Origin: Parcubacteria group bacterium
GTDB taxonomy: Bacteria > Patescibacteriota > Minisyncoccia > Moranbacterales > UBA9337
Length of the DNA: 64,000 bases
Direction of reading: 5' to 3'
Assembly: GCA_041662245.1 (NCBI GenBank)
Contig: JBAZSW010000004.1
Location: 75,454 to 139,453, forward strand
Part shown: positions 1-64,000 of the stretch, one piece after another
Layout of the letters: every line of letters begins with the position of its first letter
Position numbering within the stretch: position 1 is the stretch's first letter
Program-made: the position numbers and the translations under genes
The notes under the pieces: model-generated
Databases searched by the model: none
The model's input: the letters and a program-made list of their open reading frames with translations, nothing else
What the model was told of the DNA's origin: nothing

Positions 1-821
1 CTCTCCAAATCACGCGACCGAGTGTTATCAAATCCTCGCATTCTTTGAGTTTGAGGCGAGCCACTGGCAACAAATCCCAATATTATAGATAGCCCCACCA
101 CTCCAATTACCGCCCAACCAAATATTACAAAAACTTTTCTATCAATATCTTTTTTGTATTGGACTTTCTTTCTTTCTAAAAAGTAAAACCCAAAAACTCC
201 ACCTGCAATCATAAATATTGTTAGAGCTTTCAAGAAAAATCTAACAGTAATTTCTCCTTGTAACATACTAAAAATAACGACTATTAAATCTACTACAATA
301 GTGATAGCGGTTATTAATAAAACTAAATAAGTAATCCATTTTGTTAGACGTGATTCTATTTTTCCCTCATCCTCTCTAAATCTACGAAACCAAAAACGCA
401 TTGCCAAATAATATAAAGGGAAACTAATAATTAAAGAGGCAATAGCATAGTGAATTGTTTCCGATGCCGAACTGGAACTGTAATAGTTATTGTTTAAATT
501 GTCTTGAAAAAAGTGATTAATTATTCCATAAAGTAACATCCCTAATGAAGTAGCGAATATTCCCAAAAGAATAAAAGAAAAAAAGTTTATTACAATCTCC
601 ACAGTAGTAGACTTTTTACTAAAAACTTCTTGCGCATTTCGTGCTGGCACCGGCACTCCACATCTAGCCAATCCCAACGCGTAGGCACCATCCACTTCTT
701 CATCTGACCATCCCACTGCATGCAATTGTTTCTTTATTTCATCTTGATTAACTCCTTCTTGAATTTTACCCACTGCATAATCAATTAATTTTTGACTTTC
801 ATTTGTTATTTTATTTTCCAT
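1..821 (-). CDS. DUF5671-like polytopic membrane protein (partial, 3' end cut by window edge)
   Basis: ATG at 819-821 on minus strand; my translation begins MENKITNESQKLIDYAVGKIQEG followed by several predicted TM helices; not in ORF track because it has no stop in the window. Confidence 0.5.
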   Translation of the reverse strand, partial: MENKITNESQKLIDYAVGKIQEGVNQDEIKKQLHAVGWSDEEVDGAYALGLARCGVPVPARNAQEVFSKKSTTVEIVINFFSFILLGIFATSLGMLLYGIINHFFQDNLNNNYYSSSSASETIHYAIASLIISFPLYYLAMRFWFRRFREDEGKIESRLTKWITYLVLLITAITIVVDLIVVIFSMLQGEITVRFFLKALTIFMIAGGVFGFYFLERKKVQYKKDIDRKVFVIFGWAVIGVVGLSIILGFVASGSPQTQRMRGFDNTRSRDLE

Positions 822-906
822 AATATTTTATTTCTCTTTTATCTAATTATCTATTATAATAATAACATAAAAAATAATTTAGCAATATCTTTAAAAAAAA
901 TAAACT

Positions 907-2964
907 ATGCAAAAAATATTAAATAAATGCTGTATTGACGGACTAAGTTTTAAATCTAAACTTATTTTAACAATAGAATCTCTCGTTATTATTGTGACTT
1001 TAGTTTGCGGAGTTTTGGTTTATAATAATACCCATACTTTAGTTCGTGAAATACTAAGAAATAAACTCATGGCGATAGCTTCCACTACCGCCTCTATTAT
1101 AAATAGCAATCAGGTTGAATCCATAGAAAGATCCTTGGACGAAAATCAAGAAGATACTCGATTGAACCTAAAGGAAATGTTATTAAAGACCTCCTCTAGC
1201 GATATTGATATTGATTCCATTTATATAATGACGAAATCGGACAATGAAAATGTTTTGAAATTTATTGCCGATTCCACTGTGACAGAAGATGCCGATAAAA
1301 ATGGAACAATAGAAGATGATGAAAAAGAGGCTACTTTAGGAGAAGAATATGACATATCACCATTCCCTGAGATGAAAAATGCTTTTAATGGAAAAACGGC
1401 TGATTATCAAACTTCCTGCGATAAATGGGGTTGCTGGCTAAGCGGTTATGCTCCCATCTTAAATACCGATGGCGAAGCTATCGCCATAGTAGGAGTAGAC
1501 ATTTCAGCTGATCAAATCGCGACTTATGAAAAAAAATTAAAAATATCACTGCTTTCAATCCTTGGAATAATAATTACTTTCTTTCCTATTTTCTTATTTT
1601 TTCATTTAAAACATTTGTTAGAACCAATTTCAGAAGTTTATAAATCTATTGAAAAGTTCAGTGGAGACCTATCTACTAGAATGAACATTAGCGACAGGAA
1701 AGATGAGTTTGGTTTGATTTCACGCAATTTTAACAGAATGGCAGATGAGCTAACTGATCTAGTTAAAAATATGGAAGACAAAGTAGAAGAAAGAACCGAA
1801 GAAATAGCCAATCAAAAAAAACACATCGAAGCCGAAAAAAACAAAACTGAATCTATTTTAAAAAGTATCGGGGATGGAGTTTTCGTAGTAGATAAAAATC
1901 TATGCATAGCTATGTTTAACAAAGTTTCCGAAAATATAACTGGTTTTAGCGCCAACGAAGCTTTAGGCAAAAAATATTCCGAAGTCTTTAATCTTATCGA
2001 TGAAATTGACGAAACTAAGAAAAATGACGATTTTATAAAAAATGCAATTGGCACTGGCGAAACTCAAAAAATGCCCAGTCGCACTATTTTAATAAACAAA
2101 TATGGGCACAAGATTCCTGTTTCAGATTCCGCTGCCCCATTAAAAGACGAGGATGGGAAGGTTATTGGTTGCGTGGTTGTCTTTAGAGATATTACTCACG
2201 AATATGAAATTGATAAAGCCAAAACAGAGTTTGTCTCCCTAGCGTCTCATCAACTACGTACACCTCTTTCCTCTATTAACTGGTACGCCGAAATGCTTTT
2301 AGGAGGAGATGCGGGAAAAATAAATGCGGAACAAAAAAGTTATTTAAAAGAAATTTATTATGGAAATCAAAGAATGATTCATTTAGTTAACTCCTTGCTT
2401 AACGTATCTCGTCTAGAAATGGGGACTTTTTTAGTAGAACCTCAAGAAACTAACATTTTAGAAATGGCCGATGATGTAATCAAAGAGCTACTTCCCCGCT
2501 CCACAGAAAAAAATATAAAAATAAAAAGTAACTATGCTAAGAATATTCCAGAAATAAAAGTAGATCCCAAATTAATGAGAATTATTTTCCAAAATTTACT
2601 TTCTAATTCCCTTAAATATACTCCTGCCAAAGGAAAAATTGAATTAAAAATAAGTAAAGATGAACGTAATATAAATATTGAAATAACTGATAACGGGATG
2701 GGCATTCCAGAAAGTCAAAAAAATAATATCTTTTCTAAATTTTTTAGAGCCGATAATGTTCGTCAAACAGAAACAGAAGGCACGGGATTGGGATTATATT
2801 TAGTTAAGTCCATCATAGACCACTCTGAAGGAAAAATAGTATTTAAGTCTATTGAAGGCAAAGGTACTACGTTTTTTATATCCATTCCTTTAACTGGCAT
2901 GAAGGCCAAAAAGGGAACGAAAGAAATTACTGAAGTAAATAGAAAAATCGGCGGGATAGCGTAG
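907..2964 (+). CDS. sensor histidine kinase (N-terminal TM, periplasmic sensor region, HAMP, PAS, HisKA, HATPase_c)
   Basis: H-box HQLRTPLSSI; G boxes ITDNGMGIPE and GTGLGLYLVKS; HAMP-like segment after second TM. Confidence 0.9.
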   Translation: MQKILNKCCIDGLSFKSKLILTIESLVIIVTLVCGVLVYNNTHTLVREILRNKLMAIASTTASIINSNQVESIERSLDENQEDTRLNLKEMLLKTSSSDIDIDSIYIMTKSDNENVLKFIADSTVTEDADKNGTIEDDEKEATLGEEYDISPFPEMKNAFNGKTADYQTSCDKWGCWLSGYAPILNTDGEAIAIVGVDISADQIATYEKKLKISLLSILGIIITFFPIFLFFHLKHLLEPISEVYKSIEKFSGDLSTRMNISDRKDEFGLISRNFNRMADELTDLVKNMEDKVEERTEEIANQKKHIEAEKNKTESILKSIGDGVFVVDKNLCIAMFNKVSENITGFSANEALGKKYSEVFNLIDEIDETKKNDDFIKNAIGTGETQKMPSRTILINKYGHKIPVSDSAAPLKDEDGKVIGCVVVFRDITHEYEIDKAKTEFVSLASHQLRTPLSSINWYAEMLLGGDAGKINAEQKSYLKEIYYGNQRMIHLVNSLLNVSRLEMGTFLVEPQETNILEMADDVIKELLPRSTEKNIKIKSNYAKNIPEIKVDPKLMRIIFQNLLSNSLKYTPAKGKIELKISKDERNINIEITDNGMGIPESQKNNIFSKFFRADNVRQTETEGTGLGLYLVKSIIDHSEGKIVFKSIEGKGTTFFISIPLTGMKAKKGTKEITEVNRKIGGIA

Positions 2965-3037
2965 GAAAAATTAATTTCTATTTTTTAGTTTTAAATTTTA
3001 AATCAAATTTCTATTTTTCAATATTTAGAAAATAAAA

Positions 3038-3068
3038 AACATCTCCAGTTGCGAGATGTTTTTTATTT
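3038..3068 (+). terminator. rho-independent terminator after histidine kinase
   Basis: stem AACATCTC / GAGATGTT with 7-nt loop followed by TTTTTATTT. Confidence 0.6.
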
Positions 3069-3167
3069 AAGAAAATTATCCCCACAGTGTTTCGTTTTTT
3101 GATTTCAATTTATTAATTTTCTAGAGTTTATTAAGTCTAATATTTTTGCATAAATTTTTAAAATTAA

Positions 3168-3545
3168 TCAAACGCCTATTAGTTTTTTAACTCTATTTAC
3201 AATATCTCTCATTCCCCACTCGGCTTTTATTAAATAATCATTGCAACCTAATTCTTTGGCTTCCATGAATTTATCCATATCACCATAATTGGTGAGAATC
3301 ATTACTCTCAATTTTTTACCTTTTTCATCATTCTTCAATGATTTAAGCATCTCCAAGCCATCCATTACAGGCATAGCGATGTCTAGCAAAATCATATCAG
3401 GCAATTCTTTAAGCGCCAAATGCAACCCAATTTCACCATTGGGGGCAATTGTTACGTCAAAACCCTCTCTCTCAAATTTATCTTTCGAAGCATTAGCTAA
3501 CGGAGCCTCGTCTTCCACAACTAATATTTTTTGTTTTGGTTTCAT
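3168..3545 (-). CDS. stand-alone response regulator receiver domain protein (CheY-like)
   Basis: ILVVEDE, DMILLDIAMPVMDGLEML, conserved K near the C-terminus; 125 aa with no output domain. Confidence 0.85.
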   Translation of the reverse strand: MKPKQKILVVEDEAPLANASKDKFEREGFDVTIAPNGEIGLHLALKELPDMILLDIAMPVMDGLEMLKSLKNDEKGKKLRVMILTNYGDMDKFMEAKELGCNDYLIKAEWGMRDIVNRVKKLIGV

Positions 3546-3620
3546 TTTTTTCTAATCTAAATTATTAAAGTGCAACAATTCGCATCATTTAATTTGGAAT
3601 TAAATCATTTTTGAATTTTA

Positions 3621-3992
3621 TTATATTAAACTTTTTACTTTTTCAACAATATCAGCCATTCCCCAATCAGCTTTAACCAAATAATCATTAGCTCCTAAGT
3701 CTTTAGCCTCCATAAATTTATCCATATCACCGTAATTAGTCAAAATTATTACTTTTAAATCTTTGCCTTTTTCATCTTCCTTTAACAACTTCAGCATTTG
3801 CAAACCATCCATTACAGGCATAGCAATATCTAGCAAAATCATATCGGGCAATTCTCTCAAGGATGACTCTAATCCAACTTGTCCATTTTCAGCGATTAAC
3901 ACTTCAAAGCCTTCCTTCTCAAATTTACTCTTCAAAGCTTTAGCCAATGAAATCTCGTCTTCCACAACTAATATTTTTTTCTTTTGTTTCAT
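3621..3992 (-). CDS. stand-alone response regulator receiver domain protein, tandem paralog of 3168..3545
   Basis: about 70% identical to the neighbouring receiver; same acidic pocket and DIAMPVMDG motif. Confidence 0.85.
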   Translation of the reverse strand: MKQKKKILVVEDEISLAKALKSKFEKEGFEVLIAENGQVGLESSLRELPDMILLDIAMPVMDGLQMLKLLKEDEKGKDLKVIILTNYGDMDKFMEAKDLGANDYLVKADWGMADIVEKVKSLI

Positions 3993-4006
3993 ATTTTTTA
4001 ATGAGA

Positions 4007-6346
4007 TTAATTATTTTCGCTTCCTTCTTGCTCTAATTTTATTGATAATAATCTTGATACCCCATCGTCTCCCATTGTTGCTCCATAAAGATAAGAGGCT
4101 TGACGCATAGTTTCTCGATTGTGCGTAATTGCCACAAATTGAGTGCGAGATGATAAACTTTTTAAAATTTTACTAAACCTTCGAGAATTAGCCTCATCCA
4201 AAGCCGCTTCCACTTCATCTAACATAGAAAAAGGCGGCGGATTATAAGAAATAATTGCAAAAAGCAAGGCTAATGAAGTAAGTGAACGTTCTCCGCCTGA
4301 AAGCATAGACAAATTGGAAATTTTCTTTCCAGGGGGACAAGCCACAATATCTACGCCTACTTCATCTTTATTATCATCTTCCAATTCTTCAATTTCTGCT
4401 TCTATCTTGTCTTCTTTCTCTACATCTAAACCATCTCCCTCTATCTGCTTGGTTCTCACTATTTTTTTCTTTTTTATTTTTACCAAACTAGCTTTTCCGC
4501 CACCAAAAATTATTTTAAAGTATTTAGAAAATTCGTCATTAATTTTTCCGAAAGCCTCAGCGAAAACCACATCGATTTTCTTATCCATTTCTTTAGCTAT
4601 TTCTAAAAGGGAAACAATTGCATTTTCTAAATCTTTGGATTCTTGTTGCAACGTTTCATAACGTTTGTTAGTTTCTTCATATTCTTCGATAATCAATGGA
4701 TCAATTCCACCTATTTGTTCCATCTGAACTCTCAATCGAGAAATTTTTTGTTCCGTATCATAGCGATCAATCTTTTCTCCATCAAATTTAATTTCACGAA
4801 TATCCACATTTAGATTATTCTTTGCTTCCATTATTAAATCTTCTTCTCGCACTTCAATTCTTGCTAGGGAAACTTTAGCATCATTAAATTTATCCTTAGC
4901 CGTATCTATCTTTCTTTGACTTTCTCTTAATTTTTCTTCCGCCGTAAAAAATTCCTCGCGAGCCTTAACGTCTTTTTCTACTTCTTTTCGGATTTCTGTA
5001 TTTATTTGAACAATTTTTTCTCTAGCAATTTGAATTTCTTTTCTAAGCTTTCCGATATAATCATCCATTTGAGCTAATTCTTTGTTGCCTTTTTTCTCGG
5101 CTTCAATTTGTTCATGAGTTTTTTTCCCTTCCACTTTTCCTTTATCAATATCCCCTCGGAGAATTATAATATTTTTTTCAATTTTCAAAATAAACTCTTT
5201 AACTTCCGCCAATTCTTCTAGCGTCTTAATTTTTCCAATTCTTTCACTTAGTTCTCTTTGAAAGTTATGGATATTCTCCAATTCTTCTTGAATATACTTT
5301 TTATCTACCAATATCTCTTGAATAATTCCATGCTGTCTTATTCTATCTTTTAAAATTTCCATCTTTCCCTCAGTCATCATTAGTTCTTTTTCAGAAATAT
5401 TTATTACTTTATAAATTTTATCTCTCTCAAATTTCAGTTCGTCCTGTCTTTTATTTTGTCTCATTTTTTGAGATTCACTCTCCACAAAATCATTAAGTTT
5501 ATCAACCTCTCGTTGAATCAATTGCACTTCTCTTCCCAGCTCTTCTTTTTGTCGAAAGGATTGCTCCCGCTCCGTCTGAAAAGAGTGCCACAAAAAAGCG
5601 AAATATTTTTCTTGAATTTCTCTAAGCTTACCCTTTATTTCAGCTCCTTTCTGAGCTTTATCAGCTTGTCTTTTTAAAATTTTTAAATGCGGCTCAATCT
5701 CCCCCAAAAGAGCGCTTACTTGCAAAAGGTTTTTGCTGGTGGCATCTAATTTTTTTAAAGCTCTTTCCTTCTTGATTTGATATTGTTTTACTCCCGCCGC
5801 ATCTTCTAAGATAGCTCTTCTTTCACTCACAGAAGCATTGAGCACAGCATCGCTCATTCCTTGATTGACTACACTATAACTATCCTTTCCCACTCCTGCT
5901 TTAGCTAGGATATCTGTTATATCAGTCAATCTCACTTTAGAACCATTAATTAAATATTCACTCTCTCCGCTTCTATAAATTTTTCTACGAATAATTACTT
6001 CGGTAAAATCTAGGGGAATTTTTTTGTCTGAATTATCTAAATGCAGAGATACGGAAGCATAATTTAATTTTCCTTTGTTACCACTTCCGGCGAAAATAAC
6101 ATCTTCTGATTTTTTCCCTCGCAAATTTTTCATAGATTGTTCGCCCATTACCCAGCGAATTGCATCTGCGATATTTGATTTTCCACTCCCATTGGGTCCC
6201 ACGATAGCAGTAATTCCCATTTTCCTTTTTTCGCCACTACCAACACTACCCCTAGCTTCATCAACTGAATCTGAAGGCATAAAATCTATAACTGTCTTAT
6301 TGGCAAAAGATTTAAAACCGGCTATTTCTAATTTTTTTAAATACAT
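4007..6346 (-). CDS. smc: SMC-family chromosome condensation ATPase, unusually short (779 aa), no recognisable hinge
   Basis: N-terminal FKSFA..ITAIVGPNGSGKSNIADAIRWVMGEQS; C-terminal LSGGERSLTSLALLFAI and D-loop LDEVEAALDE; coiled-coil middle. Confidence 0.8.
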   Translation of the reverse strand: MYLKKLEIAGFKSFANKTVIDFMPSDSVDEARGSVGSGEKRKMGITAIVGPNGSGKSNIADAIRWVMGEQSMKNLRGKKSEDVIFAGSGNKGKLNYASVSLHLDNSDKKIPLDFTEVIIRRKIYRSGESEYLINGSKVRLTDITDILAKAGVGKDSYSVVNQGMSDAVLNASVSERRAILEDAAGVKQYQIKKERALKKLDATSKNLLQVSALLGEIEPHLKILKRQADKAQKGAEIKGKLREIQEKYFAFLWHSFQTEREQSFRQKEELGREVQLIQREVDKLNDFVESESQKMRQNKRQDELKFERDKIYKVINISEKELMMTEGKMEILKDRIRQHGIIQEILVDKKYIQEELENIHNFQRELSERIGKIKTLEELAEVKEFILKIEKNIIILRGDIDKGKVEGKKTHEQIEAEKKGNKELAQMDDYIGKLRKEIQIAREKIVQINTEIRKEVEKDVKAREEFFTAEEKLRESQRKIDTAKDKFNDAKVSLARIEVREEDLIMEAKNNLNVDIREIKFDGEKIDRYDTEQKISRLRVQMEQIGGIDPLIIEEYEETNKRYETLQQESKDLENAIVSLLEIAKEMDKKIDVVFAEAFGKINDEFSKYFKIIFGGGKASLVKIKKKKIVRTKQIEGDGLDVEKEDKIEAEIEELEDDNKDEVGVDIVACPPGKKISNLSMLSGGERSLTSLALLFAIISYNPPPFSMLDEVEAALDEANSRRFSKILKSLSSRTQFVAITHNRETMRQASYLYGATMGDDGVSRLLSIKLEQEGSENN

Positions 6347-6624
6347 AAATATTCATTAAGCATAAAACATACAACAACTAGCATAAAGCAAAATGCCTCA
6401 TGTCCCACCCATCATTTCATATACCCGATTATACTATAAATCTATAATTTTAGGAAATACCCTTAAAAAGGGATAACCCTTAAAACTATTTATCCTTTTC
6501 TTTAAAATCATTCATCAAATCAATCCTCAATATGTAGCTTAATAGTTGTTATTTTAAACCGCTTAATTATTTGTTTTATAGAAATTTAATTTAAGCGATT
6601 AAAGGCGAAAAATAATGAATTTCA

Positions 6625-6670
6625 TTAAAAAAATAGTAAACCCCACTCATAACAACTATTATGGTGGGGC
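6625..6670 (-). terminator. rho-independent terminator downstream of 6684..7187
   Basis: CCCCAC...GTGGGG stem and loop; on the minus strand it is followed by TTTACTATTTTTTT. Confidence 0.6.
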
Positions 6671-6683
6671 GTCAGATTAAATT

Positions 6684-7187
6684 TCATTTCGGAATCAGCT
6701 TCGTATGAAGCTCTGCTAAATCTTCCAAAAATTCTCCAGCAATTTTTATTGATTGTTTGTCGTTTTGAAAAATTATAATCTTGCTAAGAACTTCCAATAT
6801 CTCGCTACTGGTCAAGTTCAGTCTTTCTAAATTTGCGTGGAAAATCAATGCCTTCAAGTTAGCTTCAATTTCAAATCCATTGTACTCAACGCCAGCGTCT
6901 CTAAACTTGACAATGCACAAACGAATATCGTTTCCAGCTTTATCAAGTTCCTTCCAAAGTTCCCTGTTCTCCTGTTTGGACTTACCGATTGCCGACACTA
7001 TCTGCGTACGTATTTCAAACAATTTTGTGAAGATATTTTCTTGTAAATTTTTTATTATTTTTTTTCTTCGCTCATCTCCTTTTTTTGTCATATGGGAAAC
7101 TATAAGTATAATCCCAAAAGCTACAATAATAATAGATAAATAAGCCACAAAAGCTATTATATTGAAATAACTCATATCTTCCTCCAT
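6684..7187 (-). CDS. hypothetical membrane-anchored protein
   Basis: N-terminal hydrophobic helix; no recognisable domain. Confidence 0.4.
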   Translation of the reverse strand: MEEDMSYFNIIAFVAYLSIIIVAFGIILIVSHMTKKGDERRKKIIKNLQENIFTKLFEIRTQIVSAIGKSKQENRELWKELDKAGNDIRLCIVKFRDAGVEYNGFEIEANLKALIFHANLERLNLTSSEILEVLSKIIIFQNDKQSIKIAGEFLEDLAELHTKLIPK

Positions 7188-7368
7188 CTGAGAATATTAA
7201 GAACTAAATATCTTTTTCTGTATTATATAGAACAATAATCTAGGAAATAGTCTTTGTCAATCAAAAAAGCATATACTGAAATATGCTTTTTTGAAAAAAT
7301 TCTATTTTAAATCTAAAATATTGAAAAATTGAGTATTGATTAAATATCGGTTATTGGATATTTTTAAC

Positions 7369-8058
7369 CTATAGCCATTCCTTTATTTTCAATCCTTCTT
7401 GTGCAGCTTCTCGCTGAGCTTCTTGCTTGCTGGCGCCATTGCCCTGAGCAACCAGCTCATCCCCAATATAAACCCCTACCGTAAAGTTTTTATCATGATC
7501 AGGTCCTTCTTCTTTAATTATTCGGTAAGAAGGAGTCAATTTAAAATGTTCTTGAGATTTTTCTTGAAAATAACTTTTAGGATCTAAATATAACTTATTA
7601 GCAATCACATCATCAATCTTGGTAATCACATTATCTAAGATAAATTTTTCTGCTACATTATATCCTTGATCAAGATAAATCGCCCCGATAATTGCCTCAA
7701 AAGCATTTGCTAAGAGATATTGTCTAGCTCGTCCCTTATCGCTTGATTCCCCCTTGCTCATCAATACATATTCATCTACTCCCAAATCAGCTGAAATCTT
7801 GGCAAGCATTTCCCCATTGACTAGGGCTGCTCTCCAGCTAGTCATTTCCCCTTCTTGATTATTACTGTAATTTTTAAATAGATAATCAGTTACTACCAAT
7901 TCCAAAACTGCATCACCTAAAAATTCCAGTCTTTCATTGTGATTCAATTTATATTTTTTATTTTCATTCAAATAAGAACGATGAGTCAGGGCCTCCTGAA
8001 TTAAATCAGGATTATTGAATTTTATTCCGATTTTATCGGCAAAACTGTTTTTTGTCAT
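7369..8058 (-). CDS. rnc: ribonuclease III
   Basis: RNase III signature ERLEFLGDAVLELVVTDYLF; C-terminal dsRBD. Confidence 0.92.
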   Translation of the reverse strand: MTKNSFADKIGIKFNNPDLIQEALTHRSYLNENKKYKLNHNERLEFLGDAVLELVVTDYLFKNYSNNQEGEMTSWRAALVNGEMLAKISADLGVDEYVLMSKGESSDKGRARQYLLANAFEAIIGAIYLDQGYNVAEKFILDNVITKIDDVIANKLYLDPKSYFQEKSQEHFKLTPSYRIIKEEGPDHDKNFTVGVYIGDELVAQGNGASKQEAQREAAQEGLKIKEWL

Positions 8059-8151
8059 TTCAATTTAAGAATTTCTAGTTAGAAATTTTTAAAAAAATCG
8101 CCAACAAGGACGAATAATTAAAAACTTTTAATTAGAAATTATTCTAAAAAA

Positions 8152-8667
8152 TTAATTGTTTTCTTCGATAATTTTCTTGTCATTCTCCAATTTCCTAGCC
8201 TTTTCCTCTTTGGCCTCTTTTTTCTTCTTATCATCATCCTTGAGTGGCTCACCCATCTCTCGATAAATTGTCCCCAGCACTCCATTTATAAATTTAGCTG
8301 AGTTGGGTCCACCAAAGGTTTTAGCTAGCTCAATCGCTTCGTTAATTGCTACTTTAGGGGGAACATTTTCATAATTTCCATAAAGGAGTTCAAATATTCC
8401 AATTCTCAAAATATTTCTATCTACAATAGTAATTTGGCTAAGTGGCCATTCTGGAGCACACTGCTCAATAAGCTCATCAATATCTCCCTGATTTTTCAAA
8501 GTTCCTTCAACCAAAGCCAAAACAAGATCCGTTTCTTCTATACCAATTGCCAATTCTTTAATATTTTTATCAACAATATTCAAGACATCGTCTTTATTTG
8601 AACCATTAAAATCCCACTCAAATAAAGATTGCATCGCTATTGATCTCTGAAGGTGCCTATTTGCCAT
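8152..8667 (-). CDS. nusB: transcription antitermination factor NusB with lysine-rich C-terminal tail
   Basis: NusB-like helical fold pattern ([17 protein letters not shown] ... [11 protein letters not shown]); C-terminal [10 protein letters not shown] tail. Confidence 0.85.
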
Positions 8668-8711
8668 TTTTATTAATTAATCAAAGAGTCCTAAGCTCCT
8701 GAGAAACTTAA

Positions 8712-8927
8712 TTATTTTTTATTTTTAGACTTTTTTTCGGATATTTTTACAACCTCTCTCCCTTTATAAAAACCACACTTTGGACAAGCTCGATGAGGAA
8801 GAATTTTTTCTTCACAGTTACTACATTTAGTAGATTGGACTTTAACAATGTTTTTTATCTTAATAACTTGACCGGCGCGTCTTCTTCCTTTTCTGGCGGT
8901 ATTATGTCGTTGTTTTGGTACTGGCAT
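8712..8927 (-). CDS. rpmF: 50S ribosomal protein L32
   Basis: MPVPKQRHNTARKGRRRAG and zinc ribbon CSNC...CPKCG. Confidence 0.85.
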   Translation of the reverse strand: MPVPKQRHNTARKGRRRAGQVIKIKNIVKVQSTKCSNCEEKILPHRACPKCGFYKGREVVKISEKKSKNKK

Positions 8928-9019
8928 ATATTTGAATAACTATATTTCTATCGCTATTTGGATTAAACTTTTACTGTTTAAATTTATCATTACTTTCTAA
9001 TTTTGGCAAGAGCTGAAAT

Positions 9020-9068
9020 TAATTTTAAATTTTGAATTTTAAATTTCAAATGAATGATTAAATTAATT
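9020..9068 (-). repeat. dispersed AT-rich repeat copy (minus orientation), left flank of the 9146..9595 cassette
   Basis: reverse complement reads TTTAGTCATT...AATCATTCATTTGAAATTTAAAATTCAAAATTTAAAA; matches the copy at 9721-9765. Confidence 0.6.
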
Positions 9069-9145
9069 AATGACTAAAACACAAACACAATAAATGAAAG
9101 ACAGAAACTAAAAAATAGTCCTGCCCCAAATACCGCTCCACATGT

Positions 9146-9595
9146 TTATCGCCAATTTCCGTATTGAATGCAATAACTCTTGGCCACAGGATTAACTTCT
9201 TGATGGATTTGCATCGAAATTGGATCACTCATAGTTATGCTATAAGCTGGTTGAACCGCTTTATTATAGTCACCAACAGCCCTTTGAAGGTCTAGACATG
9301 CGTCTCTCAATGTAACCGTTACAATCCCCGTTTCTCTAGAATTTTCTCCTTTACGAACTGTCCAGCTTCTGATTTCCGATATCTCGTTTCCAAGTTTAAT
9401 TACAAATTGAGTTTCTCTTTCTACTCTATCTGTCAAATGGCTAAATTCATTTAAACTTTGGTTTGCGCTCCAAGAAGAATATTCTTCACGAGCATACATA
9501 AAAACAAAAGAAAAAATCAGAAACACAATAGGAGTTAAAAGAGCTGAAACTGCCATATTTCCGAATACATCTCGATATCGATATTGCATTGTCAT
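9146..9595 (-). CDS. hypothetical membrane-anchored protein, GC-elevated, flanked by inverted repeat copies
   Basis: one N-terminal TM; no recognisable domain; GC visibly higher than neighbours. Confidence 0.45.
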   Translation of the reverse strand: MTMQYRYRDVFGNMAVSALLTPIVFLIFSFVFMYAREEYSSWSANQSLNEFSHLTDRVERETQFVIKLGNEISEIRSWTVRKGENSRETGIVTVTLRDACLDLQRAVGDYNKAVQPAYSITMSDPISMQIHQEVNPVAKSYCIQYGNWR

Positions 9596-9720
9596 AATAT
9601 CTCACCTCACGATTTTTGGTTTATAAGAAAGAGCTTTTAAATAATAACAATCATTCAATTAGGACCAACCTAACATTTTAAAATATTTTTGTAAAGATAT
9701 TCATGCTTTAAAAATTATAT

Positions 9721-9765
9721 CATTTAGTCATTCATTTGAAATTCCAAATTTTAAATTTGAAATTC
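9721..9765 (+). repeat. dispersed AT-rich repeat copy (plus orientation), right flank of the cassette; abuts the rnhB stop
   Basis: CATTTAGTCATTCATTTGAAATTCCAAATTTTAAATTTGAAATTC. Confidence 0.6.
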
Positions 9766-9766
9766 T

Positions 9767-10552
9767 TTAAGCTTTCCATCTATCATTAATCGCATTTCTA
9801 ACAGGAGCAAATGTTTTGCGGTGAATTTTACAAGGACCATTTTGTTTTAATGCTTCAATATGAATTTTAGTGCCATAACCCTTGTGTTTGGCAAATTGAT
9901 AGGCGGGATATTCTTTATCAAACTTATTCATTATCCTATCTCGCGTAACTTTGGCAATTATAGAAGCAGCTGAGATTGATTTTACTAATTTATCACCGCT
10001 AATTATTGCTTTTTGCTCTAGCGAAAAATTAGGAATCATTTTGTCCCCATCTACTAAAATTATTATTTTTTTCTGCTCTTTAATTTGAGATTTTAAATCT
10101 CCAATTGCTTTTTTCATTGCTAGAAATGTCGCCTCCAAAACATTTATTCTATCTACCGTTTCGTGATTACAAATCCCCACTCCCACATAAAAATTTTCCA
10201 TAATAAATCCAAAAACCTCCTCTCGTCTTTTCTCGCTCAATTTTTTAGAATCTCTGATTAAATCCCACATCCTTTCCTCTCCCCCTCTCCGAGGGGGAGA
10301 TGTCCGAAGGACAGAGGGGGTGTTTCCTATTTTTTTATCATTTGAATTTGATTTGAAATTTGAAATTTGAAATTTTGAATTCCGAACCACTACCGCCGCT
10401 GCCACTACTGGTCCGGCCAGCGGTCCCCTGCCTGCCTCGTCCACACCCACCACAAAATCCCAACCTTTACCAAAAAGATCTTTTTCTAATTCAAACCTGT
10501 CAATCGCAACTGACGGGTTCAAAGTAGATTCTAATTTTACTTTATTTTTCAT
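9767..10552 (-). CDS. rnhB: ribonuclease HII carrying an in-frame insertion of about 40 aa
   Basis: VVGVDEAGRGPLAGPVVAAAVVV catalytic motif and DSKKLSEKRREE; 261 aa vs about 200 typical; extra segment RNSKFQISNFKSNSNDKKIGNTPSVLRTSPPRRGGEERMW lies between these two motifs. Confidence 0.9.
   Translation of the reverse strand: MKNKVKLESTLNPSVAIDRFELEKDLFGKGWDFVVGVDEAGRGPLAGPVVAAAVVVRNSKFQISNFKSNSNDKKIGNTPSVLRTSPPRRGGEERMWDLIRDSKKLSEKRREEVFGFIMENFYVGVGICNHETVDRINVLEATFLAMKKAIGDLKSQIKEQKKIIILVDGDKMIPNFSLEQKAIISGDKLVKSISAASIIAKVTRDRIMNKFDKEYPAYQFAKHKGYGTKIHIEALKQNGPCKIHRKTFAPVRNAINDRWKA
10265..10384 (-). repeat. about 120-nt composite element inserted in-frame in rnhB: GC-rich hairpins plus a TTGAAAT tandem-repeat module
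   Basis: coding-strand hairpins GTCC-TTCG-GGAC and CTCCCCCTC-GGA-GAGGGGGAG; TTGAAAT x4; absent from E. coli and B. subtilis RNase HII at this position. Confidence 0.7.
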
Positions 10553-10783
10553 ATATTTTTAATCATATTAGCACTTTAGCATATTAGTATAAAAACAATA
10601 CAAATGTTCAATAACCAATATTCAATATAAAGATCCTAAGTCTTAAATTCCTAGCTTCCTATTATTCCTAAATTCTTTAAGTATTGCTTTTTCCACATTT
10701 TAATTATACACTTTTTAAACAACTTACAAAGTTGTAATAAAAAAAATAGTACCTCTTACCTTCAATAATATAGGAGAAACAAG

Positions 10784-11527
10784 ATGAAAAAAAGACCAAT
10801 TGGCTTTTCGACTGGAACATTCTTTAAATTCCTAGACCCCATAGTGAAAGAAGCTGTTTATTTCGTGCAAGATTTTGGATGCGACACCATTGAGATTAAC
10901 TGGCATCGCAAAGAATCTCAGCCTCCTCATAAAAATCTAGGCACATTAATTGACAAGCAATTTCAATACGTATCCCTACATTTACCCGTTAATATGTCTG
11001 ACGGTAGTGGTATTTTTAAGGCTAATGAAATTTTAAATCGAGCTTATAGATTTTTTTCTCAGTGTCACGCTTTCAGTCATGCGGTGATTCATCCAAATCT
11101 AATAGTTGATTGGGATGAATTTTATCAGATGTTTAACCACAATCTTGCATTGCCCTTGGCTATTGAAAATATGGACGATCGAAAAAAGTCCTTTAGAGAT
11201 TTACCGTCGCTGTTGGAATTTTTTAAAAAATATCCAGCTATTAGCCTAGTATTTGATGTTAATCATTGGATTATTAATGGCAACAGCGTTTCATCCATTT
11301 CCAAAACTCTCGAAGCGCTTTTTTTGGCTGGAATTAAATTGGTTGGAATTCATCTTAGCGGAGCTGGATTTCATGAACCACTTTTTAGGACTCCCCGTGC
11401 AACGGAAATTGTAAAGTCACTAAGTATACTTCCGTCAAACATTCCCATTATCATCGAAAGTATTTTTGAAAACACAAATGAGCCCGCTCAGGAATTGGCT
11501 TTTATCAAAAAATATCTAGAAATTTAA
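10784..11527 (+). CDS. xylose-isomerase-like TIM-barrel protein (sugar phosphate isomerase/epimerase family), tentative
   Basis: pattern of FSTGTF..., IEINWH, SLHLP, VIHPN, LAIENMDD, FDVNHW; no stronger match. Confidence 0.45.
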   Translation: MKKRPIGFSTGTFFKFLDPIVKEAVYFVQDFGCDTIEINWHRKESQPPHKNLGTLIDKQFQYVSLHLPVNMSDGSGIFKANEILNRAYRFFSQCHAFSHAVIHPNLIVDWDEFYQMFNHNLALPLAIENMDDRKKSFRDLPSLLEFFKKYPAISLVFDVNHWIINGNSVSSISKTLEALFLAGIKLVGIHLSGAGFHEPLFRTPRATEIVKSLSILPSNIPIIIESIFENTNEPAQELAFIKKYLEI

Positions 11528-11550
11528 TATTCACTAGGAGGGACACTCCC

Positions 11551-11853
11551 ATGCAGAAATATTATATCGCATTAATAATATCAAAAGAGCCCATTAATCT
11601 TCCTGAGGATTTATTAAAAGGTAAGGGCATTAGACATTTAATAGCCGAAGAATTTGAGGTAGGAGAAGATATCATATCCGACCCAACCAACGAAGACTAT
11701 TGGCAAATCAAAAAATCTGCCCCAAAGCATTGTGGCGGGATAAATCAACTGCACTATGGAAATGGATTAACAATTTCAGTGGCCATATTAAATTGGCTCA
11801 AAAATCTTTGTGCTTCCACTGCCTATAATCCGTTCTACTTTCAAAAAAGTTGA
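11551..11853 (+). CDS. hypothetical protein
   Basis: strong SD AGGAGGGA upstream; no recognisable domain. Confidence 0.35.
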   Translation: MQKYYIALIISKEPINLPEDLLKGKGIRHLIAEEFEVGEDIISDPTNEDYWQIKKSAPKHCGGINQLHYGNGLTISVAILNWLKNLCASTAYNPFYFQKS

Positions 11854-11880
11854 GTAAATATTATTCTTTTTTCTAAAAAA

Positions 11881-11922
11881 GTGGGCAAAAGACGAAGTCT
11901 TTTGCCCACTTATTTTATTTAT
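11881..11922 (+). terminator. rho-independent terminator
   Basis: perfect 13-bp stem GTGGGCAAAAGAC / GTCTTTTGCCCAC, loop GAA, then TTATTTTATTTAT. Confidence 0.75.
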
Positions 11923-12260
11923 TACCAACTCTTCAAAAAACAAACTCACCGTCTTCTCACGGCCATGAAAAGACTGTGAATTTAATTTTCTAAATTAATA
12001 TATGATCAAATTTGTATTTATTTGTAATTTCGTATGAGTTCGCCCGCCTGCAACGCTGTAGCACTGCGAACAGGTATTTTGTAGAGAACACCCCTTTTCA
12101 ATTCAAGTATTCCATGCTACAATAATTTTGTTAAATAAAAGTTAATTCTAACTTGCAAAAGCCACAGAGCAATCGGGCGTATGAAGATAGAATAAATAAA
12201 TGTTTACGTTTTATAAAAAATTATATCTCAAACCCTGCTTTTTTAAAGTTGAGGTTTTTA

Positions 12261-12295
12261 ATTTTTCACAAAAATAAAATATTTTTGTGAAAAAT
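12261..12295. promoter_or_regulatory. perfect palindrome, 15-bp arms and 5-nt spacer, about 235 bp upstream of dnaE; candidate operator
   Basis: ATTTTTCACAAAAAT-AAAAT-ATTTTTGTGAAAAAT. Confidence 0.5.
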
Positions 12296-12450
12296 TATCC
12301 CGCCCAAAACCTTAACTAACTAATCGAGCTGGTAGAAAATAAGCCGAAGGCGATTTAGAGAACAGCCTATCTGCAAACTCCGGCTGACCCTGGGTTTTGT
12401 TGCGGGATATTTTTCGCTCTAAATTGCAAGGAATAAACCCCTCCCCAACC

Positions 12451-12493
12451 CCTGCCTACCGGCAGGCAGGCTTCCCTTGCTAAGGGCAAGGGG
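12451..12493 (+). promoter_or_regulatory. two adjacent GC-rich hairpins in the dnaE leader
   Basis: CCTGCC-TACC-GGCAGG and CCCTTGC-TAAG-GGCAAGGG, 36 nt before the dnaE ATG in a 30% GC context. Confidence 0.45.
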
Positions 12494-12528
12494 TCAAGAA
12501 GAATAAAATTATTATAATCAAAAAAATT

Positions 12529-15500
12529 ATGGAAAACGACCCTCAAACAATCAAACCTACTAATAAATTTACTCATCTTCATGTTCATAGTCACTATTCA
12601 TTACTGGATGGGCTAGCTAAAATTGATGATCTTCTAAAAAGAGCTAAGGAATTAGGCATGGACTCGCTAGCACTGACCGATCACGGAGTGATGTATGGAA
12701 TTGTAGAATTTTTTATTAAAGCCAAAGAAGCAGGCATTAAACCCATTATTGGTTGTGAAATGTATCTTACTCCCGCTAGTCGTACCAGCAAAAATAACAC
12801 CGCTGAAGATAAAACTCGTTATCATTTAACTCTCTTGGTTAAGAATGAAAAAGGCTACAAAAACTTAATGAAATTAGTTTCCGTTGCTCATCTGGAAGGT
12901 TTTTATTATAAACCTCGTATTGATAAAGAAATTTTAGAAAAATACTGCGAAGGATTAATTTGTATGAGTGGTTGTGTCCAAGGAGAAATTCCTCAAACTA
13001 TTATTAAAAAAACATATGAAGAAGCCAAGGAAATAGCTCTTTGGTATGATAAAATTTTTGGTCGAGGAAATTTCTATATGGAGTTGCAACACCATCCAGG
13101 ACAAGCTGATCAAAAGTTTGCTAATGGAGGTATGATTCAAATATCCAAAGAAACTGGCATCCCTGTAGTCGCCACAGGAGATATTCATTATACCAAAGCG
13201 GAAGATGCTGAAACTCAAGACATCCTTCTTTGTATTCAGATGAATAGAAAGGTTCATGAAAAAAACAGACTGAGCTTAATGGACTTTCATCTCTATATGA
13301 AATCACCCGAAGAGATGGAGGAATTTTTTAAAGATGTTCCCAATGCCGTTAGCAACACCCAAGAAATAGTAGCTAAATGTAATTATGATATTCCCTTGGG
13401 AGAAATTCAACTTCCTTATTTTGAAGTACCCAAAGAGTTCGATGATAAAAGCTACTTGAGATATTTGACCCAAAAGGGTCTTGAAGAAAAATTTGGAGAC
13501 AAAATTACTGACAAGCACCGCGAAAGAATGGAATACGAACTTTCCATTATTGAAAAAATGGGATATTCTCCCTACTTTTTAATCGTTCAAGATTTTGTTA
13601 ACTGGGCTAAACAGCAAGGAATCGTGGTGGGTCCCGGAAGAGGAAGCGCAGCAGGAAGCTTCGTTTCTTATTTGGTGGGAATTACCAATCTTGATCCAAT
13701 TAAATATGATTTGCTTTTTGAAAGATTCCTAAATCCCGAAAGAGTTTCGATGCCTGATGTTGATATGGATTTCGCTGATGATAGGCGCGACGAAGTTTTA
13801 GATTATGTGAGAAAAAAATATGGTGATGATCATGTGGCTCAAATTATTACTTTTGGAACAATGGCGGCTCGTGCAGCCATTCGCGATGCAGGACGTGCTT
13901 TGGATTATCCTTATGACTATTGCGATAAAACAGCCAAGATGATTCCTATGTTTTCCACTATCGCCGAAGCATTAGAGGATGTGCCAGAATTTAGTAATTT
14001 TTATAATTCAGATAAAGATGCTAAAAAATTAATTGATAGTGCTAAAAATTTAGAAGGAGTTTGTCGACATGCTTCTATGCATGCTTGTGGAGTAGTAATT
14101 ACCAAAGAGCCTGTTACTAATTATTCTCCCCTTCAAAAAATTATTGGCAAAGAAGATGGAGTAGTAACTCAATATTCTTCTTCAACTAAAAGTAGCTACG
14201 TGGAAAAAATTGGCCTACTCAAAATGGACTTTTTGGGACTAAAAAATTTAACCATCATTCAAAATGCTATCAACATTATTGAAAAAACCAAAGGAGTTAA
14301 AATAAATATTGATGATATCCCTCTAGATGATGAGGCTACTTATAAACTATTGCAAGCTGCTCATACCACAGGAGTATTCCAGTTGGAATCCTCAGGCATG
14401 AAGCGTTATTTAAAACAACTCAAACCCAACAATCTCGAAGATGTAATTGCAATGGTGGCATTATATCGTCCCGGACCAATGGACTGGATTCCTGATTTTA
14501 TTGACAGAAAGCACGGACGAAAAAGGATTGAATACATTCATCCTAAATTGGAACCCATCTTAAATAAAACTTATGGAGTAGCTGTTTATCAAGAACAAGT
14601 GATGCAAATGGCTCAAAGCTTAGCAGGTTATTCCTTAGGGGGTGCTGATATGCTCAGGAAAGCGATGGGTAAAAAAATTCCCGAATTAATTCAGAAAGAA
14701 AAAATTAAATTCATTGATGGAGCTGTACAAAACGGAGTTAACAGAAAAGATGCCGAAAAAATATTTGCCTTTATTGAGCCTTTTGCAGGCTACGGATTTA
14801 ATCGTAGTCATGCCGCTTGTTATGCTCTTGTTGGTTACCAAACGGCTTATCTCAAAGCCCATTATCCAGCGGAATTCATGGCTGCTTTAATGACCTCTGA
14901 CCAAGGCAACATCGAAAGAATCGCTATTGAAGTGGAGGAATCTCAAGATATTGGAATTGCAGTTTTACCACCTAACGTTAATGAAAGTTTTGGGGAATTT
15001 GCCGTAATTAAAAGTGAAAATGACAAAGTAAATATTCGCTTTGGTTTGAAAGCTATTAAAAATGTAGGCCATACTGTGGCTGATGAAATTGTTAAAGAAA
15101 GAAAACGAAATGGAAAATACAAATCCTTGGCCGATTTCTTAGAAAGAGTTATTACAAAAGATTTAAACAAAAAATCTATTGAAGCATTGGCTAAAGTGGG
15201 TGCGTTAGATGATTTAGGGGAAAGAAACCAAATTATCGAAAACATTGAAATTATCTTGAATTTTTCCAAAAGTATTCAAAAAATAAACAATGCCAATCAA
15301 GATAATCTTTTTGGCGCAATGGAAATAAAAACTCCTGCCATCAAATTAGCGCTAACGATTCCCGCTACCAAAAATCAAAGGTTACATTGGGAAAAGGAGC
15401 TTTTAGGATTGTATGTTTCTGATCATCCTATTTCTGAATACAAATATTTTTTTGAAAAAATGACCACTCCAATTTCATCACTAGATAATTCCATGGTTGG

Positions 15501-16035
15501 CAAAAGTGTTAAGGTAGGAGGAGTAATTACTAAAGTACAAAGAATCATGACCAAGCGAAAGCAAAACATGGCTTTTGTCACCATTGAAGATTTAAGAGGG
15601 AGAATCGAGCTTTTGGTTTTTCCTTTTGTCCTAGAAACCACGGGAGCGGTTTGGCAAGAAGAAAAAATAATTTTAGCTGATGGAAAATTATCCGATAAAG
15701 ATGGCTCATTTAAATTAATTGTTGATGATGCTAAAGTGGTTGATGATGCCGAGATGAATAAATTTAAAAGAATCTTAGTTACTCAAGAAAAAAATAATCG
15801 TCCGATTTCTCAAATTGACGTCTCTAAAATGATTATCACTTTTCCTAAATCTGCCAGCAAAAGCACCATAGGCAGACTTTCTAAATTATTCGATTCTTGC
15901 ACATTAGGGAAAACTTTGATTTTCCTTTATATTAACGGCACTAAAATACAAACCAACTACAGCTTGCAACTAGACGATGCCTTGATGGAAAAAATAAAAG
16001 AAATTATCCCCAAAGGAGAATTTAAAATGGAATAA
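12529..16035 (+). CDS. dnaE: DNA polymerase III alpha subunit
   Basis: PHP domain HLHVHSHYSLLDGLAKIDDL; polymerase core; OB-fold near the C-terminus. Confidence 0.95.
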   Translation: MENDPQTIKPTNKFTHLHVHSHYSLLDGLAKIDDLLKRAKELGMDSLALTDHGVMYGIVEFFIKAKEAGIKPIIGCEMYLTPASRTSKNNTAEDKTRYHLTLLVKNEKGYKNLMKLVSVAHLEGFYYKPRIDKEILEKYCEGLICMSGCVQGEIPQTIIKKTYEEAKEIALWYDKIFGRGNFYMELQHHPGQADQKFANGGMIQISKETGIPVVATGDIHYTKAEDAETQDILLCIQMNRKVHEKNRLSLMDFHLYMKSPEEMEEFFKDVPNAVSNTQEIVAKCNYDIPLGEIQLPYFEVPKEFDDKSYLRYLTQKGLEEKFGDKITDKHRERMEYELSIIEKMGYSPYFLIVQDFVNWAKQQGIVVGPGRGSAAGSFVSYLVGITNLDPIKYDLLFERFLNPERVSMPDVDMDFADDRRDEVLDYVRKKYGDDHVAQIITFGTMAARAAIRDAGRALDYPYDYCDKTAKMIPMFSTIAEALEDVPEFSNFYNSDKDAKKLIDSAKNLEGVCRHASMHACGVVITKEPVTNYSPLQKIIGKEDGVVTQYSSSTKSSYVEKIGLLKMDFLGLKNLTIIQNAINIIEKTKGVKINIDDIPLDDEATYKLLQAAHTTGVFQLESSGMKRYLKQLKPNNLEDVIAMVALYRPGPMDWIPDFIDRKHGRKRIEYIHPKLEPILNKTYGVAVYQEQVMQMAQSLAGYSLGGADMLRKAMGKKIPELIQKEKIKFIDGAVQNGVNRKDAEKIFAFIEPFAGYGFNRSHAACYALVGYQTAYLKAHYPAEFMAALMTSDQGNIERIAIEVEESQDIGIAVLPPNVNESFGEFAVIKSENDKVNIRFGLKAIKNVGHTVADEIVKERKRNGKYKSLADFLERVITKDLNKKSIEALAKVGALDDLGERNQIIENIEIILNFSKSIQKINNANQDNLFGAMEIKTPAIKLALTIPATKNQRLHWEKELLGLYVSDHPISEYKYFFEKMTTPISSLDNSMVGKSVKVGGVITKVQRIMTKRKQNMAFVTIEDLRGRIELLVFPFVLETTGAVWQEEKIILADGKLSDKDGSFKLIVDDAKVVDDAEMNKFKRILVTQEKNNRPISQIDVSKMIITFPKSASKSTIGRLSKLFDSCTLGKTLIFLYINGTKIQTNYSLQLDDALMEKIKEIIPKGEFKME

Positions 16036-16043
16036 AATTAAAT

Positions 16044-16069
16044 TCCGAGCGCCCAATTGGGCGCTCGGA
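16044..16069. terminator. perfect 11-bp palindromic hairpin between convergent dnaE and HAD gene
   Basis: TCCGAGCGCCC-AATT-GGGCGCTCGGA; U-run present on minus-strand side. Confidence 0.65.
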
Positions 16070-16087
16070 GATTAAAACTGACAAAGA

Positions 16088-16780
16088 CTATTTATTAAAA
16101 TATTCAATCACTTTTCTAAAGTCATCTGCGATTAAATCTGCTTTTTGAATAACTTTCTCACGAGATATATTTTCTGTATAAGCGATAAATTTACCCACAA
16201 CACCAAATTCCTTAGTTTGATAATCTGTCCATCCATCCCCCACCATAATCAATTCTCCCTCTAAATTGAGAATTTTTATTTGATTAACTTTACCATTGTC
16301 CTGAGCCATTAAATTTTTGCCATTGACTCCGATTAAATTATTCCTATTGTCAAAGATAAATTCATTAGCTAAAATATTTTTTTCAGGAATACCTAGTAGA
16401 TTGATCGTTGGTAAAATTAGATCTTTAAACCCTCCTGAAATAATAAAAATATTTTCTTTATTATTTTTAAAAAAATCTAGATTATCTAAAACTGAACATG
16501 ATAGTTCTCTTTGAATAAAATCCGCTACTTCCGAAACAGTTTTTTTATTCGTTTTAATTAATTCAATTCTCCTTCTTAAAGATTCTGGAAAAGAAATTTC
16601 TCCGTTCATTCCAGATTGAGTTATCTCTTTAATTTTACTAACTATTTCATCTTTATTTTTATTTTCTATTAAAGCTATCTCCGCTAGCAGATCTAGCGTT
16701 TCGATTTTTACGAGTGTACTATCGAAATCAATGATTAATTTTTTCATATTTAAGAAAGTAGACAATCTTATAACCCCCAT
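16088..16780 (-). CDS. HAD-superfamily hydrolase, phosphoserine phosphatase-like
   Basis: motif I DFDSTL; C-terminal GDGWTD. Confidence 0.7.
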   Translation of the reverse strand: MGVIRLSTFLNMKKLIIDFDSTLVKIETLDLLAEIALIENKNKDEIVSKIKEITQSGMNGEISFPESLRRRIELIKTNKKTVSEVADFIQRELSCSVLDNLDFFKNNKENIFIISGGFKDLILPTINLLGIPEKNILANEFIFDNRNNLIGVNGKNLMAQDNGKVNQIKILNLEGELIMVGDGWTDYQTKEFGVVGKFIAYTENISREKVIQKADLIADDFRKVIEYFNK

Positions 16781-16808
16781 AATTCAAGGCGTCTCTCGAA
16801 GCAAAAAG

Positions 16809-18704
16809 CTATTTTTTTATAAAATCTAAAATTGTTTTCTTTATATTCTCTTCACTAAGCCCAGCCTCGGTTAAAACTTCTTCACGCGAGCCATGTGCCA
16901 AAAATGTATCTGGCAAACCTAAATTTTTAATCAAAACTTCTATTTTATTATCTAAGAAAAATTCATTTACTGCGCTTCCTGCCCCTGCTAACACTGCATT
17001 ATCTTCGACGGTAATAAAATATCTATGATTGATGGAAAGTTTTTTTAAAAGTTTTCCATCTAGAGGCTTTATGAAACGCATATCCACCAAAGTTGCTCCC
17101 ATTTCCTTAGCTATCTTTTCACATCTCCCCAGCATTGTTCCAAAAGATAAAATGGCAATATTTTTTCTAGTCTTTATGACATTGGCTTTCCCTATTATTA
17201 TTTTAGCTTCTATCTTTTTGGAATATTTTTTTAAAACTCCTCCTCGAGGATAACGCACAATAGATGGTCCCTTATGAATGTAAGCAGTCTCCAGCATCGC
17301 ATAACACTCATTTTCATCCGCAGGTGCCATAATTATTATGTTGGGAATCAGGCGCGCAAAAGATAAATCAAAACTTCCATTGTGAGTAGCTCCATCCTCC
17401 CCTACAATACCTGCTCTATCCACCACGAAAAGAACATCTAAATTTTGCAAAGCTACATCATGGATTAATTGATCATAAGCGCGTTGCAAAAAAGAAGAAT
17501 AAATAGCTACTACCGGCTTCTTACCTGCACTCGCCAATCCTGCTGCAAAAGTTACTGCATGTTGTTCGGCAATTCCCACATCGTGATAACGTAAATTAAA
17601 TTTTTTAGAAAACTCACTTAATCCTGAACCTTCACACATAGCAGGAGTAATGGCATGTAAATTTTTATCAACTTTAGCTTTGTCGCAAATCCAATCCGAA
17701 AAAACTTTAGCAAAACTTAATTTATTTTTGGCAGTTAATATCTTTTTGCCTGTTACAGGATCAAATGGTTTTACGGCGTGCAATGAAAAACAATCCTTTT
17801 CTGCAGGAGCGTACCCTTTGCCTTTAGTAGTTATGATATGCAAAAATTTTGGACCTTTTATTTTTTTTAAATTTTCTAAAACCTCTATTAAATTTTCTAC
17901 ATCATGCCCATCAATTGGACCAAAATAATTAAAGCCCAACTCTTCGAAAAGAGTCCCTGGAATGATCATCCCCTTGGTATAAAGCTCTGCTCTTCGCACA
18001 AATTCTTGAATGGTAGGAACTCGCTTTAAAAAATCTCTTCCTTTTTTTCTCAAACTCGTATAAGAGGGGGAAGAAATAAGACGAGTTAAATATTTTCCCA
18101 TCCCCCCTACATTAGGAGAAATAGACATCTTGTTGTCATTTAGAATTACTAGGATATCTGCATTAATATCCCCCGCATGATTGAGCGCCTCCATTGCCAT
18201 TCCTCCTGTTAACGCACCATCTCCAATTACTGCCACGACCTGAGGTGGTTTTTTTTTATTTTTATAAGCTACCGACAAGCCAGTAATTACACTGATTGAA
18301 TTACTAGAATGACCTACACTAAAAGCATCGTATTCACTTTCTTCTCTTTTAGGGAAAGGAGCCAATCCATTTTTTTTTCGAATAGTGTGCATCTTGTCTT
18401 TTCTACCTGTGATTATTTTATGAGGATAAGATTGATGTCCCACATCCCAGATTAATAGATCCCGAGGAGTATCAAAAACTCGATGCAACGCTACTGTAAG
18501 CTCCACAACTCCCAAATTTGAACCAAAATGACCGCCAGTTTTTGCGACACTTTTTACTAGAAAGTTGCGAATATCATCACATAAAAAAACTAAATCTCTT
18601 TTAGAAAGTTTTTTTAGATCATTGGGAAGATTGATTTTTTCTAATATTTTTTTGGTTTTGTTTTTCTTCATAAAAAAATCATTTAATAAAATATAAAATG
18701 CCAC
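16809..18704 (-). CDS. dxs: 1-deoxy-D-xylulose-5-phosphate synthase. True start is probably the internal Met at about 18671, because the ORF-track start overlaps the mntH stop by 26 nt
   Basis: TPP-binding GGHFGSNLGVVELTVALH and GDGALTGGMAMEALN. Confidence 0.93.
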   Translation of the reverse strand: MAFYILLNDFFMKKNKTKKILEKINLPNDLKKLSKRDLVFLCDDIRNFLVKSVAKTGGHFGSNLGVVELTVALHRVFDTPRDLLIWDVGHQSYPHKIITGRKDKMHTIRKKNGLAPFPKREESEYDAFSVGHSSNSISVITGLSVAYKNKKKPPQVVAVIGDGALTGGMAMEALNHAGDINADILVILNDNKMSISPNVGGMGKYLTRLISSPSYTSLRKKGRDFLKRVPTIQEFVRRAELYTKGMIIPGTLFEELGFNYFGPIDGHDVENLIEVLENLKKIKGPKFLHIITTKGKGYAPAEKDCFSLHAVKPFDPVTGKKILTAKNKLSFAKVFSDWICDKAKVDKNLHAITPAMCEGSGLSEFSKKFNLRYHDVGIAEQHAVTFAAGLASAGKKPVVAIYSSFLQRAYDQLIHDVALQNLDVLFVVDRAGIVGEDGATHNGSFDLSFARLIPNIIIMAPADENECYAMLETAYIHKGPSIVRYPRGGVLKKYSKKIEAKIIIGKANVIKTRKNIAILSFGTMLGRCEKIAKEMGATLVDMRFIKPLDGKLLKKLSINHRYFITVEDNAVLAGAGSAVNEFFLDNKIEVLIKNLGLPDTFLAHGSREEVLTEAGLSEENIKKTILDFIKK

Positions 18705-20145
18705 AACCCAAGATAGCCCCTATTATAAAAACAACCGCTAACCAGCCAAAAACCTTTACCCATATTGGATTTGTTTCTCGACCCATTATTTTTTTATCAT
18801 CCCCCACTATCATTATTGAAATCAGTAGAGGCAAAGAAATTATTCCATTTAAGAAAGCAGCATAATAGAGAGCAGTAATTGGATTAACATGAAAAAAGTT
18901 CAAGGATAATCCCACTAAAATCGAAAAAACTATTACTAAATAAAATCCCTTAGCTCGAGAAAATTTATTATCTAATCCTTCCCTCCATTTCATCACTTCG
19001 GCCAAAGCATAAGCACCACTACCAGCCAATATTGGCACAGCCAAAAGTCCTGTCCCAATTATTCCAAAAGCGAATAATAAATAGGCATGCTCTCCAGCTA
19101 ACGGTCGCAAAGCCTCAGCGGCTTGTTGAGCAGATTGAATATCCGTAACCCCATTTTTAAATAAAACCTGAGCTGTGGTTAAAACTATAAAAAAGAATAC
19201 AATATTGGCTAAAATCATTCCTGTTCCCACATCTGTTCTCATTTTAACGATTCTCCCATGTCTATTATCGCTTTTCTGATTCATTAATTTACGAATTTTC
19301 TTATGAAATTTGTTTTCTTCCACTTCGCCGGAAGTTTGCCAAAAAAATAAATAAGGAGTAATACTGGTCCCAAAAACAGCCACTATCGCAAAAAGATATT
19401 CTTGGCTGAATATAAATTTAGGAATAAAAGCAAAACTAACAATTTCTTTCCAATCAGGGTTGATTATTATTCCCGTTACAACATAAGCCAAAACAGAAAA
19501 GGCTAACCATTTCAAGATTTTTACGTAAACATGATAGCCAATAAAAATTTCCAAGACAATGCTCAAAAGCGCAAACATAATTGCTCCTGCATAAAAATTT
19601 ATATCAGTAAGCATCTGAAGTGAAGCTGCCATAGCTCCTAAATCAGCGCCAATGTTTACCACGTTAGCAATAATTAACAAGGTAACTATTGAAATTACTA
19701 TCTTCCTTTTATAATGTTTTTGCAAAACTCCTGTTAATCCCTTATTTGTTACAATTCCAATTCGAGCACAAACTTCTTGAATCGCCATCATCATCGGCAG
19801 TAGCCAAGCTGCCATCCAGATAATACCTAAGCCAAATTTAGCTCCTACTGATGAATATGTTCCTATTCCGCTTGGATCATCATCCGACGCACCGGTGATA
19901 AATCCAGGACCCAAAGCTCGAAAAAAATAATAAGCTTTAATCCATGGTTTTTCAATAAGCTTTATTGCCCTCGAAACTTCTGATTCAGCTATTAAAATTA
20001 TTCCCTCGTCATTGCTTACTGATTTAACCTCTTTCCAAGAAATTAACTTTTTCGCCAAAATTAAGGGGATGCCCGCCTTGTGACGGAACTCAGAAAGAGT
20101 AAATAATTTTTCACCAAAAACCTTGCTACTTTTTCTATTCTCCAT
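18679..20145 (-). CDS. mntH: Nramp-family divalent metal transporter with an N-terminal extension of about 70 aa
   Basis: GPGFITGASDDDPSGIGTYSSVGAKFG; polytopic. Confidence 0.88.
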   Translation of the reverse strand: MENRKSSKVFGEKLFTLSEFRHKAGIPLILAKKLISWKEVKSVSNDEGIILIAESEVSRAIKLIEKPWIKAYYFFRALGPGFITGASDDDPSGIGTYSSVGAKFGLGIIWMAAWLLPMMMAIQEVCARIGIVTNKGLTGVLQKHYKRKIVISIVTLLIIANVVNIGADLGAMAASLQMLTDINFYAGAIMFALLSIVLEIFIGYHVYVKILKWLAFSVLAYVVTGIIINPDWKEIVSFAFIPKFIFSQEYLFAIVAVFGTSITPYLFFWQTSGEVEENKFHKKIRKLMNQKSDNRHGRIVKMRTDVGTGMILANIVFFFIVLTTAQVLFKNGVTDIQSAQQAAEALRPLAGEHAYLLFAFGIIGTGLLAVPILAGSGAYALAEVMKWREGLDNKFSRAKGFYLVIVFSILVGLSLNFFHVNPITALYYAAFLNGIISLPLLISIMIVGDDKKIMGRETNPIWVKVFGWLAVVFIIGAILGCGILYFIK

Positions 20146-20185
20146 TTTTTTATTTTTTTACCTCCGCCGAGTGACGGATAGCGCA

Positions 20186-21121
20186 TTAAATTTTTAATTC
20201 CGCTAATTTATTTTTAAACTTTTCAAAAATTCTAGGACCTTGAGGATTGGGAAGAAAAATTAGAGCTTCTTTGCTTATATCAATCAAGCTATCCGGATTA
20301 TCAGTTTTAGGATTTTCTTTAATCTTTTGAGTTTCTATTTTTTCTAGATATTTTTCCAGACAGTCATAATCAAATAAATTTTCCAATAAAACTCTAAAAA
20401 AATTAGTAATTTTATTGTCCCCTGATGAAAATAAATTTCCCTTAGAGGCTAAATAATAGTTAGGTTTGTACTTCCTAATCCAATGATTTCTTATCTGAAA
20501 TCTATGAAAATAATTTTTTCTGTCAAAAAGAGGAAAGCAAAAAAAATATTCGTTGGCTGAATAAAAATCTTTATTTCTAATTTCGAGAGAATTTGTAGTA
20601 ATAAAATAATTAAAGCAAACTCTATTCCTTATTTTATCATGATGCCTTCTTTTCCCCAAAAAATGGGTCCATATAGTTATGAAAGTTCTTCCTATCCAAA
20701 TCCTATTTTCTCTTAAAACAACCAACACATCCCAGTCACTCTTAGGATGAGCATTTTTCATCGCTAGTTTGCCTGTAACTAAGACCATTCTCACAAAAGG
20801 AGATATTTTTAGCAAATTGATTGTTCGACGCATCTTCTTTATCTTAAGTGTCGAAATTTTATTTTTAGCTATTCTCTCCTCTATCAAATCTCTTCTTCCT
20901 TTCAAAAAATACATCCCGTTTTCACTATCAATAAACCGACTTAATTCGTCTTCTTTTAACTCATCTAAAATATCCGCCAGAGAAACCTTTTCAATTTTAT
21001 TATTGAATGTCTCTTCCGTAGAAAGAAGATGCTTCCAAATTTCAAAAAGAGTTAAGGGATAATTCAGAATATCATAATAACAAATAGTATTTAGAATGCT
21101 TTTTCTCAGATTATCATTCAT
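20186..21121 (-). CDS. hypothetical protein with a nucleotidyltransferase-like GS...D.D motif
   Basis: MVLVTGKLAMKNAHPKSDWDVLVV resembles a minimal NTase motif; remainder unassigned. Confidence 0.35.
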   Translation of the reverse strand: MNDNLRKSILNTICYYDILNYPLTLFEIWKHLLSTEETFNNKIEKVSLADILDELKEDELSRFIDSENGMYFLKGRRDLIEERIAKNKISTLKIKKMRRTINLLKISPFVRMVLVTGKLAMKNAHPKSDWDVLVVLRENRIWIGRTFITIWTHFLGKRRHHDKIRNRVCFNYFITTNSLEIRNKDFYSANEYFFCFPLFDRKNYFHRFQIRNHWIRKYKPNYYLASKGNLFSSGDNKITNFFRVLLENLFDYDCLEKYLEKIETQKIKENPKTDNPDSLIDISKEALIFLPNPQGPRIFEKFKNKLAELKI

Positions 21122-21210
21122 ATAATTATTTATGTATCAGAATATTAAAGGATTTATTTATTTTTTATAATTTTGTGCAAATTTAAACAGAAAAATAATG
21201 CATAAAATAA

Positions 21211-24009
21211 CTAAAGAAACTTTCCCGTAGGACTATCCTTTTTATTTTTTAATTTATCAGGGAAACCTTCAAAAATTATTCTACCGCCATCTTTTCCTCC
21301 ATCCGGCCCCAATTCTATTACCCAATCGGCCCCCTTAATAACATCTGTATTGTGTTCCACTATTAAAACAGAATTTCCTCTTTCTACTAAGGCATCACAA
21401 ACACCCAATAATTTTCGAATATCATCGAAATGCAATCCCACCGTAGGTTCATCCAAAATATACAATGTTTTACCTGTTGATTTTCTAGCTAACTCCGTGG
21501 CCAATTTAATTCTCTGTGCTTCTCCACCCGAAAGCTCCACTGCACTTTGCCCTAATTTTAAATAACCCAAACCAACATCTTCCATGATTTTTAGTTTTTC
21601 ATAAATCAAATTATGTTTTTTAAAAAACTTCAAGGCGTAGCTAACGCTCATTTCAAGCACTTCTGAAATATTAGCTCCCTGATATTCAATATCTAAAGTC
21701 TTTTTGTTATAACGAGTCCCTTCACAAGATTCACATTCCACATACATATCAGGCAAAAGATGCATTTCTATTTTTTTCTTTCCATCTCCTTGGCAAATCT
21801 CACAACGACCACCCTTCATATTAAAACTAAATCGACTTGCGTTATATTTTCTATTTTGTGCTTCTTCCGTTAAGGCAAACAATTCTCGAATATGAGAAAA
21901 AACTCCTGTATAAGTAGCCGCATTAGATCTAGGTGTTTTTCCGATTGGAGCTTGCGTAACGTTCACTACTTTATTAATATTTTTTAATCCTTTTATTGAT
22001 TCGTACTCTCCAGGATGAGCCTTGGTATTATAAAAATGTTTATTAAGCACTCGTGCTAAAATATCATTTACCAAAGTAGACTTACCACTTCCTGAAACAC
22101 CACAAATTACTACCATTCTTTCTAGGGGAATACTTATTGAAATATTTTTTAGATTATGCTCTTTGGCTCCAATAATTTCTATGAATTTATCAGATTTTTT
22201 TCTTTTTTCACTCCTCTGGAAAACTTTTTTCTTTCCTGTTAAATATTGAGCGGTTCCTGTATTACTCTTTAACATCTTTTCTACTTTTCCAGTAAAAATA
22301 ACCTCTCCGCCTTCTTCTCCAGCACCTTTCCCCATATCAATCACCCAATCTGATTCTTTAATAAAATCCCTATCGTGTTCCACTACAATTAATGAGTTAT
22401 CTCTATCCCTTAAAGATTTTATTGTATTAATTAATCTTTTATTATCTCGACTATGCAAACCGATTGAAGGTTCATCTAAAACATAAATTATGCCAGTTAA
22501 TTTTGATTTTATTTGAGTAGCCAATCTAATTCGTTGCGCCTCTCCTCCTGAAATGGTCTGCGTTCCTCGAGATAAACTAAGATAACCCAAGCCTACATTT
22601 TCCAATATTTCTAATCGACTGAATATTTCATCTATTAATGCACTCGCCACCTTACCATTAGCCTTATTATTTTTAAAACATTTCAAATATTCTAACAATG
22701 ATTCAATGTCCATATTAACCCAATCATCAATTGATTTTCCGTCAATAAAAATATTTACAAATTCACTTCGCAATCTTTTTCCATCACAAACAGGACAAGT
22801 TTCACTCACCATATATTTTTCGATTTCTTTTCGAGCGTGATCTGATTTAGTGTTCTTGTATTTTTCCTCCATGATTCCGATCACTCCATCAAATTCAGAA
22901 TCTCCCTCCCCATAAAGAATTATATCTAAATACTTTTTGGACAGTTTATTTACAGGAGTATGCAAAGAAAAACCAATTTTTTTGGATAATTTTTCTAACA
23001 TTTGCATCCCTTGTCCACTGCAACCATTTCGACCACCAATGCTCCCCCAAGGTTTTATAGCCCCTTCTGCTAAGGATAATTTTTTATTAGAGATAACTAA
23101 TTCTGCAGAAATTTTCATTTTTACCCCTAAACCAGAACATTCCAAGCAGGCTCCCTCGGGATTATTAAAAGAAAAATGACGTGGCGTTATTTCTTTTATT
23201 TTTACTCCACAATCCCCACAAACAAAATCTCGATTATAAGCAAAAATATTTTTGTTATCTATCATTATCTTCATTGAGCCCGATCCCGCTTTCATAGCTG
23301 TTTCAATTGAGTCCACAATTCTTTCTTCATCCAAATTTTTAGCATCCAACGCCATTCTATCTATTACAATATCTATTTCTGAAAAAATTTCTTTTTCTTT
23401 TATTAGAGTAAAGGCTTCATTAACCGTTAATATTTTTTCGTTAATTCTTACTCTGGCGTAACCTAGTTGGCTGATATGATTTAAATTCTCTATAATATTT
23501 TTATCTTTTTTAGTATAAGGAGCCAAAATCGCCAGCATTGTTTTATTAGGCATTTTTTTAACTTCATCTAAAATATCCTTATTGCTTCTTTTTTCCATTC
23601 GAACACCACAAATCGGGCAATGCGGCTCTCCCACATTGGCAAATAAAATTCTCAAATAATCATATATCTCAGTTAAAGTCCCCACTGTCGAACGCGGACT
23701 GCGAACGACACTTTTTTGATCAATAGAAATAGGCGGACTGAGATTTTCAATGGAATCCACATCTGGTTTAGAAGAAACATCCAAAAAACTTCTAGCATAA
23801 GAGCTCATCCCTTCCACATAGCGTCGATTTCCTTCTACGAAAATAGTATCAAAAGCTAAAGAAGACTTTCCACTTCCAGAAAGTCCCGTTACTACTACAA
23901 ACTTATTTTTAGGTATGTCAACATCAATATTTTTTAAATTATTTACTCTCGCACCCCTAACTAAAATAAAATCTCTTTTGTTTTTCTCCTTTATTTTTTT
24001 GCTTTTCAT
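21211..24009 (-). CDS. uvrA: excinuclease ABC subunit A
   Basis: two ABC ATPase modules ([27 protein letters not shown]) and zinc fingers. Confidence 0.95.
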
Positions 24010-24111
24010 TATATTAAGTTAAAGTTTAAAAGCTCCATCTAATTAAAAATTTTAGCATAGATTTTAAACGGTGTAAATAACCACAGAAACCCAATTTGAA
24101 AACCAAATTTG

Positions 24112-25227
24112 TTATTTAAAACTTATTACCACAATCTCTGGTCGACCTGAAGTTCGCATCGCTGGTCCCCAAGTACCCACCCCCACAGAAGTATAAATAG
24201 AAAAATCATTCTCTTTGGAAAATCCATAATGATATTTTCCATAGATAAGTTGTGTGATAAATTGGAAGGGAAATAATTGTCCTTTGTGGGTGTGTCCTGC
24301 TAATTGCAAATCAATCCCAATTTTTTTAGCTTCTCTAGCTACAGAAGGACTATGATAGAGAAGAATGCTAGGCTGCTGAGGATTAAAATCTCTTATTTCT
24401 TTTATTATTTTTTTAATATTCTCTTCTTCTCCTCGTTGAGGATAACTCACACCCAAAATTTGCATTCCACTCACATTAATCATTTCATTATTTAAAACCC
24501 TTACTGGAGTTTTTTCAAGAATAGCTACAGTTTTATCTACTCCCAAATAAGTTTCGTGGTTTCCTGTAACAAAATAAACTCCCCCTGATGCCCCAAGATC
24601 GCTCAGTGGTCCCACTAATGCATCTAGCGATCCATCCATTCCATCAAACAAATCCCCTGTAATAAAAACTACGTCTGGATTTTGGATATTGGTTTTACTA
24701 ACTATTTTTGAAAGAAAGTTTTTTCCATAAATATGCCCCAAATGAATATCGGATAATTGCACTACTTTTTTATTTTCCCATTCTTGGGGCAAATTTTTAA
24801 TTTTTACAGTTATATTCTTTATTTTAGGATTAAAAGCGCACCAAACACCATAACTTGAATAAACTAAAGCTAAAATTATAGAAAAAATAGCTAAATATTT
24901 ATAATTAAAATTAAAACTAAAAAATTTAAAAAAACCAACAGTTATCCACAACAACATAAAAGCCATCAAAATATTCCAACCTACTGCTAGCCACAACCCT
25001 GAAATAAAATATATCACTCTAGTAAAGATATTTTCCCCATAATGCGCTAAAATTGAGGAAACTACATAGCTAATGCCCAATGCAAATAATCCAAGAGCTA
25101 ATCCTATTTTGATGTTAGCTGATTCTATAGATAGAAATTTAACCAAAGAGAAATAAATAAAAAAATGTCCCCCAAATAAGATAGCGATAAAAATAAACAA
25201 CATGATAATAACCCCCCAAATATTCAT
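24112..25227 (-). CDS. membrane-anchored calcineurin-like metallophosphoesterase
   Basis: N-terminal TM helices; LSDIHLGH, GDLFDG, GNHE, GHTHKG. Confidence 0.8.
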   Translation of the reverse strand: MNIWGVIIMLFIFIAILFGGHFFIYFSLVKFLSIESANIKIGLALGLFALGISYVVSSILAHYGENIFTRVIYFISGLWLAVGWNILMAFMLLWITVGFFKFFSFNFNYKYLAIFSIILALVYSSYGVWCAFNPKIKNITVKIKNLPQEWENKKVVQLSDIHLGHIYGKNFLSKIVSKTNIQNPDVVFITGDLFDGMDGSLDALVGPLSDLGASGGVYFVTGNHETYLGVDKTVAILEKTPVRVLNNEMINVSGMQILGVSYPQRGEEENIKKIIKEIRDFNPQQPSILLYHSPSVAREAKKIGIDLQLAGHTHKGQLFPFQFITQLIYGKYHYGFSKENDFSIYTSVGVGTWGPAMRTSGRPEIVVISFK

Positions 25228-25555
25228 AGCAAAAAATTAATTATTCTTATTAATGTTACTCATTACATCTTAACTCTTTTCTCTTCTTCTGCCAATTAAA
25301 TCATGCTACCAAATATACTTCCAAGATTTAAAATCCCAATATTAAGCCCTAAATATGGCTCTTTGTCTAGTTGACTACCCTCAGCTATTAAATTAAAATA
25401 AAGAAACCAAGAGATTAAGTGGGCTTTTATGCCCCAGGTCGATTGTTGGTTTTAGGTTTTTTATAAGAGTCTAAAACTAAATTAAAAAGCTTCAATGTAA
25501 GCTGTACTTTAAAAAAATAATTATTGTTCGCAAGAACAATAAACTAGAAAGGTAG

Positions 25556-26236
25556 GTGAAAAAAATGAATAATGATTTCAATAATGATGAAATAGATGAA
25601 ACCGAAGAACCAACTGCTTTGCAAAAAGCTAAAGAGTGGGCTCAAGAAAATCTTCGAATCATAGTCAGTGTTTTAATAGTTTTCTTAATTGCTTCATCCA
25701 TATATTCTTATTCCAAAAGAGGATCTGAAAATAAAGATACCACTAAAGATAGCAGTGAAATAGAAAATATTTTAACTGATTTGTCTTCAGAAGATACTTC
25801 AAGTGACTCAACTGAAGTTACTCCGCCAACTGAAACTGAAAATAACGAAGTAGCCACTTCTCCTGATACTAAAACTGCAGATACGCCTGTAAAAGTAGAA
25901 GAAAAGAAAGCAATAAGCGCACCGACAGCTGAATCAAAAGAAACAGAAAATTCTTTTGTCGAGGTAGCTCAAAAAGGAAATGGGACAACTCATTTAGCCC
26001 GAAGAGCTCTAGCTCATTATTTAGAAAAAAATCCTGATTCTAATCTTACTGCTGAACATAAAATTTACATCGAAGATTATCTACGTAAAAATGTATCCCC
26101 AACGGGACATATGGTAGTTGGTAACTCGGTTGAATTTTCTAAAGACTTAATAAAAAAAGCAATTGAATCTTCCAAAGGTCTAAATGATGCTCAGCTAAAA
26201 AACTTACAAAAATACTCAGCTCACGTAAATTTCTAG
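25556..26236 (+). CDS. hypothetical membrane-anchored protein with Ser/Thr/Glu-rich linker
   Basis: acidic N-terminus, one TM, low-complexity linker, unassigned C-terminal domain. Confidence 0.4.
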   Translation: MKKMNNDFNNDEIDETEEPTALQKAKEWAQENLRIIVSVLIVFLIASSIYSYSKRGSENKDTTKDSSEIENILTDLSSEDTSSDSTEVTPPTETENNEVATSPDTKTADTPVKVEEKKAISAPTAESKETENSFVEVAQKGNGTTHLARRALAHYLEKNPDSNLTAEHKIYIEDYLRKNVSPTGHMVVGNSVEFSKDLIKKAIESSKGLNDAQLKNLQKYSAHVNF

Positions 26237-26290
26237 AATTTTCGGAAAGACTGAAAAATAACTATAGAACACAAGAACTTTAAATAATTA

Positions 26291-26314
26291 AAACCCCGGC
26301 AACGACTGGGGTTT
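26291..26314. terminator. hairpin between convergent genes
   Basis: AAACCCC-GGCAACGACT-GGGGTTT. Confidence 0.5.
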
Positions 26315-26327
26315 TAATATTGGAAAA

Positions 26328-27437
26328 TTATTTTCTTTGCATATAATGTAATCTTTTTTCTTTGGATAATTTTTCGATTGAATAGCGGAGCATCGTACGA
26401 GGCATACATGACGAATATTTGTCCAAAAATTTTAATAGTTCTGGCAACTCTCGCTTACCCATTTCTCTAAGCATCCAACCGGTGGCTTTATGAATCAAGT
26501 CTTCCTTGTCTTGCAATAAAATTTCCGCTATTTTCAAGGTGTCTCTAAAATCTTTATTTTTCAAAAAATAAAAAGTAGCTAAAATTGCAGATCTTCTTTT
26601 CCAAAGATTTTTTGATTTAGCCAAGTCATATAAAAGTCCTCTGTCCCTTTCACTTTCCCAGAGATATCTGCCCACGATATTAGGCACAGTTAAATCCACC
26701 AAATCCCAGTTATTGACGGCTTTTAAATTCTTAAAATAAAATTGATAGATTTTTTTCCGCAACTCCATATCTGCTTTTTCATACTGGTAAGTTAAAATCA
26801 AGAGACCAATCATTCTAAAATCATGATATTCGCTTTTCAACATTTGTTCAATTTCAATAAAATCAAGCTCTATGAATTTTTTAGCAATTTTTCTTTGAAT
26901 CGGCATCATCAATCCCAAAAATTTATCTCCTTCTCCATATTGACCCTTTTTAGTCTTAAAAAATCTCGATAAAACCACAGCCTTTTCTTTGCTTCTGTTT
27001 TTGTTTATTTCCTTAGCAATATTAATAAATTTCATATTTTTTAATTTCGATGATTTATAAATCTCTGGTTTATATGAATTTAATTTGATAATTTTTGTTT
27101 TTTCTAAATTAATTCTTCCTAATTCCTTCTTTAGATTATCAACAAAAAACTTCTGATCATATCCCAAACAAATAATTTGAGGGCGATATTTTTTGATAAC
27201 AAGATATTTGTCTGTTAAACTTCCCAACAATAGTTTATCCACTAAGTTATTTTTTTTAATTTCTGCTAAACGTTTTTTCTCATTATTTAAAGGATATCTT
27301 CCCTTAACTTTCTTTACAGTTGCATCTCGCGCCACTACTACAATTAAGTATTCCCCGTATTTTTTGGCTTGTTTTAAAAAATTAAGATGACCTTTATGGA
27401 AAATATCAAAAGTTCCAAAAACCATTACAATTTTCAT
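26328..27437 (-). CDS. fusion protein: cytidylyltransferase-like (TagD/RibL-like) N-terminal domain plus DNA alkylation repair (AlkD-like HEAT repeat) C-terminal domain
   Basis: N-term VFGTFDIFHKGHLNFLKQAKKYGEYLIVVVARD (HxGH nucleotidyltransferase); C-term NNWDLVD, WKRRSAILAT, KATGWMLRE typical of the DNA_alkylation family. Confidence 0.6.
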   Translation of the reverse strand: MKIVMVFGTFDIFHKGHLNFLKQAKKYGEYLIVVVARDATVKKVKGRYPLNNEKKRLAEIKKNNLVDKLLLGSLTDKYLVIKKYRPQIICLGYDQKFFVDNLKKELGRINLEKTKIIKLNSYKPEIYKSSKLKNMKFINIAKEINKNRSKEKAVVLSRFFKTKKGQYGEGDKFLGLMMPIQRKIAKKFIELDFIEIEQMLKSEYHDFRMIGLLILTYQYEKADMELRKKIYQFYFKNLKAVNNWDLVDLTVPNIVGRYLWESERDRGLLYDLAKSKNLWKRRSAILATFYFLKNKDFRDTLKIAEILLQDKEDLIHKATGWMLREMGKRELPELLKFLDKYSSCMPRTMLRYSIEKLSKEKRLHYMQRK

Positions 27438-27528
27438 ATATTTTTATAAAATTAAAAAGGTAACCCATTTAGACTAGCTACCCTTTTAAAATTCTAAATC
27501 TTTTTTTGCAATATAATTTTAAATTTAT

Positions 27529-29145
27529 TTAACGACCTCTGCGTGCAATTATTTCTTCCCCAATCGGTAGCTCTACGATAAAAGTTGAACCTTTTTCTAC
27601 CCCAGCCGACTCTGCCCAAATTTTTCCACCATGCGCCTCTACAATTTTTCGTCCCACATAAATTCCTAACCCAATTCCCCCTGCCGCCAGTTGATCAGCG
27701 TTACTCCCTCTGGAAAACTTTTTGAATAAGCCACCTATCTCACTTTTTGAAATTCCCATGCCAGTGTCAGACACTTCCACTCTTATGGTGGTATCCGTTT
27801 TTTTAACTCTTACTGTGATTGAGCCTTCCGCTGTGTACTTTATGGAGTTATCTATAAGATTAGATATGACCTCTCTAATTTTGTTAGAGTCCATTGTGAT
27901 ATTGGGAATTTTTTCACTTAATGCTTCTATCCTAAGCTGCAAACCTTTATCTTTAGCTTTAATTTCAAAAGTGCTCTTTAAGTCCTCAATTATTTTTTTA
28001 AAAGATTGATTGGGTTGAAAATCATATTGCATTTTTCCTGATTCTATTCTAGAAATATTTAAAATATCTTCAACTAGTTCAATTAATCTTTCATTAGAAG
28101 CGAAAGCTCGTGACAAAGAGTCTTTTGTTTCCGCATCTAAATTATTATTGGGATCTTCCTTGGCCAAAGCTAGATAGCCTTTTATGACTGTAGGAGGAGT
28201 TCTTAATTGATGAGCAGCAATCGATATAAATTCATTTTTAGCGTTATCCAATTCTCTTAGTTTTTTATTGCTATTTTCTAATTTTTTGCCCAATTTTTCC
28301 AATTCTTCTTTTTGAATAATATCTCTCCTATAATTTTTGATAAGAAGATTAGAAAATGCCAACAAAAAGATAAGTGTTATCAGGCGATAGACTACTCCAA
28401 TAACATTTTCCGAAAAAAACATTTCAATTATATTTATGGAAAGTATTATGCCTATCAGTATTTGAGCACAAAATATCTTTACATTTATTAACCGATCCTT
28501 TATCACCACATAAGCCACTAAGAAGGCATTCAGAAATATCGATACCACACCACTGTAAAGAAAATATTTCACTCCATAGAAAGCTGGCAAATTCAAAACC
28601 CCTAAAATTACAATCAAAGATGAAATTAGCAAAATATTCCTATTAACAAATTTAGTTTCTCTATTTCTGCTTTTTATTATCGAGTTTACCAGTTCTACAA
28701 TTCCTAAAATATAAAATCCAATATAAATAAAAATAAAATAGGAAACAAAAATTGCTCCACTTATTGAACTTGGATTGAATATTTCTAGATTATTGTGATA
28801 AAGATTAAGCGAATAAAAAAGGACAAACATAAATGAAATCAAATAGCCCAAAAAAACTATTAATTTTTTAGTTTTATTTAACAGAGTTATCACCCAATAA
28901 TAGTAAGTAACTGGAATCAAGACAAATCCCAAATTAAAAATACTTATCCAATAATCAGTATGAGCATAATAATCCATTTTTAACCAAGTGTAATAACCAA
29001 AACTCCACCAACCCAAAAAAAACAAAATCATTACCGAAATAAAATTAATTTTCTTTACCTCTTCAAATAAAAAAGTAATCATCAAAACCATAGTCAAAAT
29101 ACCCCCAATAAAATACACTGCCGATAACAATCTAGCTAATTCCAT
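27529..29145 (-). CDS. sensor histidine kinase with polytopic N-terminal membrane domain
   Basis: HQLRTPPTVIKGY H-box; DTGMGISKSE and GGIGLGIYVG G-boxes; at least 6 TM helices. Confidence 0.85.
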   Translation of the reverse strand: MELARLLSAVYFIGGILTMVLMITFLFEEVKKINFISVMILFFLGWWSFGYYTWLKMDYYAHTDYWISIFNLGFVLIPVTYYYWVITLLNKTKKLIVFLGYLISFMFVLFYSLNLYHNNLEIFNPSSISGAIFVSYFIFIYIGFYILGIVELVNSIIKSRNRETKFVNRNILLISSLIVILGVLNLPAFYGVKYFLYSGVVSIFLNAFLVAYVVIKDRLINVKIFCAQILIGIILSINIIEMFFSENVIGVVYRLITLIFLLAFSNLLIKNYRRDIIQKEELEKLGKKLENSNKKLRELDNAKNEFISIAAHQLRTPPTVIKGYLALAKEDPNNNLDAETKDSLSRAFASNERLIELVEDILNISRIESGKMQYDFQPNQSFKKIIEDLKSTFEIKAKDKGLQLRIEALSEKIPNITMDSNKIREVISNLIDNSIKYTAEGSITVRVKKTDTTIRVEVSDTGMGISKSEIGGLFKKFSRGSNADQLAAGGIGLGIYVGRKIVEAHGGKIWAESAGVEKGSTFIVELPIGEEIIARRGR

Positions 29146-29213
29146 AAAAATATAATTAATAAAACTACTCTTATTATAACAAAAAATAATAATAATTCCA
29201 AAATATTTTAAAA

Positions 29214-29528
29214 TTATTTTTTAAATCCACCAGAGATCTTTATAACTGAATCAAAATTATCCTTATCATTGACTTTATTAAACCTTTCAAAACCACATTT
29301 ATCACATTTATGCAATAAAAAATATTTTCCTCCTTTTCTCAACTCCAACCCCACAGGCTTCATTAGACCACCACAAATTTCCAGTCTGTCTCCGGGATTT
29401 TTGTCTACATGCTTACTGCAAAGACATCGCGGACAATGATTGGTATACCCATCTCCCACCACCAAAAAACTGCAATTCTCACAAATGAAATCCTCCTTCT
29501 TTTTTTGAAATTTCTTAGCTAATAACAT
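29214..29528 (-). CDS. RNHCP-domain zinc-ribbon protein
   Basis: CENCSF...YTNHCPRCLCSKHVDKNPGDRLEICGG matches the RNHCP signature. Confidence 0.55.
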   Translation of the reverse strand: MLLAKKFQKKKEDFICENCSFLVVGDGYTNHCPRCLCSKHVDKNPGDRLEICGGLMKPVGLELRKGGKYFLLHKCDKCGFERFNKVNDKDNFDSVIKISGGFKK

Positions 29529-29558
29529 TTTTAGTATATTTATGATTTGTAAACTCTA

Positions 29559-30011
29559 TTATTTTAGTTTATCTCCTATTTTTATTCCGCAACGATCAGC
29601 ATCATGGGCATTTAATTCCAAAACTTTATTAACTTTTTCCTTAGAAGAATAAACCTTTTTTGACTGTTGGTTTATATTTTTATTTATGTCAACAACTTTG
29701 TTATCCACCAACCAAACCATATCTATTGAAAAACGCATTCCCTTCATCCAAAAATAGTGCTTTTCTTTTTTATCAAACAAAAAAAGCATCCCGCAGTTTT
29801 GACAAAGAGAATCTCTGCCAGCTAAGCCTTTTTCTCTCAGCTCATCCGTTGCAACAGTTTCAATATTAATATTACAGTTTCCCAAAGAGATATTGTTACT
29901 TATCAAAACCTCTTCTCTCACTGTCATTTTTTTCCAATAGAAAATTCCCCCCGACAAAAGAATAATCAATATAAATAGCGCCCCTAGGATAATTTTATTT
30001 TTTTTCATCAT
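29559..30011 (-). CDS. DUF192-like secreted or membrane-anchored protein
   Basis: signal/TM then ...MRFSIDMVWLVDNKVVDI, DUF192-like. Confidence 0.45.
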   Translation of the reverse strand: MMKKNKIILGALFILIILLSGGIFYWKKMTVREEVLISNNISLGNCNINIETVATDELREKGLAGRDSLCQNCGMLFLFDKKEKHYFWMKGMRFSIDMVWLVDNKVVDINKNINQQSKKVYSSKEKVNKVLELNAHDADRCGIKIGDKLK

Positions 30012-30017
30012 ATATTT

Positions 30018-31049
30018 CTATCTTAAAATTAATTTTTCTTTTCTATTTATAAATCCGTAAAAAAATAGCATAATTAAAATCAAGCCCACTATTATTAAGA
30101 TTTTGCCCCAACCACTAACATTTAAAGCTACGCTCGCCACCAAAATAGTAACCAAATAGAAAAAAATATTTATTTTTTTCTGAGACCAACCAATATTAGT
30201 TAATTTGTGATGCAGATGCTCTCTGTCGGCCGAAAATATTGATTTTCCAAATTTTATCCTTTTTAAAATAACCCAAAAAAAATCAATCAATGGAATAAAT
30301 AAGATTAATAATGTTGTAGCTATTTTTGTTCCCGCAAAGACAGATAAACTCGCCACAATAAATCCTACAAAAAAAATACCATTACTTCCAGCCATTATTT
30401 TAGCTGGAGGAAAATTAAACATCAAAAATCCCAATACTGCCCCAGAAAGAGCCACGGCTATTATTCCCACAGGAGGCTGATTGACTTCAGGCTTTAGAGA
30501 TAACAAAAAGATAGACAAAATCCCAATAAAATAAATACCCATACTTATACCATCAATGCCATCTAGCCAGTTCATGGAATTCATTAAAATTATTGACCAA
30601 ACACCTGCCAATAAAATGCCCGCCAAAATACCCCACAGACTATCTAACTGTATCATGTTTCCAAAAGGATTGGAGATATAATATATTCTAACACCAAAAA
30701 TAAAAATTAAAAATACTGCTCCTATTTGAAAAAATAATTGTTTTTTCCAACTAATCTCTTTAAAATCGTCCCAGATTCCGACACCAAACATCAATAAGCC
30801 TCCCAATAAAATTCCTACAGTATCCTTCGTTAAAACCAAATTTTTATCTAATAAAACAACTCCCAAAAAAGAGATAGCAATAGCAATCCCTCCCCATCGA
30901 GATACGCCAGTATCATGAAAATGTCTTTTCCCTTCCCTTTTCTTTTCACTCCTTAGTACTATTTTATTGGAAAAAAACCTTATAACAAAAATCAAAATAA
31001 CACTACTGGCAAAGGACAACAAAAATGGAACTAAGTATAAATTTAACAT
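30018..31049 (-). CDS. MraY/WecA-family polyprenyl-phosphate N-acetylhexosamine-1-phosphate transferase
   Basis: GIWDDF and NSMNWLDGIDG motifs; polytopic. Confidence 0.8.
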   Translation of the reverse strand: MLNLYLVPFLLSFASSVILIFVIRFFSNKIVLRSEKKREGKRHFHDTGVSRWGGIAIAISFLGVVLLDKNLVLTKDTVGILLGGLLMFGVGIWDDFKEISWKKQLFFQIGAVFLIFIFGVRIYYISNPFGNMIQLDSLWGILAGILLAGVWSIILMNSMNWLDGIDGISMGIYFIGILSIFLLSLKPEVNQPPVGIIAVALSGAVLGFLMFNFPPAKIMAGSNGIFFVGFIVASLSVFAGTKIATTLLILFIPLIDFFWVILKRIKFGKSIFSADREHLHHKLTNIGWSQKKINIFFYLVTILVASVALNVSGWGKILIIVGLILIMLFFYGFINRKEKLILR

Positions 31050-31198
31050 AATGACAAAGACAGATTTAAGATGTATGATTTAAGATTTAAGAATGGGATA
31101 CCAGATAATTATTTTTTCATAAATCCTAAATCATATATCCCGCCTTATGAACTTTATGAACTTTAAAAACTTTAAAAACTATCTCACACTTTCAGCAC

Positions 31199-32308
31199 CT
31201 ACAGCATCTTAAACTTCGTATACTCCTTCTGGATATAATCTTTTATTTTATCTTTAAAAATATCTCTATTAAATTTCAATGATTTTTCCCTAATATAATC
31301 CTCATCAAATTTAACACCTTCAAATTTTTGAACTGCTTCGACGATGCCTTCTGGCGTTTGCGTTTCAATAAAAACTCCTGTTTTCCCCTCTTCCATATTC
31401 TCTACAATATCTCCTCCACGATAAGCAATCAGCGGTCGACCTGATGCCATAGCTTCAATAGCGACAATCCCAAAATCTTCTTCCTGAGGAAAGATAAAAG
31501 CGCGACAATTAGCGTAGTATTTAGGCAAATCTTCATCAGATATTCTTCCTAAAAATTCAATATTTTCCTTAGCCATTTTTTTTAGCTTTTTCAATTCTGG
31601 ACCACGCCCGCTAATTTTTAAAGGCAACCCTAGTTTATTAAAGGCTTCAATAACAATGTCATTTCTCTTATAAGTTATCATTCTTCCCACAATCAAAAAA
31701 TAATCCCCTCTTTTTTTCGCATCTTTTTCTACATAAAAATTGTTTACCGCCACAGGAGGATTAATGACTACCGCTTCTTTTTTATAATATTTTTTTATTC
31801 TTCTGGCGACAAAATTAGAGTTGGCGATAAATTTATCTACTCTTTGTGCGCTTACAGAATCCCAGACTCGAATATAATTCATAAAAAATGGCACCAATTT
31901 CTTAATAAAAGACGGCAATCCAAAATCATCGGTATATTTTTGACAATCATCCCAAGCGTAACGCATTGGAGTGTGCATATAACAGATATGTAGCGTTTCT
32001 GGTGAGGTAATAATTCCTTTAGCGTAACTAGATGAATCCGAAAGAACAATGTCGTAAACAGAAAAATCAAATTGTTCAATAGCGCTTGTCATAAAAAGTG
32101 GAAAGATACGATGTTTTCTCCGCGCCAAAGGAAACTTTTGCAAAAAAGAAGTATGAATTTTTTTGTTCTCAAAAAAACCATGCATCAACTTTTTTTCATA
32201 CATAATTGTATATATATGAGCCTCGGGAAAAATTTCCGTAAAACATTCCAGAACTCTTTCCGCTCCACCATATTGAACTAAATAATCATGGACTAAAGCA
32301 ATTTTCAT
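31199..32308 (-). CDS. glycosyltransferase, GT-B fold (GT4-like)
   Basis: C-terminal EDFGIVAIEAMASGRPLIA E-x7-E-like motif. Confidence 0.8.
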   Translation of the reverse strand: MKIALVHDYLVQYGGAERVLECFTEIFPEAHIYTIMYEKKLMHGFFENKKIHTSFLQKFPLARRKHRIFPLFMTSAIEQFDFSVYDIVLSDSSSYAKGIITSPETLHICYMHTPMRYAWDDCQKYTDDFGLPSFIKKLVPFFMNYIRVWDSVSAQRVDKFIANSNFVARRIKKYYKKEAVVINPPVAVNNFYVEKDAKKRGDYFLIVGRMITYKRNDIVIEAFNKLGLPLKISGRGPELKKLKKMAKENIEFLGRISDEDLPKYYANCRAFIFPQEEDFGIVAIEAMASGRPLIAYRGGDIVENMEEGKTGVFIETQTPEGIVEAVQKFEGVKFDEDYIREKSLKFNRDIFKDKIKDYIQKEYTKFKML

Positions 32309-32660
32309 AACACTACTAATTACCTGCCCGCCAATGCCAATTCATCTTGGCATCAACAATAGCGTTGTAATAGATTAATTTTTTATTTTAAATATAGTTA
32401 ATATTGATAGATATGGCGGGCGGGAGAATTAAATACGAATATACAAATTTCTTTTATTATAAATTAAATAATTAAATAATAAATTATTATATAAATTTCC
32501 AATTTCTAAAAACCATATAGCAATTCACTCCGCACCAACCAATTGTATCATCTCGAGTGGAGCGATAGCGGAATCGAGAGATTTCAGTAAACAATAGATT
32601 CGAGTCATCAGCCAACAGTCATTAAAAAAAGTATTCCTAATTCTTAATTATCTCAAATTC

Positions 32661-33590
32661 TTATTTTCCTAAATTCCCAAATTCACAATACGCTAAATAG
32701 GTATTTTCCAAAAGACACGCCACTGTTACGGGCCCCACTCCTTTGGGAACCGGAGAAATCAAGCAATCAGTTTCTTGAAAACTTTTCAAATCAACATCTC
32801 CAAAAACTTTTTCTGCTTCTTTGATTATTCCACCATCAATTATAATTGCATCATTTTTTGTCATTTGAGAATTTATTAAACTTTTCTTTCCACAAACAGT
32901 TATGATAATATCTGATTTCTTTAAAATATTCCCGTTTCCCAAATCATCACACAAGATGTAGCTTGCTTTAATTCCAATTTTTTCCAATGTCTTTTGCATT
33001 ATTTTGCCAAAATCATCTGATTTACAAATAATAGTTGCCTTTTTACTTTTAAAAAACTCCCGTCTATCGAAATTGTCATCCTTGCGAATGCGGGGATCTC
33101 CGTACTCATAACTGAGATTCCCGTTTTCACGGGAATGACAAGATAATAAAGCACTTTCAATCATTTTTATAATCGCCTTGGGAAAAACTGGAAAAATAGT
33201 TTCTTGATTATTAAAAAAACATTTTTGATTCTCATCACAAAACCCATCCACATCTTTCTCTGGATTAATGGCATTAATAATTTTATGCTTATCTAATTTT
33301 TCCGGCAGAGGCAATTGCACAATTAAACCATGAATATTTTTATCTTCATTAATCTCAGCTATTTTATTTAAAATAACCTTTTCCTCCACATTGGCATCAT
33401 ATTCATAAAGTTTAAAATTCATCCCGATTTCTCTAGCTACTTTTTCTTTTAAACTTACATAAATTTGAGAAGCCTTATTTTTGCCAACTAAAATAACCGC
33501 CAAAGTGGGCTTGAGTTCTTCCTTTTCTATTTTCGCTTTGATATTACTCAAAATATCATCCGCAATCTCTTTCCCTTTTATCAACTGCAT
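32661..33590 (-). CDS. folD: bifunctional methylenetetrahydrofolate dehydrogenase/cyclohydrolase with an in-frame insertion of about 29 aa
   Basis: LAVILVGKNKASQIYVSLKEK, DVDGF, PVPKGVGPVTVACLLEN; extra segment SCHSRENGNLSYEYGDPRIRKDDNFDRRE between the NAD-binding Rossmann entry and KKATIICKS. Confidence 0.9.
   Translation of the reverse strand: MQLIKGKEIADDILSNIKAKIEKEELKPTLAVILVGKNKASQIYVSLKEKVAREIGMNFKLYEYDANVEEKVILNKIAEINEDKNIHGLIVQLPLPEKLDKHKIINAINPEKDVDGFCDENQKCFFNNQETIFPVFPKAIIKMIESALLSCHSRENGNLSYEYGDPRIRKDDNFDRREFFKSKKATIICKSDDFGKIMQKTLEKIGIKASYILCDDLGNGNILKKSDIIITVCGKKSLINSQMTKNDAIIIDGGIIKEAEKVFGDVDLKSFQETDCLISPVPKGVGPVTVACLLENTYLAYCEFGNLGK
33075..33139 (-). repeat. 65-nt GC-rich imperfect palindrome inserted in-frame in folD
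   Basis: arms GTCATCCTTGCGAATGCGGGGATC and GATTCCCGTTTTCACGGGAATGAC (17 of 24 complementary) plus internal hairpin ATTCCCG-TTTTCA-CGGGAAT. Confidence 0.7.
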
Positions 33591-33596
33591 ACAAAG

Positions 33597-34085
33597 TTAA
33601 TCCTTATGGACTTTATCAATAAATTTCACATTAAATCTTGCACCATGAAATAAAGTCGCAAAATCACGTTTTATATTGGCCTCAACTTCCTGTCTAAATT
33701 CATTAGGAATTGCATTGTTCCTAATCAAAGGACACTCGTCATCCCAATAATATAAATGAACAATCTTTTTATCAAAATCAATATCTTTCCAATCTACTGC
33801 AAAAGGATATATTTTACAATCAATAGGTCGAGGATCAATATCTTTATTAATTGAATACTTTAAAAATTTGCAGTCCTTGCCGTCTGAGCAATTTTCAAAA
33901 TTCACTCTATCTTTTTTAAATTTTATTTTAATACCCAGAGAAGTGATGTGATCTTTCATTCTTTCATGAAAAGCAAAATATTCATCAACCCATTCTTCCA
34001 CTCTATAATCATCACAACAAGTATTTTTGCATTTATTTTTCTTACATCCTGCTAACTTACCCTCCATATATTGATTTTTTGACAT
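33597..34085 (-). CDS. hypothetical Cys-rich protein
   Basis: CKKNKCKNTCC cluster; no assignable domain. Confidence 0.35.
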   Translation of the reverse strand: MSKNQYMEGKLAGCKKNKCKNTCCDDYRVEEWVDEYFAFHERMKDHITSLGIKIKFKKDRVNFENCSDGKDCKFLKYSINKDIDPRPIDCKIYPFAVDWKDIDFDKKIVHLYYWDDECPLIRNNAIPNEFRQEVEANIKRDFATLFHGARFNVKFIDKVHKD

Positions 34086-34149
34086 AATTTTATAAATTCA
34101 TCTTGCTATTTTACTTAATAATATTAACACAAAGCTAAAAAATCCGCTA

Positions 34150-34199
34150 TTGACTTTTGTCCTAAAATGTGCTATGGTTGAAAGTCAGTATCGGATAGC
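34150..34199 (+). promoter_or_regulatory. sigma70-like promoter with flanking inverted repeat (candidate operator) for the phosphatase gene
   Basis: TTGACT-17 nt-TATGGT; IR CCGCTATTGACTTT ... AAAGTCAGTATCGGATAGC; strong SD AAGGAGGTG at 34245. Confidence 0.5.
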
Positions 34200-34258
34200 T
34201 TTTTTATTTTTTTCAATCGCCCATACGGGCAAACGATTCATATATAAGGAGGTGTATC

Positions 34259-34885
34259 ATGAGTGGAGGATGCGGTAGTCGCAGGGAAACAATGGCAGTC
34301 AGAACAGTCTATGCAATGCGTCATGGACAAAAAGGATTTGGATCTGACGATCCATCTTTAACCGAAAGAGGTCGCGAGCAGGTAGCTGAAGCGGTAAAGA
34401 AATATCTAACTGGCGTCAATTTTAAGATAATATACCACGGAACGCACTTCCGACATCAAGAGAGTACTGAAATCGCCAAGGAAGCGCTAGAAATTTCGTC
34501 TGATACTTTTCAAACTCCGCTACTGTCACTCACAGATAGCATGAACGATGCCGCTAATCAGTGTGCTATGGCTGGCCTCAAGCATCCTGATGGACTAGCA
34601 GTCGGTTTCCGTGTTGACACCTGGATTAAAACGAATAGGGTATTGATGAATGATTGTTTTGAGCAGTTCTATGATTTCCTGCAACAAATTCCCAAAAAGA
34701 TGAAAAATGTCTTGGCGATATCCAGTTCGCCCATCATAGAATCCGTCACTGTCAATCCAGAGAAAACTTGGCTTCTAGGCGAATGTGGCATCATCAAATA
34801 CATTATTGATGATGAAGGAACGATCATATCATCGGAAACAATTTTCGAGGGCTTCTTCGAGAAACCTCCACAAAAAAATCTATGA
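34259..34885 (+). CDS. histidine phosphatase superfamily (PGAM/SixA branch) protein, GC-anomalous
   Basis: RHG catalytic motif VYAMRHGQKG; visibly higher GC (about 45%) than surroundings. Confidence 0.7.
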   Translation: MSGGCGSRRETMAVRTVYAMRHGQKGFGSDDPSLTERGREQVAEAVKKYLTGVNFKIIYHGTHFRHQESTEIAKEALEISSDTFQTPLLSLTDSMNDAANQCAMAGLKHPDGLAVGFRVDTWIKTNRVLMNDCFEQFYDFLQQIPKKMKNVLAISSSPIIESVTVNPEKTWLLGECGIIKYIIDDEGTIISSETIFEGFFEKPPQKNL

Positions 34886-34929
34886 TCCATCACCACCTGA
34901 ATGCTAAGATATTATCTTGTGCTTTCAAA

Positions 34930-34968
34930 TAGGGTTTTGACTAGTTCGTCAAAACCCTATATTTTTTA
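34930..34968 (+). terminator. rho-independent terminator after the phosphatase
   Basis: AGGGTTTTGAC-TAGTTC-GTCAAAACCCT then TATATTTTTTAT. Confidence 0.75.
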
Positions 34969-35343
34969 TACGCCACATTTTATTTTGCCCTCCCAAAGTG
35001 AACCCAAAAAAATAAAGCATTTTCAAATACATATCAGATACATCACCACACTTTACGGAGAAAATAAAATAAATCAACTCGAAGGGAGCGTTAAAAAACT
35101 TTGTTACGGAGTGGAATGGAGTCTGAAGTTTTAGCAAGTAAGAGTTAGATTTATTTATATTTTAGAAGTACGTGTGGCAGTTTTTTTGTAACCTTTTTTT
35201 GCTGTCAAAAAAAGTTAGTGAGAAATTGCTTATGATAAAGCCTTACATTTTAAATATACACGCCCGACTCAAAGCTGGTAGTTTTTTGACTAAGGCAAAA
35301 TGCTCAACCTCAAAGGCTCCCGAAATTGAGCCTCTGTTAATTT

Positions 35344-35808
35344 TTAAGTTATTTTTGATCCATATCTCCCCCGATATTTAATCTTTATTGTTTTATCAGG
35401 ATTGTATCTATTATATAAATCAATAAAACGTTCTTCATCCAAGTAATATTTCCCACCGTTAAATTTGTTTTTGAAATTTTTAATTAACTTATAATATTTC
35501 TCCAATTCCACAAATAGCCCATCTTTTCTAGATTTTTTTAGTTTTTCTTTTGAGCCAGAATCAACTAAAGATAAAAATTCTAATAATGACATTGGGCACT
35601 TTAATAAATGCAATCTTCTTTCTATCGCTTCGGGGGCAATTTTTTCGCAATAAATTTGTCCAGTTAAATATAAAATCGCCCTAGCCTCATTTAGATTTTT
35701 CCAAGTAGGTTTTTTCAAAATCTTCTGATATCTGTCCCAAAGTTTGTTTAGTCTTTCTTTAATCTTCTCCACATCTAGCAGATAAGTATTTTTAAGAAGT
35801 ATTTGCAT
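35344..35808 (-). CDS. hypothetical protein
   Basis: complete ORF; no recognisable domain. Confidence 0.35.
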   Translation of the reverse strand: MQILLKNTYLLDVEKIKERLNKLWDRYQKILKKPTWKNLNEARAILYLTGQIYCEKIAPEAIERRLHLLKCPMSLLEFLSLVDSGSKEKLKKSRKDGLFVELEKYYKLIKNFKNKFNGGKYYLDEERFIDLYNRYNPDKTIKIKYRGRYGSKIT

Positions 35809-35896
35809 ATTTTGATTGATTAAAAAAATTTTATTTATTCGACACTCGTTCTTTTCAAAATCTTCACTACCCCATTATCCGCCCCAGTCATCCCAG

Positions 35897-38107
35897 TTAT
35901 GCAACGGGATAAATCCGACGGGGCTTCGCTTTATCTTTTTTGTCATTGGAATTTTTATCGCTATCGGCTATCCTTGCTCTTTCTAATATTTTAACAACAC
36001 CTCGCTCAGCATCCACTTCCACCAAATCTCCATCGTGCAAAACTTGCGTGGCGATTTTGGTCCCGATTATACAAGGTTTTTTAAGTTCGCGAGCCACAAT
36101 GGCAGCGTGACAAGTTATACCACCTTCATCAGTCACAAAAGCACCAGCTTTTTTCATAATAGACATGTATCTTGGATCCGTCATAGACGCAACTAATATT
36201 TCTCCTTCTTGAAAATCTTTTGCCTCTTTAATTAATTTTATAATTCTCACTTTCCCTTTTGCCTTGCCCACACGAGCAATGCTTCCTTTTATTTCATCTA
36301 AACTATATTTTTTATTTCTTGTCTTGTCGATTTCATCTAATATTTTACCTGACTTATTTTGAGAAATAGTTTCTATTCCTTCTTTAGAATATTTGCAAAA
36401 GAAAAAATCTTTGCGTTTTAAATAATTATTAGGTAGCTCACCTGAATTTATAAAAGCATCAAGTTCCTCCCCGCTTAGATATTCTAAAGAATCTTTTTCA
36501 ATATTTTTTTCTTCTTCTATTTTATTCAACAATTCTCTTTCCAAAGTTATTCCATCTCTATGAATATTTTCATATCTTTTTCTTGTTTCTATACACAAAT
36601 CTTTTGTTTCCTGACTCAAGTCATCGAGATATTCTGGAGCATAAACTGATACCATAATAATAGCAAACAATTCTTGTATAAAGTTATGAAGTTTTTTAAT
36701 AGATTTTGTCAGATCGACCTGATTATTTTTGAAAAACTCTTCAGCTTCTAAAAGTTTTTTATTATTTTTTGCAATAAATCTTTTATAGTCATCAATATCA
36801 TTTTTTTGAAAATATGCCTTTGGGATTCCCTTATAATCAACTACCGGCAAAAAATGATAAAATATTCCATTTTCCATCAGAGAATACCAAGGATTTGTCA
36901 TGTAATTAGTCACTCTTTCAAAACTGTCACCAAAAACTTCTCTTGCTATAACAGAAGCAATTAATATAGTGTAATCCCTCTGATGTTTTTCATAGATTAA
37001 ATTTTCTTTCTCTACATACTTCATTAAAGTCGTTATCGGTCGACTTTGGGTGATATAAAATTTTCCACCTTCCTGCGCCCATTCGATATCGCAGGGAAAG
37101 CTGTAATGGTTTTCGATTTTGATGATTAAATCTGAAAGTTCGATAATTTCTTTTTCGTTTAATACTTGAGAAGAAGCTTGAGGTTCAGGGATATCTCGCC
37201 ACTCGTTGGCTGAGATTTCTCCACTTCCAAATCTTTGAGTACAAAGATTTGTTCGGTCGAAATGACATGCTCTATATAATCCTCTGTTTTGCGTGCTGAC
37301 ATTAATATCAACAATCGCTTCTCTAATTCTTAATTCATCATTCTTGATTCCCAACTCCTCATTCTTAATTCTTAATTCATAATTCTTAATTCCAGTCTTA
37401 TCCACCACATAACTGTCCGGGGTAACTGATCCCGATACAATTGCTTCGCCAAGTCCAAAGCCTGCTTCAATGATAAGCTGGTTATAATCTTGGGTCACTG
37501 GATGCACCGAAAAAGCGATACCTGATTTCTCAGATTGAATCATTTTTTGCACCACCACTGCTACCGATATTTTCTGCTTGTGCAATTCTTTTTCAAAACG
37601 ATAGAAAATGGCCCGCGAAGTGAAAAGCGATGCCCAGCATTTTTGGACATTTTTTAATAAATCTTTTTCTGTTGTATTAAGATAAGAATTAAGTTGTCCC
37701 GCCCAAGCCGCCTCAGCTCCGTCTTCAGCGGTGGCACTGGATCTTACAGCAACAAACTCTGCGTCTAGTTTTTTAAATTCTTTTTCAACTTCTTTCTCAA
37801 TCTCTACTGGAATTTTTGCTCCAAGAATTAAAGCTTGGATTTTTTCTGACGCTTTTTCAACCGTATGCATTTTTTGCGTATCCACTGTGTCAAGGATAGC
37901 GGAAATTTCCACATTTAAATCAGTTATTTCTAAAAATTTTTCAAAAGCCCCAGCAAGTACCACAAAACCCGAAGGAACTGGATTGCTAGCAGACTTGTCC
38001 GCCGAAGCTTTAGCGAAGGCGGAAGTCATTTCGCCAAGGGACGCTCCCTTGCCTCCGGCAATCAGAACATCGTTCTTATCTAATTCTTTAAAATTTTTAG
38101 TAAACAT
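35897..38107 (-). CDS. PEP-utilising-enzyme family protein: PPDK-type ATP-grasp N-terminus plus C-terminal phospho-His swivel domain; no PEP/pyruvate TIM-barrel (PEP synthase-like or rifampin phosphotransferase-like architecture)
   Basis: N-term GGKGASLGEM; C-term GGITCHAAIVARELKKPCIIGT; contains a 21-nt tandem repeat encoding ELRIKNE / ELGIKND / ELRIRE. Confidence 0.75.
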   Translation of the reverse strand: MFTKNFKELDKNDVLIAGGKGASLGEMTSAFAKASADKSASNPVPSGFVVLAGAFEKFLEITDLNVEISAILDTVDTQKMHTVEKASEKIQALILGAKIPVEIEKEVEKEFKKLDAEFVAVRSSATAEDGAEAAWAGQLNSYLNTTEKDLLKNVQKCWASLFTSRAIFYRFEKELHKQKISVAVVVQKMIQSEKSGIAFSVHPVTQDYNQLIIEAGFGLGEAIVSGSVTPDSYVVDKTGIKNYELRIKNEELGIKNDELRIREAIVDINVSTQNRGLYRACHFDRTNLCTQRFGSGEISANEWRDIPEPQASSQVLNEKEIIELSDLIIKIENHYSFPCDIEWAQEGGKFYITQSRPITTLMKYVEKENLIYEKHQRDYTILIASVIAREVFGDSFERVTNYMTNPWYSLMENGIFYHFLPVVDYKGIPKAYFQKNDIDDYKRFIAKNNKKLLEAEEFFKNNQVDLTKSIKKLHNFIQELFAIIMVSVYAPEYLDDLSQETKDLCIETRKRYENIHRDGITLERELLNKIEEEKNIEKDSLEYLSGEELDAFINSGELPNNYLKRKDFFFCKYSKEGIETISQNKSGKILDEIDKTRNKKYSLDEIKGSIARVGKAKGKVRIIKLIKEAKDFQEGEILVASMTDPRYMSIMKKAGAFVTDEGGITCHAAIVARELKKPCIIGTKIATQVLHDGDLVEVDAERGVVKILERARIADSDKNSNDKKDKAKPRRIYPVA
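37315..37395 (-). repeat. tandem repeat of about 21 nt (about 3.5 units) inside the PEP-utilising enzyme gene
   Basis: plus strand shows repeated ATTCTTAATTC; protein shows heptad units ELRIKNE-ELGIKND-ELRIRE. Confidence 0.6.
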
Positions 38108-38191
38108 AATCTGAAAAATAATAGTTTAAAAGGCACCCACAAATAAGTACCTTTAAGTATATAACATCTTATATATAAAACAAATTCTGTT

Positions 38192-39223
38192 TTATTCTTT
38201 AGCTTTTGCTGCCTTTATTACTTCTTTCGAAATAGCGTTAAATACTTTTTGATTTTCTTTTAGATAAAGCTTGGCTTTTTCTCTGCCATTCCCCAACTTC
38301 TCCTCACCATAAGCATAGGAATTTCCAGATTTTTTTACCACTTCAAATTTAACTCCCGTATCCAACAAATCTCCTGAACGAGAAATTCCTTCATTATACA
38401 TAATATCAAACTCAGCTGTTTGAAAAGGTGGCGCTACTTTATTTTTTACCACTTTGACTTTTACTCGATTACCTACTACTTGCTCGCCTGATTTAATTTG
38501 AGCACTTCTACGCACTTCAATTCGCACTGAAGAATAAAATTTTAAAGCTTGCCCACCACTAGTAGTTTCTGGATTACCAAACATTACTCCAATTTTCATC
38601 CTTATCTGATTAATGAAAATAACCACTGTGTTAGATTTGGACACAATCGGAGTCAATTTTCGAAGCGCCTGTGACATCAATCTAGCTTGGCGACCTACGT
38701 GTTGGTCTCCCATCTCTCCTTCAATTTCTGCGCGAGGAACCAAGGCTGCTACAGAGTCAACTACGATCAAATCTACTGCATTACTACGCACTAGCGTTTC
38801 TACAATATCCAAAGCCTGTTCTCCTGAATCTGGTTGAGAAATTAAAAGTTCGTTAATATCCACTCCTATTTTTTTAGCATAAGAAGGATCCATGGCATGT
38901 TCCGCATCTACAAAAGCCACTGCTCCACCAGCTTTTTGTGCATTGGCAGCAATGTGCAAAGATAGAGTTGTTTTACCGGATGATTCTGGACCATAAATTT
39001 CAATTACTCGTCCACGAGGCACCCCACCAATTCCCAAAGCTAAATCAAGTGAAATAGAACCCGTAGGGATAGATGCTACATCTACATTTTTGACATCTCC
39101 CAATTTCATTATCATTCCATCCCCAAATTTTTGCCTGATTTCATCCACCACACTGTCTAATCTTTTTTCCATTGAAGAAAAATTACCACTTCCCATTTCC
39201 TTTGGTTTCTTTTTTTCTTTCAT
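38192..39223 (-). CDS. recA: recombinase RecA
   Basis: Walker [10 protein letters not shown]; RecA core throughout. Confidence 0.95.
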
Positions 39224-39279
39224 ATATTTTTAACATTTTAACATATTAACTTATTGGAATTTTAACACCCGTCCACTAA

Positions 39280-40119
39280 TTATTTCTTCTTTTTCTTCTT
39301 GACATCTGTAGTTGTGGCCGTATCTACACCTAATACAGCACTGCTAGCAGGGGTAGGCTCTACGATAACCCCTGTCGTATCAACATTATCCGTTTTTTGC
39401 TCTTCTGGTGGAGATTGAGGTTCTTCAATCTTAGGTGCTTCTATATTATAATGAGCCTCCACAGAAATTGATTCCGTCGCTTCTTTATTAAATTGATTAA
39501 CACTTCTTATTGCGATGACATTCTTCCCTTCTCTCAAGACAACATTTTCACTAAAATCTCCATTGTCGTCCACTAGCACTGGCTGATTATTTATAAACAA
39601 ATTATTGCCTGCATCTGTTTTTCCTTTTACTGTAACTTTTGTATCATTAATTACAGAATCAGCTGTAGGATTTAATATTATCAACTGCGGATTAGAAACG
39701 AAATTATTTAAATTTTTATATAAATAAAAGGATAGGGCTAGAAAAAATAGAGAAATAAAAAAAATAGAAATTATTTTAGGCGTTATTGAAAATCTAGAAA
39801 TATTTATTTTTTTAGTAACTTTTTCCTCTCGATTGTTCCCTCTAATATTTTCTTGGATACTTTTTTCTTTATTAAAAGATTTTATCAGATATTCTTCATT
39901 TACTCCCAAATAATCCGCAAAACTTTTTAAAAAACCTCTAACATACACATCCGCAGGCAATTTATTATAATCTCCATTCTCTAGATATTCCAAATATTCC
40001 ATTTGAATTTTAGTATTTTTCGCAATCTCGGGCAACCCTACCCTTTTCTCGCTCCGGATCTTCCTCATCTTTTCCCCTAAGGTTGAAGATTGAATTTTCT
40101 TTACCTTAAATCCATTCAT
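39280..40119 (-). CDS. RodZ-like HTH (XRE-type) membrane protein
   Basis: N-terminal HTH (GEKMRKIRSEKRVGLPEIAKNTKIQMEYLEYLENG), one TM, extracellular C-terminus. Confidence 0.6.
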   Translation of the reverse strand: MNGFKVKKIQSSTLGEKMRKIRSEKRVGLPEIAKNTKIQMEYLEYLENGDYNKLPADVYVRGFLKSFADYLGVNEEYLIKSFNKEKSIQENIRGNNREEKVTKKINISRFSITPKIISIFFISLFFLALSFYLYKNLNNFVSNPQLIILNPTADSVINDTKVTVKGKTDAGNNLFINNQPVLVDDNGDFSENVVLREGKNVIAIRSVNQFNKEATESISVEAHYNIEAPKIEEPQSPPEEQKTDNVDTTGVIVEPTPASSAVLGVDTATTTDVKKKKKK

Positions 40120-40288
40120 GTGTTTCTCTACAAATTACGAATTTAACATCTGTCACCAACGGGCAGACCAATATATAGATAGTGCAATTCCCAATTTTTA
40201 AAAAAACATTATTTTTTAAAAATCTGAAACAGCAACAACGGCTCCTTAGCACTGTATGCTACTATTTTAATCGAAATGCCCCAATAAA

Positions 40289-42706
40289 TCAAATCTGCCA
40301 TTTATCTCGTTGCTCTTGAGAAATATCTTCTTCATTTCCATCATTGCTATTGTTATTATTTTTATGACCTCCTGACGATTCTTTACTTAATAAAACCTCT
40401 CGAGGTTTAGACCCATCGGCACCCCCCACAATTCCATCTCTTTCCAAGCTATCAATCAAACGAGCAGCTCTATTATAACCAATTCTGAATTTTCTTTGTA
40501 AAAGTGAAGCGGAAGCTTTTCCTAAATCCAAAACAAAATCTTTTACTTCATCATAAATAGTGTCTTCTTCATCATTATCCCGAGAAACAGAGAAATCCAA
40601 TTGTCCAGAGCTATCTCTAGGTTCATTTCCTCTTGGACTCGAATCAGTGTTCAATTCTTCCTCAATATCGTCATCTTCATCTTTTTTATAAACTCGCTCT
40701 CCTTGTTCAATTATATATTCCACTACTCTTCTGACTTCATTTTCTGACACAAAAGAGTTTTGTAATCTTCTGGGCTTAGGAGATTCTGAAGAAAGAAAAA
40801 GTAAATCACCCTTACCCAGTAAAGTTTCTGCTCCTCGCATATCAATAATCGTTCTAGAATCAATTTGACTAGCCACTTGGAGTGCAATTCTAGTTGTAAT
40901 ATTGGCTTTAATTATACCTGTTATAACTTCCACACTAGGCCTCTGGGTGGAAATAATCAAATGAATTCCCACTGCCCTTGCCATCTGTGCCAAACGCATT
41001 ATCGCCCCTTCAACTTCCTTACCGTGGGAAATCATCAAATCCGCTAGTTCATCAATTACGATGACAATAAAAGGTAGCTTCTTTAATTCCTCCTTGACTG
41101 TTTCGCCTGTATCGGGATCGATCACGTCACGAGTCATTCCCTTTTTAAATTTCTGGGAATAAGATTCTAAATCCCTTGAACCAGTTGATTCTAAAATTTT
41201 ATAACGCTCTTCCATCTCCCTTACTGCCCATTTTAAAGAATTGACTACTCTTTTATTATCTGTAATAACTGGCGATAACAGATGAGGGATCCTATTATAA
41301 AGAGAAAGCTCCACTCTTTTTGGATCAACTAATATCATTTTTAATTCATCGGGAGAATTTTGGAAAAGTAAAGACAAGATTATTGAATTGATACATACAC
41401 TTTTCCCAGTTCCCGTTGCCCCTGCAATCAAAAGATGTGGCATTTTTCCCAAATTAGCTACAATGAAATTTCCCTCTACATTTTTTCCTAGAACTAAAGA
41501 CAGGGGAGTTTTTCTATTTTTAAACTCATCACTCTCTAGGGCATTCTTTAATCTAACCATAATTGGCTTTTTGTTAGGAACTTCGATACCAATCAAAGAT
41601 TTTCCAGGAATAGGAGCTTCGATTCTGATAGGATGAGCAGCTAGAGCAAGAGCCAAATCATCTCCTAGCGCCACAATTTTACTTAATTTAACTCCCACCG
41701 CAGGACGAAAACTATATTGAGTAACGGCTGGTCCTATCTTCACTCCACCATCTTCAAGGGCAATGCCAAAATTGGCAAATGTATCTTTTATAATATCAAT
41801 ATTCTCATCAATATTTCCACTGTAAGCCTCTCCACTAGAGTCATCCAAGAGATTAATAGAGGGGAGTTTCCAAACCTCCAAAGATTCCCGATTTATTTTG
41901 TTTGTCTTATTGTATTTATCTTTATTATCAAAAGAAGTATTTTTTATATTAAAATCATCTTTATTATCTCCATTATTGTCTTTTTTTACAGGAATATCAC
42001 TAGGGCCCTCCACAAATTTAACCTCTTTGATATTATGTTCTAAATCAACTTTATTTATCAAACTATCTCCCTCAATATCATTATCTTTTTCCTCCTCATC
42101 TGCTTTCTCTAAAATTTCTTTGTTTGCTACGTCCTCTTCGACTCTGTTCTCTTCTTTTTTTATTTTATTAAATAGATTAATGAAGAATTCTACTAAAGAA
42201 AAATTAAAAGCAATCATTACCCCTATAGAAAAAAATGCAACTAAAAAAACAACGCCTACAATTTTTCCCATAAGTTTTATCAAAGTGAGTGAAATGAAAT
42301 ATCCCACATATCCTCCACCCTGACCTTGTTTAGCTATTTCAGATAATAGCTCATAATCATAAAAAATATGAAAAAAACCAAGTAGACTCAAAAAAGCAAT
42401 AGAAAGACCGGCTATTTTTACCACATAGAAAACAGTTTTCTTTTTATAAAGTAATATTATCGCCGTTAAAAATAAAGTTATCGGAAACAACCATTTCCCC
42501 CAACCAAAAACTACTCCTCCAAATTTATCTAGAAACTTTCCAAAAGCGCCTCCCGCTCCAAAAAATCCAAAAGAAAAAAGAATGGTCATTAAAAATAAAA
42601 GTACAATAGCGATTCCTCTCTTAACGCTATTTTTTAAATTTAAATCAAATTCTATTTTTTTTTCTTGATCTTCCTTGGAGTCTTTTTCTTTTAATTTTTT
42701 TTTCAT
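40289..42706 (-). CDS. ftsK: DNA translocase FtsK/SpoIIIE
   Basis: N-terminal TM helices; Walker A LIAGATGTGKSV; C-terminal gamma-like winged helix. Confidence 0.92.
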   Translation of the reverse strand: MKKKLKEKDSKEDQEKKIEFDLNLKNSVKRGIAIVLLFLMTILFSFGFFGAGGAFGKFLDKFGGVVFGWGKWLFPITLFLTAIILLYKKKTVFYVVKIAGLSIAFLSLLGFFHIFYDYELLSEIAKQGQGGGYVGYFISLTLIKLMGKIVGVVFLVAFFSIGVMIAFNFSLVEFFINLFNKIKKEENRVEEDVANKEILEKADEEEKDNDIEGDSLINKVDLEHNIKEVKFVEGPSDIPVKKDNNGDNKDDFNIKNTSFDNKDKYNKTNKINRESLEVWKLPSINLLDDSSGEAYSGNIDENIDIIKDTFANFGIALEDGGVKIGPAVTQYSFRPAVGVKLSKIVALGDDLALALAAHPIRIEAPIPGKSLIGIEVPNKKPIMVRLKNALESDEFKNRKTPLSLVLGKNVEGNFIVANLGKMPHLLIAGATGTGKSVCINSIILSLLFQNSPDELKMILVDPKRVELSLYNRIPHLLSPVITDNKRVVNSLKWAVREMEERYKILESTGSRDLESYSQKFKKGMTRDVIDPDTGETVKEELKKLPFIVIVIDELADLMISHGKEVEGAIMRLAQMARAVGIHLIISTQRPSVEVITGIIKANITTRIALQVASQIDSRTIIDMRGAETLLGKGDLLFLSSESPKPRRLQNSFVSENEVRRVVEYIIEQGERVYKKDEDDDIEEELNTDSSPRGNEPRDSSGQLDFSVSRDNDEEDTIYDEVKDFVLDLGKASASLLQRKFRIGYNRAARLIDSLERDGIVGGADGSKPREVLLSKESSGGHKNNNNSNDGNEEDISQEQRDKWQI

Positions 42707-42770
42707 AATGTAATTTAGTTCTTTTTGTTTGTTCTATTTTTTCTCCATATCCAATATTCTAGCACAATTT

Positions 42771-43943
42771 CTAAAATGTTACTTCTATTTCCATTTCCTT
42801 TCCATCTCTTAAAACATTAAGGGTAGCCACATCCTCTTTCTCATATTGATTAATGAAATTAGACAAAGGATGACTTGGATTAATTTCATTACCATCAATG
42901 GATAAAATTATATCATTAAGTTTGAGTTCAGCTTTTTCGGCAGGACTATCAGCAATAATAGCCAACCCTTGTTTTTCGGAAGAGGAATAAATTAGGGCAC
43001 CCTTGTCTACGGTAAGCTCTTTCAGATTTTTATAGAATGGATTGACCGAAATGTAATATATCCCTAGTTTTGCCGCTTGATCAATTCTATTTTCGACTAC
43101 TCTCTGCATAGAGTCGCTAATCGCATCAATTGGTATTTGAAAATATTTTTTTTCATTATTTATTTCCAACTTAGCGCTGACAGCTATCAGTTCTCCACTA
43201 TGATTGATGACCGGTCCCCCTACATATTTATCATCCTCAATAAAATTTGCCTCTAGCACCCCTTCTAATTTTTCAGATGAAGCGATTCCTCCCCCTGCTA
43301 AATTAAAACTCTCGTCAAAACCGCTCAAAGTTCCTTCAGCCAAATAAGCCTTCTGCAGTCCCGATAAGTTTCCAATAAAAATAACTTTTTTTCCAGAATT
43401 ATTGTCATCACTATTTGCAAAAGGTACTGTAGTTAAATTAATACCATCTACTTTAAGATAGGCTAGGTTTGAAAAATCATCTATTCCCAGAAGCGTCGCA
43501 TCTAAAACATTTCCTCCAAAAGTAACCACTTTATAATCAGCATTTTTTTCCACAACATTGGTTCTATCGGTAACTACGATTCCATCATTAGTTAGAATTG
43601 TTCCTGCTCCAGAAACACCTTTTGAATATTTTCCCAAATTATTCGAAACATTTATTTTTTTAATATTCTTATCATTTTTTTCAAAAGAAAGCACATCCAC
43701 TACAGCATAAACCGCGCTAGAAGCTATCTCACTTATTGAAATATCTTCATTAACAATAACTTTCTCTGTCTTGGTTATGATGGTGGTATTTTTATTATCA
43801 TTATCAAAAATTCCCAATTTTGAAAATATTTTTGAATCTATAAGAGTGGGAGTAAGATATCTTCCGAAAAATAAATTGCCCATCCAACCAAAAAACATTA
43901 TTAAAATACAAACTACAATTACTTTTACTGTTTTTTTCTTCAT
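42771..43943 (-). CDS. HtrA/DegP-like trypsin-fold protein with PDZ domain, catalytic triad apparently lost (pseudoprotease)
   Basis: aligned with DegP: TNNHVV becomes TDRTNVV (no His), DIALI becomes NLAYL (Asp to Asn), GNSGGAL becomes YVGGPVI (Ser to Val); PDZ LNDIILSIDGNEI retained. Confidence 0.6.
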   Translation of the reverse strand: MKKKTVKVIVVCILIMFFGWMGNLFFGRYLTPTLIDSKIFSKLGIFDNDNKNTTIITKTEKVIVNEDISISEIASSAVYAVVDVLSFEKNDKNIKKINVSNNLGKYSKGVSGAGTILTNDGIVVTDRTNVVEKNADYKVVTFGGNVLDATLLGIDDFSNLAYLKVDGINLTTVPFANSDDNNSGKKVIFIGNLSGLQKAYLAEGTLSGFDESFNLAGGGIASSEKLEGVLEANFIEDDKYVGGPVINHSGELIAVSAKLEINNEKKYFQIPIDAISDSMQRVVENRIDQAAKLGIYYISVNPFYKNLKELTVDKGALIYSSSEKQGLAIIADSPAEKAELKLNDIILSIDGNEINPSHPLSNFINQYEKEDVATLNVLRDGKEMEIEVTF

Positions 43944-43994
43944 ATTTTTTTAACAACTTTGATAATTTACAACTAATATTTATATTTCAATTAA

Positions 43995-44735
43995 TTAAAT
44001 GTTCGGTAACCAGATTGAACTGTACAAAATAATTATGCTCATAAAAACAAAAAAAACCAGATTTACTAACACTTTTTTGACCGACAGGATGTCTCTAAGA
44101 TAATTCTGAGATAAATCCCAAATAATATAATAAAACATTAAAAGCACTGTTCCTGTAGTAAGATATCCAAATGGCCAAAAGTTTATAGTCCAACCCATTT
44201 CCAAAACACCAAAGCCTAAAACCAAACTATATACCTGCAATTTTTTCTTATTTTCCTCTCCTACTAGCAAAAAATATTGATAACTGATAAGAGCAATATT
44301 AAAAAAATAAAAAGTCATAAGTGCCCACGATGGAATGTCGAAATTTAAATAAACACCATAGGTAGAAGAAAAAAACAAAAAAATAACAGCCATAAGGGAC
44401 ATGTCAATCACTCCCTTGGCAGTCTTACTGTCTGGTTTTTTTGATATTCGATAGATACCAAAAAGCAGAAAATAATCCACTAAACCACTAATTATTATAA
44501 AAATATGCCTCTCAATATTGAAATCTATCAGATGCAGGATTGTCCAAACCGAAAAATAAAAAACTAAAGCAATAAACCAACCCGACCAAGCCTTAGAGAA
44601 CATCCTAAAGGAAATTAAACAAGCCACCAAAAAAATAAAAAAATAAAACCAAAAAAATCCTTTATGCAAAAGCATCGCCTCCAACAAAAGGGAAAAAGCA
44701 ATTGATTGAAATATGGCAGGTAGATATAAAAACAC
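43995..44735 (-). CDS. hypothetical polytopic membrane protein
   Basis: at least 6 predicted TM helices; no motif. Confidence 0.4.
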   Translation of the reverse strand: MFLYLPAIFQSIAFSLLLEAMLLHKGFFWFYFFIFLVACLISFRMFSKAWSGWFIALVFYFSVWTILHLIDFNIERHIFIIISGLVDYFLLFGIYRISKKPDSKTAKGVIDMSLMAVIFLFFSSTYGVYLNFDIPSWALMTFYFFNIALISYQYFLLVGEENKKKLQVYSLVLGFGVLEMGWTINFWPFGYLTTGTVLLMFYYIIWDLSQNYLRDILSVKKVLVNLVFFVFMSIIILYSSIWLPNI

Positions 44736-44835
44736 AACAAAAATAGAAAAAAATTAACAACTATAATCAATCCACACAAAAACTATCTGGAAAAATTCCC
44801 AAAGAATAAGCTCTACGTATCTTTAAGCAATAGCT

Positions 44836-45024
44836 TTAAGCTTCCAGCGAAATAGCATTCACAGGACAACCATCTACAGCTTCTTGGCAATTGCAATCAC
44901 CACATTCTTCAGCTATAACTTTTGATTTTCCTTTTTCAGCATCAATTTTAAAAACAGTAGGACAGATTGCCTCACATGTTCCGCAACCAATACACAAATC
45001 TTCATTAACTTTACATTTCGCCAT
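44836..45024 (-). CDS. ferredoxin (two Cys clusters)
   Basis: CIGCGTCEAICP and CGDCNCQEAVDGCP. Confidence 0.8.
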   Translation of the reverse strand: MAKCKVNEDLCIGCGTCEAICPTVFKIDAEKGKSKVIAEECGDCNCQEAVDGCPVNAISLEA

Positions 45025-45123
45025 ATCGTTTTATTTTCTTAAAAACATTCGATTGATTGTTCTTAAAAAGTAAACTTAAAAAATTAATTACTCCTTTATA
45101 ATAACAGATTATTTATAATAAAG

Positions 45124-46197
45124 CTATAAAGCCAACAGGGATGCGTCTTTGTCTGCTTTATTTAGCGACTCCTTTTCAAATTCATCCATTTTCTTATCTT
45201 TAAATTCCACCATACCACTCTTTTGATTCCAAACATAATCAGTTAATAATACTGACACTCGTATTTCTTTGATTTTTTTATCTAACCAATTGGCAAAAGA
45301 TGTCTTAGGGAAAAATAATTGACTTATTTCATAAAGTTTAACTCCATTTGCTTCATTTACATCATCCAATTTTATTATATGATAACCCAAGTCACTTTCA
45401 AGAATATCACTACTATTTCCTTTATTTAAAGAAACAACATCCTTTCTTATCTCTGGAGATAACTGATCCTCTTTAAACCATCCCAATTTACCACCCAAGA
45501 TTGAATCATCTTTCGAAATATCTTTTAATACTTTACTAAAATCTTCTCCTTTTTTAATTTTCGCCAAAGCATCTGCGGAATTTTTTTTAGATTTTTCATT
45601 CTTTTCCTTTCCATCATTTTCAGCTAACCATTTTTCCAACTCATCCTTATATAAACCCGGTCTAACTACCTTATCTTTAAAATCTTCTATTGTCCAACCA
45701 TATAATTTATTTAAATTTTCTTTTATTTTTTCCTGACTGCTATATTCATCCATTTTCCTATCCACGTTGTCATTGACATCTTTTTTAGACACAATAATTC
45801 CCCTTTCTTTAGCTAATATTTCTATCGCCCTGTCTTCAATCATTTTATTTATCAATTCTTTCTCTCTTATTTTTAATCTTCGTTTGCCATCTTCGGTAGT
45901 AAAATCAGTCCGTAAACCCACAGAGGAAAAATCTTGACTCTCATAAAACTTTTTTATAGAAAGTAAGTCTTGATTAACCTCACCAATTGAAATAAAGCTA
46001 GTTCCATCAACTATCACTGCTGGCAGGGGAATATGATTATAGATATAAATAGGAATTTTTTTTGCACTATTAAAACGATAGATAAAAATTATGCCTACCG
46101 CTAAAACGACGCCCACAAAAATAGCACTACCGTAAAGGACTGTACTCATTTTAACTTTCTTCACAGGATTCCCTTTGTCTTTGTCATTCTCCTTCAT
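45124..46197 (-). CDS. parvulin-type peptidyl-prolyl isomerase (PrsA/SurA-like), membrane-anchored
   Basis: N-terminal TM; parvulin core SDLGYHIIKL. Confidence 0.7.
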   Translation of the reverse strand: MKENDKDKGNPVKKVKMSTVLYGSAIFVGVVLAVGIIFIYRFNSAKKIPIYIYNHIPLPAVIVDGTSFISIGEVNQDLLSIKKFYESQDFSSVGLRTDFTTEDGKRRLKIREKELINKMIEDRAIEILAKERGIIVSKKDVNDNVDRKMDEYSSQEKIKENLNKLYGWTIEDFKDKVVRPGLYKDELEKWLAENDGKEKNEKSKKNSADALAKIKKGEDFSKVLKDISKDDSILGGKLGWFKEDQLSPEIRKDVVSLNKGNSSDILESDLGYHIIKLDDVNEANGVKLYEISQLFFPKTSFANWLDKKIKEIRVSVLLTDYVWNQKSGMVEFKDKKMDEFEKESLNKADKDASLLAL

Positions 46198-46230
46198 ATT
46201 TTTTATAATATTTTATATCCTTATTTATAC

Positions 46231-46632
46231 TTAAATGCCTCCTTTCACCACTTCCCACCATTTTTTATAATTGGGCAGATTTTCTTGATATTTCATTTTA
46301 TCAATTTCATTATTATTTTCTTCCAACGAATCATTTGCAGAAGCGCCCAAAACTTTAGAGTTGGGTTGTACTACCACGACTTTTTCCCCTACATTCCTCA
46401 AACTTAATCTATCTTTAGCCACACTTTCCTTATAATGATCCGACTGCAAATAACCTATTTTTTCTTTTAAAAAGTTGTTTTGGGCATTTAACTCTTCGGA
46501 CTCGGATTGAAGTGCGCTGATTTCGCTTTCGATATTTTTTGATCTTTTCATTTCTTTAAAAGTAGGAATGGAAAAAAAAGCCAAAACTCCCAGTAATGCC
46601 ACAGAAACTATTATAAGGAAAAATGATTTCAT
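46231..46632 (-). CDS. septum formation initiator FtsB/DivIC-like
   Basis: TM plus coiled coil; C-terminal YKESVAKDRLSL motif. Confidence 0.6.
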   Translation of the reverse strand: MKSFFLIIVSVALLGVLAFFSIPTFKEMKRSKNIESEISALQSESEELNAQNNFLKEKIGYLQSDHYKESVAKDRLSLRNVGEKVVVVQPNSKVLGASANDSLEENNNEIDKMKYQENLPNYKKWWEVVKGGI

Positions 46633-46877
46633 CTTGTAAATTTAAATTATAATTTAAAATCCTGTAAAAGCTGGCGCAATCAAAAATCCTACCATAGAAA
46701 CCACAGCCAACAAGGAAATTATTATCCAAATTATTCTTATTTTTTTTCTTAATTTTCTCATATCTTTAATATTAATCAATTTTTAGCAAAAAAACAACCC
46801 CACCCCATTGCACAGCAAACACTATCAACCTCTTGTGATTAATTCTACAAATTTTATCGATAGAGCGAATGAAAATT

Positions 46878-47555
46878 TTAAAATTCGACAAAATGTGGAT
46901 ATTCGCGACAAATAGGTGAATGTGCCGTTCGCAAAACGTACCACTGATGAGATTTACTGCTAGATAGCTCTTCCAATTTCCATCCTAAATTATTTACACA
47001 AAATGATACTGCTTTTGCTACAGATGGTGCTTGATAATCATCCCCGAATATAATTCCTCCGGGACGAACTAACTGACCAAGATAGATTAAATCTAAAAAT
47101 ACTCCATCAAATAAATGACTTCCATCCACATAAGCAAAATCAAATCGTTTCCCTTCGCTTAATAATCTTGGCAAGATAATTTGTGATTTCTCAGAAATAT
47201 GTTCAACTATAGATGAGACACCCGCTTCTTCTAACACTTGCAACCCGCAATTCGCAAATTTTGGCTGACTCGATTGAAAGGGGTCTATGGCAATGTGGTT
47301 TACTTTTGGATTTCCGTTAGTAAGAAGTCCCTCGCAGATATAAAGAGTCGAAATACCCCAAGCAAGACCGATCTCGATTGTATACACCGCTTTTTCCTTA
47401 ATTACCCAATCTCTTAGCACTTTTCCTTGATCTGCATTAATAGCAATAGGAAAAATATCATGGACTGAGCCATCTAAACGTGCAGTTATTTTACCATCAT
47501 GAATAAGACGCTCGGTAACCAAATGAATATTTTGTAATAAATTATTTTTAGTCAT
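46878..47555 (-). CDS. class I SAM-dependent O-methyltransferase (family 3-like)
   Basis: IEIGLAWGISTLY SAM-binding motif I; DGSHLFDG; GGIIFGDD. Confidence 0.7.
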   Translation of the reverse strand: MTKNNLLQNIHLVTERLIHDGKITARLDGSVHDIFPIAINADQGKVLRDWVIKEKAVYTIEIGLAWGISTLYICEGLLTNGNPKVNHIAIDPFQSSQPKFANCGLQVLEEAGVSSIVEHISEKSQIILPRLLSEGKRFDFAYVDGSHLFDGVFLDLIYLGQLVRPGGIIFGDDYQAPSVAKAVSFCVNNLGWKLEELSSSKSHQWYVLRTAHSPICREYPHFVEF

Positions 47556-47669
47556 AGTCGTATCATCTTCTTAAATTTATTAACACTCCTTAATAATATA
47601 AATAATGTCAATTTCCGAGCCAGATACGTGATGGATGTAAGAAATCTTACGAAAAACTGAAGAGAAGAA

Positions 47670-48854
47670 TTATTTAATTTTACTTTTCAAATAATTATAA
47701 TATTCTTCGCTATTACTATTTTTAACAGTATAATTATTTATTGCTTTTTCTCTAGCTTTGGCACCCATTTCTTGTCTTAAATTACCATTAAGTATCAATT
47801 TTTCCAATTTTTCCATCCATTCATCACTATCACTAGCCACAAAACCGTCCACTCCATCATTGATAGCTTCACGAAAGGTTTGCGTAGCGGTAGCAACAGT
47901 AGGTACAGTCAAAATCCCTGCTTCAAAAAATTTTAATTCTGACTTAGACTCACAAAAAGGATTATTTATTTCCAAGGGAGCTATATTTATATCTATCCCC
48001 GCTATATTTTTATAATTTTCTTTCCTAGGAACATAAGGCATTTTTTTAATTCTTTTCTCATATTTTTTAAATTTATCGCTAATCTCTAGGGGTCCTCCCA
48101 AGAAAAGTCTTACATCATCATATTTATCCATTAAATGAATCAGGACATCTTCTATAGTTGAAAAATCTTTATCATGACCATGCGCTCCGCTAAAATAACC
48201 AATTACCACCCTTTCTAACGGAAAATATATATTAAATAGCTTTTTTTCCATTATTTCTTCTACTATTTCCAAATCACTTTGGGGCATTTTGTTTTTTACT
48301 ACTAGCACCCTTTTCCCAATCTCTCTCAATTTTTCTGCCAAATAATTCGTTGAAGTTGTGCATACTTTTATATAATCATCACTAACAATTTCTCCACCCA
48401 CTCCGTTTTCATATAGCTTTTTCTCAAAAATATTCATCTTTTTAAAAAAATCCATATGCTCCAAATATTTTTTATCAAAAACTAAATCATCCGTATCAAA
48501 AATAATTTCTTTGCCCTGCTCTTTTATTTTTTTGATTAACTTTTTTACTCCCCCAGAGTATAATGTTCGATGGAAAACAAAAACTTTAAATCTACCAGCA
48601 TAACTGGTCAAAAAAGGATTATCTTGGATAGTGGTGGCACATTTAAAACCGTGCAATTCTAATTCTTCGGCTACGTATTTTGTCCTATAATTAGCGCTAT
48701 CCCCCACACCCCCCGTAATAAGAAGAATATCTCCGCCTCGCACTCTACCAAACATTGCCCAAAAAGCTTTCAGTACCCTTTTCCCACCGTTAAAAATTCC
48801 ATCTCGTTTTACAGTATGAATGGCTTTCCCTAATTTTATAAGCAGTAGATTCAT
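47670..48854 (-). CDS. glycosyltransferase (GT-B fold)
   Basis: C-terminal FFEAGILTVPTVATAT...DGVDGF GT1-like pattern. Confidence 0.55.
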   Translation of the reverse strand: MNLLLIKLGKAIHTVKRDGIFNGGKRVLKAFWAMFGRVRGGDILLITGGVGDSANYRTKYVAEELELHGFKCATTIQDNPFLTSYAGRFKVFVFHRTLYSGGVKKLIKKIKEQGKEIIFDTDDLVFDKKYLEHMDFFKKMNIFEKKLYENGVGGEIVSDDYIKVCTTSTNYLAEKLREIGKRVLVVKNKMPQSDLEIVEEIMEKKLFNIYFPLERVVIGYFSGAHGHDKDFSTIEDVLIHLMDKYDDVRLFLGGPLEISDKFKKYEKRIKKMPYVPRKENYKNIAGIDINIAPLEINNPFCESKSELKFFEAGILTVPTVATATQTFREAINDGVDGFVASDSDEWMEKLEKLILNGNLRQEMGAKAREKAINNYTVKNSNSEEYYNYLKSKIK

Positions 48855-48870
48855 AAAATAATATTACGAA

Positions 48871-50247
48871 TTATTCTGTACTGTTTTGAAATTCAAATTT
48901 CAAATCTTTTTTTAAGGTGTCTGTTTTTTCAAATTCTCCATCCTTAGTCTTGACTTTAACAGTTACAGGTACATCACCCACCCCCGATTGTTTTTGAATA
49001 AGTAGTTTATAATCCCCTTGTCTAACATTTTCCGGAAGCTCATATTTCAATCTAACTTTTGTTTCTCGATTAATTAAAACATGTAAAGTTGAACCAAAAA
49101 AACTTTTATTAAACTCTTCTCCCTCCAATGGATAGCTTACCATCTCTCTTTCTAATAACTTTGCTCCTTTGGGGGCATAAATTCTTAAATAAGAATGATA
49201 ATCACTAGTTCGCCAATCTCCATAAGTAGCTGTATGCTTGTAAAGAAGGAAAACCTCAGCTATTGGTTTTTCCCCTGTTAAATCGACATTATAAGATATA
49301 TTTCTTTTAATATAATAATCTGATTTTAAAGCTCCCATATTGGCATCCACCATCATAAAATAATCTCCACCCCAATCGGTATTAACCGCCCCATCCCAAT
49401 GCGTTTCAGTTACCATTTTTTGCAAATTTTGATCCGTAAAATTAAGCATCACATCCTTATTGCGAAGCTCTTCCAAAACAAAAGAAGCTAACTTAGGAAT
49501 ATTATTTAAACTCATCAATTTATCCGTTATCTGAGCAGCTAAAGTTTTCATAACATTTTTTCTGTTTTGAGTATCGATATCTTCATTTAAGATATATTTC
49601 TTTTCTACTATTTCTTCTAATTTCAAAACAGCATTATCGCTATTTAACTCAATTCCATTTACCGTCATTGGACCAGTCAAAGTAAAAATTCGACTGAAAG
49701 TATTGGCATTGGTAGCAATTACTCCATCAAAATTACTATTTCCCCCCGAAAGACGATAGAAGTATTTAGCTTTTTCTACATTAGTAGGATAATCTGGAGA
49801 AAAATTAGAATCTCTAAATTTCCATTTTTTCAGACTCATCATTTTTTCAAAAGGATAAGGGGTAGGAACTTTAACGGTGATTCTTTGATCAAGTAAATTA
49901 GCATCCTCAAAGGTTAGCCCTGTAACCATTCCGTCTTTTATTTTCAAAACCGCATATTGACCAAGGAATCCCCCTCCCGGACGAAGTTCCATATTATTTT
50001 GAAGTAATATCAAGAATCTTTTCTCTACACCAGTTTTTTTGGTAAACTCAGTCACCAAAGCATCAATTGTTTGAATTTCTTTTTTAGTATCTTCCTTTAC
50101 AGGAAGGAAATTGATAACATTTTTAGCTACCGAAATAGAATTGGCAATCATAGAAATTTTATCGCTCTTCTTGAATAAAATATATCCCCCGATACCCACA
50201 ATAATAATAACTACCGCCACGATAACTAATTTAATTTTTTTACTCAT
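48871..50247 (-). CDS. DUF4012-domain protein
   Basis: N-terminal TM; ELRPGGGFLGQYAVL signature; C-terminus DLKFEFQN is encoded by a partial copy of the dispersed repeat. Confidence 0.6.
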   Translation of the reverse strand: MSKKIKLVIVAVVIIIVGIGGYILFKKSDKISMIANSISVAKNVINFLPVKEDTKKEIQTIDALVTEFTKKTGVEKRFLILLQNNMELRPGGGFLGQYAVLKIKDGMVTGLTFEDANLLDQRITVKVPTPYPFEKMMSLKKWKFRDSNFSPDYPTNVEKAKYFYRLSGGNSNFDGVIATNANTFSRIFTLTGPMTVNGIELNSDNAVLKLEEIVEKKYILNEDIDTQNRKNVMKTLAAQITDKLMSLNNIPKLASFVLEELRNKDVMLNFTDQNLQKMVTETHWDGAVNTDWGGDYFMMVDANMGALKSDYYIKRNISYNVDLTGEKPIAEVFLLYKHTATYGDWRTSDYHSYLRIYAPKGAKLLEREMVSYPLEGEEFNKSFFGSTLHVLINRETKVRLKYELPENVRQGDYKLLIQKQSGVGDVPVTVKVKTKDGEFEKTDTLKKDLKFEFQNSTE

Positions 50248-51416
50248 TTATTTTTTATTTTATTATAAATATTTATGATTTCCTCTGCTGAAGATTCCCA
50301 AGTAAACTTTTCAATTAATTTTTTGGAGATTTCAGACATTAGCTTTATATTACCTTTATTTCTAAAAAAATACAAAATACCTTCCACGAGCCCATCAGCA
50401 TCAAATTCTTTTACATAATAACCTGCTTCGCCTAGATATCGCCTGTTGTTTTCTCTATCAAAACAAACTACCGGAAGCCCTGCGGCCATATATTGCAAGA
50501 TTTTTCCACTCGCTTGTCCCACTTGGGAAGTTTTGGGATCTATAGCAATATCACCCATTTTATTTACTCTTGGAAGATCAAAATAATTCAAAGGACTAAT
50601 TAACTTTACTACATTTTCTAAATTATTTTTTTTTATAAAATTTTCGATATTTTCTCTTGGCCCCCCCGCTAAAATAAAACTTATTCCTCCCAAATTCATT
50701 TTGGAAATTTTCAAAATTGCCTCCAGTAAAATATTAATTCCTTTATTGTTTACAAAAGCTCCCGAATAAATGACTTTTAATTCATCAACATTTTCCTCTT
50801 TCTTAAAATCATTTTTTTTATATTTATCTATGTTGACTCCATCTAAGACGACTCCGACATTATTTACCTTACCTAACCGATTTATTTTTCCCATCAACTC
50901 ATTTGAACTGGCAATAGTAAAGTCACCTAATTTAAAAATTATTTTTTCCAATAAATTAAAAATCTTCCTGACAAATCCCCCATTTAAATATCCATGAGAT
51001 TCCATCTCACTCACTAACTCTCCGTGAAAATCAGCCACCAATTTAATTTTTCGCCAAAAGAATAAATATTTGACAATCCAGCCAATTAATACCCCCTCGT
51101 GCAAATGAGCATGAATTATATCTGGCTTTTTTAAAAAAACTATTTTAGAAGTTTTCCAAATAAGCAATATATCCAATACCACTTTTTGCCAATCAGCTCC
51201 CGCTTCTCTTTTATTATACCAAAAAAGAAGTCGCGCCACTCGATAAACTTTTATTTTTGAATCTTCATTAATTTCATTTACATTGCGTCCCAAATGATAA
51301 GTAACGATATTCACTTCCACTCCTTTTTTTTCCAAAGCCAAAGCTTCTTCCAAAATCCTCATTGGAGTTCCTCTGTCTACAAAAAATGGCACAGGCGCCA
51401 CCATGGTTACTTTCAT
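50244..51416 (-). CDS. glycosyltransferase family 4
   Basis: GT4 N-terminal domain; C-terminal LQYMAAGLPVVCFD. Confidence 0.8.
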   Translation of the reverse strand: MKVTMVAPVPFFVDRGTPMRILEEALALEKKGVEVNIVTYHLGRNVNEINEDSKIKVYRVARLLFWYNKREAGADWQKVVLDILLIWKTSKIVFLKKPDIIHAHLHEGVLIGWIVKYLFFWRKIKLVADFHGELVSEMESHGYLNGGFVRKIFNLLEKIIFKLGDFTIASSNELMGKINRLGKVNNVGVVLDGVNIDKYKKNDFKKEENVDELKVIYSGAFVNNKGINILLEAILKISKMNLGGISFILAGGPRENIENFIKKNNLENVVKLISPLNYFDLPRVNKMGDIAIDPKTSQVGQASGKILQYMAAGLPVVCFDRENNRRYLGEAGYYVKEFDADGLVEGILYFFRNKGNIKLMSEISKKLIEKFTWESSAEEIINIYNKIKNK

Positions 51417-51526
51417 AAAAAAATAAATTAATTTCGAATTTGAGTCAAAAAAATAATTTTGATTATTTGAAATTTAAATTAAATGCAATAACACAACTAA
51501 TTTCTCAATGTAACAATACTATTTTT

Positions 51527-51588
51527 CATTAAGTCATTATTGAATTATAAATTCATTCGAAATTCAAAATTGGAAATTCAAAATTTAA
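51527..51588 (+). repeat. dispersed AT-rich repeat copy
   Basis: CATTAAGTCATT...AAATTCATTCGAAATTCAAAATTGGAAATTCAAAATTT. Confidence 0.6.
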
Positions 51589-51648
51589 CTAAAGTATAAA
51601 AAAACTGCTTGCTTTAAATTATACGTATTGAAAAAAATTATTATTCAT

Positions 51649-52515
51649 CTATCCTATTTTCCCTGTACTCCCAAACATATCCATTTTTTTCTTAACTACC
51701 TCGGTAACAGCGCTTCTGGCCGCTCCTAGATGTTCCCTTACATCAAATGACAATGATTTTTTACTATCAATAGTCTTTCCCAAGCTGCTTACAAAAGCTA
51801 CCCGTGAAGCAGTATCTACATTAAAACAATTTATCCCTCTTCTGACTGCTTCCGTAGTTTTTTCTTCTTCCCAATCGGAGGCACCATGCATAATAAGTGG
51901 CATATTCAATCTTCTATTAATTTCACCCAACCTCTCATAATCTGGTTCTGGTCGTTCCTTAGCAAAGTCATGAGCATTACCCACTGCCACAGCCAACGCA
52001 TCCACCCCTGTTTCTCTCACAAATTCTTCCGCCTGAGCAGGATCAGTCATATAATCATCCCAATTAATTTCCACCGAACCTACTTCTTTTAAATAAGGAA
52101 CATTTCCTAATTCTCCTTGAATAGTCACTCCTTTTTTATGACAAAAATCCGCAATTTTTTTCGTAGTCATCAAATTGTCAGAATATTTTTTTCTTGATCC
52201 ATCATACATCACTGAATTAAGTCCGATTTCTATAGCTCTTTGGACCACTTCGAAATCTTTTCCATGATCTAAGTGAATTCCTACAGGAATATGAGGATAA
52301 TAGTATTCCACTAAATTTTTAATCAACGCATACATTACTCTTCCTCCAGAATAATCCATTGTTTTTTCTGTTATTTGGATAATTACCGGAGAGTTTTTTT
52401 CTTTAGCCGCTTCTAAAATAGCTTGGGTAAATTCCAAATTAATTGTATTAAAGGCCCCCACAGCATAGTTTCCCGTGTTCGCATCATCCAATATTTTCTT
52501 TACTTTTTCTAACAT
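51649..52515 (-). CDS. fba: class II fructose-bisphosphate aldolase
   Basis: GAFNTINLEFTQAILEAA; HLDHG zinc ligands. Confidence 0.9.
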   Translation of the reverse strand: MLEKVKKILDDANTGNYAVGAFNTINLEFTQAILEAAKEKNSPVIIQITEKTMDYSGGRVMYALIKNLVEYYYPHIPVGIHLDHGKDFEVVQRAIEIGLNSVMYDGSRKKYSDNLMTTKKIADFCHKKGVTIQGELGNVPYLKEVGSVEINWDDYMTDPAQAEEFVRETGVDALAVAVGNAHDFAKERPEPDYERLGEINRRLNMPLIMHGASDWEEEKTTEAVRRGINCFNVDTASRVAFVSSLGKTIDSKKSLSFDVREHLGAARSAVTEVVKKKMDMFGSTGKIG

Positions 52516-52530
52516 TTATTTATATTTTAA

Positions 52531-53295
52531 TTAATTATTTTCCAAAAATTCAGCTATCTTAATAAAGCTTTCTACGTGCAATGATTCTCCGCCCACTAAA
52601 ACACCATTCATTCCAGAGTTAATACAAACTTCTTTTATATCCTTAGTATCCACCGATCCTCCATAAATAATTTGAGGCATTTTATCAAAGGTCAAATCAA
52701 ATTTATCTGCCAATATTTTTTGCATCAAAATTCTAGCTTCCATTATCTCATCACTAGTAGGAACTTTTCCACTTCCGATTGCCCAAACTGGCTCATAAGC
52801 AATTATTATTTGAGAAAATTTTGTTTTGGAAATATCTTGCAAACCTTCCATCAGTTGCTTAGAGATTACATTTTTTATCTCGCCATTTATTCTCTCATTG
52901 GCCGTTTCACCGATACAAATTATCGGGGTTAGCCCATTTTTTAGAGATATTTTTATTTTTTTATTGATAATTTCATTATCTTCATTAAAATAATTTCTTC
53001 TCTCGCTATGCCCGATAATAACATAATCTCCCCCAAAATTTTTCACCATTGGCGCAGAAATCTCCCCCGTAAATCTTCCGCTAGCCTCTTGGTGGATATT
53101 TTGTGCTCCCAAAGAAACTTTAGCTAAATCAATTTTCTTTCGAAAAGTTTCTAAATGAATAAAGGGGGGACAAATAATTAATTTTACATTTTTAAATTTT
53201 TTTCCTTCAAGTCCACTTTCGAAACTTTTGAAATAGTTCTCTCGCTCTATCTCGGAAATGAGATTCATTTTTAAATTACCTACTATAAATTTCAT
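52531..53295 (-). CDS. tpiA: triosephosphate isomerase
   Basis: IIGHSERR, ICIGE, AYEPVWAIGSG. Confidence 0.92.
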   Translation of the reverse strand: MKFIVGNLKMNLISEIERENYFKSFESGLEGKKFKNVKLIICPPFIHLETFRKKIDLAKVSLGAQNIHQEASGRFTGEISAPMVKNFGGDYVIIGHSERRNYFNEDNEIINKKIKISLKNGLTPIICIGETANERINGEIKNVISKQLMEGLQDISKTKFSQIIIAYEPVWAIGSGKVPTSDEIMEARILMQKILADKFDLTFDKMPQIIYGGSVDTKDIKEVCINSGMNGVLVGGESLHVESFIKIAEFLENN

Positions 53296-53391
53296 ATATT
53301 TTTATTTTTTATTTCAATTTCAAAATTTATGCATTTAAATTATTAAGATAAAAAAATATCAATTTTAATTTAAAGAAACAAAAAAATGAGT

Positions 53392-54630
53392 TTATTTTTT
53401 TATATTTCTAATCAAATCCTCCATTTTGACAATTTTGCTTTCGCTAGAAGTTCTTTTTTTTATTTCTGCTCCACCAGCTATCAGTGACTTTTCGCTTATC
53501 ACCACTCGATAAGGAATTCCAATTAAATCGCTATCTGCAAATTTTTCTCCCGCCCGTACATCTCTATCATCAAATAGAACTTCTATATTTTGTGCAATCA
53601 AATCATCGTAAATTTTTTGCGCTTCCTTGTCTTTTCCAAGACTAATTAAATGCACGACAAATGGTGCGACACTCTCAGGCCAAATAATTCCCTTTTCATC
53701 GGCAAAATGCTCTGCAATTACACCCATTAAGCGAGTTATACCAATACCATATGAACCAAGATAGACAGAAATTTGTTTTCCATTTTCATCAGTTACAAAT
53801 AATTTCATATCGTCACATTTGGAAGTGCCGAAATTGAATATATTTCCTACTTCTGCCGATTTCACTTTAGTTAATTCATCTTTAGAAACTCCTAATTCTT
53901 TTAAAACAGTATCCTCCATGACTTCTTCATTTACTGCCAATCCTTTTTCCTTATTAACATAAATAAAATCTTCTCCTGCCTCTGTAATTGTTTGGAATTC
54001 GTGGCTATATTTAGTAAAAGCTCCCCCCGCAGCAAAAGTTATATAAGTAATATCACCCAATCCTACTCGATTAAAAACATTCATATAGGCATTTTTTACA
54101 CTTTCATAAAAAGCTAGATGTCTTTTTTCATCCACATCATAACTGTATAAATCTTTCATTACAAATTCCCTTCCGCGCATAATTCCACTTTTGGCCCTAA
54201 GTTCATTTCTTAATTTTGTCTGAAATTGATAAGCATAAACTGGGAAATCTCGATAGCTAGAAAGAAATCTTTTCATCATTTGAGTAATCGGCTCTTCGTG
54301 TGACCAACCAAAGCCAACCTCTGCTTCATTTTTAAGTTTTGATTTAAACCACACATCCACCACCTCATCACTCCACCGACCGGTTGATTGCCAAACCTCT
54401 TTGGGCTGCAAAGATGACATAATTATTTCTTGTCCCCCAATCGCATTCATCTCTTCTCTTGCAATTGTTTTGATTTTTTCAATAACTCGAATTCCTAAGG
54501 GCAAATAAGCATATACTCCTGCCATTTCTTTGTTGATAAAACCAGCCCTGATCAAAAGCTGAGCATTTTTTGACACTTCATCTTTAGGAAAGTCTTTAGA
54601 TGTTTTGGTAAATAGTTGTGATTGCTTCAT
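53392..54630 (-). CDS. proS: prolyl-tRNA synthetase, short form without editing domain
   Basis: class II core motifs; C-terminal anticodon-binding domain; 412 aa. Confidence 0.9.
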   Translation of the reverse strand: MKQSQLFTKTSKDFPKDEVSKNAQLLIRAGFINKEMAGVYAYLPLGIRVIEKIKTIAREEMNAIGGQEIIMSSLQPKEVWQSTGRWSDEVVDVWFKSKLKNEAEVGFGWSHEEPITQMMKRFLSSYRDFPVYAYQFQTKLRNELRAKSGIMRGREFVMKDLYSYDVDEKRHLAFYESVKNAYMNVFNRVGLGDITYITFAAGGAFTKYSHEFQTITEAGEDFIYVNKEKGLAVNEEVMEDTVLKELGVSKDELTKVKSAEVGNIFNFGTSKCDDMKLFVTDENGKQISVYLGSYGIGITRLMGVIAEHFADEKGIIWPESVAPFVVHLISLGKDKEAQKIYDDLIAQNIEVLFDDRDVRAGEKFADSDLIGIPYRVVISEKSLIAGGAEIKKRTSSESKIVKMEDLIRNIKK

Positions 54631-54740
54631 ATAAGTTTATATTATTCTAAATAAAGCTTATGGTCAAACAATAATATTCATTAAATAGTTCATGCATCAG
54701 TAAATCAGTCCCTTACAAGAATATTAAATTTGAAATTTTG

Positions 54741-55898
54741 CTAAAATATATTTTTTATCTTATCTACAATCTCAAACTGGATGAAATCATGAAAAGTAAC
54801 CACTACCATCAAAAGTAACAATAATAAAAATCCAATTGAATTAGCCATACTTTCAAATTTTTGATTAACTGGGGAGCCTTTTAATTTTTCAATTAAAATA
54901 AAAAATATTCTTCCTCCGTCCAGTGCAGGAAAAGGCAAAATATTAATTATGGCCAGATTAATGCTAAGCATAGCGGCAAACTGTAAAATATAAGTAAAAC
55001 CAAGCGCACTTACTTGTTTGGTCATAATTGCAATTCCAATTGGCCCCGCTACGTCCATAGACGGTTTATTTCCCATAATCAATTGCCCTAGCAGAGCAAA
55101 AAGCGTAGTTACGATAAGAATAGTCATATCAACAACTGCTTCCAATCCTCTACCGATTGATTCATACCATGGGTAATCAATCAAAGCTGTTCTGGCCAAT
55201 CCTACTCCTAGAGCACCTTGATCACTAGGATAATCTACGCGAGGAATGCCACTTAGGCTAAGAATGTCCCCTCCTCTTTTGATAGTCAAAACTATTTCTT
55301 TGCCTTTGCGACCATCAATATATTTTTTCAATTCTTCAACTTTACTCACATATTGACACTCATCATTTCCTGAACAAATTTTTACCACTTGATCTCCGAT
55401 TGCCAGTCCCATTTCTTTAGCAGGAGTTCCCTCTACCACTTGAGAGATCTGCACTTTGGCGTCTTTGGCTTTTTGCGTATCACTGATAGCTTCTGGCGCC
55501 CCTTGAGAAAAAACAATAGCTAAAAGAAACCACGCTAAAATAAAATTCATCGTTACTCCTGCTGCTAGAACTTTTATTCTCACCCAAGCGGATTTAGTAA
55601 CAAAGCTATCTTTATCATTTTTGGCATTGCCGTTTTCTCCTTTAATATTTACAAATCCTCCCAATGGAATCCAATTAAGAGAAAAAATTGTATTTTTCGA
55701 TTTAACTGTTTTTCCGCCCCAAATTATTTTATATTTGCCGGTTTTTTCATTTTTTACCGCTCCTACAATTCTAGGAGGAAAACCAAAACCAAATTCATCA
55801 GCTTTGATACCATTGCGAATAGCCACTAAAAAATGTCCCAACTCATGAACGAAAATTAAAACTCCCAAAATCAAAATAAAGATGATCGCTGTTATCAT
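54741..55898 (-). CDS. rseP: RIP metalloprotease RseP (site-2 protease) with PDZ
   Basis: HELGHFLVA; PDZ; C-terminal LDGG motif. Confidence 0.88.
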   Translation of the reverse strand: MITAIIFILILGVLIFVHELGHFLVAIRNGIKADEFGFGFPPRIVGAVKNEKTGKYKIIWGGKTVKSKNTIFSLNWIPLGGFVNIKGENGNAKNDKDSFVTKSAWVRIKVLAAGVTMNFILAWFLLAIVFSQGAPEAISDTQKAKDAKVQISQVVEGTPAKEMGLAIGDQVVKICSGNDECQYVSKVEELKKYIDGRKGKEIVLTIKRGGDILSLSGIPRVDYPSDQGALGVGLARTALIDYPWYESIGRGLEAVVDMTILIVTTLFALLGQLIMGNKPSMDVAGPIGIAIMTKQVSALGFTYILQFAAMLSINLAIINILPFPALDGGRIFFILIEKLKGSPVNQKFESMANSIGFLLLLLLMVVVTFHDFIQFEIVDKIKNIF

Positions 55899-56109
55899 AA
55901 CAAAAAATATAATATTTAAGATTTAGTGCCAATTCAAAATAGTATGACACTAACATCCTCTATAATAGCCTAATTATAAGAATAAGCCAACTATTGACTT
56001 TTTTATGTTTTTGGTGTATAATTTAAAATCGTAGCTTATGGATAGTTTTTTAGATATATTGACCCAAAAAGGTTAATATTATATCATTTTCCTATTATGG
56101 AGGTTTACT

Positions 56110-56484
56110 ATGGAAATGGATCTCGATCTTTTTTGTCTTATAGTAATTTTTACCGCAGGAACCCTAACTTCTTTCATCATATTTTCTTCAAAACTTGCTC
56201 CAACAACAAAAAGAGTGGCATTAATTGCAGTATTTGCAGTTCAAATGTTATCTCTTGTTTGGGCAACTTCACCAAATTCACCCATTGTAAATAAAGAGGA
56301 TGGTAAACTGGCCGAAAGTCTCAAGGGAATAGACAATCACGGGAAAACTATTCGAGGGCAAAGAGAGGAGAAAGTATGGTCCTTTGGCAATGTTTACGTT
56401 GTCGAAAGAACAATTGTTTATAAACTTCCATTGGGAACGATATACGTTCCTGAAAAAAGGAGAATCATCCACTTAAAATTGTGA
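56110..56484 (+). CDS. hypothetical small membrane protein
   Basis: two predicted TM helices; followed by a strong terminator. Confidence 0.35.
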   Translation: MEMDLDLFCLIVIFTAGTLTSFIIFSSKLAPTTKRVALIAVFAVQMLSLVWATSPNSPIVNKEDGKLAESLKGIDNHGKTIRGQREEKVWSFGNVYVVERTIVYKLPLGTIYVPEKRRIIHLKL

Positions 56485-56489
56485 GGGTT

Positions 56490-56530
56490 CAAGCCAAATA
56501 CGATGTTCGTATTTGGCTTGTTATTTTTTT
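56490..56530 (+). terminator. rho-independent terminator
   Basis: 14-bp stem CAAGCCAAATACGA / TCGTATTTGGCTTG, loop TGT, then TTATTTTTTT. Confidence 0.8.
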
Positions 56531-56744
56531 GTAGAATTATAATCCTACTCTATTAGGCTGACTCCTCAATTTGCACCTCCTTTTTCATTTCTAACAAGGA
56601 GAGAATAAATTAACAAAACAATTCCACAAATAAAAATAGTTATGAAAAACACTATTCTCTTCATTTTGTCCACTATGTTAGATTAATAAAAACATCAGTT
56701 ACTCAATTAATAATTTCCAGCCATCATAATACTAATTGCAATTA

Positions 56745-56790
56745 TTATAAAACAAAAAAACGGATTTATATCAAAAAATTCAAATCCGTT
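56745..56790 (-). terminator. rho-independent terminator downstream of ybjQ-like gene
   Basis: AACGGATTT-loop-AAATCCGTT; minus-strand U-run. Confidence 0.65.
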
Positions 56791-56806
56791 TTTTCTAAAA
56801 AATTTT

Positions 56807-57130
56807 TTATTCAACAATTACGGCTGTGCCATAACATAAAACTTCGGTTACTCCGCCCATCACATCATTAGCGTCATATCTCACTGAAATAATAGCGTTG
56901 GCTCCGAGCTCCTCGGCATGCTTTACCATTAACTCATAAGCCTCTTCCCTGGCTTTTTCACAAAGAGAGGTAAATAAGGTAATATTTCCTCCCAAAATAG
57001 TTTGCAGTGATCCGCCAATCGAACCAAAAATATTCCTCGATCGCACCGTAATCCCTCGCGTCATTCCTAAATTTTGAGTTATCTTTTTTCCTGGCAATTC
57101 TAAAGCTGTAGTTATGTTTTTATGATCCAT
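56807..57130 (-). CDS. YbjQ/UPF0145 family protein
   Basis: full-length similarity pattern ([16 protein letters not shown]...VRYDANDV). Confidence 0.8.
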
Positions 57131-57142
57131 ATTTTTATATAA

Positions 57143-57340
57143 TTAATCATTACTAGTATTAATGCCGAGAATTTTATACAAATAGCAATATCCCGTAACA
57201 GCAGTAAAAATCAAAGCCAAGCCTACAGCATATACTAAGAGAGCGATAATTCCAGAGAATGAAGCGTAAGCGAAAAAAACAATTACAACTCCTAAAATTG
57301 CGCGAATTGCGCGATCCCATGTGCCTTCATTTTTTTGCAT
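57143..57340 (-). CDS. DUF2892 (YgaP-like) small membrane protein
   Basis: WDRAIRAILGVVIV signature; two TM helices. Confidence 0.6.
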   Translation of the reverse strand: MQKNEGTWDRAIRAILGVVIVFFAYASFSGIIALLVYAVGLALIFTAVTGYCYLYKILGINTSND

Positions 57341-57481
57341 ATTTTTTTATCCCGTTAAATTATGGCTGTTCATTTATTTAACTAAGATTATCATTAGACT
57401 ACTTATTATTTTACTCTTTTATTTAATTTTATGCCAATATTTTATCGAACTTCATCACAAATTCAACCATTAAAAAATAGT

Positions 57482-58306
57482 TTATCTCATCACCGCCACT
57501 CCAATAATAATTATTGCCAATACCAACCGATACCAAAAAAATGTTTTATAACTATAATTTTCAACAAATTTAATCAGATATTTTATAGCAACATAACCAC
57601 TAAAGGCCGAAAAAATAATTCCCATTAAAATTTCACTACTAATTCCAGCTTTCATTAATTCTGGAATTTTAGTAAGAGTAGCTCCAAAAATTATCGGGGT
57701 TGAAAGTAAAAAAGAAAATCTGGCCGCACTCACCCTATCTAATCCCATTGCCAATCCAGCTGAAATGGTCGCTCCTGAACGAGACACCCCAGGGATAATT
57801 GCCACCGCCTGAGAGAGTCCAATGATTAAAACGTCTTTAATATTTATTTTATCTAATTGTCTTTTTCCTAAAGCGTATTTATCTAATAAGAATAAAACTA
57901 ATCCAAAAAAAGCTAAGGCAAAAGCAATTATATAGGGACTGCGAAAAATAGTTTCTACATAACTTTCTAAAAAAAATCCAATCACTGCTCCGGGAATTGT
58001 GCCAATCATAAGTAACCACAAAATATTTTTATTATACGAACAGGCCAGTGCCCTATCCCTACCTTCACATTTTTTATTGTAGGAACGGGGTAGTACCCCG
58101 TTCTTAAAAATTTCCACCCAATCTTGCCAAAAATAAATTACTACCGCCAAAAGTGTCCCCGCGTGAAGTGCCACATCAAAAGCCAGTCCTGGGTCTTTCC
58201 AATGAGTAAAAAAGGGAACCGAAACAAGATGTGCCGTGGACGAAATTGGCAGAAATTCTCCCAAGCCTTGTACGATTCCTAATGTGATTGATTGCAACAA
58301 ATCCAT
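57482..58306 (-). CDS. uppP: undecaprenyl-diphosphatase with an in-frame insertion of about 15 aa
   Basis: GIVQGLGEFLPISSTAHL and PGVSRSGATI motifs; extra NKKCEGRDRALACSY encoded by a GC-rich palindrome. Confidence 0.9.
   Translation of the reverse strand: MDLLQSITLGIVQGLGEFLPISSTAHLVSVPFFTHWKDPGLAFDVALHAGTLLAVVIYFWQDWVEIFKNGVLPRSYNKKCEGRDRALACSYNKNILWLLMIGTIPGAVIGFFLESYVETIFRSPYIIAFALAFFGLVLFLLDKYALGKRQLDKINIKDVLIIGLSQAVAIIPGVSRSGATISAGLAMGLDRVSAARFSFLLSTPIIFGATLTKIPELMKAGISSEILMGIIFSAFSGYVAIKYLIKFVENYSYKTFFWYRLVLAIIIIGVAVMR
58041..58103 (-). repeat. GC-rich palindromic element inserted in-frame in uppP
   Basis: GAACGGGGTA-g-TACCCCGTTC near-perfect palindrome, plus CCTAC...GTAGG stem, in a 30% GC gene. 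Confidence 0.7.
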
Positions 58307-58382
58307 AATTTTAGCTTATTAATTTTTAGTTAGTAGCTCTTTAGACATTTCTAAATTCCCAACTTCTTAAATTCATAATCTT

Positions 58383-58826
58383 TCATTTAAATCCCTTAGC
58401 ATAATCGCCAAAGCTTATTCCATAATTTTTAGCCCAAACATCCATATTAATAAATTTGTTTTGAGTAACTTTAACTCTTAAATATTGGTGTGGTGAAATA
58501 TACCAAATCAAAGTCCACTTTAAAATGATGTCATCTTCTTTAAAAAAATTACTTTTTATCAACAATATCCGAGCTATATAATTAATATTCGTACAATGCA
58601 AAAACCCATTTTGATTCCAAAAAAAATTAATATCATTCTTAAAAATAGCTGGAAATCTTAAGTAAGTCATAACTCGAGCACCTTGATATTTTTTATTCAA
58701 AATATCATAAACCTTTTTTAAGCAATCTTCTTTACTAAAAGATTTTTTTAAATCATTAACAACCTCCTCCATTTCAACAGGTAGTTTTTGAGGTAATCTT
58801 GTTTTAGAAAATAAATCTAGAGGCAT
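58383..58826 (-). CDS. hypothetical protein
   Basis: complete ORF; no motif. Confidence 0.35.
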   Translation of the reverse strand: MPLDLFSKTRLPQKLPVEMEEVVNDLKKSFSKEDCLKKVYDILNKKYQGARVMTYLRFPAIFKNDINFFWNQNGFLHCTNINYIARILLIKSNFFKEDDIILKWTLIWYISPHQYLRVKVTQNKFINMDVWAKNYGISFGDYAKGFK

Positions 58827-58830
58827 AAGA

Positions 58831-58976
58831 TTTAATTTTAAATTTGAAATTTAGATTCAAATTCTAATTTATTAATTTTTCAAATATTTAAAATTTATTT
58901 TCTGAATTATTTTTTAACCTTATAATTTTAATCATTAAAAATTCATTTGAAATTCAAAATTTGAAATTTGAAATTT
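58831..58976. repeat. two copies of the dispersed AT-rich repeat (58831-58870 and 58941-58976)
   Basis: AATTCATTTGAAATTCAAAATTTGAAATTTGAAATTT and AAATTTGAAATTTAGATTCAAATTC. Confidence 0.6.
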
Positions 58977-59024
58977 AGATATAAAATTCTATTTTATAAA
59001 CATTACAACTTTAAAAACTATTTC

Positions 59025-60182
59025 CTAATAAACAATCACCGGCATCCCTATCTCCGCCCAATTATAAACAAACTCGGCTGGCCCCACTCCCAATCGCATA
59101 CAACCATGAGAAACAGGAATACCTAAGTGATTTTGTCCCTCCTTATAACCACTGGGCCACTCAGGGAGTTCATGAATCCCAAATTTACCACTCGGAGCAA
59201 TGGCCATCCAATAAGGCATATACAATCCATAATTTTTTGACCAAGCCCGCGGAGTTTTGTTATAAATTCTATGTTCACCCTTAGGAGTATCCATCCCGCG
59301 CTTTCCCGAGGAAATCAGAAATGAATCAATTATTTTTCCATCTTGGAAAACAGTCATAATTTGCGTCGATAAATTTACATCGATATATTTGCCTTCCCTA
59401 ATTTTCGCTTGAGTAAATTCTTTGGCCTGCTCCACCCTTTGGACTAAGTTTTCCGCCCAAGTTATCGGCTCAGGAGCCATCGTCGTAAAAGATGTTTGAT
59501 AAATTTGATTATAGGTATTGTCACTAGCCTTTTTAGCTTTAGCAAAAATCGTAAGGGTATACAAAGTATTATCTTTTAAATTTTCCTGAGGAAGAATTTC
59601 AAATTGAGTTTTATTCTCATTATTTTTATATTTCACTCCTGTTTCGGGAGAAAGTTTAAAATCAATAAAAAAATTCTCAGTTGATTTATCAAATTTTACA
59701 CCAATAGGATCTTCGATATCCAAACGTACATCAACTTCTCCACCTTTGGGAGCAACTCCTAAAACTCTAGGGTAACCAACAGTTTTAAAATCAAATTTAT
59801 CTGATTTTATCTGCATAAAATTTTTAGCTCGACCATCTGGCAAAATTAATTGATAAGCTGTATCTACTCTCCAGGCTGTTTCGGGGGTAATAGTTATCTT
59901 TGTCAGAGTTTCATCTATTTTGGCTTGCATAGGAGTTTCTGGAGTTATTTTAATATTATTCTGATAATATTTAATATCAATTGGTTTGGTAAAATTAATC
60001 ACCACCGAATCATTAGGTAAAAATTCTAAAAAATTTTTATTTTCGGCACTAGGAGTTAAAACGAACTGCGAAGAAAAAGCGTAAGTATAGACACCTAAAG
60101 AAATTACCCCTAAAAAGAAAAACAAAAAAATTATTAACTTGTATATTTTTTTCATATATAACACAATTTTTAAATTCTCCAA
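59025..60182 (-). CDS. L,D-transpeptidase (YkuD domain) with N-terminal Ig-like region
   Basis: catalytic HELPEW...HLGIPVSHGCMRL. Confidence 0.8.
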   Translation of the reverse strand: MENLKIVLYMKKIYKLIIFLFFFLGVISLGVYTYAFSSQFVLTPSAENKNFLEFLPNDSVVINFTKPIDIKYYQNNIKITPETPMQAKIDETLTKITITPETAWRVDTAYQLILPDGRAKNFMQIKSDKFDFKTVGYPRVLGVAPKGGEVDVRLDIEDPIGVKFDKSTENFFIDFKLSPETGVKYKNNENKTQFEILPQENLKDNTLYTLTIFAKAKKASDNTYNQIYQTSFTTMAPEPITWAENLVQRVEQAKEFTQAKIREGKYIDVNLSTQIMTVFQDGKIIDSFLISSGKRGMDTPKGEHRIYNKTPRAWSKNYGLYMPYWMAIAPSGKFGIHELPEWPSGYKEGQNHLGIPVSHGCMRLGVGPAEFVYNWAEIGMPVIVY

Positions 60183-60237
60183 CCCTTATAGTATATTATT
60201 TAAAATACTAAAAAGCTACCCGCTAAAACCTAACTAG

Positions 60238-60471
60238 CTATTTCAACGGATCATAGCCCCCGTCATTCCAAGGATGACATCGAATGATTCTCTTTAAGCC
60301 AATCCAAGCTCCTTTGATAACACCATATTTGTCTATAGCTTCATAAGTATATTGTGAACAAGTAGGATGAAAGCGACAAAATCTTTCCGAAAAAAAATAT
60401 CTTAAAAAACTTTGGTCGGGGGACAAAAACTTCTGATAAAATCTGATTAAAATCAAGGCTATTTTTTTCAT
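60238..60471 (-). CDS. yidD: membrane protein insertion efficiency factor YidD
   Basis: C-terminal [10 protein letters not shown]. Confidence 0.85.
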
Positions 60472-60585
60472 TTAAATCTCCTACTTGCATTTTGCAAATA
60501 AGCCAAATAAGTTATATAATAATGATATATGTTTTCTCAAAAAAATTCCAGTTTATTTGAGAAGATTTAATTATATAAAACAAAA

Positions 60586-61494
60586 ATGAAAAAGACTTCC
60601 TTTCACAATATTACTTGGATAGATTTCGAAAATCCCGATGCTTCCAGCACTCGTTACTTACAAGAAAACTTCAATATTCATCCATTGGCTATTGAAGAGT
60701 TTGTTACGCCCACCATTCGACCCAAAGCAACTGTTTATCCTAACTGTATTTTTCTTACCTTGCACATTCCTCTTTATGATACAGTTGAACGAACTACATA
60801 TCCTGGGGAACTGGATATTGTACTTACCAAGGATCATCTTATCACAGGACATGATCATAAAATTTTTCAGCTTACTGATTTTTTTGAAAAATTGCAGAGT
60901 AGCGAAGGGAAAAAAAGGATTTACATGAGTGCTACTCCTGCCCACCTCCTATATTACCTTATCGAAACTCTCATTGAATCTTGTTTTCCTAGATTAGATC
61001 ACATTCATAAGAATATTGATATTATTGAAAACCATGTTTTTAACGGGGAAGAGAAAGAAATGGTGAGAGAGATTTCTATTGCCAAAAGAGACGTCCTAAA
61101 TTTTAGGAGAGCGCTAAAGCCACAACGATCGATTTTGGAGTCCCTCGCTCAAATGGACACAAAAATTATCAGCAAAGATTTAAAAGATTATTATCAAAAT
61201 TTAGTAGGAACTAATATCAGATTATGGAGCTCTCTGGAAAGTGCCAAAGAAACCATTGAATCATTAGAAGAAACCAACAATTCTCTCCTATCCAATAAGC
61301 TAGATGTAACCATGAAAGTTTTGACAATTTTTTCAGCTGTGATGCTTCCCATGACTGTTTATTCCAATATTTTAGCTATGAGCGCTGATATTCCTTTTGG
61401 AAATAATCCTTATGGATTTTGGATTCATATGGGAATAATGTTTATATTATCGATACTTACCATACTATTATTTAAGATTAAAAAGTGGATCTAG
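60586..61494 (+). CDS. CorA-family divalent cation transporter homolog with AMS in place of the GMN signature
   Basis: aligns end-to-end with T. maritima CorA (HPLAIEE ... VMKVLTIFSAVMLPMT); GIYGMNF position reads NILAMSA. Confidence 0.75.
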   Translation: MKKTSFHNITWIDFENPDASSTRYLQENFNIHPLAIEEFVTPTIRPKATVYPNCIFLTLHIPLYDTVERTTYPGELDIVLTKDHLITGHDHKIFQLTDFFEKLQSSEGKKRIYMSATPAHLLYYLIETLIESCFPRLDHIHKNIDIIENHVFNGEEKEMVREISIAKRDVLNFRRALKPQRSILESLAQMDTKIISKDLKDYYQNLVGTNIRLWSSLESAKETIESLEETNNSLLSNKLDVTMKVLTIFSAVMLPMTVYSNILAMSADIPFGNNPYGFWIHMGIMFILSILTILLFKIKKWI

Positions 61495-61497
61495 ACA

Positions 61498-61537
61498 AAA
61501 AAATTTTGAATTTCAAATTTTGAATTTTGATTCAAGT
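61498..61537 (-). repeat. dispersed AT-rich repeat copy (minus orientation)
   Basis: reverse complement GACTTGAATCAAAATTCAAAATTTGAAATTCAAAATTTT. Confidence 0.55.
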
Positions 61538-61600
61538 CTTAATTTTTTAATATTAAAAAAACGCCTTGTTAAAAACTGCTATTTATAAAAAATATTTTCT

Positions 61601-61645
61601 ATCATTATTCCATTGGAAATTCATTCAAAATTTAAAATTTAAATA
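61601..61645 (+). repeat. dispersed AT-rich repeat copy (plus orientation) ending 5 nt before the cysS ATG
   Basis: TCATTATTCCATTGGAAATTCATTCAAAATTTAAAATTTAAAT. Confidence 0.55.
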
Positions 61646-61649
61646 AGTT

Positions 61650-63077
61650 ATGCTACATATTTATAACAAACTCACTAACCAAAAAGAGGAATTTATTCCG
61701 ATAAATCCAGGAAAGATTGGAATGTACGTTTGCGGACCGACTGTTTATGATCATTGCCATTTAGGTCATGGACGAGGCTATGTGGCGATGGACATGATTC
61801 GTAAATATTTAGAATATTCCGGCTATGAGGTACGCTACATTATGAATTACACTGATGTAGGACATTTGACTGATAACGCTGATAATGGTGAAGATAAAAT
61901 TGAAAAAAAAGCTAAAAAAGAAAAAATCGATCCGCTTGAAATCGCTGATTTTTACATTCAATCTTGCGAGGAAGATTTTAAAGCTCTTAATATTAAATCA
62001 GCTTCTTTCTATCCCCGCCCCACTAAATATATCGACAAAATGATAGATTTTATCAAGCGCCTAATCAAAAAGGGGTTTGCCTATGAAGCCAATGGATCTG
62101 TTTATTTTTCAGTAAAAGAATTTCCTGATTATGGAAAGCTTTCCGGTCGGAAAACAGATGAATTATTGGCAGGAGCACGAGTAGAGATAGATAGCGACAA
62201 AAAAAATCCTCTCGACTTTGCGCTTTGGATAAAAGCTGACAACGACCATATTTTAAAATGGGACAGTCCTTGGAGCGTTGGCTACCCCGGCTGGCATATT
62301 GAATGTAGCGTAATGAGTTGTGATTTGTTAGGAGAAAATACTTTTGATATCCACGGTGGAGGCAACGAAAATGCTTTTCCTCATAATGAAAATGAAATTG
62401 CGCAAAGCGAATCTTTGACGGGACAAAAAATGGCTAATTATTGGGTGCTTTGGAATATGGTTAATGTTGATGGTGTTAAAGCTAGTAAATCATTGGGCAA
62501 TGCCGTTTCGATTAAAGATGCTCTTAAAAATTATAATCCATCCACTATTCGACTTTGGATTGCTAGCTCTCATTATCGAAGCGTAATGAATTATAGCGAA
62601 AAATCTCTCCAACAAGCCCAAAAAAATCTAGAAAAAATATCCCAATTTATAAATAACATTCAAGATAAATTATCCAAATCCGATAGAAAAGAAGTTTCTG
62701 TTACTACTATCGATTTTGATTATTATCAAGAAAAATTTCAAGAAGCCATGAATGACGATTTTAATACTCCACTGGCATTGAGTGTTTTTTACGATTTAAT
62801 AACTCAAGTAAATAAATCAGAAAGAGAAAACAAAATTGCCACTGCTGATTTGGAAAATATTTTATCCTTCTGGAATAAAATAAATATGGTTTTTGGCCTC
62901 AATTCTCCATCTGAAAAAGAAGAAATCCCTTCAGAAATTATTCAGTTAGCTCAAGCGAGAGAGCAAGCCCGAAGCGATAAAAATTTTAAAGAAGCAGACA
63001 GCTTAAGAAACAAATTGAAAGAAAAAGGATTCAATATTGAAGATACAAATGAGGGGTTCAAGTTAACTAGAGAATAA
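61650..63077 (+). CDS. cysS: cysteinyl-tRNA synthetase
   Basis: HIGH motif CHLGHGRGY; KASKSLGN (KMSKS); Zn-binding Cys. Confidence 0.95.
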   Translation: MLHIYNKLTNQKEEFIPINPGKIGMYVCGPTVYDHCHLGHGRGYVAMDMIRKYLEYSGYEVRYIMNYTDVGHLTDNADNGEDKIEKKAKKEKIDPLEIADFYIQSCEEDFKALNIKSASFYPRPTKYIDKMIDFIKRLIKKGFAYEANGSVYFSVKEFPDYGKLSGRKTDELLAGARVEIDSDKKNPLDFALWIKADNDHILKWDSPWSVGYPGWHIECSVMSCDLLGENTFDIHGGGNENAFPHNENEIAQSESLTGQKMANYWVLWNMVNVDGVKASKSLGNAVSIKDALKNYNPSTIRLWIASSHYRSVMNYSEKSLQQAQKNLEKISQFINNIQDKLSKSDRKEVSVTTIDFDYYQEKFQEAMNDDFNTPLALSVFYDLITQVNKSERENKIATADLENILSFWNKINMVFGLNSPSEKEEIPSEIIQLAQAREQARSDKNFKEADSLRNKLKEKGFNIEDTNEGFKLTRE

Positions 63078-63119
63078 AAAATATTTTAAATATAATACGG
63101 GGTTTTAAAAAATAACTAA

Positions 63120-64000
63120 ATGACTTACGCAAAAACAATTTCAAAATTAATGACCATTCTTTTAGGACTAGCTCTTATCTTAAATATATTTCCTCTCAAT
63201 CTTTATGCAGATGAAGCTGCTAATACTAGCGATGAAGAACTTGAAAACGACCTAATCTTATATGAAAAATATCAGCAATACGAAAAATATGAGCATTATC
63301 AGGATTACAAAGATTACAAAAAAGCTAAAAATAAATATGGATTTGAAAGCTCTGCAGATAGAATTTCTGCCAAAAATGATTACGACCGCTATAAAGAAAC
63401 TAAAAATCAAATATATTATGCAGGTTATAAAAAATATAAAGGCTACAAAAATAAATACAAGCCTCTCACTAAATACGCTAAATATGGAAAATATTCTAAA
63501 TACGATAAAGATAGCTATAAGAAATATGGATCTAGCGAATATAAGAACGGTTACAATAGATATAAAAATTATTTAGCCTCTACCGGCAATGTTTCTGGCG
63601 ATCTAGGTGAAGCAGACTTAGGAGGTGGAGCACTGGGTCCGGAAATAACTGTGGGACTCTGGAATTATACTCGAGATGATTTGAGAGATTCCCCTTTTAA
63701 ACTTGAGGCTAATCGAGATTATACCATTAAAAATGGGGATGGTACTGTAGTTGGGCAAGTACTCGCTGGAGTGACTACTCGTGTGACTTATACCACTGAT
63801 GGAAATTTAAAAATTTATGGATCTATCACAGATACTCTTTCAGCTAAGGAAGTATTTTTTGAAGATACAGCAGGAGATAATTCTGCAATAATTTTCGATA
63901 TTTATCGCCCCAACTCTGATTTTGATCAATATCGAGGAAAAGTAAAATTACGCTATAATACTTCTAGCAAATTAACTTGGGTAATTAATACACTGTCTTT
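63120..64000 (+). CDS. secreted or membrane-anchored protein with Tyr/Lys-rich low-complexity region (partial, continues past window end)
   Basis: ATG at 63120; signal-like MTYAKTISKLMTILLGLALILNIF; YK-rich repeats (KYGKYSKYDKDSYKKYG); then a beta-rich globular domain (ITVGLWNY...); not in ORF track because it lacks a stop. Confidence 0.45.
   Translation, partial: MTYAKTISKLMTILLGLALILNIFPLNLYADEAANTSDEELENDLILYEKYQQYEKYEHYQDYKDYKKAKNKYGFESSADRISAKNDYDRYKETKNQIYYAGYKKYKGYKNKYKPLTKYAKYGKYSKYDKDSYKKYGSSEYKNGYNRYKNYLASTGNVSGDLGEADLGGGALGPEITVGLWNYTRDDLRDSPFKLEANRDYTIKNGDGTVVGQVLAGVTTRVTYTTDGNLKIYGSITDTLSAKEVFFEDTAGDNSAIIFDIYRPNSDFDQYRGKVKLRYNTSSKLTWVINTLS

Follow-up and report, generated by a model that had tools for sequence, protein, structure and literature searches.

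A GC-rich palindromic module and a heptanucleotide array in a variable loop of a Parcubacteria ribonuclease HII: probable tolerated repeat DNA

Introduction

Mobile GC-rich hairpins are found in AT-rich genomes, sometimes in coding genes, as the GC clusters, double-hairpin elements and 'byp' elements of fungal mitochondria. Among cyanobacteria, the SDR4-6 repeats are reportedly hairpin units of about 20-27 nt that form precise insertions in other repeats, including tandem heptamers, and they are said to coexist with dispersed heptanucleotide (STRR) arrays and to lie mainly in non-coding DNA. Three further classes of bacterial repeat are relevant here. Rickettsia palindromic elements (RPEs; Ogata et al., 2000, with a review in PMC10969869) are selfish palindromic DNA located in frame within protein-coding genes. 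REP/REPIN sequences are extragenic, carry a GTAG/CGTC tag at one end and come from genomes with a RAYT gene, whose transposase product mobilizes them (PMC3116915, PMC3733652). The intergenic repeats of Rhizobiaceae include RIMEs, Sm-repeats and AB and C palindromes (PMC2573895).

In this study, we analysed a 64-kb stretch of DNA from an uncultured, Moranbacteria-like member of the Parcubacteria group (the window) in which the gene for ribonuclease HII (RNase HII), rnhB, carries a GC-rich double-hairpin module next to a heptanucleotide array. By description, the module resembles the RPEs: it is palindromic and non-autonomous, it lies in many unrelated housekeeping genes with the reading frame unbroken, it adds a peptide where the protein fold permits, it has both genic and intergenic copies and, in the window and short flanks, it has no associated transposase. 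RPEs, however, measure about 100-150 bp, occur only in Rickettsia and encode one conserved peptide in one frame per family, whereas the module spans 33-55 nt, is GC-rich in an AT-rich host, is built of nested sub-hairpins, uses both orientations and five of the six frames and retains about 85-100% identity across phyla. Tiny hairpin units within repeats, together with heptamer arrays, liken the window to the SDR4-6/STRR system, again by description; the SDRs belong to another phylum, have other sequences and are mainly non-coding, whereas the module copies found here are mostly inside ORFs. Like REP/REPIN sequences, the module is a short GC-rich imperfect palindrome with many copies per genome, sometimes in inverted pairs, but most of its distinct copies are genic and neither end bears a GTAG or CGTC tag. 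With Rhizobiaceae the module has direct sequence similarity, to copies carried on plasmids. The fungal mitochondrial elements belong to eukaryotic organelles, and ribosomes pass over byps, whereas conservation of the frame in the module indicates read-through.

Results

The host gene and its variable loop

9767-10552, minus strand: rnhB, the host gene, encoding RNase HII of 261 amino acids (ORF, Pfam, PDB and Foldseek matches)
10265-10384, minus strand: hypervariable loop region R57-W96, limits as first proposed (translation and variation among orthologues)

The rnhB product matches PF01351 (E=1e-33) and an RNase HII in the PDB (E=3e-40), and its best Foldseek matches are the Thermotoga maritima and Escherichia coli enzymes, with 3o3f matched at E=5e-18. 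It has the RNase H fold and the DEAGRG and DSK motifs, which are invariant across the ortholog alignment, its core matches T. maritima RNase HII, and the whole protein is 100% identical to the record 'MAG: ribonuclease HII [Parcubacteria group bacterium]'. The minus strand of 10265-10384 translates to RNSKFQISNFKSNSNDKKIGNTPSVLRTSPPRRGGEERMW, residues 57-96 of RNase HII, between DEAGRG and DSKKLSEKRRE. The original prediction placed a repeat-bearing insertion here, with which the sequence, TRF and the unit counts agree. It had also spoken of 40 extra residues. The loop is indeed longer, but the excess amounts to about 26 residues over the shortest Moranbacteria orthologues, which already have 14 at this point (LEEREFNEEEKKLW), and to about 36 over T. 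maritima RNase HII, in which chain residues 37-39 stand in place of query residues 58-96. AF2 gives pLDDT values below 50 for residues 60-86, flanked by a strand (49-56) and a helix (90-100); these values suggest that the segment immediately preceding the DSK motif is a disordered loop on the protein surface.

Both the content and the length of the loop differ among orthologues; it is expanded in most Moranbacteria and the short-loop forms are scattered over the tree. The proposed absence of the insertion from close relatives was borne out for the GC part, which is missing from P0002 and P0003 (79% and 76% identical), both of which have the heptamer array. Presence of the segment in all RNase HII orthologues of the clade, which had been named as a finding that would overturn the prediction, is thus not seen for the GC module. 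Even within 90%-identity clusters the site is polymorphic: P0028 and P0257 differ by hairpin 1 (described below) and the array, and P0258 and P0259 by 33 nt.

The heptanucleotide array

10337-10381, minus strand: heptanucleotide array, coding-strand unit AATTTCA, encoding N58-D72 (NSKFQISNFKSNSND) (TRF, exact unit counts)
9734-9764, no strand assigned: intergenic heptamer array with the unit of rnhB, directly downstream of the rnhB stop (TRF, unit matches)
9019-9051, 51555-51585, 58834-58852, 58945-58976, 61502-61530 and 61623-61643: similar heptamer arrays

Two kinds of repeat had been predicted within the segment, and both are present. For the first, three of the four TTGAAAT heptamers claimed are exact on the plus strand (10353, 10360 and 10367; span 10353-10373), the fourth being represented only by degenerate flanking units. 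TRF reports a period-7 array of 5.6-6.5 copies at 10340-10381, like the arrays in intergenic regions, and the double unit TTGAAATTTGAAAT has seven matches with at most one mismatch in 64 kb against 0.85 expected; the reported match of this unit to intergenic arrays of the same genome is therefore upheld. A promoter and terminator scan around the arrays gave counts at chance level.

The orthologues form a graded series, from L108 through L008 and L005 to the window, with the common ends AAT TCA ... AAT GAT. The short-loop member, L108, contains a two-unit proto-repeat, AATTCAGAATTCAATGAT, and L005 is longer than L008 by exactly 21 nt (seven residues); a single step of this size points to slippage at the rnhB site. 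The array has its units arranged head to tail, its copy number varies between relatives and a proto-repeat lies at the same site, as in a tandem repeat that grows by slippage. The unit AATTTCG, however, is common to rnhB and a MiaB-like gene in L007, a genome-specific heptamer across genes, and such units in several genes make purely local slippage an insufficient explanation.

Since a one-unit change in a period-7 array always shifts the frame, rnhB might be regarded as a contingency (phase-variable) gene in which RNase HII is switched off and on, modulating ribonucleotide repair and the mutation rate. The polymorphism of the arrays between close relatives and the occurrence of similar intergenic arrays upstream of genes would agree with such a role. 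We nevertheless consider it very unlikely, because the arrays are short (3-6 units) and imperfect and because every rnhB sequence retrieved is in frame, albeit by a protein-homology retrieval biased against frameshifted alleles. The truncated RNase HII proteins are accounted for by contig ends or gaps.

Architecture of the GC-rich module

10280-10321, minus strand: 42-nt GC-rich module, encoding T78-G91 (TPSVLRTSPPRRGG) (filled versus empty sites, L005 and L008)
10301-10313, minus strand: slot hairpin (hairpin 1), coding strand TGTCC-TTC-GGACA (DNA fold)
10278-10300, minus strand: main hairpin (hairpin 2), TCTCCCCCTC-GGA-GAGGGGGAGA, 10 bp with a triloop (hairpin scan and fold)

The module consists of a C-rich tail, ACCCCCTCT, followed by the slot hairpin and the main hairpin, and its ends read (A/G/C)ACCCCCTCT and GGGGAGAGG. 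Hairpin 1 is an 11-nt unit, GTCC-TTC-GGAC, with a triloop, and its stem reaches 5 bp when the adjoining T-A pair is included; the form GTCC-TTCG-GGAC given earlier had counted one G twice. A UNCG tetraloop was discarded for the same reason, the recount giving a TNC triloop. The stem described as 9 bp long, TCTCCCCCTC/GAGGGGGAGA, in fact has 10 bp. Elsewhere the slot holds only CAA (L105) or 2 nt (AA, AC or GA, in the Uhrbacteria copies). Compensatory changes occur in both hairpins: hairpin 1 of Sinorhizobium meliloti is GGCC-TGCC-GGCC, and the main hairpin appears as TCTCCCCCTT/AAGGGGGAGA in L105 and as TCCTCCCCTT/AAGGGGAGGA in L003. The two hairpins fold as neighbouring stable stems with modest z-scores (-1.3 to -2.4). 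In the window no Rfam family matched at the gathering threshold, the insert remained blank at E up to 5 and the related loci had no relevant matches; ARAGORN found no tRNA or tmRNA.

The 5' segment CCCCCTCT is complementary to AGAGGGGG of the 3' arm and overlaps the main hairpin. The three-arm design, a direct/mirror C-rich tail with an inverted G-rich arm, may permit alternative hairpins or a Py-Pu-Py triplex.

Hairpin and GC-island scans of the 64-kb window gave a single copy of the GC module, and CTCCCCCTC and its complement occur only at the rnhB site (0.17 expected). Near-identical module DNA is nevertheless found in the distant rnhB orthologues L001, L002, L050 and L106. All of the rnhB copies occupy one common site and most have the GGA loop, a pattern better explained by a single ancient insertion that was later lost in places or recombined than by repeated homing, so that recent mobility need not be assumed for the rnhB locus itself. 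Filled and empty sites, compared in rnhB and in L080, reveal no visible target-site duplication, although the junctions are ambiguous by 1-3 nt.

A dispersed family spanning several phyla

The 21-mer of hairpin 2 is present at 25 loci, with seven copies in the Uhrbacteria MAG JACPJN01, and shows the extended consensus ACCCCCTCT-NN-CTCCCCCTC-GGA-GAGGGGGAG; a Rhizobium MAG contains four copies. A 22-mer across hairpin 1 has 72 copies in metagenome contigs with a GC content of 29-61%, and its 5' boundary is sharp. Homologous copies lie in intergenic positions on 57 Rhizobiaceae plasmids; they match a 55-nt type-B query with 83-90% identity, covering as much as 96% of it, and keep the order of tail, then slot hairpin, then main hairpin. 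In the Rhizobium locus L103, two entire modules, separated by about 110 nt, make up an inverted pair. Among the listed records, those with annotation show no feature beneath the Rhizobiaceae matches, and repeats are not annotated in the plasmid entries.

Most of the family is found in coding DNA: 51 of 66 distinct copies (77%) sit within open frames that are 100 codons or longer, and not one of the 66 splits a gene. The hosts are unrelated and comprise a class I aminoacyl-tRNA synthetase (IleRS-like), AlaRS, LeuC, TilS, ComEC, PPDK and GT1; the AlaRS host belongs to Bacteroidaceae/Prevotellaceae, and the insert is absent from orthologues 90% identical to it. Among the copies in ORFs, 17 have the orientation of the host gene and 29 the opposite one; with five of the six frames in use, the module DNA yields five different peptides. 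Module cores are open in 4.8 of six frames compared with 3.8 for shuffled sequences, a modest enrichment. On the basis of this distribution and of the filled and empty sites, the GC part is a member of a dispersed family that evidently acts as mobile DNA.

A chimeric assembly, which the original prediction had raised against itself, or removal of the segment by intron-like excision or ribosomal bypass would make the insert only apparent. Assemblies often break in repeats of this kind (L094 stops within the module, and P0262 and P0265 represent two halves that overlap), and GC-rich hairpins in an AT-rich genome recall mitochondrial GC clusters and byps. The identical protein, however, comes from NCBI, JGI and Logan, and the same module at the same site comes from the independent assemblies L001/L069, L002, L050, L094 and L106. 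Excision or bypass would require neither frame-keeping nor stop avoidance; every genic copy preserves the frame, and the module lengths seen in rnhB, 33 nt (L105) and 42 nt (window), are multiples of three, which counts against both processes. Explanations of this kind are extremely improbable.

A phage collection gave no match, a concatenated 69-residue query of module peptides gave no protein candidates, and phmmer with the 40-residue insert against 1.8 billion representatives returned two matches, a match of about 15 residues being too short at that database size. Literature searches with sequence and peptide strings returned irrelevant matches only, and those for palindromic, MITE or in-frame elements in CPR turned up no specific report.

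Conservation within rnhB

The stems of the module are invariant, with compensatory changes in L105, L003 and S. meliloti; among the rnhB copies, five of the seven nucleotide differences are synonymous, and all seven lie outside the stems. Taken at sequence level, synonymous and stem-sparing differences could reflect selection on structure or peptide instead of neutrality, and two explanations deserve consideration. The hairpins may be selected nucleic-acid structures, either an mRNA element that pauses the ribosome or stabilizes the transcript or a DNA signal for recombination or replication, a triplex or a cruciform. Conserved stems, compensatory changes in both hairpins, stable folding of the neighbouring stems and the alternative pairings that the three arms may permit speak for such a function. 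Both orientations, unrelated genes and intergenic copies, however, argue against a single RNA-level role; the fold z-scores are modest, Rfam has no match and close orthologues dispense with the module. In addition, template-switch correction can maintain the complementarity of palindromes without selection. We therefore rate a selected structure as unlikely.

Alternatively, the inserted peptide may be an adaptive feature that gives RNase HII of this clade a new loop for interaction or regulation, in line with the expansion of the loop in most Moranbacteria orthologues and with the synonymous differences. The synonymous sites are unpaired hairpin positions, however, so the pattern does not discriminate between peptide and structure. 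Near relatives differ widely in loop content and length, short forms are scattered, module DNA encodes unrelated peptides where it lies in other genes and the segment is predicted to be disordered; an adaptive loop accordingly appears quite improbable.

Relation between the two repeats

12426-12500, no strand assigned: GC-rich hairpin island in the intergenic DNA upstream of dnaE, the only one in the window besides the rnhB module (hairpin and GC-island scans)

The original prediction joined the two repeats into a single composite element with a common mobilization mechanism. Were the AT-heptamer and GC-hairpin modules inserted as one mobile unit, the two would be expected side by side, as they are in the window and four to five further rnhB orthologues, and other small hairpins do interrupt the rnhB heptamer arrays of P0005, P0011, P0022 and P0048. 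The parts nevertheless occur separately. Many orthologues have the array without the module, 88 of 92 distinct module copies lack an array, and the remaining four adjoin one at a frequency no different from the background (7 of 300). The 64-kb window contains no other instance of the composite, and the array boundaries match the proto-repeat already present in the short-loop orthologue L108. The composite model is largely refuted, and we assign it very little probability. What survives of the proposed connection is the presence of small hairpins inside the four arrays, not a general linkage; judging from these sequences, the heptamer array may be a favoured landing site for small hairpins.

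The island upstream of dnaE resembles the rnhB module in design but not in sequence. It consists of the hairpin CCCTTGC-TAAGG-GCAAGGG, a 20-nt slot hairpin, CCTGCCTACCGGCAGGCAGG, and a C/G-rich tail. CCTGCCTACCGGCAGGCAGG takes the same relative position in L080, the slot being empty in the relatives L076, L086 and L097 of the same element, and it also lies within the rnhB heptamer array of P0005. A hairpin unit in the 20-27 nt range thus forms precise, nested insertions in other repeats (L080, window 12451-12470 and the P0005 array).

Discussion

We think it likely that the variable segment combines selfish palindromic DNA with a microsatellite, both tolerated by a permissive loop of RNase HII, as two independent kinds of repeat that would both be read through. 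Replication slippage would have enlarged (AATTTCA)n at the rnhB site from the two-unit proto-repeat; inside the frame, only changes that sum to a multiple of 3 nt would survive, the observed step being three units. The 42-nt stop-free palindromic module would be one copy of a non-autonomous mobile family present in Patescibacteria, Bacteroidales, Rhizobiaceae and other lineages. If copies persist only where the frame is kept and the loop is structurally permissive, they would appear as in-frame peptide insertions whose sequence is set by frame and orientation. The insert is presumably translated and would be neutral; as neutral or slightly deleterious selfish DNA, it most likely has no role in RNase HII catalysis. 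Spread would take place at the DNA level through hairpin-forming single strands, by a trans-acting enzyme or by template switching, and homologous recombination between lineages has probably contributed to the patchy distribution among orthologues.

A broader proposal, which we advance tentatively and regard as rather doubtful, is that the rnhB module belongs to an undescribed cross-phylum superfamily of nested 20-55 nt 'nano-elements' with a C-rich tail, an exchangeable slot hairpin and a main hairpin. These might still be copied frame-neutrally into coding DNA, perhaps by hairpin-primed template switching, a ubiquitous host process, without a dedicated transposase and with AT-rich heptamer arrays as preferred landing pads. 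If this were true, nano-elements would be a major and general source of protein loop insertions in the streamlined Patescibacteria and in Bacteroidales.

Under the explanation that we favour, namely tolerated repeats, many 'extra' loop residues in proteins of CPR/Patescibacteria and Bacteroidales would be translated repeat DNA and not evolved features, which bears on annotation, alignment, structure prediction and phylogenetics in these groups; repeats of the module type also break metagenomic assemblies. A sequence of about 45 nt is near-identical in Patescibacteria, Bacteroidales and Rhizobiaceae, with most copies tolerated within essential genes. The family carries the idea of selfish DNA inside genes, known from Rickettsia, over to far smaller units and a far broader range of hosts, and its filled and empty sites and nested copies make the inter-phylum spread of elements that are too small to carry genes directly testable.

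A second in-frame array in the window

37319-37392, minus strand: heptamer array, unit TTCTTAA, about 10 units, in the PPDK_N/PEP-utilizers gene at 35897-38107 (TRF)

The heptamer array of rnhB is not the only one in coding DNA of the window: this second array is likewise in frame with its host gene.

The rnhB gene and its inserted segment

The RNase HII encoded in the window is identical to the record 'MAG: ribonuclease HII [Parcubacteria group bacterium]' in the protein database comparison, and its closest relatives are Candidatus Moranbacteria.

rnhB and the parts of its inserted segment
9767–10552, minus strand: rnhB (RNase HII), 261 amino acids, from ORF, domain and structure-database matches
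10265–10384, minus strand: inserted segment, residues 57–96
10280–10321, minus strand: GC module, a 42-nt GC-rich double hairpin
10337–10381, minus strand: heptamer array, an AT-rich 7-nt tandem repeat

Residues 57–96 translate exactly as in the original prediction, and orthologue comparison bears out their status as an insertion, but of ~26 extra residues relative to the shortest Moranbacteria orthologues and ~36 relative to T. maritima RNase HII, not the full 40 claimed. On the coding strand the segment begins with CGG, followed by the (AATTTCA)-type heptamer array, AATGATAAAAAAATAGGAAAC, the hairpin 1 stretch (ACCCCCTCT, GTCC-TTC-GGAC and A) and the main hairpin (TCTCCCCCTC-GGA-GAGGGGGAGA, then GGAAAGG and ATGTGG). 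Hairpin 1, the long stem and the TTGAAAT heptamers described previously are all present, but hairpin 1 closes on a triloop instead of TTCG (one G had been counted twice in the notation), the stem has 10 bp instead of 9 and three heptamers are exact instead of four. In the window, which has a GC content of ~32%, the GC 9-mer with its complement occurs at a single site (0.17 expected), and the double heptamer is over-represented (7 matches versus 0.85 expected).

A variable loop in RNase HII

Across 30 aligned orthologues, the stretch from GPVVAxAV to WDLIKDSKKL ranges from 13–14 to more than 50 residues, and a second variable site (site 2) follows LKSQIKN. AlphaFold pLDDT falls below 50 at residues 60–86, flanked by a strand (49–56) and a helix (90–100), and the remainder of the model can be superposed on RNase HII of both T. 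maritima and E. coli; the prediction is therefore that the insert forms a disordered loop on the surface, shortly before the DSK motif. At site 2, the orthologues P0040, P0041, P0052, P0053, P0057 and P0059 carry other GC-palindrome families in translation (for example CHSRESGNL...WISVFTGMT, LDSRFRGNDK and PPEADQSRTGN), and resembling peptides occur in an IleRS-like ORF (CHSREGGNP, L040) and a ComEC-like ORF (PPEADSPLL, L056). Contigs and gene calls often stop inside inserts (L094, at a contig end; P0255/P0256; P0262/P0265), and in one MAG rnhB is split at site 2 into two partial halves that overlap; inserted repeats seem to break metagenome assemblies.

Probable growth of the heptamer array

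The rnhB orthologues provide a graded DNA series of array lengths.

DNA at the rnhB array site
L108 (short loop): AAT TCA GAA TTC AAT GAT
L008: AATTTCAAATCAATTTTAAATGAC
L005: the L008 sequence lengthened by exactly 21 nt (three units, seven amino acids)
Window: array with the same bounds, AAT TCA ... AAT GAT

Such a series is what slippage from a proto-repeat would predict, with selection passing only frame-keeping length changes. The preferred unit differs by genome and is common to different sites within each, AATTTCA being the unit of both the rnhB array and the intergenic arrays of the window. Local slippage alone does not explain this genome-specific sharing between genes. In L007, an identical (AATTTCG)x4 lies in rnhB and in a MiaB-like radical-SAM gene of one genome (816–854 and 10193–10223).

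Gain and loss of the GC module

Set against L005 and L008, the window sequence gains 42 nt (14 codons) cleanly between AAY and GAR. The slot of this module is filled by GTCCTTCGGACA; the L105 module, of 33 nt, has CAA there instead, and its main stem shows a compensatory change. The 42-nt module is nearly identical in the rnhB genes of L001, L002 and L050, the proteins of which are just ~57% identical, and likewise in L106. In a neighbour-joining tree of 207 well-aligned columns, which is only indicative, module-bearing genes fall in three separate lineages, each with module-less sisters, and short-loop alleles are interspersed among long-loop alleles. Repeated loss after an old insertion is plausible, and so is the exchange of alleles between lineages. 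Within a single 90%-identity cluster, members can be told apart by hairpin 1, the whole array or 33 nt of AT repeat, and the locus is thus a fast-changing one.

The original prediction joined both repeats in one composite element with a common mobilisation mechanism. The insertion stands, as does the assignment of the GC part to a dispersed repeat family, copies of which were found in many other loci, but the single element and common mechanism do not: array without module and module without array both occur, and the window holds no second composite. Arrays adjoin the module in four of 92 distinct copies, two of these being rnhB, against a background of 7 in 300. Four different hairpins lie inside the rnhB arrays of other orthologues, and arrays may therefore be favoured targets for small hairpins.

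One 20-nt hairpin, CCTGCCTACCGGCAGGCAGG, interrupts the L080 element, which is unbroken in L076, L086 and L097; it also occupies the equivalent slot of the one further GC hairpin island in the window (12426–12500) and lies inside the heptamer array of P0005 rnhB. The general design that follows has three elements: a C-rich tail, a slot that may or may not hold a small hairpin, and the main hairpin.

The wider family

A genome-collection scan located the main hairpin at 25 loci, seven of them in one Uhrbacteria MAG and the remainder including Andersenbacteria, Saccharibacteria, Patescibacteria and low-GC gammaproteobacterial and alphaproteobacterial MAGs. Although the query did not include the flanks, ACCCCCTCT-NN-CTCCCCCTC-GGA-GAGGGGGAG is common to many of the copies. 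A 22-mer spanning hairpin 1 gave 72 copies in a metagenome scan, on contigs of 29–61% GC, with a sharp 5' boundary and two main 3' variants. Frames that stay open for 100 codons or more contain 51 of 66 distinct copies, and none of the 66 splits a gene. The module occurs in both orientations and in five of six frames, giving unrelated peptides (TPSVLRTSPPQRGGE, DPLCPSDISPSMGR, SPHRGGDVRRTEGV, LPIEGEMSAGQRGS). Among the host genes are those for an IleRS-like class I synthetase, ComEC, TilS, LeuC, PPDK, a glycosyltransferase and AlaRS, the last from Bacteroidaceae/Prevotellaceae, where orthologues at 90% identity are without the insert and the loop in question varies as well. This hypervariable loop of Bacteroidales AlaRS (P0121–P0217; VKLGDW to SEFVGYDYTE) collects hairpin-derived peptides, with a 7-amino-acid (21-nt) tandem repeat, GQRTTDN, in P0172, and parallels rnhB in another phylum and gene.

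BLAST against plasmids found copies 83–90% identical in 57 Rhizobiaceae replicons, with no annotated feature under the match among the listed records with annotation; in S. meliloti, hairpin 1 shows a compensatory T-A to G-C change. On a Rhizobium sp. ACO-34A plasmid (L103), the interval from an ABC-transporter gene to a dehydrogenase gene holds an inverted module pair (401–455 and ~560–600) that encloses ~110 nt with no relation to the module, MITE-like with the module as terminal inverted repeat. Searches of a phage collection and of Rfam gave no match to the module family.

Proposed origin and relation to known systems

The account with the best support combines three elements: a disordered loop that tolerates insertions would have gathered a microsatellite, expanded at this very site; the loop would also have gained one copy of a mobile palindromic element that is small and largely stop-free; and both would be translated, with neither needed for catalysis. 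That the insert is translated, that it is neutral and, most of all, how it was copied are what we infer here; the analysis turned up neither a transposase nor a target duplication nor a parent element for the module. The conserved stems and compensatory changes leave room for structural constraint, for mobilisation or function, and palindrome self-correction could be an alternative source of both.

In-frame selfish palindromic DNA is already known, and the module is a variant of it, working like the Rickettsia palindromic elements (PMC10969869) and cyanobacterial small dispersed repeats, though its size, host range, frame usage and nesting set it apart. It departs from REP sequences in having no GTAG/CGTC tag and mostly genic copies. 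Within the literature searched, there seems to be no earlier description of either its conservation across phyla or its nano-scale modularity.

Other repeats

A second in-frame array of the window, ~10 TTCTTAA units (37319–37392, minus strand), lies in a PPDK_N/PEP-utilizers gene (ORF 35897–38107) and translates to GIKNYELRIKNEELGIKNDELRIRE. The intergenic arrays at 9766–9730, 58975–58941, 51585–51555 and 61643–61623 (minus-strand reading) lie upstream of minus-strand genes and tend to end in AATGAAT, with TAATGA or a TGnTATAAT-like sequence coming within ~20 nt after that end. The arrays could conceivably be associated with promoters or UP elements, but a promoter consensus scan around the window's intergenic arrays gave no more than chance level. 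Upstream of dnaE, a 675-nt gene-free stretch (11854–12528), with no Rfam, tRNA or tmRNA match, contains GC-rich hairpins (12451–12492), a perfect 18-bp AT palindrome (12259–12297) and a terminator-like hairpin (11879–11911), and could hide an unrecognised RNA gene or be mere repeat debris. In L002, the DNA polymerase III alpha gene, a further essential gene with a GC palindrome, carries the hairpin CCCCCTT-TTCTA-AAGGGGG in frame (5988–6006), read as SPFRKGGLNASERAFKGD.

What the first reader, a model, noticed from the sequence alone, without database searches (positions are those of the whole stretch)
33075..33139. folD interrupted in-frame by a 65-nt imperfect palindrome
About 29 residues (SCHSRENGNLSYEYGDPRIRKDDNFDRRE) are inserted immediately before the second Rossmann glycine-rich region (KKATIICKS). 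The DNA is two inverted arms, GTCATCCTTGCGAATGCGGGGATC and GATTCCCGTTTTCACGGGAATGAC, around a 17-nt centre. GC content and symmetry are alien to the surrounding gene.
Basis: seen in the sequence. Interest (0 to 1): 0.75.

Follow-up and report, generated by a model that had tools for sequence, protein, structure and literature searches.

The report
Known palindromic repeat inside folD
The folD gene of this candidate-phyla-radiation bacterium carries, in frame, a pair of small hairpin repeats of a widespread known family (Neisseria dRS3/NTS, Rickettsia RPE-6). The pair is translated as a floppy extra loop between the enzyme's two domains, which makes it a new host for an already described phenomenon.

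Summary
Window 33075-33139 is an imperfect palindrome with 51% GC in a gene of 30% GC. It lies in frame in folD (32661-33590, minus strand), where solved FolD structures have about 5 residues.

It is not an unknown element. Each arm is itself a tagged hairpin: TGTC, an 8-bp stem starting AT, a 4-nt loop, and a CTC tail. These are the defining features of CGTC-1 REPs (= Neisseria dRS3/NTS = Rickettsia RPE-6). One arm matches the published Ssn-related motif exactly. The two units form a 'head-head' dimer with tags outside, the usual arrangement for this family.

An intergenic copy in another Moraniibacteriota genome is 84% identical. The same unit sits in frame in alr, leuS, dus and other genes in metagenomes. 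It also flanks small GIY-YIG (Ssn-type) nuclease genes, including one in a CPR genome.

The closest folD ortholog has an empty site. Other orthologs carry unrelated palindromes at the same codon. AlphaFold models the insert as a disordered loop.

Verdict: this is a selfish or neutral intragenic REP dimer, a new member of a known kind. What mobilises it in this lineage was not shown.

The parts
32661..33590 (-). folD coding sequence (309 aa), the host gene. It is intact and in frame through the insertion.
   Evidence: ORF list. Pfam THF_DHG_CYH at 2.5e-36 and THF_DHG_CYH_C at 2.9e-26. Matches to solved FolD structures. AlphaFold2 model with mean pLDDT 89 and pTM 0.87.
33045..33143 (-). Linker block with no counterpart in the empty-site ortholog. 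It encodes SCHSRENGNLSYEYGDPRIRKDDNFDRREFFKS, a net gain of 26 codons relative to L004. The exact ends are not resolved.
   Evidence: Codon-level comparison of 11 orthologous folD genes. PDB alignment gap at query aa 146-179. pLDDT is below 50 for aa 157-173 and the region is modelled as a loop between helix 135-156 and strand 184-189.
33114..33140 (-). Left CGTC-1/NTS-type unit, first in the mRNA: TGTC | ATTCCCGT | GAAA | ACGGGAAT | CTC.
   Evidence: Tagged-hairpin scan with 0 mispairs. Matches the core of the published SRM motif and fails the full motif only at its last degenerate base. Differs from the Neisseria NTS consensus by a compensatory C-G to T-A change in the stem (PMC11893778). 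Stem covariation across CPR copies.
33101..33113 (.). Spacer between the two units: 13 nt, or 17 nt if the arms are taken as 24-mers.
   Evidence: CPR copies of the same dimer have spacers of 13-20 nt, with one of 35 nt. The spacer diverges faster than the units between the window, L001 and L241.
33074..33100 (+). Right CGTC-1/NTS-type unit, in the opposite orientation: TGTC | ATCCTTGC | GAAT | GCGGGGAT | CTC. It has two G.T wobbles on its own strand, which read as C.A mismatches on the mRNA strand.
   Evidence: Exact match to the full published SRM motif HGTCWYN(0-2)YYVSBRHN(0-5)WNVSBRGN(0-2)RNCYNB, against 0.03 matches expected in shuffles. Tagged-hairpin scan.
33062..33073 (-). Conserved flank ATTTCGATAGAC, just 3' of the dimer in the mRNA. 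It accompanies the unit in the folD orthologs and at an unrelated locus (L178).
   Evidence: Alignment A2. The window, L001 and L003 folD and the reverse strand of L178 share ATGACAAT(A/T)TCGA(A/T)A(A/G)AC.

Best explanation
The 65-69-nt palindrome is a 'head-head' dimer, with tags outside, of two CGTC-1-type REP hairpins. This is the family called dRS3/NTS in Neisseria, RPE-6 in Rickettsia conorii, and 'Ssn-related motif' (SRM) in the 2025 Ssn paper.

It is one copy of a dispersed, non-autonomous repeat. This copy came to lie in the linker between the catalytic and NAD(P)-binding domains of FolD. It survives there because it is in frame, free of stop codons, and sits in a surface loop that tolerates extra residues. 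It is therefore translated as a disordered insert of about 23-33 aa and has no demonstrated role in FolD.

Shown here:
- membership of the family by its defining sequence and structure features;
- dispersed copies in related genomes;
- an empty site in the nearest ortholog;
- in-frame copies of the same unit in other conserved genes;
- the unit-GIY-YIG-unit architecture, in Dependentiae and in one CPR genome.

Inferred, not shown:
- that spread of the units depends on recognition of the single-stranded hairpin by an Ssn-type GIY-YIG nuclease or another trans-acting enzyme;
- that the patchy distribution among folD alleles reflects homologous recombination between co-occurring populations, plus a preference of such elements for sites that already form hairpins.
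For: Defining features of the family. Tag TGTC, 8-bp stem starting A-T/T-A, 4-nt loop and short tail are present in both arms, with tags outside. These are the criteria read from PMC3733652. The right arm is an exact match to the SRM motif of PMC11893778 and the left arm matches its core. There are only 2 such units in 64 kb, both in folD, against about 0.03-0.13 in shuffles.

Hairpin maintained across copies. In nine distinct CPR sequence variants of the unit, 100% of stem cells pair and 4 of 8 pairs show changes on both sides. Shuffled and slid controls score far lower.

Dispersed copies. L241 is an intergenic copy in a Moraniibacteriota MAG and is 58/69 identical to the window element. That is as close as the orthologous folD copy in L001, at 57/69. 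L178 is a second locus in the same MAG that holds the P0002 folD. Compact head-head dimers also occur in Kuenenbacteria, Falkowbacteria, Nomurabacteria and another Patescibacteria MAG.

Empty site and alternative inserts at the same codon in orthologs.

In-frame copies in other genes. Units matching the search pattern GTCATCCTYGCGAATGCGGGGATC, or partner units dimerised with them, lie inside alanine racemase, LeuRS, Dus, a class-V aminotransferase, a PALP enzyme and an amine oxidase in metagenome contigs.

Nuclease association. The unit-GIY-YIG-unit arrangement was seen in L125, in L299 (Dependentiae, with the same unit as folD's right arm) and in L372 (Ca. Magasanikbacteria, a CPR lineage).

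Structure and reading frame. The insert is modelled as a disordered loop between confidently folded domains. All length differences among orthologous inserts are multiples of three, including a 30-nt net length difference in L001, whose left unit has a second hairpin nested in its loop.
Against: No second copy and no GIY-YIG gene lie in the 64-kb window. No GIY-YIG gene was found in the ~110 kb of Moraniibacteriota folD-ortholog loci or the ~40 kb of other CPR loci searched by tblastn. The rest of this genome could not be read, so multi-copy status and a mobilising enzyme are unproven for this organism.

No target-site duplication or clean insertion boundary could be defined. The window and L003 have linkers of equal length, and L003 keeps an ancestral-looking NLEVKNK where the window has the left unit. 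A simple cut-and-paste history therefore does not fit.

The element is shared by two folD clades that are not sisters. That requires loss, recombination or repeated insertion.

The arms are better conserved than the spacer between the window and L001. This could also reflect selection on a DNA or RNA structure.

Translation of the insert is inferred from frame conservation only.
Confidence: 0.8

Rival explanations
1. The insert is a lineage-specific functional loop of FolD, selected at the protein level, for example as an interaction or regulatory loop between the two domains.
For: P0002 shares the insert with similar residues, GDPRIR(K/E)DDNFDR. The reading frame is maintained in all orthologs.
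Against: The closest ortholog lacks it and others carry unrelated sequences at the same codon. The same DNA occurs in intergenic positions elsewhere at 84% identity. The residues are exactly those encoded by a known DNA repeat in one of its open frames. AlphaFold gives pLDDT below 50. P0003/P0005 have lost half of it.
Confidence: 0.05
2. The hairpin is kept because it acts at the nucleic-acid level within folD. One option is an mRNA structure of about -30 kcal/mol that pauses ribosomes at the domain boundary or modulates mRNA stability. Another is an ssDNA site for an Ssn-type nuclease that limits recombination of incoming DNA, as shown for NTS in Neisseria.
For: The fold is strong on both strands. 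The arms are more conserved than the spacer and stems show compensatory changes across copies. The insert sits exactly between the two domains. NTS repeats modulate transformation in Neisseria (PMC11893778). A recombination breakpoint lies near the linker among P3/P5/P9.
Against: Stem conservation is a property of the whole dispersed family, not of the folD copy. In P0003/P0005 the left arm no longer pairs and in L011 the right arm is decaying, yet the gene is intact. Close relatives manage with no insert or with unrelated inserts. No Ssn gene was found in this lineage's sampled DNA.
Confidence: 0.12
3. The segment is an intervening sequence that is removed from the mRNA or bypassed by the ribosome. 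The stem would bring the two flanks together, so the mature FolD would lack it.
For: The base of the long stem juxtaposes the two junctions.
Against: All orthologous variants stay in frame and free of stops despite substitutions and indels of 3 and 30 nt. There is no Rfam match for any intron or ribozyme family in the window. The same unit is in frame in six other conserved genes.
Confidence: 0.02
4. The palindrome is a chance feature or an assembly artefact.
For: None found.
Against: Zero of 200 shuffles fold as well. The motif is expected 0.03 times in shuffles. The identical protein is on record from NCBI, JGI and Logan assemblies. Related inserts occur in independent assemblies, with 24 contigs for P0002.
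Confidence: 0.01

Closest known systems
CGTC-1 tagged REPs (Di Nocera, De Gregorio and Rocco 2013, PMC3733652), equivalent to Neisseria dRS3 and Rickettsia conorii RPE-6
   Same: Tag (C/T)GTC, 8-bp stem starting AT, 4-nt loop and short tail. Predominantly head-head dimers with tags outside. Heterodimers occur. Intragenic copies are known, and dimers encode 20-30 aa.
   Different: The host is a Patescibacteria/CPR (Moraniibacteriota-like) genome, a phylum not among the five listed for CGTC repeats in 2013. The tail is CTC rather than CCA. The spacer is very short (13-17 nt, against mostly 20-100). Copy density is low here, with 2 units in 64 kb.
Neisseria Transformation Sequence (NTS) / Ssn-related motifs and SsnA GIY-YIG ssDNA nucleases (PMC11893778, 2025)
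   Same: The left arm differs from CGTCATTCCCGCGMAVGCGGGAATCYRG in the hairpin only by one compensatory stem pair. The right arm matches the degenerate SRM motif exactly. The same unit flanks small GIY-YIG genes in the NTS-ssn-NTS arrangement (L125, L299, L372).
   Different: No ssn gene was seen in this window or in its relatives' sampled DNA. NTS are described as intergenic clusters that modulate transformation, whereas this copy is translated inside an enzyme. Cleavage and any effect on transformation are untested.
Rickettsia palindromic elements (RPE) and 'protein-coding palindromic repeats' of Wolbachia (Ogata et al. work as cited in PMC3733652 and PMC1779305)
   Same: A palindromic repeat inserted in frame in a conserved housekeeping gene, absent from orthologs, at a position compatible with the fold, in a reduced, AT-rich, host-dependent bacterium.
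   Different: RPE-1 is longer (about 100-150 nt) and belongs to other sequence families. This one is the short CGTC-1 dimer type. No Rickettsia sequence was compared directly here.
REPINs / GTAG REPs mobilised by RAYT transposases (Bertels and Rainey 2011, PMC3116915)
   Same: Two inverted REP hairpins with a short spacer acting as one non-autonomous unit. The autonomous version is a gene flanked by the same hairpins.
   Different: The tag is TGTC, not GTAG. The associated gene, where seen, is a GIY-YIG nuclease and not a HUH tyrosine transposase. Transposition has never been shown for CGTC units.

Membership tests
CGTC-1 REP (dRS3 / RPE-6 type) | Unpaired 5' tag CGTC, which the family description allows to be TGTC or CCTC | tested here: met
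   Both arms start TGTC (33140-33137 on the - strand; 33074-33077 on the + strand). Criterion read from PMC3733652.
CGTC-1 REP (dRS3 / RPE-6 type) | 8-bp stem whose first two pairs are A-T and T-A, with a 4-nt loop | tested here: met
   ATTCCCGT/GAAA/ACGGGAAT and ATCCTTGC/GAAT/GCGGGGAT, with 0 mispairs when G.T is allowed. 100% of stem cells pair in the nine distinct CPR unit variants, and 4 of 8 pairs show double changes.
CGTC-1 REP (dRS3 / RPE-6 type) | Short unpaired 3' tail, consensus CCA | tested here: inconclusive
   A tail is present but reads CTC in both arms and in most of the other CPR copies. The description says 'most' tails fit CCA.
CGTC-1 REP (dRS3 / RPE-6 type) | Units commonly paired as head-head dimers with tags outside | tested here: met
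   In the window, tags are at both outer ends. Among 120 metagenome loci with this unit there are 43 HH pairs against 7 TT pairs. Definition of HH from PMC3733652.
CGTC-1 REP (dRS3 / RPE-6 type) | Repeated, dispersed copies in the same genome | tested here: inconclusive
   Only the two folD units lie in the 64-kb window, and the rest of this genome was not available. In related Moraniibacteriota MAGs other loci do carry the same units (L178, L241).
Ssn-related motif (SRM) / NTS-Ssn system | Match to HGTCWYN(0-2)YYVSBRHN(0-5)WNVSBRGN(0-2)RNCYNB | tested here: met
   The right arm 33074-33101 matches in full. The left arm fails only at the last base (A where B is required). Shuffles give 0.03 matches.
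Ssn-related motif (SRM) / NTS-Ssn system | A small single-domain GIY-YIG (ssnA-type) gene in the genome, typically flanked by the motif | not testable with these tools
   None in the window or in the ~110 kb of Moraniibacteriota folD-ortholog loci and ~40 kb of other CPR loci searched, but the genome is incomplete here. The arrangement was seen elsewhere: L125, L299 (Dependentiae) and L372 (Ca. Magasanikbacteria).
Ssn-related motif (SRM) / NTS-Ssn system | Site-specific cleavage of the single-stranded motif by the cognate Ssn nuclease | not testable with these tools
   Requires biochemistry.
Protein-coding palindromic repeats (Rickettsia RPE type) | In-frame insertion in a conserved gene, absent from close orthologs | tested here: met
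Protein-coding palindromic repeats (Rickettsia RPE type) | Insertion at a surface position compatible with the fold | tested here: met
   AlphaFold2 gives domains with pLDDT above 90, and insert aa 157-173 below 50, modelled as a loop between helix 135-156 and strand 184-189. This is a prediction only.
GTAG REP / REPIN-RAYT | GTAG tag and an associated RAYT (HUH tyrosine transposase) | tested here: not met
   The tag is TGTC. The flanked genes found are GIY-YIG.
Classical MITE | Terminal inverted repeats plus a target-site duplication | tested here: not met
   The outer T...A belongs to the tag in all copies. No duplicated flank was recognisable in the window or in the five other CPR dimers.

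The most novel reading that the evidence does not exclude
The folD interdomain linker is a recurrent landing site for at least three unrelated palindromic element families in Moraniibacteriota: the CGTC/NTS dimer, a GC-rich 'TPSV..SPFEYKGGE' hairpin, and an AT-rich palindrome of about 90 nt. One hairpin is nested in the loop of another.

The window also has hairpin inserts in rnhB and a PEP-synthase-like gene. Together this would mean that CPR genomes, like Rickettsia, are broadly colonised by translated palindromes, and that insertion is targeted to DNA that already forms hairpins. An Ssn-type GIY-YIG nuclease might drive this.
Probability: 0.3. Interest if true: 0.6.

Novelty: new member of a known kind. 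Interest (0 to 1): 0.4.

Why it matters
The finding ties an odd-looking insert in a core metabolic enzyme of an uncultivated CPR bacterium to a repeat family already studied in Neisseria, Rickettsia and many other phyla.

It shows that translated REP dimers are not confined to Rickettsiales. The same unit sits in frame in folD, alr, leuS, dus and other genes in environmental genomes.

For annotators, peptides such as CHSRE(N/S)GNL and DPRIREDD or DSRFRGND in CPR proteins mark repeat-derived loops and not domains.

For mobile-element biology, the folD site offers natural filled, empty and alternative-insert alleles in co-occurring populations. These could be used to test whether CGTC/NTS units still move and whether Ssn-type nucleases are involved.

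Tried and rejected
- blastn-short of the element against the window found no second copy.
- Rfam at gathering thresholds and ARAGORN found nothing in the window, so there is no known RNA family or tRNA-like origin.
- PF27163, listed for two orthologs, is a weak Rossmann-type hit (YmtS_Ross, marked weak). It is absent from the Pfam copy used and unrelated to the insert.
- A Pfam scan of the insert peptide found nothing.
- The first regular expressions for GIY-YIG were too strict. A looser one plus tblastn found Ssn-like genes only outside the Moraniibacteriota loci.
- Supplementary tables of the Ssn paper are not held.
Copy number in this particular genome therefore could not be measured.
- Exact insertion boundaries, a target-site duplication, and the order of events were examined and left unresolved, including whether L003's left half is decayed or was converted.
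- The uppP hairpin could not be called an insertion, because E. coli UppP also has a long loop there.
- Literature searches for palindromic or REP elements in CPR/Patescibacteria returned nothing relevant.

Full report
**Observation.** folD is the 309-aa ORF at 32661-33590 on the minus strand. It carries both FolD Pfam domains. An 86-nt stretch around the element (33065-33150) folds as one long hairpin on both strands: -35.2 kcal/mol on the plus strand (z = -5.9) and -30.2 kcal/mol on the mRNA strand (z = -4.4). None of 200 shuffles folds as well. GC is 0.51 against 0.30 for the rest of the gene. Against solved FolD structures, query residues 146-179 face about 5 residues, so roughly 29 residues are extra. 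They lie between the last helix of the catalytic domain and the first strand of the NAD(P)-binding domain.

**Orthologs.** A search of 5.8 billion proteins gave close relatives of 60-67% identity, named Candidatus Moranbacteria where named. Their lengths range from 278 to 336 aa. The alignment and codon-level comparison show that all of this length variation sits at the same linker.
- P0004 is the ortholog most similar to the window (72% protein identity; 83% DNA identity in the N-terminal part). It has an empty site...ALINLETKDN-RRAAIVCKS, as do eight more distant relatives in the alignment (P0012-P0015, P0018-P0020, P0024).
- P0002 carries the same composite as the window, plus a second GC-rich hairpin nested in the loop of the left arm. 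This makes its element 30 nt longer and still in frame.
- P0003 and P0005 carry the right arm only. In place of the left arm they have an AT-rich stretch.
- P0006, P0009 and P0011 carry an unrelated GC-rich hairpin pair, translated TPSV..SPFEYKGGE. P0010 and P0008 hold decayed remnants of it.
- P0007 carries an AT-rich palindrome of about 90 nt.

The insert type does not follow the gene tree built without the linker. Separate trees for the two halves of the gene place P0005 with P0003 upstream of the linker (95%) and with P0009 downstream of it (99.5%). This indicates allelic recombination with a breakpoint near the insert.

**Identity of the element.** Each arm is itself a small hairpin: TGTC | ATTCCCGT | GAAA | ACGGGAAT | CTC (33140-33114, minus strand) and TGTC | ATCCTTGC | GAAT | GCGGGGAT | CTC (33074-33100, plus strand). 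A full-text search for the arm sequence led to the 2025 paper on Ssn nucleases. That paper defines the Neisseria Transformation Sequence CGTCATTCCCGCGMAVGCGGGAATCYRG, which contains dRS3. It also defines a degenerate 'Ssn-related motif'. The right arm matches that motif exactly. The left arm matches its core and fails only at the last degenerate base. These are the only two such units in the 64-kb window, against about 0.03-0.13 expected in shuffles.

A second paper (PMC3733652) classifies these hairpins as CGTC-tagged REPs. The tag is CGTC or TGTC. Family 1 has an 8-bp stem beginning AT and a 4-nt loop, followed by a short tail. The units are mostly arranged as 'head-head' dimers with the tags outside. 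CGTC-1 is stated to be the same as Neisseria dRS3 and Rickettsia conorii RPE-6. Intragenic copies are reported, and dimers encode 20-30 amino acids. The folD element meets each of these features, except that its tail reads CTC and not CCA.

**Dispersed copies.** Six of the genome hits are CPR:
- two Moraniibacteriota MAGs, the very assemblies that hold the P0002 and P0007 folD genes, with the hits on other contigs;
- Kuenenbacteria, Falkowbacteria, Nomurabacteria, and another Patescibacteria MAG.

Five of these six loci carry compact head-head dimers with spacers of 13-35 nt. The L241 copy lies between divergent genes. It is 58/69 identical to the window element and has the same heterodimer of an ATTCCC-type and an ATCCTC-type unit. 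The orthologous folD copy in L001 is no closer, at 57/69. L178 shares with the folD copies the 12-13 nt that follow the right unit. Across the nine distinct CPR sequence variants of the unit every stem position pairs, and four of eight pairs show changes on both sides. This is well above shuffled and slid controls.

**In-frame copies elsewhere.** Among 120 metagenome loci found with the pattern GTCATCCTYGCGAATGCGGGGATC, 43 head-head and 7 tail-tail dimers were found. The search listed 28 cases where a unit lies inside a long stop-free frame. Pfam confirms that the surrounding frames are real genes: alanine racemase (a dimer), leucyl-tRNA synthetase, dihydrouridine synthase, a class-V aminotransferase, a PALP enzyme (a dimer), an amine oxidase, and a methyltransferase. 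In-frame occupancy of conserved genes is therefore a general habit of this unit family.

**Associated nuclease.** A 103-aa GIY-YIG ORF is flanked directly by two outward-tagged units in L125. Homologs sit next to units in further loci. In L299 such a gene is flanked by units identical to the right arm of L001 and L241, which differs by one base from the window's right arm. Its protein is recorded from a Candidatus Dependentiae bacterium. A 68%-identical homolog is recorded from Candidatus Magasanikbacteria, a CPR lineage. There the gene lies between valS and tyrS and is again flanked by two outward-tagged units, one of which has an expanded loop. No such gene was found in the window or in the Moraniibacteriota DNA sampled. 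For this organism the link to a nuclease is therefore an inference.

**Consequences for the protein.** AlphaFold2 with the ortholog alignment gives a confident FolD fold (mean pLDDT 89, pTM 0.87). Residues 157-173 score below 50 and are modelled as an unstructured loop between helix 135-156 and strand 184-189. Two of the three sense frames of the element are open, and folD uses the CHSRENGNL...DPRIRKDD frame. All indels among orthologous inserts are multiples of three. This argues that the segment is translated and not removed.

**Interpretation.** The best explanation is a non-autonomous CGTC-1/NTS-type REP dimer that persists in a permissive interdomain loop. It is translated as a disordered insert, it decays under AT pressure in some lineages, and it is shuffled among alleles by recombination.

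Rivals are weaker for these reasons:
- A functional protein loop is unlikely, given the empty and alternative alleles and the intergenic copies of the same DNA.
- A cis-acting RNA or ssDNA role cannot be excluded, but the lineages that lost half of the palindrome do not support it.
- Splicing or ribosomal bypass is contradicted by the conserved reading frame.

Unresolved points:
- the exact boundaries of the insertion and the lack of a target-site duplication;
- why three unrelated palindromes occupy the same codon;
- how the tip of the right hairpin changed from an 8-bp stem with a 4-nt loop (window, L001) to a 9-bp stem with a 5-nt loop (L003) while staying palindromic;
- what, if anything, mobilises the units in this lineage.

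**Novelty.** No paper on REP or palindromic elements in CPR was found. The kind of element and its in-frame occurrence are already described for Rickettsia and other bacteria. This is a new member, in a new host phylum, of a known kind.

Noticed in passing
window 9767-10552 (-), hairpins at 10257-10328: RNase HII carries an in-frame insert of about 35 aa: query aa 58-96 face 4 residues of T. maritima RNase HII (3o3g). The insert contains a GC-rich double hairpin translated TPSVLRTSPPRRGGEE. This is the same hairpin family that occupies the folD linker in orthologs L008, L009 and L005.
   Followed up: partly
window 35897-38107 (-), hairpins at 37985-38080 and 37170-37265: The PEP-synthase-like gene has a 10-aa hairpin-encoded insert (FAKASADKSAS) inside the conserved GGKGA.LGEM...PVP.GF motif, relative to PDB 8a8e. 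It also has a second extra block at aa 260-310. The first hairpin resembles the one nested in L001's folD element.
   Followed up: partly
window 35877-35924: A GC-rich hairpin containing a decayed GTCATCCC...GGGAT unit supplies the last ~10 codons and the stop codon of the PEP-synthase-like gene.
   Followed up: no
window 57482-58306 (-), hairpin at 58049-58124: uppP holds a GC-rich hairpin (GGAACGGGGTAGTACCCCGTTCT, translated NGVLPRS...) in a cytoplasmic loop. E. coli UppP has a loop of similar length there, so an insertion could not be established.
   Followed up: partly
window 12425-12512 and 16038-16075: An intergenic pair of GC-rich hairpins lies just upstream of dnaE (CCTGCCTACCGGCAGGCAGG and CCCTTGCTAAGGGCAAGGGG). 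A near-perfect 38-nt palindrome lies just after dnaE and may be a terminator or another repeat family.
   Followed up: no
L001 10440-10620 (folD of P0002): A second hairpin (CGCCCGCTTCGCCAAAGCTTCAATGAGGCGAG, translated PLRQSFNEAS) is nested in the loop of the left CGTC unit. The element is 30 nt longer than the window's and stays in frame. The upstream unit of the Magasanikbacteria ssn gene (L372 2947-2995) likewise has an expanded loop.
   Followed up: partly
L003, L011 and L009 folD genes: Trees of the two gene halves disagree. P0005 groups with P0003 upstream of the linker (95%) and with P0009 downstream (99.5%). This points to homologous recombination with a breakpoint near the insert.
   Followed up: partly
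L299 6784-7680 (Candidatus Dependentiae contig): An Ssn-type GIY-YIG gene is embedded in a cluster of at least five CGTC units plus a truncated one. The whole 897-nt cluster is stop-free in one frame, so gene callers fuse the repeats and the nuclease into one 160-298-aa 'protein'.
   Followed up: partly
window 31199-39223 compared with L006 and L007: In relatives, recA is immediately followed by folD. In the window and in L001 several genes lie between them, including the PEP-synthase-like gene and a His_Phos_1 gene.
   Followed up: no
window 32520-32610: A moderately GC-rich imperfect hairpin (-17 kcal/mol) lies in the spacer between folD and the downstream glycosyltransferase gene. Its nature was not examined.
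   Followed up: no

Follow-up and report, generated by a model that had tools for sequence, protein, structure and literature searches.

What does an HtrA-type protein do once its catalytic residues are gone, and are they really gone? The question is raised by a gene at 42771..43943 of the window, by which we mean the whole 64-kb stretch of DNA that was analysed. The ORF list gives it as 390 aa with an ATG start, and an initial annotation described its product, here called pseudo-HtrA, as an HtrA/DegP homolog with three substituted catalytic residues. HtrAs that lack protease activity by nature are, to our knowledge, few, and MamO is the only one to have been studied in detail. All features for which coordinates are given below lie on the minus strand.

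Results

From its N- to its C-terminus, pseudo-HtrA consists of one transmembrane (TM) helix, an HtrA-type chymotrypsin-fold domain and one PDZ domain. The N-terminal membrane anchor of the initial annotation was recovered both as a hydrophobic segment at aa 3-28 (43860..43937; KD hydropathy 2.42) and as a helix spanning aa 2-36 in the AF2 model; the MKKK ahead of it indicates an N-in orientation, and a small-residue motif within it, G19/G22, is at least 90% conserved. It is followed by a conserved, family-specific juxtamembrane segment at aa 51-62 (43758..43793; consensus NVTIINKTEQV), in which T54 and E60 are invariant, while aa 43-66 have a pLDDT below 50 in the AF2 monomer. Using hhalign and Foldseek we placed the triad-less chymotrypsin-fold domain at aa 67-283 (43095..43745), and Pfam Trypsin_2 matched aa 112-255 (E 5e-13, 50.4 bits against a cutoff of 27.6). 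The PDZ domain was placed at aa 290-390 (42774..43076) by Pfam PDZ_2/PDZ_6 and hhalign, with PDZ_2 scoring 47 bits over aa 329-389 against a cutoff of 27. The AF2 model has a pLDDT of 85.2, and its best Foldseek matches were DegP, DegQ, MucD, DegS and Mtb HtrA (E ~1e-22), with a target-normalised TM score of up to 0.84 against DegP, DegQ, MucD and DegS, in line with the homology to HtrA/DegP initially proposed. By Pfam and AF2/Foldseek, the protein thus has the protease fold and at least one PDZ domain expected of an S1C member. Its scores for curated HtrA models stayed below their cutoffs: 116.6 bits against 470 for NF047968, 108.1 against 416.2 for TIGR02037 and 88.8 against 422.95 for TIGR02038. 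Public records label the family 'Protease Do / S1C serine protease' or even '2-alkenal reductase'.

For the placement of the triad we used phmmer against HtrAs of the PDB, hhalign against 48 intact paralogs and structure comparison. The hhalign alignment (probability 100, E 6.6e-59) ran through the core without gaps. The His position falls on T128 in the profile alignment and on N129 in the pairwise phmmer alignment (43557..43562), neither of which is His, and both methods put the Asp position on N159 (43467..43469) and the Ser nucleophile on V241. The His-Asp-Ser triad of S1C members is therefore absent, and the residues are those read initially (Thr/Asn, Asn and Val). The same holds for the catalytic turn, which had been read as YVGGPV in place of GNSGGP and which aligned as KYVGGPV; KYVGGP occupies 43212..43229, and the GNSGG(A/P)L nucleophile/oxyanion-hole motif is missing from the protein. 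Across the family the Asp column holds N, D, E or G, the His column is variable and never His, and the turn reads [YF][VILA]GGP in 120/120 close homologs. G[ND]SGG was found in 0/84 genomic orthologs as opposed to 55/55 active paralogs. The possibility, raised at the outset, that a proper alignment would restore His, Asp and Ser at shifted positions is ruled out by the gapless profile alignment together with a search of the 85-sequence family alignment for a conserved His, in which no column exceeded 25% His; pseudo-HtrA itself holds only two His, at 248 and 358, and both are unconserved.

The pseudo-HtrA family has not conserved the S1-pocket strand, which reads IQTDAAIN in the active paralogs; this makes substrate binding through the cleft uncertain, and the LA loop is ~20 aa shorter than that of the active paralog in the hhalign alignment. 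Just ahead of IQTDAAIN, the xTERLxNI of active paralogs aligns by hhalign with SSEKLEGV (aa 222-229, 43257..43280), the most conserved motif of the pseudo-HtrA family; following DegP/DegS numbering, we take this segment to be the putative sensor loop L3. In the PDZ domain, the GSPAEKAG helix and the KLGI loop (aa 292-295, 43059-43070) align with the active paralogs, KLGI lying opposite YLGV, and G294 of the loop is invariant in the family. Along with the PDZ_2 score this upholds the intact PDZ domain of the initial annotation, and the domain, which retains the carboxylate-binding loop (x-Phi-G-Phi) and the alphaB/betaB groove, is predicted to bind C-terminal peptides.

We scanned genomes for orthologs using a pattern based on SSEKLEGV and found intact pseudo-HtrA ORFs of ~370-400 aa in 84 loci (80 species-representative genomes). 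The triad is absent from all 84 genomic orthologs and from about 68 clusters at 50% identity. Recurrence of the substitutions in 120/120 close homologs and 84/84 genomic orthologs is far beyond chance. Sixty-eight of 73 triad-less representatives form one pure clade distinct from the active paralogs, and five triad-less sequences lie outside it. Catalytic loss is a clade trait of these proteins from ultra-small bacteria (CPR; Moranbacteria/Parcubacteria) and not a one-off mutation. Phmmer, profile alignment, family-wide loss and the HtrA-fold model agree on an HtrA/DegP homolog with its three catalytic residues substituted, and the sequence identifies the product of 42771..43943 as a conserved, full-length HtrA-fold protein that is predicted to be non-catalytic.

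Could the protein nevertheless be an enzyme with a non-canonical active site, or the gene a decaying pseudogene or an annotation artefact? The serine-protease label in public databases would fit the former, as would the Ser found at the nucleophile column in a few divergent members of the clade (for example P0128 and P0170). However, that column holds Val, Ile, Leu or Ala in every one of the 120 close homologs, no position of the family alignment has a conserved His, and such Ser residues as are conserved map to the L3-region motif or the PDZ domain; several of them recur in active HtrAs, which suggests that their roles are structural. As for decay, frameshifts or stops in many orthologs were not seen; the ORFs are intact and of constant length in 84 genomes, 20 columns are invariant and the fold is confident, from which we conclude that pseudo-HtrA is retained under purifying selection. 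The nearest sequence with DNA at hand matches at about 72% protein identity, a distance at which synonymous sites would be saturated. We regard an unorthodox enzyme, a pseudogene and an artefact alike as extremely improbable.

In most genomes the gene closes a cluster with the order DivIC - PrsA-like PPIase - ferredoxin - intact HtrA - (ClpB) - DUF5656 - pseudo-HtrA. The conserved members present in the window are genes for a DivIC/FtsB-like septum protein (46231..46632), a membrane-anchored PpiC-type PPIase (PrsA/SurA-like; 45124..46197), a small 4Fe-4S ferredoxin (44836..45024) and DUF5656 (43995..44735). The adjacency to ftsK pointed out initially does exist in the window, where ftsK (40289..42706) is the next gene downstream, but it is uninformative, being confined to 13/84 loci, all in the window's subclade; it is DUF5656 that is conserved as a neighbour, and ftsK can be ruled out as part of the conserved module. 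No regulator gene was found to be conserved in the cluster across the 84 loci.

The initial annotation had also left to be checked whether a second, intact htrA exists. In 55/84 loci an intact paralog with TN.H[VI] and G[ND]SGG adjoins just upstream, in most relatives between the ferredoxin and DUF5656 genes, and a ClpB gene is present in 44/84 loci. Searched against 5.8e9 proteins, a profile of 48 active paralogs gave at least 8000 matches, the best 120 of which all scored 672-703 bits. In the 64-kb window no such gene was found: tblastn with two intact paralogs matched only pseudo-HtrA, and ClpB was not found there either. Active htrA is absent within 10 kb upstream in 29/84 loci, including the whole subclade of the window, and at five of those 29 clpB comes straight after the ferredoxin gene. 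The window's subclade has lost intact htrA and clpB from the locus while the DUF5656/pseudo-HtrA pair persists, which argues that the pair is the core unit and that a neighbouring active protease gene is not strictly needed.

These counts bear on the idea that pseudo-HtrA exists solely to regulate the intact HtrA paralog as one of its subunits, activating, inhibiting or targeting it, with no independent function. Mixed HtrA trimers are known from plant Deg5/Deg8. The idea would account for the intact paralog of the same architecture that shares the cluster at 55/84 loci, and MamO/MamE provides a precedent (PMC4794232). Yet pseudo-HtrA is still conserved at the 29 loci that lack the active gene, and the two paralogs are no more than about 27-29% identical; we consider an exclusively regulatory subunit somewhat unlikely.

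DUF5656 (246 aa, GTG start) is a 9-TM membrane protein that matches Pfam PF18900 with 36.5 bits against a gathering threshold of 23.3, and all of the 120 DUF5656 homologs listed belong to PF18900. Its gene lies directly upstream of pseudo-HtrA in 82/84 loci, mostly at a distance of a few tens of bp and in some cases overlapping, and no terminator-like site was found between the two genes in the window. P0132, a divergent triad-less member, is preceded by an SBF transporter gene and not by DUF5656. The AF2 model of DUF5656 (pLDDT 90.6, pTM 0.88) contains nine TM helices, for which Foldseek returned no analogue in the PDB (best E 0.76), and our literature search found nothing on DUF5656. Following the positive-inside rule, the topology is N-in/C-out, so that the C-terminal tail, LYSSIWLPNI-COOH (43998..44027), is predicted to be extracytoplasmic and constitutes a candidate PDZ ligand. 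The tail motif, SS[RK]W[LI]Px[VIL]-COOH, keeps a fixed register relative to the free carboxylate, with W at -5 in 176/179 sequences and V, I or L at -1 in 168/179. Over the same 52 genomes, the mean pairwise identity of pseudo-HtrA came to 0.48, between the 0.46 of DUF5656 and the 0.565 of the active paralog, which fits retention under constraint; mirror-tree correlations of pairwise distances were 0.67 for pseudo-HtrA with DUF5656 and 0.55 with the active paralog, values that are confounded by phylogeny and weakly discriminating.

Given these features, the pair might also be viewed as a sensor or signalling module, DegS-like but without proteolysis, in which the PDZ and L3 sense misfolded envelope proteins and the signal passes through the nine TM helices of DUF5656. 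Strong conservation of SSEKLEGV and of the PDZ domain would agree with such a function, as would the invariant outer-face motifs of the polytopic DUF5656, among them the near-invariant loop/helix motif NFWPFGYLTTG (44151..44183). A signal would, however, find little to act upon, as the cytoplasmic loops of DUF5656 are a few residues each, the protein has no recognisable cytoplasmic output domain and the cluster lacks a conserved regulator gene. This makes a sensor quite improbable.

The DUF5656 data also need to be weighed against the explanation that pseudo-HtrA is a stand-alone holdase chaperone, a trimer or larger, comparable to DegP S210A, which would bind exported proteins in their unfolded state, and that its adjacency to DUF5656 reflects co-expression or an unrelated function. 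Its PDZ domain and overall fold are intact, it persists in the window's subclade without an adjoining active HtrA, and proteolytically inactive HtrA/DegP retains chaperone-like activity (PMC10715036). On the other hand, it would be difficult to discount a DUF5656 gene that adjoins, with a short gap or an overlap, in 82/84 loci, or the resemblance of the DUF5656 tail to a PDZ ligand. Cage formation by DegP uses a second PDZ domain, whereas pseudo-HtrA has only one, and the shortened LA loop likewise speaks against a holdase acting on its own, which we consider unlikely.

Discussion

We propose, with a probability of roughly 0.6, that pseudo-HtrA and DUF5656 act together in extracytoplasmic quality control, pseudo-HtrA serving as a non-catalytic module for binding or regulation, by analogy with MamO and MamE. 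A membrane-anchored HtrA would have been duplicated, and the copy that lost catalysis would have persisted as a subunit with a binding or regulatory task in protein quality control outside the cytoplasm, in a membrane complex with DUF5656. The DUF5656 tail could be docked in the PDZ groove of pseudo-HtrA, as OMP C-termini are in DegS, and the vestigial substrate cleft and the L3/PDZ apparatus would hold unfolded secreted or membrane proteins; alternatively, pseudo-HtrA may modulate intact HtrA where it is present, as MamO does MamE. Such a modulator role may not apply in the lineage of the window, because no intact htrA lies within the 64 kb. The non-catalytic binding or chaperone role of the initial annotation is thus plausible, but its term 'periplasmic' is imprecise: as far as we know, CPR bacteria are generally considered to be without an outer membrane, and 'extracytoplasmic, membrane-anchored' is the safer wording. 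More tentatively, DUF5656 and pseudo-HtrA may be an unrecognised two-protein membrane machine of Moranbacteria-like CPR bacteria, in which DUF5656 presents its tail to the PDZ and which would form the client-recognition or gating part of extracytoplasmic proteostasis; in the window's lineage it might manage without an HtrA protease.

With HtrA homology and a clade-fixed degenerate triad, pseudo-HtrA belongs to the HtrA pseudoproteases. MamO, which is not known to have a PDZ domain and ends in a TauE-like transporter domain, differs from pseudo-HtrA, whose PDZ is preserved, whose only TM helix is N-terminal and whose partner is DUF5656; pseudo-HtrA also comes from CPR bacteria, where there is no magnetosome. 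The two are alike as HtrA paralogs with a degenerate triad, clade-wide retention and, at 55/84 of the pseudo-HtrA loci, an active HtrA paralog nearby. MamO is a degenerate HtrA that promotes MamE proteolysis non-catalytically; it forms a monophyletic clade that arose after duplication, is encoded near active MamE and has a surface di-His motif with which it binds transition metals (PMC4794232). The pseudo-HtrA family has no conserved His, and features of MamO proper (di-His, magnetosome island) are absent from it, its context being the DivIC-PPIase-Fd-DUF5656 cluster of CPR genomes.

Degenerate Deg domains of plants provide another parallel, as the second protease domain of DEG7 serves oligomerisation and AtDeg16 is an inactive Deg (PMC3194040, PMC3473262). 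These are likewise naturally inactive HtrA protease domains kept for non-catalytic roles, but the degenerate domain of DEG7 shares a polypeptide with an active one, whereas pseudo-HtrA is a separate bacterial gene product. DegP S210A and inactive B. subtilis HtrA share with pseudo-HtrA the HtrA fold and PDZ, the missing nucleophile and a place in extracytoplasmic quality control, and in B. subtilis HtrA, too, a single N-terminal TM helix precedes a protease domain and one PDZ. Both inactive proteins were made in the laboratory by point mutation and still have His, Asp and the oxyanion loop, whereas in pseudo-HtrA the triad and the S1 strand have been replaced naturally, the change is fixed in the clade and there appears to be a dedicated membrane partner. 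DegS is proteolytically active and performs the site-1 cleavage of RseA; its PDZ binds the YxF-COOH end of OMPs, with a relay through loop L3. Pseudo-HtrA resembles it in its membrane anchor, single PDZ, conserved L3-region motif and PDZ binding loop, and in having a candidate hydrophobic C-terminal ligand, the DUF5656 tail, on the same side of the membrane, an interaction we propose. It is predicted to be unable to cleave, and its proposed ligand would be the tail of a constitutive partner and not a stress signal.

Our literature searches returned nothing on the HtrA catalytic triad in Patescibacteria and nothing relevant on HtrA in the Candidate Phyla Radiation. HtrA pseudoproteases as such are already known; what is new is a clade-wide, PDZ-retaining example from CPR bacteria with an apparently obligate, structurally novel membrane partner. 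That a 'dead' enzyme is retained in extremely reduced genomes argues for an important role. Active-protease labels on pseudo-HtrAs would cause metabolic and proteostasis reconstructions of CPR bacteria to over-count proteases. The pairing gives a first functional handle on DUF5656, and pseudo-HtrA and DUF5656 would offer a natural separation-of-function system for the debated chaperone or regulatory side of HtrA. The locus may record, in a phylum of extremely reduced genomes, a trajectory of duplication, loss of catalysis and loss of the partner.

An HtrA-fold protein without a catalytic triad

The minus-strand ORF at 42771-43943 encodes, from an ATG start, a 390-aa protein (pseudo-HtrA) in which Pfam detects a Trypsin_2 domain (aa 112-255; 50.4 bits, cutoff 27.6) and a PDZ_2 domain (aa 329-389; 47 bits, cutoff 27). 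The predicted N-terminal membrane anchor was borne out: the protein starts with MKKK, has a hydrophobic segment at aa 3-28 and forms a helix at aa 2-36 in the AF2 model. All curated NCBIfam HtrA/DegP/DegS models matched end to end but far under cutoff (116.6 vs 470; 108.1 vs 416.2; 88.8 vs 422.95 bits), the pattern expected of a divergent, non-orthodox family member. When all PDB sequences were searched with phmmer, aa 111-388 aligned with DegP-like, DegQ, MucD, HhoA, HTRA1/2 and DegS chains, with E values as low as 5e-17. From a 65-sequence alignment, AF2 produced a model of mean pLDDT 85.2 and pTM 0.75 in which pLDDT exceeds 90 over most of the protease and PDZ cores, and its top PDB matches were all HtrAs (DegP, DegQ, MucD, DegS and M. 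tuberculosis HtrA; E ~1e-22, target-normalised TM ≤0.84). Fold and architecture are those of an HtrA.

The initial annotation had described an HtrA/DegP homolog with all three catalytic residues replaced, and phmmer, profile-profile alignment and the AF2/PDB matches agree on this. Phmmer placed Asn129, Asn159 and Val241 of pseudo-HtrA at the His, Asp and Ser positions, respectively, and aligned the GNSGG of PDB HtrAs with KYVGG, in keeping with the replaced catalytic turn. The profile of 65 family members, aligned with that of 48 intact paralogs from related genomes, matched without gaps across the protease core (probability 100, E 6.6e-59); N159 and V241 were confirmed, and Thr128 fell at the His position. 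The register there is ambiguous by one residue (Thr128 or Asn129), as the 'Thr/Asn' of the annotation had anticipated, and neither is His. A shifted triad is ruled out: the protein contains only two His residues, 248 and 358, neither of them conserved, and no column of the 85-sequence family alignment exceeds 25% His. Three defining features set pseudo-HtrA apart from HtrA endopeptidases: it lacks the triad and the GNSGG motif, and it scores under the curated cutoffs. The most fitting class for it is that of S1C non-peptidase homologues.

We used the profile-profile alignment to inventory what was lost and retained relative to the active paralogs. The nucleophile turn has lost Asn-Ser and kept GGP; also gone are the IQTDAAIN strand, which leads into the active site of active paralogs, and some 20 residues from the LA loop. 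The PDZ domain proved as intact as annotated, retaining the carboxylate-binding loop (KLGI, aligned with YLGV) and the GSPAEKAG helix, and a YFQIP segment persists where active paralogs have GFALP/GFAIP. Directly ahead of the lost strand lies a retained xSEKLxx motif, with SSEKLEGV aligned to TERLSNI and its Glu invariant in active paralogs; we take this region to be sensor loop L3 from DegP/DegS numbering, as a lead only. Specific to the family are a small-residue motif (G19/G22) within the TM helix and the juxtamembrane segment NVTIINKTEQV (T54, E60), which is invariant in the family and disordered in the AF2 monomer model, and both look like interaction surfaces. Pseudo-HtrA could also be read as a transmembrane sensing module, which we consider quite improbable. 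It is a non-catalytic, membrane-anchored HtrA-fold protein whose PDZ domain looks competent to bind ligands.

Triad loss is a trait of a maintained clade

In the best 120 homologs (39-100% identity; for the most part Candidatus Moranbacteria/Moraniibacteriota), the nucleophile position lies within a conserved [YF]xGGP motif and is occupied by Val, Ile, Leu or Ala in all 120; the His column never holds His, and the Asp column holds N, D, E or G. When 1.84 billion cluster representatives were scanned exhaustively with HMMER, 92 matched below 1e-30; the top ~55 clusters (50% identity) all lack the triad, and canonical HtrAs (TNKHV / D / GNSGGPL) appear only under ~153 bits, the nearest named one likewise from a CPR bacterium. 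By neighbour-joining, a coarse method, 68 of the 73 triad-less sequences group in a single pure clade apart from the intact paralogs.

An ortholog scan covering one genome for each GTDB species yielded at least 80 loci, titled nearly all Moraniibacteriota, Parcubacteria or Patescibacteria. We analysed 84 orthologs (80 scan loci plus four metagenome contigs, a few redundant), and every one is an intact ORF with neither the His motif nor the Ser motif. Across the same 52 genomes, mean pairwise identity was 0.48 for pseudo-HtrA, 0.565 for the intact paralog and 0.46 for the neighbouring DUF5656 protein; pseudo-HtrA evolves somewhat faster than the intact paralog and not faster than DUF5656, so the gene is maintained rather than decaying. 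That it is a pseudogene, or else a cryptic enzyme, appears extremely improbable.

Public records name triad-less members 'Protease Do', 'S1C family serine protease' or '2-alkenal reductase' (proteins P0099, P0102, P0011 and P0023); these names are propagated over-annotations. The title 'uncultured Bdellovibrionales bacterium' stands on many public MAG records with a typical Moranbacteria/CPR locus (loci L018, L020, L022, L023, L034, L037, L041, L048, L071, L074 and L081), apparently a systematic error of taxonomic labelling. Divergent triad-less relatives occur with other partners (L087:6928-9176 and the JGI 3300075153 contig): P0132 (37% identity) lies directly behind an SBF-family transporter gene, and P0154 (30% identity) comes after ClpB and a 247-aa protein without a Pfam hit that may be a diverged DUF5656. 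The window's subclade includes near-genome-length contigs (P0393, 970,315 bp; L001, JGI Ga0209417_1000008, 597,101 bp).

Pseudo-HtrA is genetically coupled to DUF5656

DUF5656 (PF18900; 43995-44735, minus strand, GTG start) directly precedes pseudo-HtrA in 82 of the 84 loci, the other two ending at a contig edge. The two genes mostly stand a few tens of bp apart and in some loci overlap; the window's gap measures 51 bp and contains no terminator-like site. The wider conserved cluster reads DivIC, a PpiC-type PPIase (PrsA/SurA-like), a small ferredoxin, [intact HtrA], [ClpB], DUF5656 and pseudo-HtrA. HtrA and ClpB both accompany the pair in 34/84 loci, HtrA alone in 21, ClpB alone in 10 and FtsK, as in the window, in 13; four loci hold only the pair and two are cut by the contig end. 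Pseudo-HtrA is genetically coupled to DUF5656 and lay ancestrally within a protein-folding/quality-control gene cluster. As a stand-alone holdase resembling DegP-S210A, for which there is precedent (PMC10715036), it would act without this partner, and we judge that unlikely.

The initial annotation had placed the gene beside ftsK, which is indeed the next gene in the window (40289-42706); as a conserved link this did not hold, FtsK following in only 13/84 loci, all within the window's own subclade (≥46% identity). A second, intact htrA, whose existence it had left to be checked, lies nearby upstream in 55/84 loci; tblastn found neither an intact htrA nor a clpB within the 64-kb window. All 55 upstream paralogs carry both TN.H[VI] and G[ND]SGG, and H158, D189 and S270 do not vary across their alignment. 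The DUF5656/pseudo-HtrA pair persists in subclades whose loci have lost htrA and clpB, which argues that the pair is the core unit; pseudo-HtrA as an obligate regulator of the active paralog, a role that the 55 loci would suit, seems rather unlikely.

In 44/84 related loci, DUF5656 is separated from intact htrA, or from the ferredoxin gene, by the ClpB-type AAA+ disaggregase (~871 aa; examples among L017-L086: L026:6512-9130; L028, between ~6200 and ~9200). Elsewhere in the window, a PPDK/PEP-utilising-like ORF (35897-38107, minus strand) has an internal low-complexity insert, GIKNYELRIKNEELGIKNDELRI, at ~37325-37393, encoded by a AAGAATTA-rich repeat; the window's gene measures 736 aa and its orthologs 1776 aa (L001) and a split 1184+570 aa (L002), which suggests a variable or fragmented gene model. 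Across 1-64000 the minus strand carries nearly all long ORFs; GC skew stays negative between ~16 kb and 62 kb, with sign changes around 12-16 kb and near 62 kb. Both are consistent with a strong replication-strand gene bias.

A novel polytopic partner with a candidate PDZ ligand

The DUF5656 family is small (307 clusters); the matches listed all carry PF18900 and come from the same taxa as pseudo-HtrA, and the searchable literature held nothing on it. In public records the window's copy (P0390) is called as a 202-aa truncation; homologs have 246 aa. AF2 modelled nine transmembrane helices with very high confidence (pLDDT 90.6, pTM 0.88), and no structural relative was found in the PDB (best E 0.76, TM ≤0.31). 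NFWPFGYLTTG, DQTARG and YGxYLNF are near-invariant, and the even-numbered loops are rich in Lys/Arg, indicating an N-in, C-out topology. In 179 distinct sequences the C-terminus keeps a fixed register to the free carboxylate: L(-10), S/T(-8), S(-7), R/K(-6), W(-5; 176/179), L/I(-4), P(-3), x, V/I/L(-1; 168/179). Fixed register and a hydrophobic terminus are the signature of a PDZ ligand, making the tail, judged by sequence, a candidate ligand, and tail and pseudo-HtrA PDZ are predicted on the same side of the membrane. More speculatively, the tail might dock in the PDZ groove, which we put forward tentatively.

HtrA pseudoproteases are already known, including MamO, inactive MamE duplicates, the degenerate domain of plant DEG7 and inactive Deg proteins. 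In contrast to these, the pseudo-HtrA clade keeps its PDZ domain, has no metal-binding His motif, is spread over a CPR lineage and has an obligate, structurally novel polytopic partner; no description of it was found in the searchable literature.

We infer, with a probability of roughly 0.6, that a membrane-anchored HtrA was duplicated, that one copy lost catalysis and that this copy was retained as a subunit with a binding or regulatory role, working in complex with DUF5656. Where an intact paralog is present, pseudo-HtrA might by analogy modulate it as MamO does MamE (PMC4794232), a more speculative idea that is somewhat doubtful. Equally tentative is the thought that DUF5656 and pseudo-HtrA form a dedicated membrane machine, which in the window's lineage may run without any HtrA protease.

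What the first reader, a model, noticed from the sequence alone, without database searches (positions are those of the whole stretch)
58041..58103. uppP contains an in-frame GC-rich palindrome (GAACGGGGTAgTACCCCGTTC)
UppP retains both signature motifs, but has about 15 extra residues (NKKCEGRDRALACSY) encoded by a 21-nt near-perfect palindrome plus an adjacent CCTAC...GTAGG stem. The insertion falls where many UppP sequences have a short cytoplasmic loop.
Basis: seen in the sequence. Interest (0 to 1): 0.7.

Follow-up and report, generated by a model that had tools for sequence, protein, structure and literature searches.

The report
REP palindrome pair inside uppP
The GC-rich palindrome inside this Parcubacteria uppP gene is a pair of small REP-type selfish DNA hairpins that landed in frame in a flexible cytoplasmic loop of the enzyme, a known kind of event seen here in a phylum where it does not appear to have been described.

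Summary
The palindrome GAACGGGGTAgTACCCCGTTC is real (58083-58103) and not a chance feature. It lies in frame in uppP (57482..58306, minus strand). It is one half of a head-to-head pair of GTAG-tagged stem-loops covering 58038-58103 (66 nt, 22 codons).

In a relative's contig (L001, UppP 74% identical) the same pair sits at the same position. Five more copies lie just after the uppP stop codon and in frame inside the next gene. That gene is a RAYT-like Y1 transposase.

Fourteen units from seven contigs, aligned with GTAG first, keep the 9-bp stem in 96% of cells. Six of the nine pairs show compensatory changes.

The insert codes for the cytoplasmic H3-H4 loop. That loop varies widely in length in Patescibacteria and is low-confidence in an AlphaFold model. 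Both catalytic motifs are intact.

- The palindrome encodes KNGVLPRS, not NKKCEGRDRALACSY.
- The excess is 10 residues over the closest relatives and 9 over E. coli.

No transposase and no further copy was found in the 64-kb window. Intragenic REP dimers are already documented, so this is a new member of a known kind.

The parts
57482..58306 (-). uppP (undecaprenyl-diphosphatase, BacA family), 274 aa, host gene of the insert
   Evidence: ORF. Pfam BacA E 2.6e-79 over profile 2-257 of 257. E. coli BacA 5OON/6CB2 E 3e-31. Identical to NCBI MFA6184106.1 'MAG Parcubacteria group bacterium'.
58038..58103 (.). Whole REP head-to-head dimer (REPIN/BIME-like): unit A, tag A, 16-nt spacer, tag B, unit B. 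It is 66 nt = 22 codons, in frame, and encodes residues about 68-90 of UppP.
   Evidence: Coordinates read. GTAG plus stem-loop scan. mRNA-strand fold shows two hairpins, z = -3.05. AlphaFold model has pLDDT 52-57 for residues 71-90 against 85.6 overall.
58083..58103 (+). REP unit A stem-loop, GAACGGGGT-agt-ACCCCGTTC.
   Evidence: Built from nine consecutive minor codons (each 0.11-0.30 of its synonymous family), so the nucleotide sequence rather than the peptide is what is constrained.
58079..58082 (+). GTAG tag of unit A (read as CTAC on the coding strand, within codons TCC TAC)
   Evidence: The tag is GTAG in 12 of 14 aligned family units (A6).
58063..58078 (.). 16-nt A-rich spacer between the two tags (coding strand AATAAAAAATGTGAAG)
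58059..58062 (-). GTAG tag of unit B (on the coding strand)
58038..58058 (-). REP unit B stem-loop, degenerate: GGATAGGGC-act-GGCCTGTTC (6 Watson-Crick pairs, 2 G-T pairs and 1 mismatch on the tagged strand)
   Evidence: Homologous to L001 unit B, GTAG-GAACAGGGC-att-GCCCTGTTC.

Best explanation
The palindrome is half of a head-to-head dimer of GTAG-tagged REP elements. Each unit is a short single-strand hairpin with a 5' GTAG tag, of the kind mobilised by RAYT (IS200-like Y1/HUH) transposases. The dimer sits in frame in the part of uppP that codes for the cytoplasmic H3-H4 loop.

**Shown**
- Two tagged stem-loops lie in inverted orientation, 16 nt apart, and add up to 66 nt (22 codons).
- The same dimer is at the orthologous site in a relative. 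In that relative, further copies of the same family lie intergenically and inside an adjacent RAYT-like gene.
- The stem is kept by compensatory changes across 14 copies, and it is kept best on the GTAG-bearing strand.
- The encoded residues fall in a hypervariable, low-confidence loop, away from both catalytic motifs.

**Inferred**
- A RAYT inserted the units as single-stranded DNA hairpins in an ancestor of these Moranbacteria-like lineages.
- The insert survived because its length is a multiple of three, it has no stop codon in this frame, and the loop tolerates extra residues.
- It is now translated as a passive, disordered stretch of UppP.
- In the window's genome it is probably a vertically inherited relic. 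Unit A is still perfect and unit B is decaying.
- Any effect on the mRNA, such as a local hairpin plus a run of rare codons slowing ribosomes, would be a by-product.
For: **Anatomy**
- GTAG 58079-58082 (+) is followed by a perfect 9-bp stem with a 3-nt loop. GTAG 58062-58059 (-) is followed by a stem with 8 of 9 positions paired.
- About 0.28 such units are expected per window, and P(2 or more) = 0.017.

**Orthologous copies**
- Copies lie at the same loop position in L001 (two perfect units), L002 (one unit) and L003/L090/L091 (a degenerate unit).
- Gene order CorA-YidD-YkuD-UppP is conserved.

**Dispersal**
- L001 holds 7 units in 1.67 kb.
  - Two are in the uppP loop.
  - A tail-to-tail dimer starts at the uppP stop codon, whose TAG is the TAG of a GTAG tag.
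  - A dimer and a single unit lie in frame inside ORF 1112-1672.
- The variant GAACAAGGCAATGTCTTGTTC-CTAC occurs in the L001 transposase gene. It recurs in the uppP loop of L002, differing only at the first base of the stem.
- A related unit, GTAG-AGACGAGGC-acc-GCCTCGTCT, is intergenic in L086.

**The neighbouring gene is RAYT-like**
- Pfam Y1_Tnp scores 24.8 bits, above the cut-off of 23.
- The only NCBIfam hit is REP_Tyr_transpos, E 2e-18.
- The only PDB hit is E. coli TnpA-REP 4ER8, with the HUH and WQPRF motifs aligned.
- Removing the REP-encoded residues turns the NCBIfam match into one continuous stretch.

**Hairpin maintained**
- With 14 units aligned GTAG-first, 96.0% of cells are paired and 6 of 9 pairs have changes on both sides. 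None of 500 shuffles reaches this, and slid registers give 44-52%.
- On 8 uppP units the coding-strand pairing is 94.4% against 76.4% for the complement.

**Nucleotide-level constraint**
- Unit A is nine consecutive minor codons.

**Tolerant site**
- Loop length ranges from 33 to 64 residues.
- pLDDT is 52-57 for residues 71-90.
- The H3-H4 loop is cytoplasmic.

**Precedent**
- GTAG REPs, head-to-head and tail-to-tail dimers, REP-flanked RAYT genes, GTAG tags supplying stop codons, and intragenic REP dimers encoding 20-30 residues are all described in PMC3733652.
Against: - **Copy number in the window.** The two units in uppP are the only copies in 64 kb, and there is no RAYT homologue (tblastn). 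High copy number and transposase linkage are therefore shown only in a relative whose UppP is 74% identical.
- **Quality of L001.** It is a single 1.67-kb contig from a read-archive assembly, and repeats can cause mis-joins.
- **Strength of the RAYT call.** The NCBIfam score (65-67 bits) is below the curated cut-off of 80. The ORF is cut by the contig end.
- **Phylogeny.** Carriers are not monophyletic in a rough NJ tree. That requires several losses, several gains or recombination, and the tree is too poorly resolved to choose.
- **An alternative origin for unit A.** A 45-nt direct repeat extends 12 nt beyond the stems (TACAATAAAAA / TATAATAAAAA). Unit A in the window could be a local tandem duplicate of unit B plus the YNK codons rather than a separate insertion.
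- **Strand asymmetry.** The excess of G-T pairs on one strand could partly reflect strand-biased mutation, because the coding strand is G+T-rich.
Confidence: 0.78

Rival explanations
1. The insert is a functional mRNA element of uppP. A conserved hairpin, together with a run of rare codons, would be selected to pause ribosomes about 70 codons into the message, when the first re-entrant helices have emerged. Alternatively it would stabilise or process the operon transcript. On this reading the palindrome is maintained for the host's benefit, whatever its origin.
For: - The coding-strand RNA folds into two hairpins, z = -3.05.
- Compensatory changes occur, and G-U pairs fall preferentially on the coding strand: 94.4% paired against 76.4% on the complement.
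- Unit A consists of nine consecutive minor codons.
- REPs elsewhere are reported to act as RNA elements (PMC3733652).
Against: - The same stem-loop occurs in intergenic DNA and inside a transposase gene in L001, so its conservation does not depend on uppP.
- Most close relatives, at 70-78% identity, lack it entirely.
- Unit A has its tagged strand antisense to the gene.
- The folding energy is not exceptional within the gene.
- There is no Rfam match and no terminator-like tail.
Confidence: 0.1
2. The feature arose locally with no mobile element involved. The loop-coding DNA would have expanded by tandem duplication of 45 nt (51 nt in L001). Quasi-palindrome template switching during replication would then have made the arms perfect. 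On this reading the GTAG tags are accidents of the Ser-Tyr and Arg-Arg codons.
For: - There is a direct repeat of period 45 nt, 22 of 28 identical, reaching beyond the stems.
- There is only one locus in the window.
- Other Patescibacteria fill the same loop with simple heptamer arrays that plausibly grow by slippage.
Against: - The same tagged stem-loops lie at three other places in L001, next to and inside a RAYT-like gene.
- One variant is nearly identical between different loci of different genomes, differing at one base of the stem.
- The tag is GTAG in 12 of 14 units, which local duplication would not produce at unrelated loci.
Confidence: 0.08
3. The extra residues form a selected protein feature of UppP, for example a Cys-containing cytoplasmic motif (CEG...ACSY) used for regulation or partner binding. 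The palindrome would then be incidental.
For: - A motif of the form N-x-A-x-P/S-C-S-Y recurs in four UppP lineages.
- Two Cys residues are present in a protein family that is otherwise poor in them.
Against: - The same peptide (ENKAMSCSY) is encoded by a REP copy inside the unrelated transposase.
- The codon choice is the opposite of what peptide-level selection in this AT-rich genome would give.
- The region is low-confidence in the model.
- It is absent from most close relatives.
Confidence: 0.03

Closest known systems
GTAG-tagged REP elements, REP dimers (BIMEs/REPINs) and their RAYT transposases (E. coli, Pseudomonas, Stenotrophomonas; PMC3733652, PMC3116915, PMC2817692, PMC3479197)
   Same: - It is a short stem-loop of 20-40 nt with an unpaired 5' GTAG tag.
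- Units are paired in inverted orientation: head-to-head in uppP, tail-to-tail beside and inside the transposase gene in L001.
- Sequence variants keep the stem by compensatory changes.
- A Y1/HUH transposase gene flanked by the repeats is present in L001.
- In L001 a GTAG tag supplies the stop codon of the upstream gene.
   Different: - The host is an ultra-small, AT-rich Patescibacteria genome. This phylum is not among the eight listed in PMC3733652, and no paper in the searched library mentions both RAYT and Patescibacteria.
- Only one locus was found in 64 kb of the window, rather than hundreds of copies per genome.
- The location is intragenic and in frame.
- The RAYT-like gene itself carries in-frame REP copies.
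- The RAYT scores below NCBIfam's equivalog cut-off.
Intragenic REPs and Rickettsia palindromic elements (Opitutus terrae GTAG REPs, R. conorii RPE families; PMC3733652, PMC10969869)
   Same: - Palindromic repeats are inserted in frame in housekeeping genes and translated as extra residues.
- Dimers encode about 20-30 amino acids. Here the figure is 22.
- Protein function is presumed to be preserved because the insert lies at a tolerant site.
   Different: - Classical RPE-1 elements are about 100-150 bp and are present in dozens of copies.
- The host gene here is an integral membrane enzyme and the insert is in a cytoplasmic inter-helix loop.
GC-rich hairpin elements of AT-rich yeast mitochondrial genomes (GC clusters such as GC42; PMC4478555)
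   Same: - Short GC-rich hairpins stand out against an AT-rich background.
- Stems are conserved more than loops.
- Elements occur as single units and tandem arrays.
   Different: - They occur in eukaryotic organelles.
- No GTAG tag and no dedicated Y1 transposase is known for them.
- They are mostly intergenic.
IS200/IS605-family single-strand transposons (TnpA Y1 transposase acting on subterminal hairpins; PMC6006769)
   Same: - The enzyme is an HUH/Y1 transposase.
- It recognises a hairpin together with a short guide or tag tetranucleotide on one specific DNA strand.
   Different: The REP units here carry no transposase between them and are far shorter than an IS. They would have to be mobilised in trans.

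Membership tests
GTAG-type REP (repetitive extragenic palindrome) | Short (about 20-40 nt) GC-rich imperfect palindrome able to form a stem-loop | tested here: met
   Unit A has a 9-bp perfect stem and a 3-nt loop (21 nt). Unit B has 8 of 9 positions paired when G-T is counted.
GTAG-type REP (repetitive extragenic palindrome) | Unpaired GTAG tetranucleotide at the 5' foot of the hairpin | tested here: met
   GTAG lies at 58079-58082 (+) and at 58062-58059 (-), each directly abutting its stem. The tag is GTAG in 12 of 14 family units; the other two read GTAA and ATAG.
GTAG-type REP (repetitive extragenic palindrome) | Stem maintained across copies (structure rather than sequence conserved) | tested here: met
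   14 units: 96.0% of cells paired, 6 of 9 pairs with changes on both sides, 0 of 500 shuffles as high, slid registers 44-52%.
GTAG-type REP (repetitive extragenic palindrome) | Many dispersed copies in the same genome | tested here: inconclusive
   The window holds only the two units in uppP, but 64 kb is a small part of the genome. The relative L001 has 7 units at three distinct sites in 1.67 kb. L086 has related units at 2377-2399 and 3012-3036.
GTAG-type REP (repetitive extragenic palindrome) | Extragenic location | tested here: not met
   The dimer is inside the uppP reading frame. Intragenic GTAG REPs are nevertheless documented for this family (PMC3733652), so this feature is typical rather than obligatory.
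REPIN / BIME (REP doublet) | Two REP units in inverted orientation separated by a short spacer | tested here: met
   The arrangement is head-to-head with a 16-nt spacer between tags in the window. The same arrangement in L001 has a 22-nt spacer.
REPtron (RAYT gene flanked by its REPs) | A RAYT (Y1/HUH transposase) gene adjacent to REP copies of the same family | tested here: inconclusive
   - Not found in the window or in 90 other loci (tblastn).
- In L001, ORF 1112-1672 is preceded by a REP dimer.
- That ORF matches Pfam Y1_Tnp (24.8 bits, cut-off 23) and NCBIfam REP_Tyr_transpos (66.6 bits, cut-off 80).
- It also matches PDB 4ER8 TnpA-REP at E 0.035, with the HUH and WQPRF motifs aligned.
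- The ORF is cut by the contig end.
REPtron (RAYT gene flanked by its REPs) | RAYT binds and cleaves its cognate REP as single-stranded DNA | not testable with these tools
   This needs biochemistry with the L001-type protein and REP oligonucleotides.
UppP/BacA undecaprenyl-diphosphatase (host gene) | Full-length BacA domain with both conserved motifs (E/S/H motif in re-entrant loop 1, PGxSRSGxT in re-entrant loop 2) | tested here: met
   Pfam profile 2-257 of 257 is covered. EFLPISSTAH and PGVSRSGATI are invariant in the alignment. The AlphaFold model has mean pLDDT 85.6 and pTM 0.85.
Rickettsia palindromic elements (RPE-1 type) | Element of about 100-150 bp encoding a conserved peptide, present in dozens of copies per genome | tested here: not met
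   The dimer is 66 nt, each unit is 25 nt with its tag, and the window has a single locus.

The most novel reading that the evidence does not exclude
REP-RAYT systems are, or recently were, active in Patescibacteria, and in these tiny gene-dense genomes the hairpin repeats survive largely by landing in frame in tolerant protein loops.
- On this reading the H3-H4 loop of UppP would be a recurrent landing pad. Different lineages carry GTAG REPs, other GC-rich hairpins (L087, L088, L089) and heptamer arrays (L008-L011) at the same place.
- The window's RNase HII carries a comparable insert.
- Single-strand hairpin transposition would then be a general source of loop diversification in the proteins of this phylum.
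Probability: 0.3. Interest if true: 0.6.

Novelty: new member of a known kind. Interest (0 to 1): 0.4.

Why it matters
- **Annotation.** It explains an odd GC-rich palindrome in an essential cell-wall gene without invoking a new mechanism. Extra residues of this kind in Patescibacteria proteins can be translated selfish DNA rather than functional motifs.
- **Range.** It extends GTAG REPs and RAYT-like transposases to a phylum with very small genomes and little intergenic space. There, in-frame insertion into tolerant loops may be one of the few ways such elements persist.
- **Practical use.** REP-encoded peptides such as ENKAMSCSY and RALPCS should be masked in alignments and phylogenies of these proteins. 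The UppP H3-H4 loop can be treated as an insertion-tolerant site.

Tried and rejected
- **Repeat within the window.** The exact palindrome with 3 mismatches allowed and the relaxed motif GAACNNGGN5CCNNGTTC found only the uppP copy. This first suggested a single-copy feature. That pattern was too strict and missed the extra L001 copies. A general palindrome scan later found them.
- **Known RNA family or terminator.** The only Rfam hit was a chance-level one (E 0.89). No terminator-like tail was found.
- **Folding energy as the test.** Minimum free energy in 40-nt windows did not single out the loop in most homologues, so this measure was dropped.
- **Tandem duplication as the whole explanation.** The 45-nt period is real. 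It is largely explained by two similar palindromic units, and the dispersed L001 copies argue against a purely local origin.
- **Lipobox or protein motif reading of ALACS.** Rejected because the position and spacing do not fit, and the same peptide is encoded inside a transposase.
- **Collection scans.**
  - The metagenome scan with the protein gave one relative without the insert.
  - Two viral scans for the palindromes found nothing.
- **Protein searches.** Two searches with short loop-centred queries returned nothing, apparently because the tool needs longer queries.
- **The window's own contig.** The window's UppP is not on record in the contig index, so the rest of its 163.8-kb contig could not be fetched.
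- **Monophyly of carriers.** The NJ tree was too poorly resolved to decide between gain and loss.
Full report
**1. The observation**

The window is AT-rich (32.7% G+C). Nearly all of its genes are on the minus strand. ORF 57482..58306 (-) encodes a 274-aa protein that matches the whole Pfam BacA profile (E 2.6e-79) and E. coli BacA/UppP structures 5OON and 6CB2 (E 3e-31). The identical protein is on record as UppP of a 'Parcubacteria group bacterium' MAG.

The palindrome GAACGGGGTAgTACCCCGTTC is at 58083-58103 exactly as reported and occurs once in the window. Perfect GC-rich palindromes with stems of at least 10 bp occur three times in the window, against 0.04 expected. The other two are an intergenic terminator-like site and an insert in rnhB.

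That peptide is encoded by 58034-58078.

**2. Where it sits in the protein**

HMMER aligns the region to the stretch between helices H3 and H4 of E. coli BacA. In the crystal structure paper the N terminus is periplasmic and h1-h2 is a re-entrant pair. The H3-H4 connection therefore lies on the cytoplasmic face and contains a short amphipathic helix, H3' (PMC5852022).

- The window's loop is 9 residues longer than that of E. coli.
- It is 10 residues longer than that of the closest relatives, which are mostly 264 aa.
- Among 120 Patescibacteria homologues the same anchored segment ranges from 33 to 64 residues, so the loop is hypervariable.
- An AlphaFold model built on 42 homologues is confident overall (pLDDT 85.6, pTM 0.85). 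It drops to 52-57 for residues 71-90.
- Both catalytic motifs are invariant.

**3. Two units, not one**

The repeat finder reported a direct repeat of period 45 nt (58071-58098 against 58026-58053, 22 of 28 identical). Folding the coding strand gives two hairpins (z = -3.05).

- Unit A is GAACGGGGU-ACU-ACCCCGUUC.
- Unit B is GGAUAGGGC-ACU-GGCCUGUUC and is degenerate.

Unit A is made of nine consecutive minor codons, each used for 11-30% of its amino acid in this window. This shows that the nucleotide sequence, not the peptide, is what is constrained.

**4. Relatives**

- DNA for the three homologues with similar loop peptides showed the same stem-loops at the same place.
  - L001 (P0002) has two perfect units, GAACAAGGC-GGT-GCCTTGTTC and GAACAGGGC-ATT-GCCCTGTTC.
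  - L002 (P0003) has one unit, AAACAAGGC-AAT-GTCTTGTTC.
  - L003 (P0011) has a degenerate unit.
- Two further members of the P0011 cluster (L090, L091) carry a version in which four pairs have become G-T on the coding strand.
- The 264-aa relatives L085 and L086, and L004, lack the element.
- Gene order (CorA, YidD, YkuD, UppP) is conserved, so these are orthologues.
- In a rough NJ tree the carriers are not monophyletic, but the tree is poorly resolved.

**5. The turning point**

A general scan for perfect GC-rich palindromes in all Patescibacteria-like loci found two more copies of the family in L001, outside uppP. Reading the sequence shows seven units in 1.67 kb.

- The head-to-head pair lies in the uppP loop.
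- A tail-to-tail pair starts at the uppP stop codon: GTAG-GAACAGGGCATTGCCCTGTT tga GAACAAAGCGGTGCTTTGTTC-CTAT. The stop codon TAG is the TAG of the GTAG tag.
- A tail-to-tail pair and a single unit lie in frame inside the next ORF (1112-1672).

Each unit carries GTAG, or a one-base variant, directly at the foot of the stem on one strand.

The ORF has the following matches.

- Pfam Y1_Tnp scores 24.8 bits, above the cut-off of 23.
- NCBIfam matches only REP_Tyr_transpos (E 2e-18, 66.6 bits, below the curated 80).
- The only PDB match is the E. coli REP-associated transposase 4ER8, with the HUH motif and the WQPRF motif aligned.
- Deleting the residues encoded by the internal REP copies turns the NCBIfam match from two pieces into one continuous stretch. 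This shows that those copies are insertions into the transposase gene.

**6. Back to the window**

A scan for GTAG followed by a 9-bp stem finds exactly two units in 64 kb, and both are in uppP.

- GTAG 58062-58059 on the minus strand is followed by unit B (58058-58038).

They face each other across a 16-nt spacer. The whole dimer, 58038-58103, is 66 nt or 22 codons.

About 0.28 such units are expected per window by chance, and two or more occur in 1.7% of simulations. That calculation takes no account of their adjacency, their inverted arrangement or their homology to the L001 family.

**7. Structure conservation**

Fourteen units were aligned with GTAG first. They come from the window, L001, L002, L003, L090, L091 and L086.

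- 96.0% of cells form pairs.
- Six of nine pairs carry changes on both sides.
- No shuffle in 500 reaches the observed values.
- Sliding the partner gives 44-52% pairing.

For the eight uppP units, pairing is 94.4% on the coding strand and 76.4% on its complement. One-sided changes are mostly G-T on one strand.

This fits a hairpin that must form in one particular single strand, as for REPs recognised by Y1 transposases. Strand-biased mutation in this G+T-skewed coding strand could contribute, and the number of independent events is small (about 8 against 1).

**8. Comparison with what is known**

Di Nocera et al. (PMC3733652) describe the following.

- GTAG-tagged REP families occur in eight phyla.
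- REPs commonly form head-to-head or tail-to-tail dimers, with spacers from 1-2 to about 100 bp.
- RAYT genes are flanked by REPs ('REPtrons').
- GTAG tags can supply stop codons.
- REPs lie entirely within ORFs in several species. More than half of these are dimers or groups encoding 20-30 residues.

The present case fits that description point by point.

What is not shown for the window's own genome is high copy number and a RAYT. tblastn with the L001 protein finds nothing in the window or the other loci.

No paper in the searched library mentions both RAYT and Patescibacteria. The phylum may therefore be new for this element type, but the kind of element and the kind of event are not.

**9. 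Mechanism and its rivals**

The best-supported account is as follows.

- A RAYT-type transposase inserted REP hairpins as single-stranded DNA in an ancestor of these lineages.
- The dimer persisted in uppP because it is a multiple of three, open in this frame, and placed in a tolerant cytoplasmic loop.
- It is now translated as a disordered stretch.
- In the window's lineage it is probably a relic, with unit B decaying.

Unit A differs from every L001 variant at three paired positions, and all three are compensated. This hints that the lineage had its own evolving sub-family.

The rivals are less likely.

- **A host-selected mRNA pause or stability element.** This is not excluded as a secondary effect. 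It is disfavoured because the same hairpin occurs in unrelated contexts and most close relatives lack it.
- **A purely local duplication plus palindrome correction.** This is contradicted by the dispersed tagged copies.
- **A selected peptide motif.** This is contradicted by codon usage and by the same peptide being encoded inside the transposase.

**10. Wider pattern (only partly followed up)**

Other Patescibacteria fill the same UppP loop with different intergenic-type sequences.

- L087 has a 70-nt nested GC hairpin.
- L088 and L089 have GCCTGCC...GGCAGGC hairpins. The same motif is intergenic at window 12451-12470.
- L008-L011 have in-frame heptamer arrays.

The window's RNase HII carries an in-frame insert of about 36-39 residues, made of a heptamer array plus two GC hairpins. 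These lack GTAG tags and were not shown to be mobile.

**Verdict**

The element is identified as a GTAG-type REP dimer in frame in the H3-H4 loop of UppP, which makes it a new member of a known kind.

Noticed in passing
window 10275-10390 (within rnhB, 9767..10552, minus strand): RNase HII carries an in-frame insert of about 36-39 residues (aa 58-96) where T. maritima RNase HII has 3 residues. The insert DNA is a heptamer array (AATTTCA, about 5 copies, 10340-10381), a GUCC-UUCG-GGAC hairpin, and the perfect palindrome TCTCCCCCTC-gga-GAGGGGGAGA (10278-10300). It has no GTAG tag.
   Followed up: partly
window 9734-9764, 51555-51585, 58834-58852, 58945-58976, 61502-61530; L008-L011 uppP loops: Tandem heptamer arrays (ATTTGAA/AATTTCA and relatives) are common in intergenic DNA of the window. 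Similar 7-nt arrays lie in frame in the UppP H3-H4 loop of other Patescibacteria, giving 7-residue peptide periodicity such as ISNFKFQ and KSQIPNL.
   Followed up: partly
window 12451-12470; L089 6251-6271; L088 9932-9951; L013 9052-9736: The hairpin CCTGCCTACCGGCAGGCAGG is intergenic upstream of dnaE in the window. The same motif is in frame in the UppP loop of L089, just upstream of uppP in L088, and present three times in L013. It is possibly another dispersed hairpin family.
   Followed up: partly
window 16044-16069: A perfect 13-bp palindrome, TCCGAGCGCCCAATTGGGCGCTCGGA, lies between the convergent dnaE (12529..16035, +) and 16088..16780 (-). It looks like a bidirectional terminator.
   Followed up: no
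L087 1020-1095 (uppP loop of P0078): A nested GC-rich hairpin of about 70 nt (-54 kcal/mol for the loop segment) is translated as FPHPALRATLSRRERGLGGEG in the same UppP loop of another Patescibacteria lineage.
   Followed up: no
L089 3880-3902; L086 86-107, 1078-1103, 15945-15964: A second palindrome family, CCTCCCCTT..AAGGGGAGG, occurs three times in L086 and once inside a 543-aa Radical-SAM ORF in L089. This may be another case of an in-frame hairpin insert.
   Followed up: no
L001 1054-1057: The stop codon TAG of the relative's uppP is the TAG of the GTAG tag of the REP that follows it. The literature reports the same for GTAG REPs in other phyla.
   Followed up: yes
L086 2377-2399 and 3012-3036: Two copies of GAGACGAGGCGGTGCCTCGTCTC lie in the same orientation, about 640 nt apart, around a non-coding stretch downstream of mscL. 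The second carries the tag (CTAC on this strand). They share the loop GGT and the core with L001 unit A.
   Followed up: partly
window 37319-37392 (within ORF 35897..38107, minus strand): A 21-nt periodic repeat (TTCTTAA-based, about 3.5 copies of 21 nt) is read as DELRIKN heptads in a 736-aa ORF. It could be a coiled-coil-like protein repeat or another in-frame heptamer array.
   Followed up: no
uppP genes of most loci, about nt 495-550 of the gene: The strongest 40-nt fold in many UppP genes is not in the loop. It lies in the GC-richer segment that encodes the PGVSRSGAT motif (-15 to -21 kcal/mol in many homologues). This is probably a composition effect and was not tested for covariation.
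   Followed up: no
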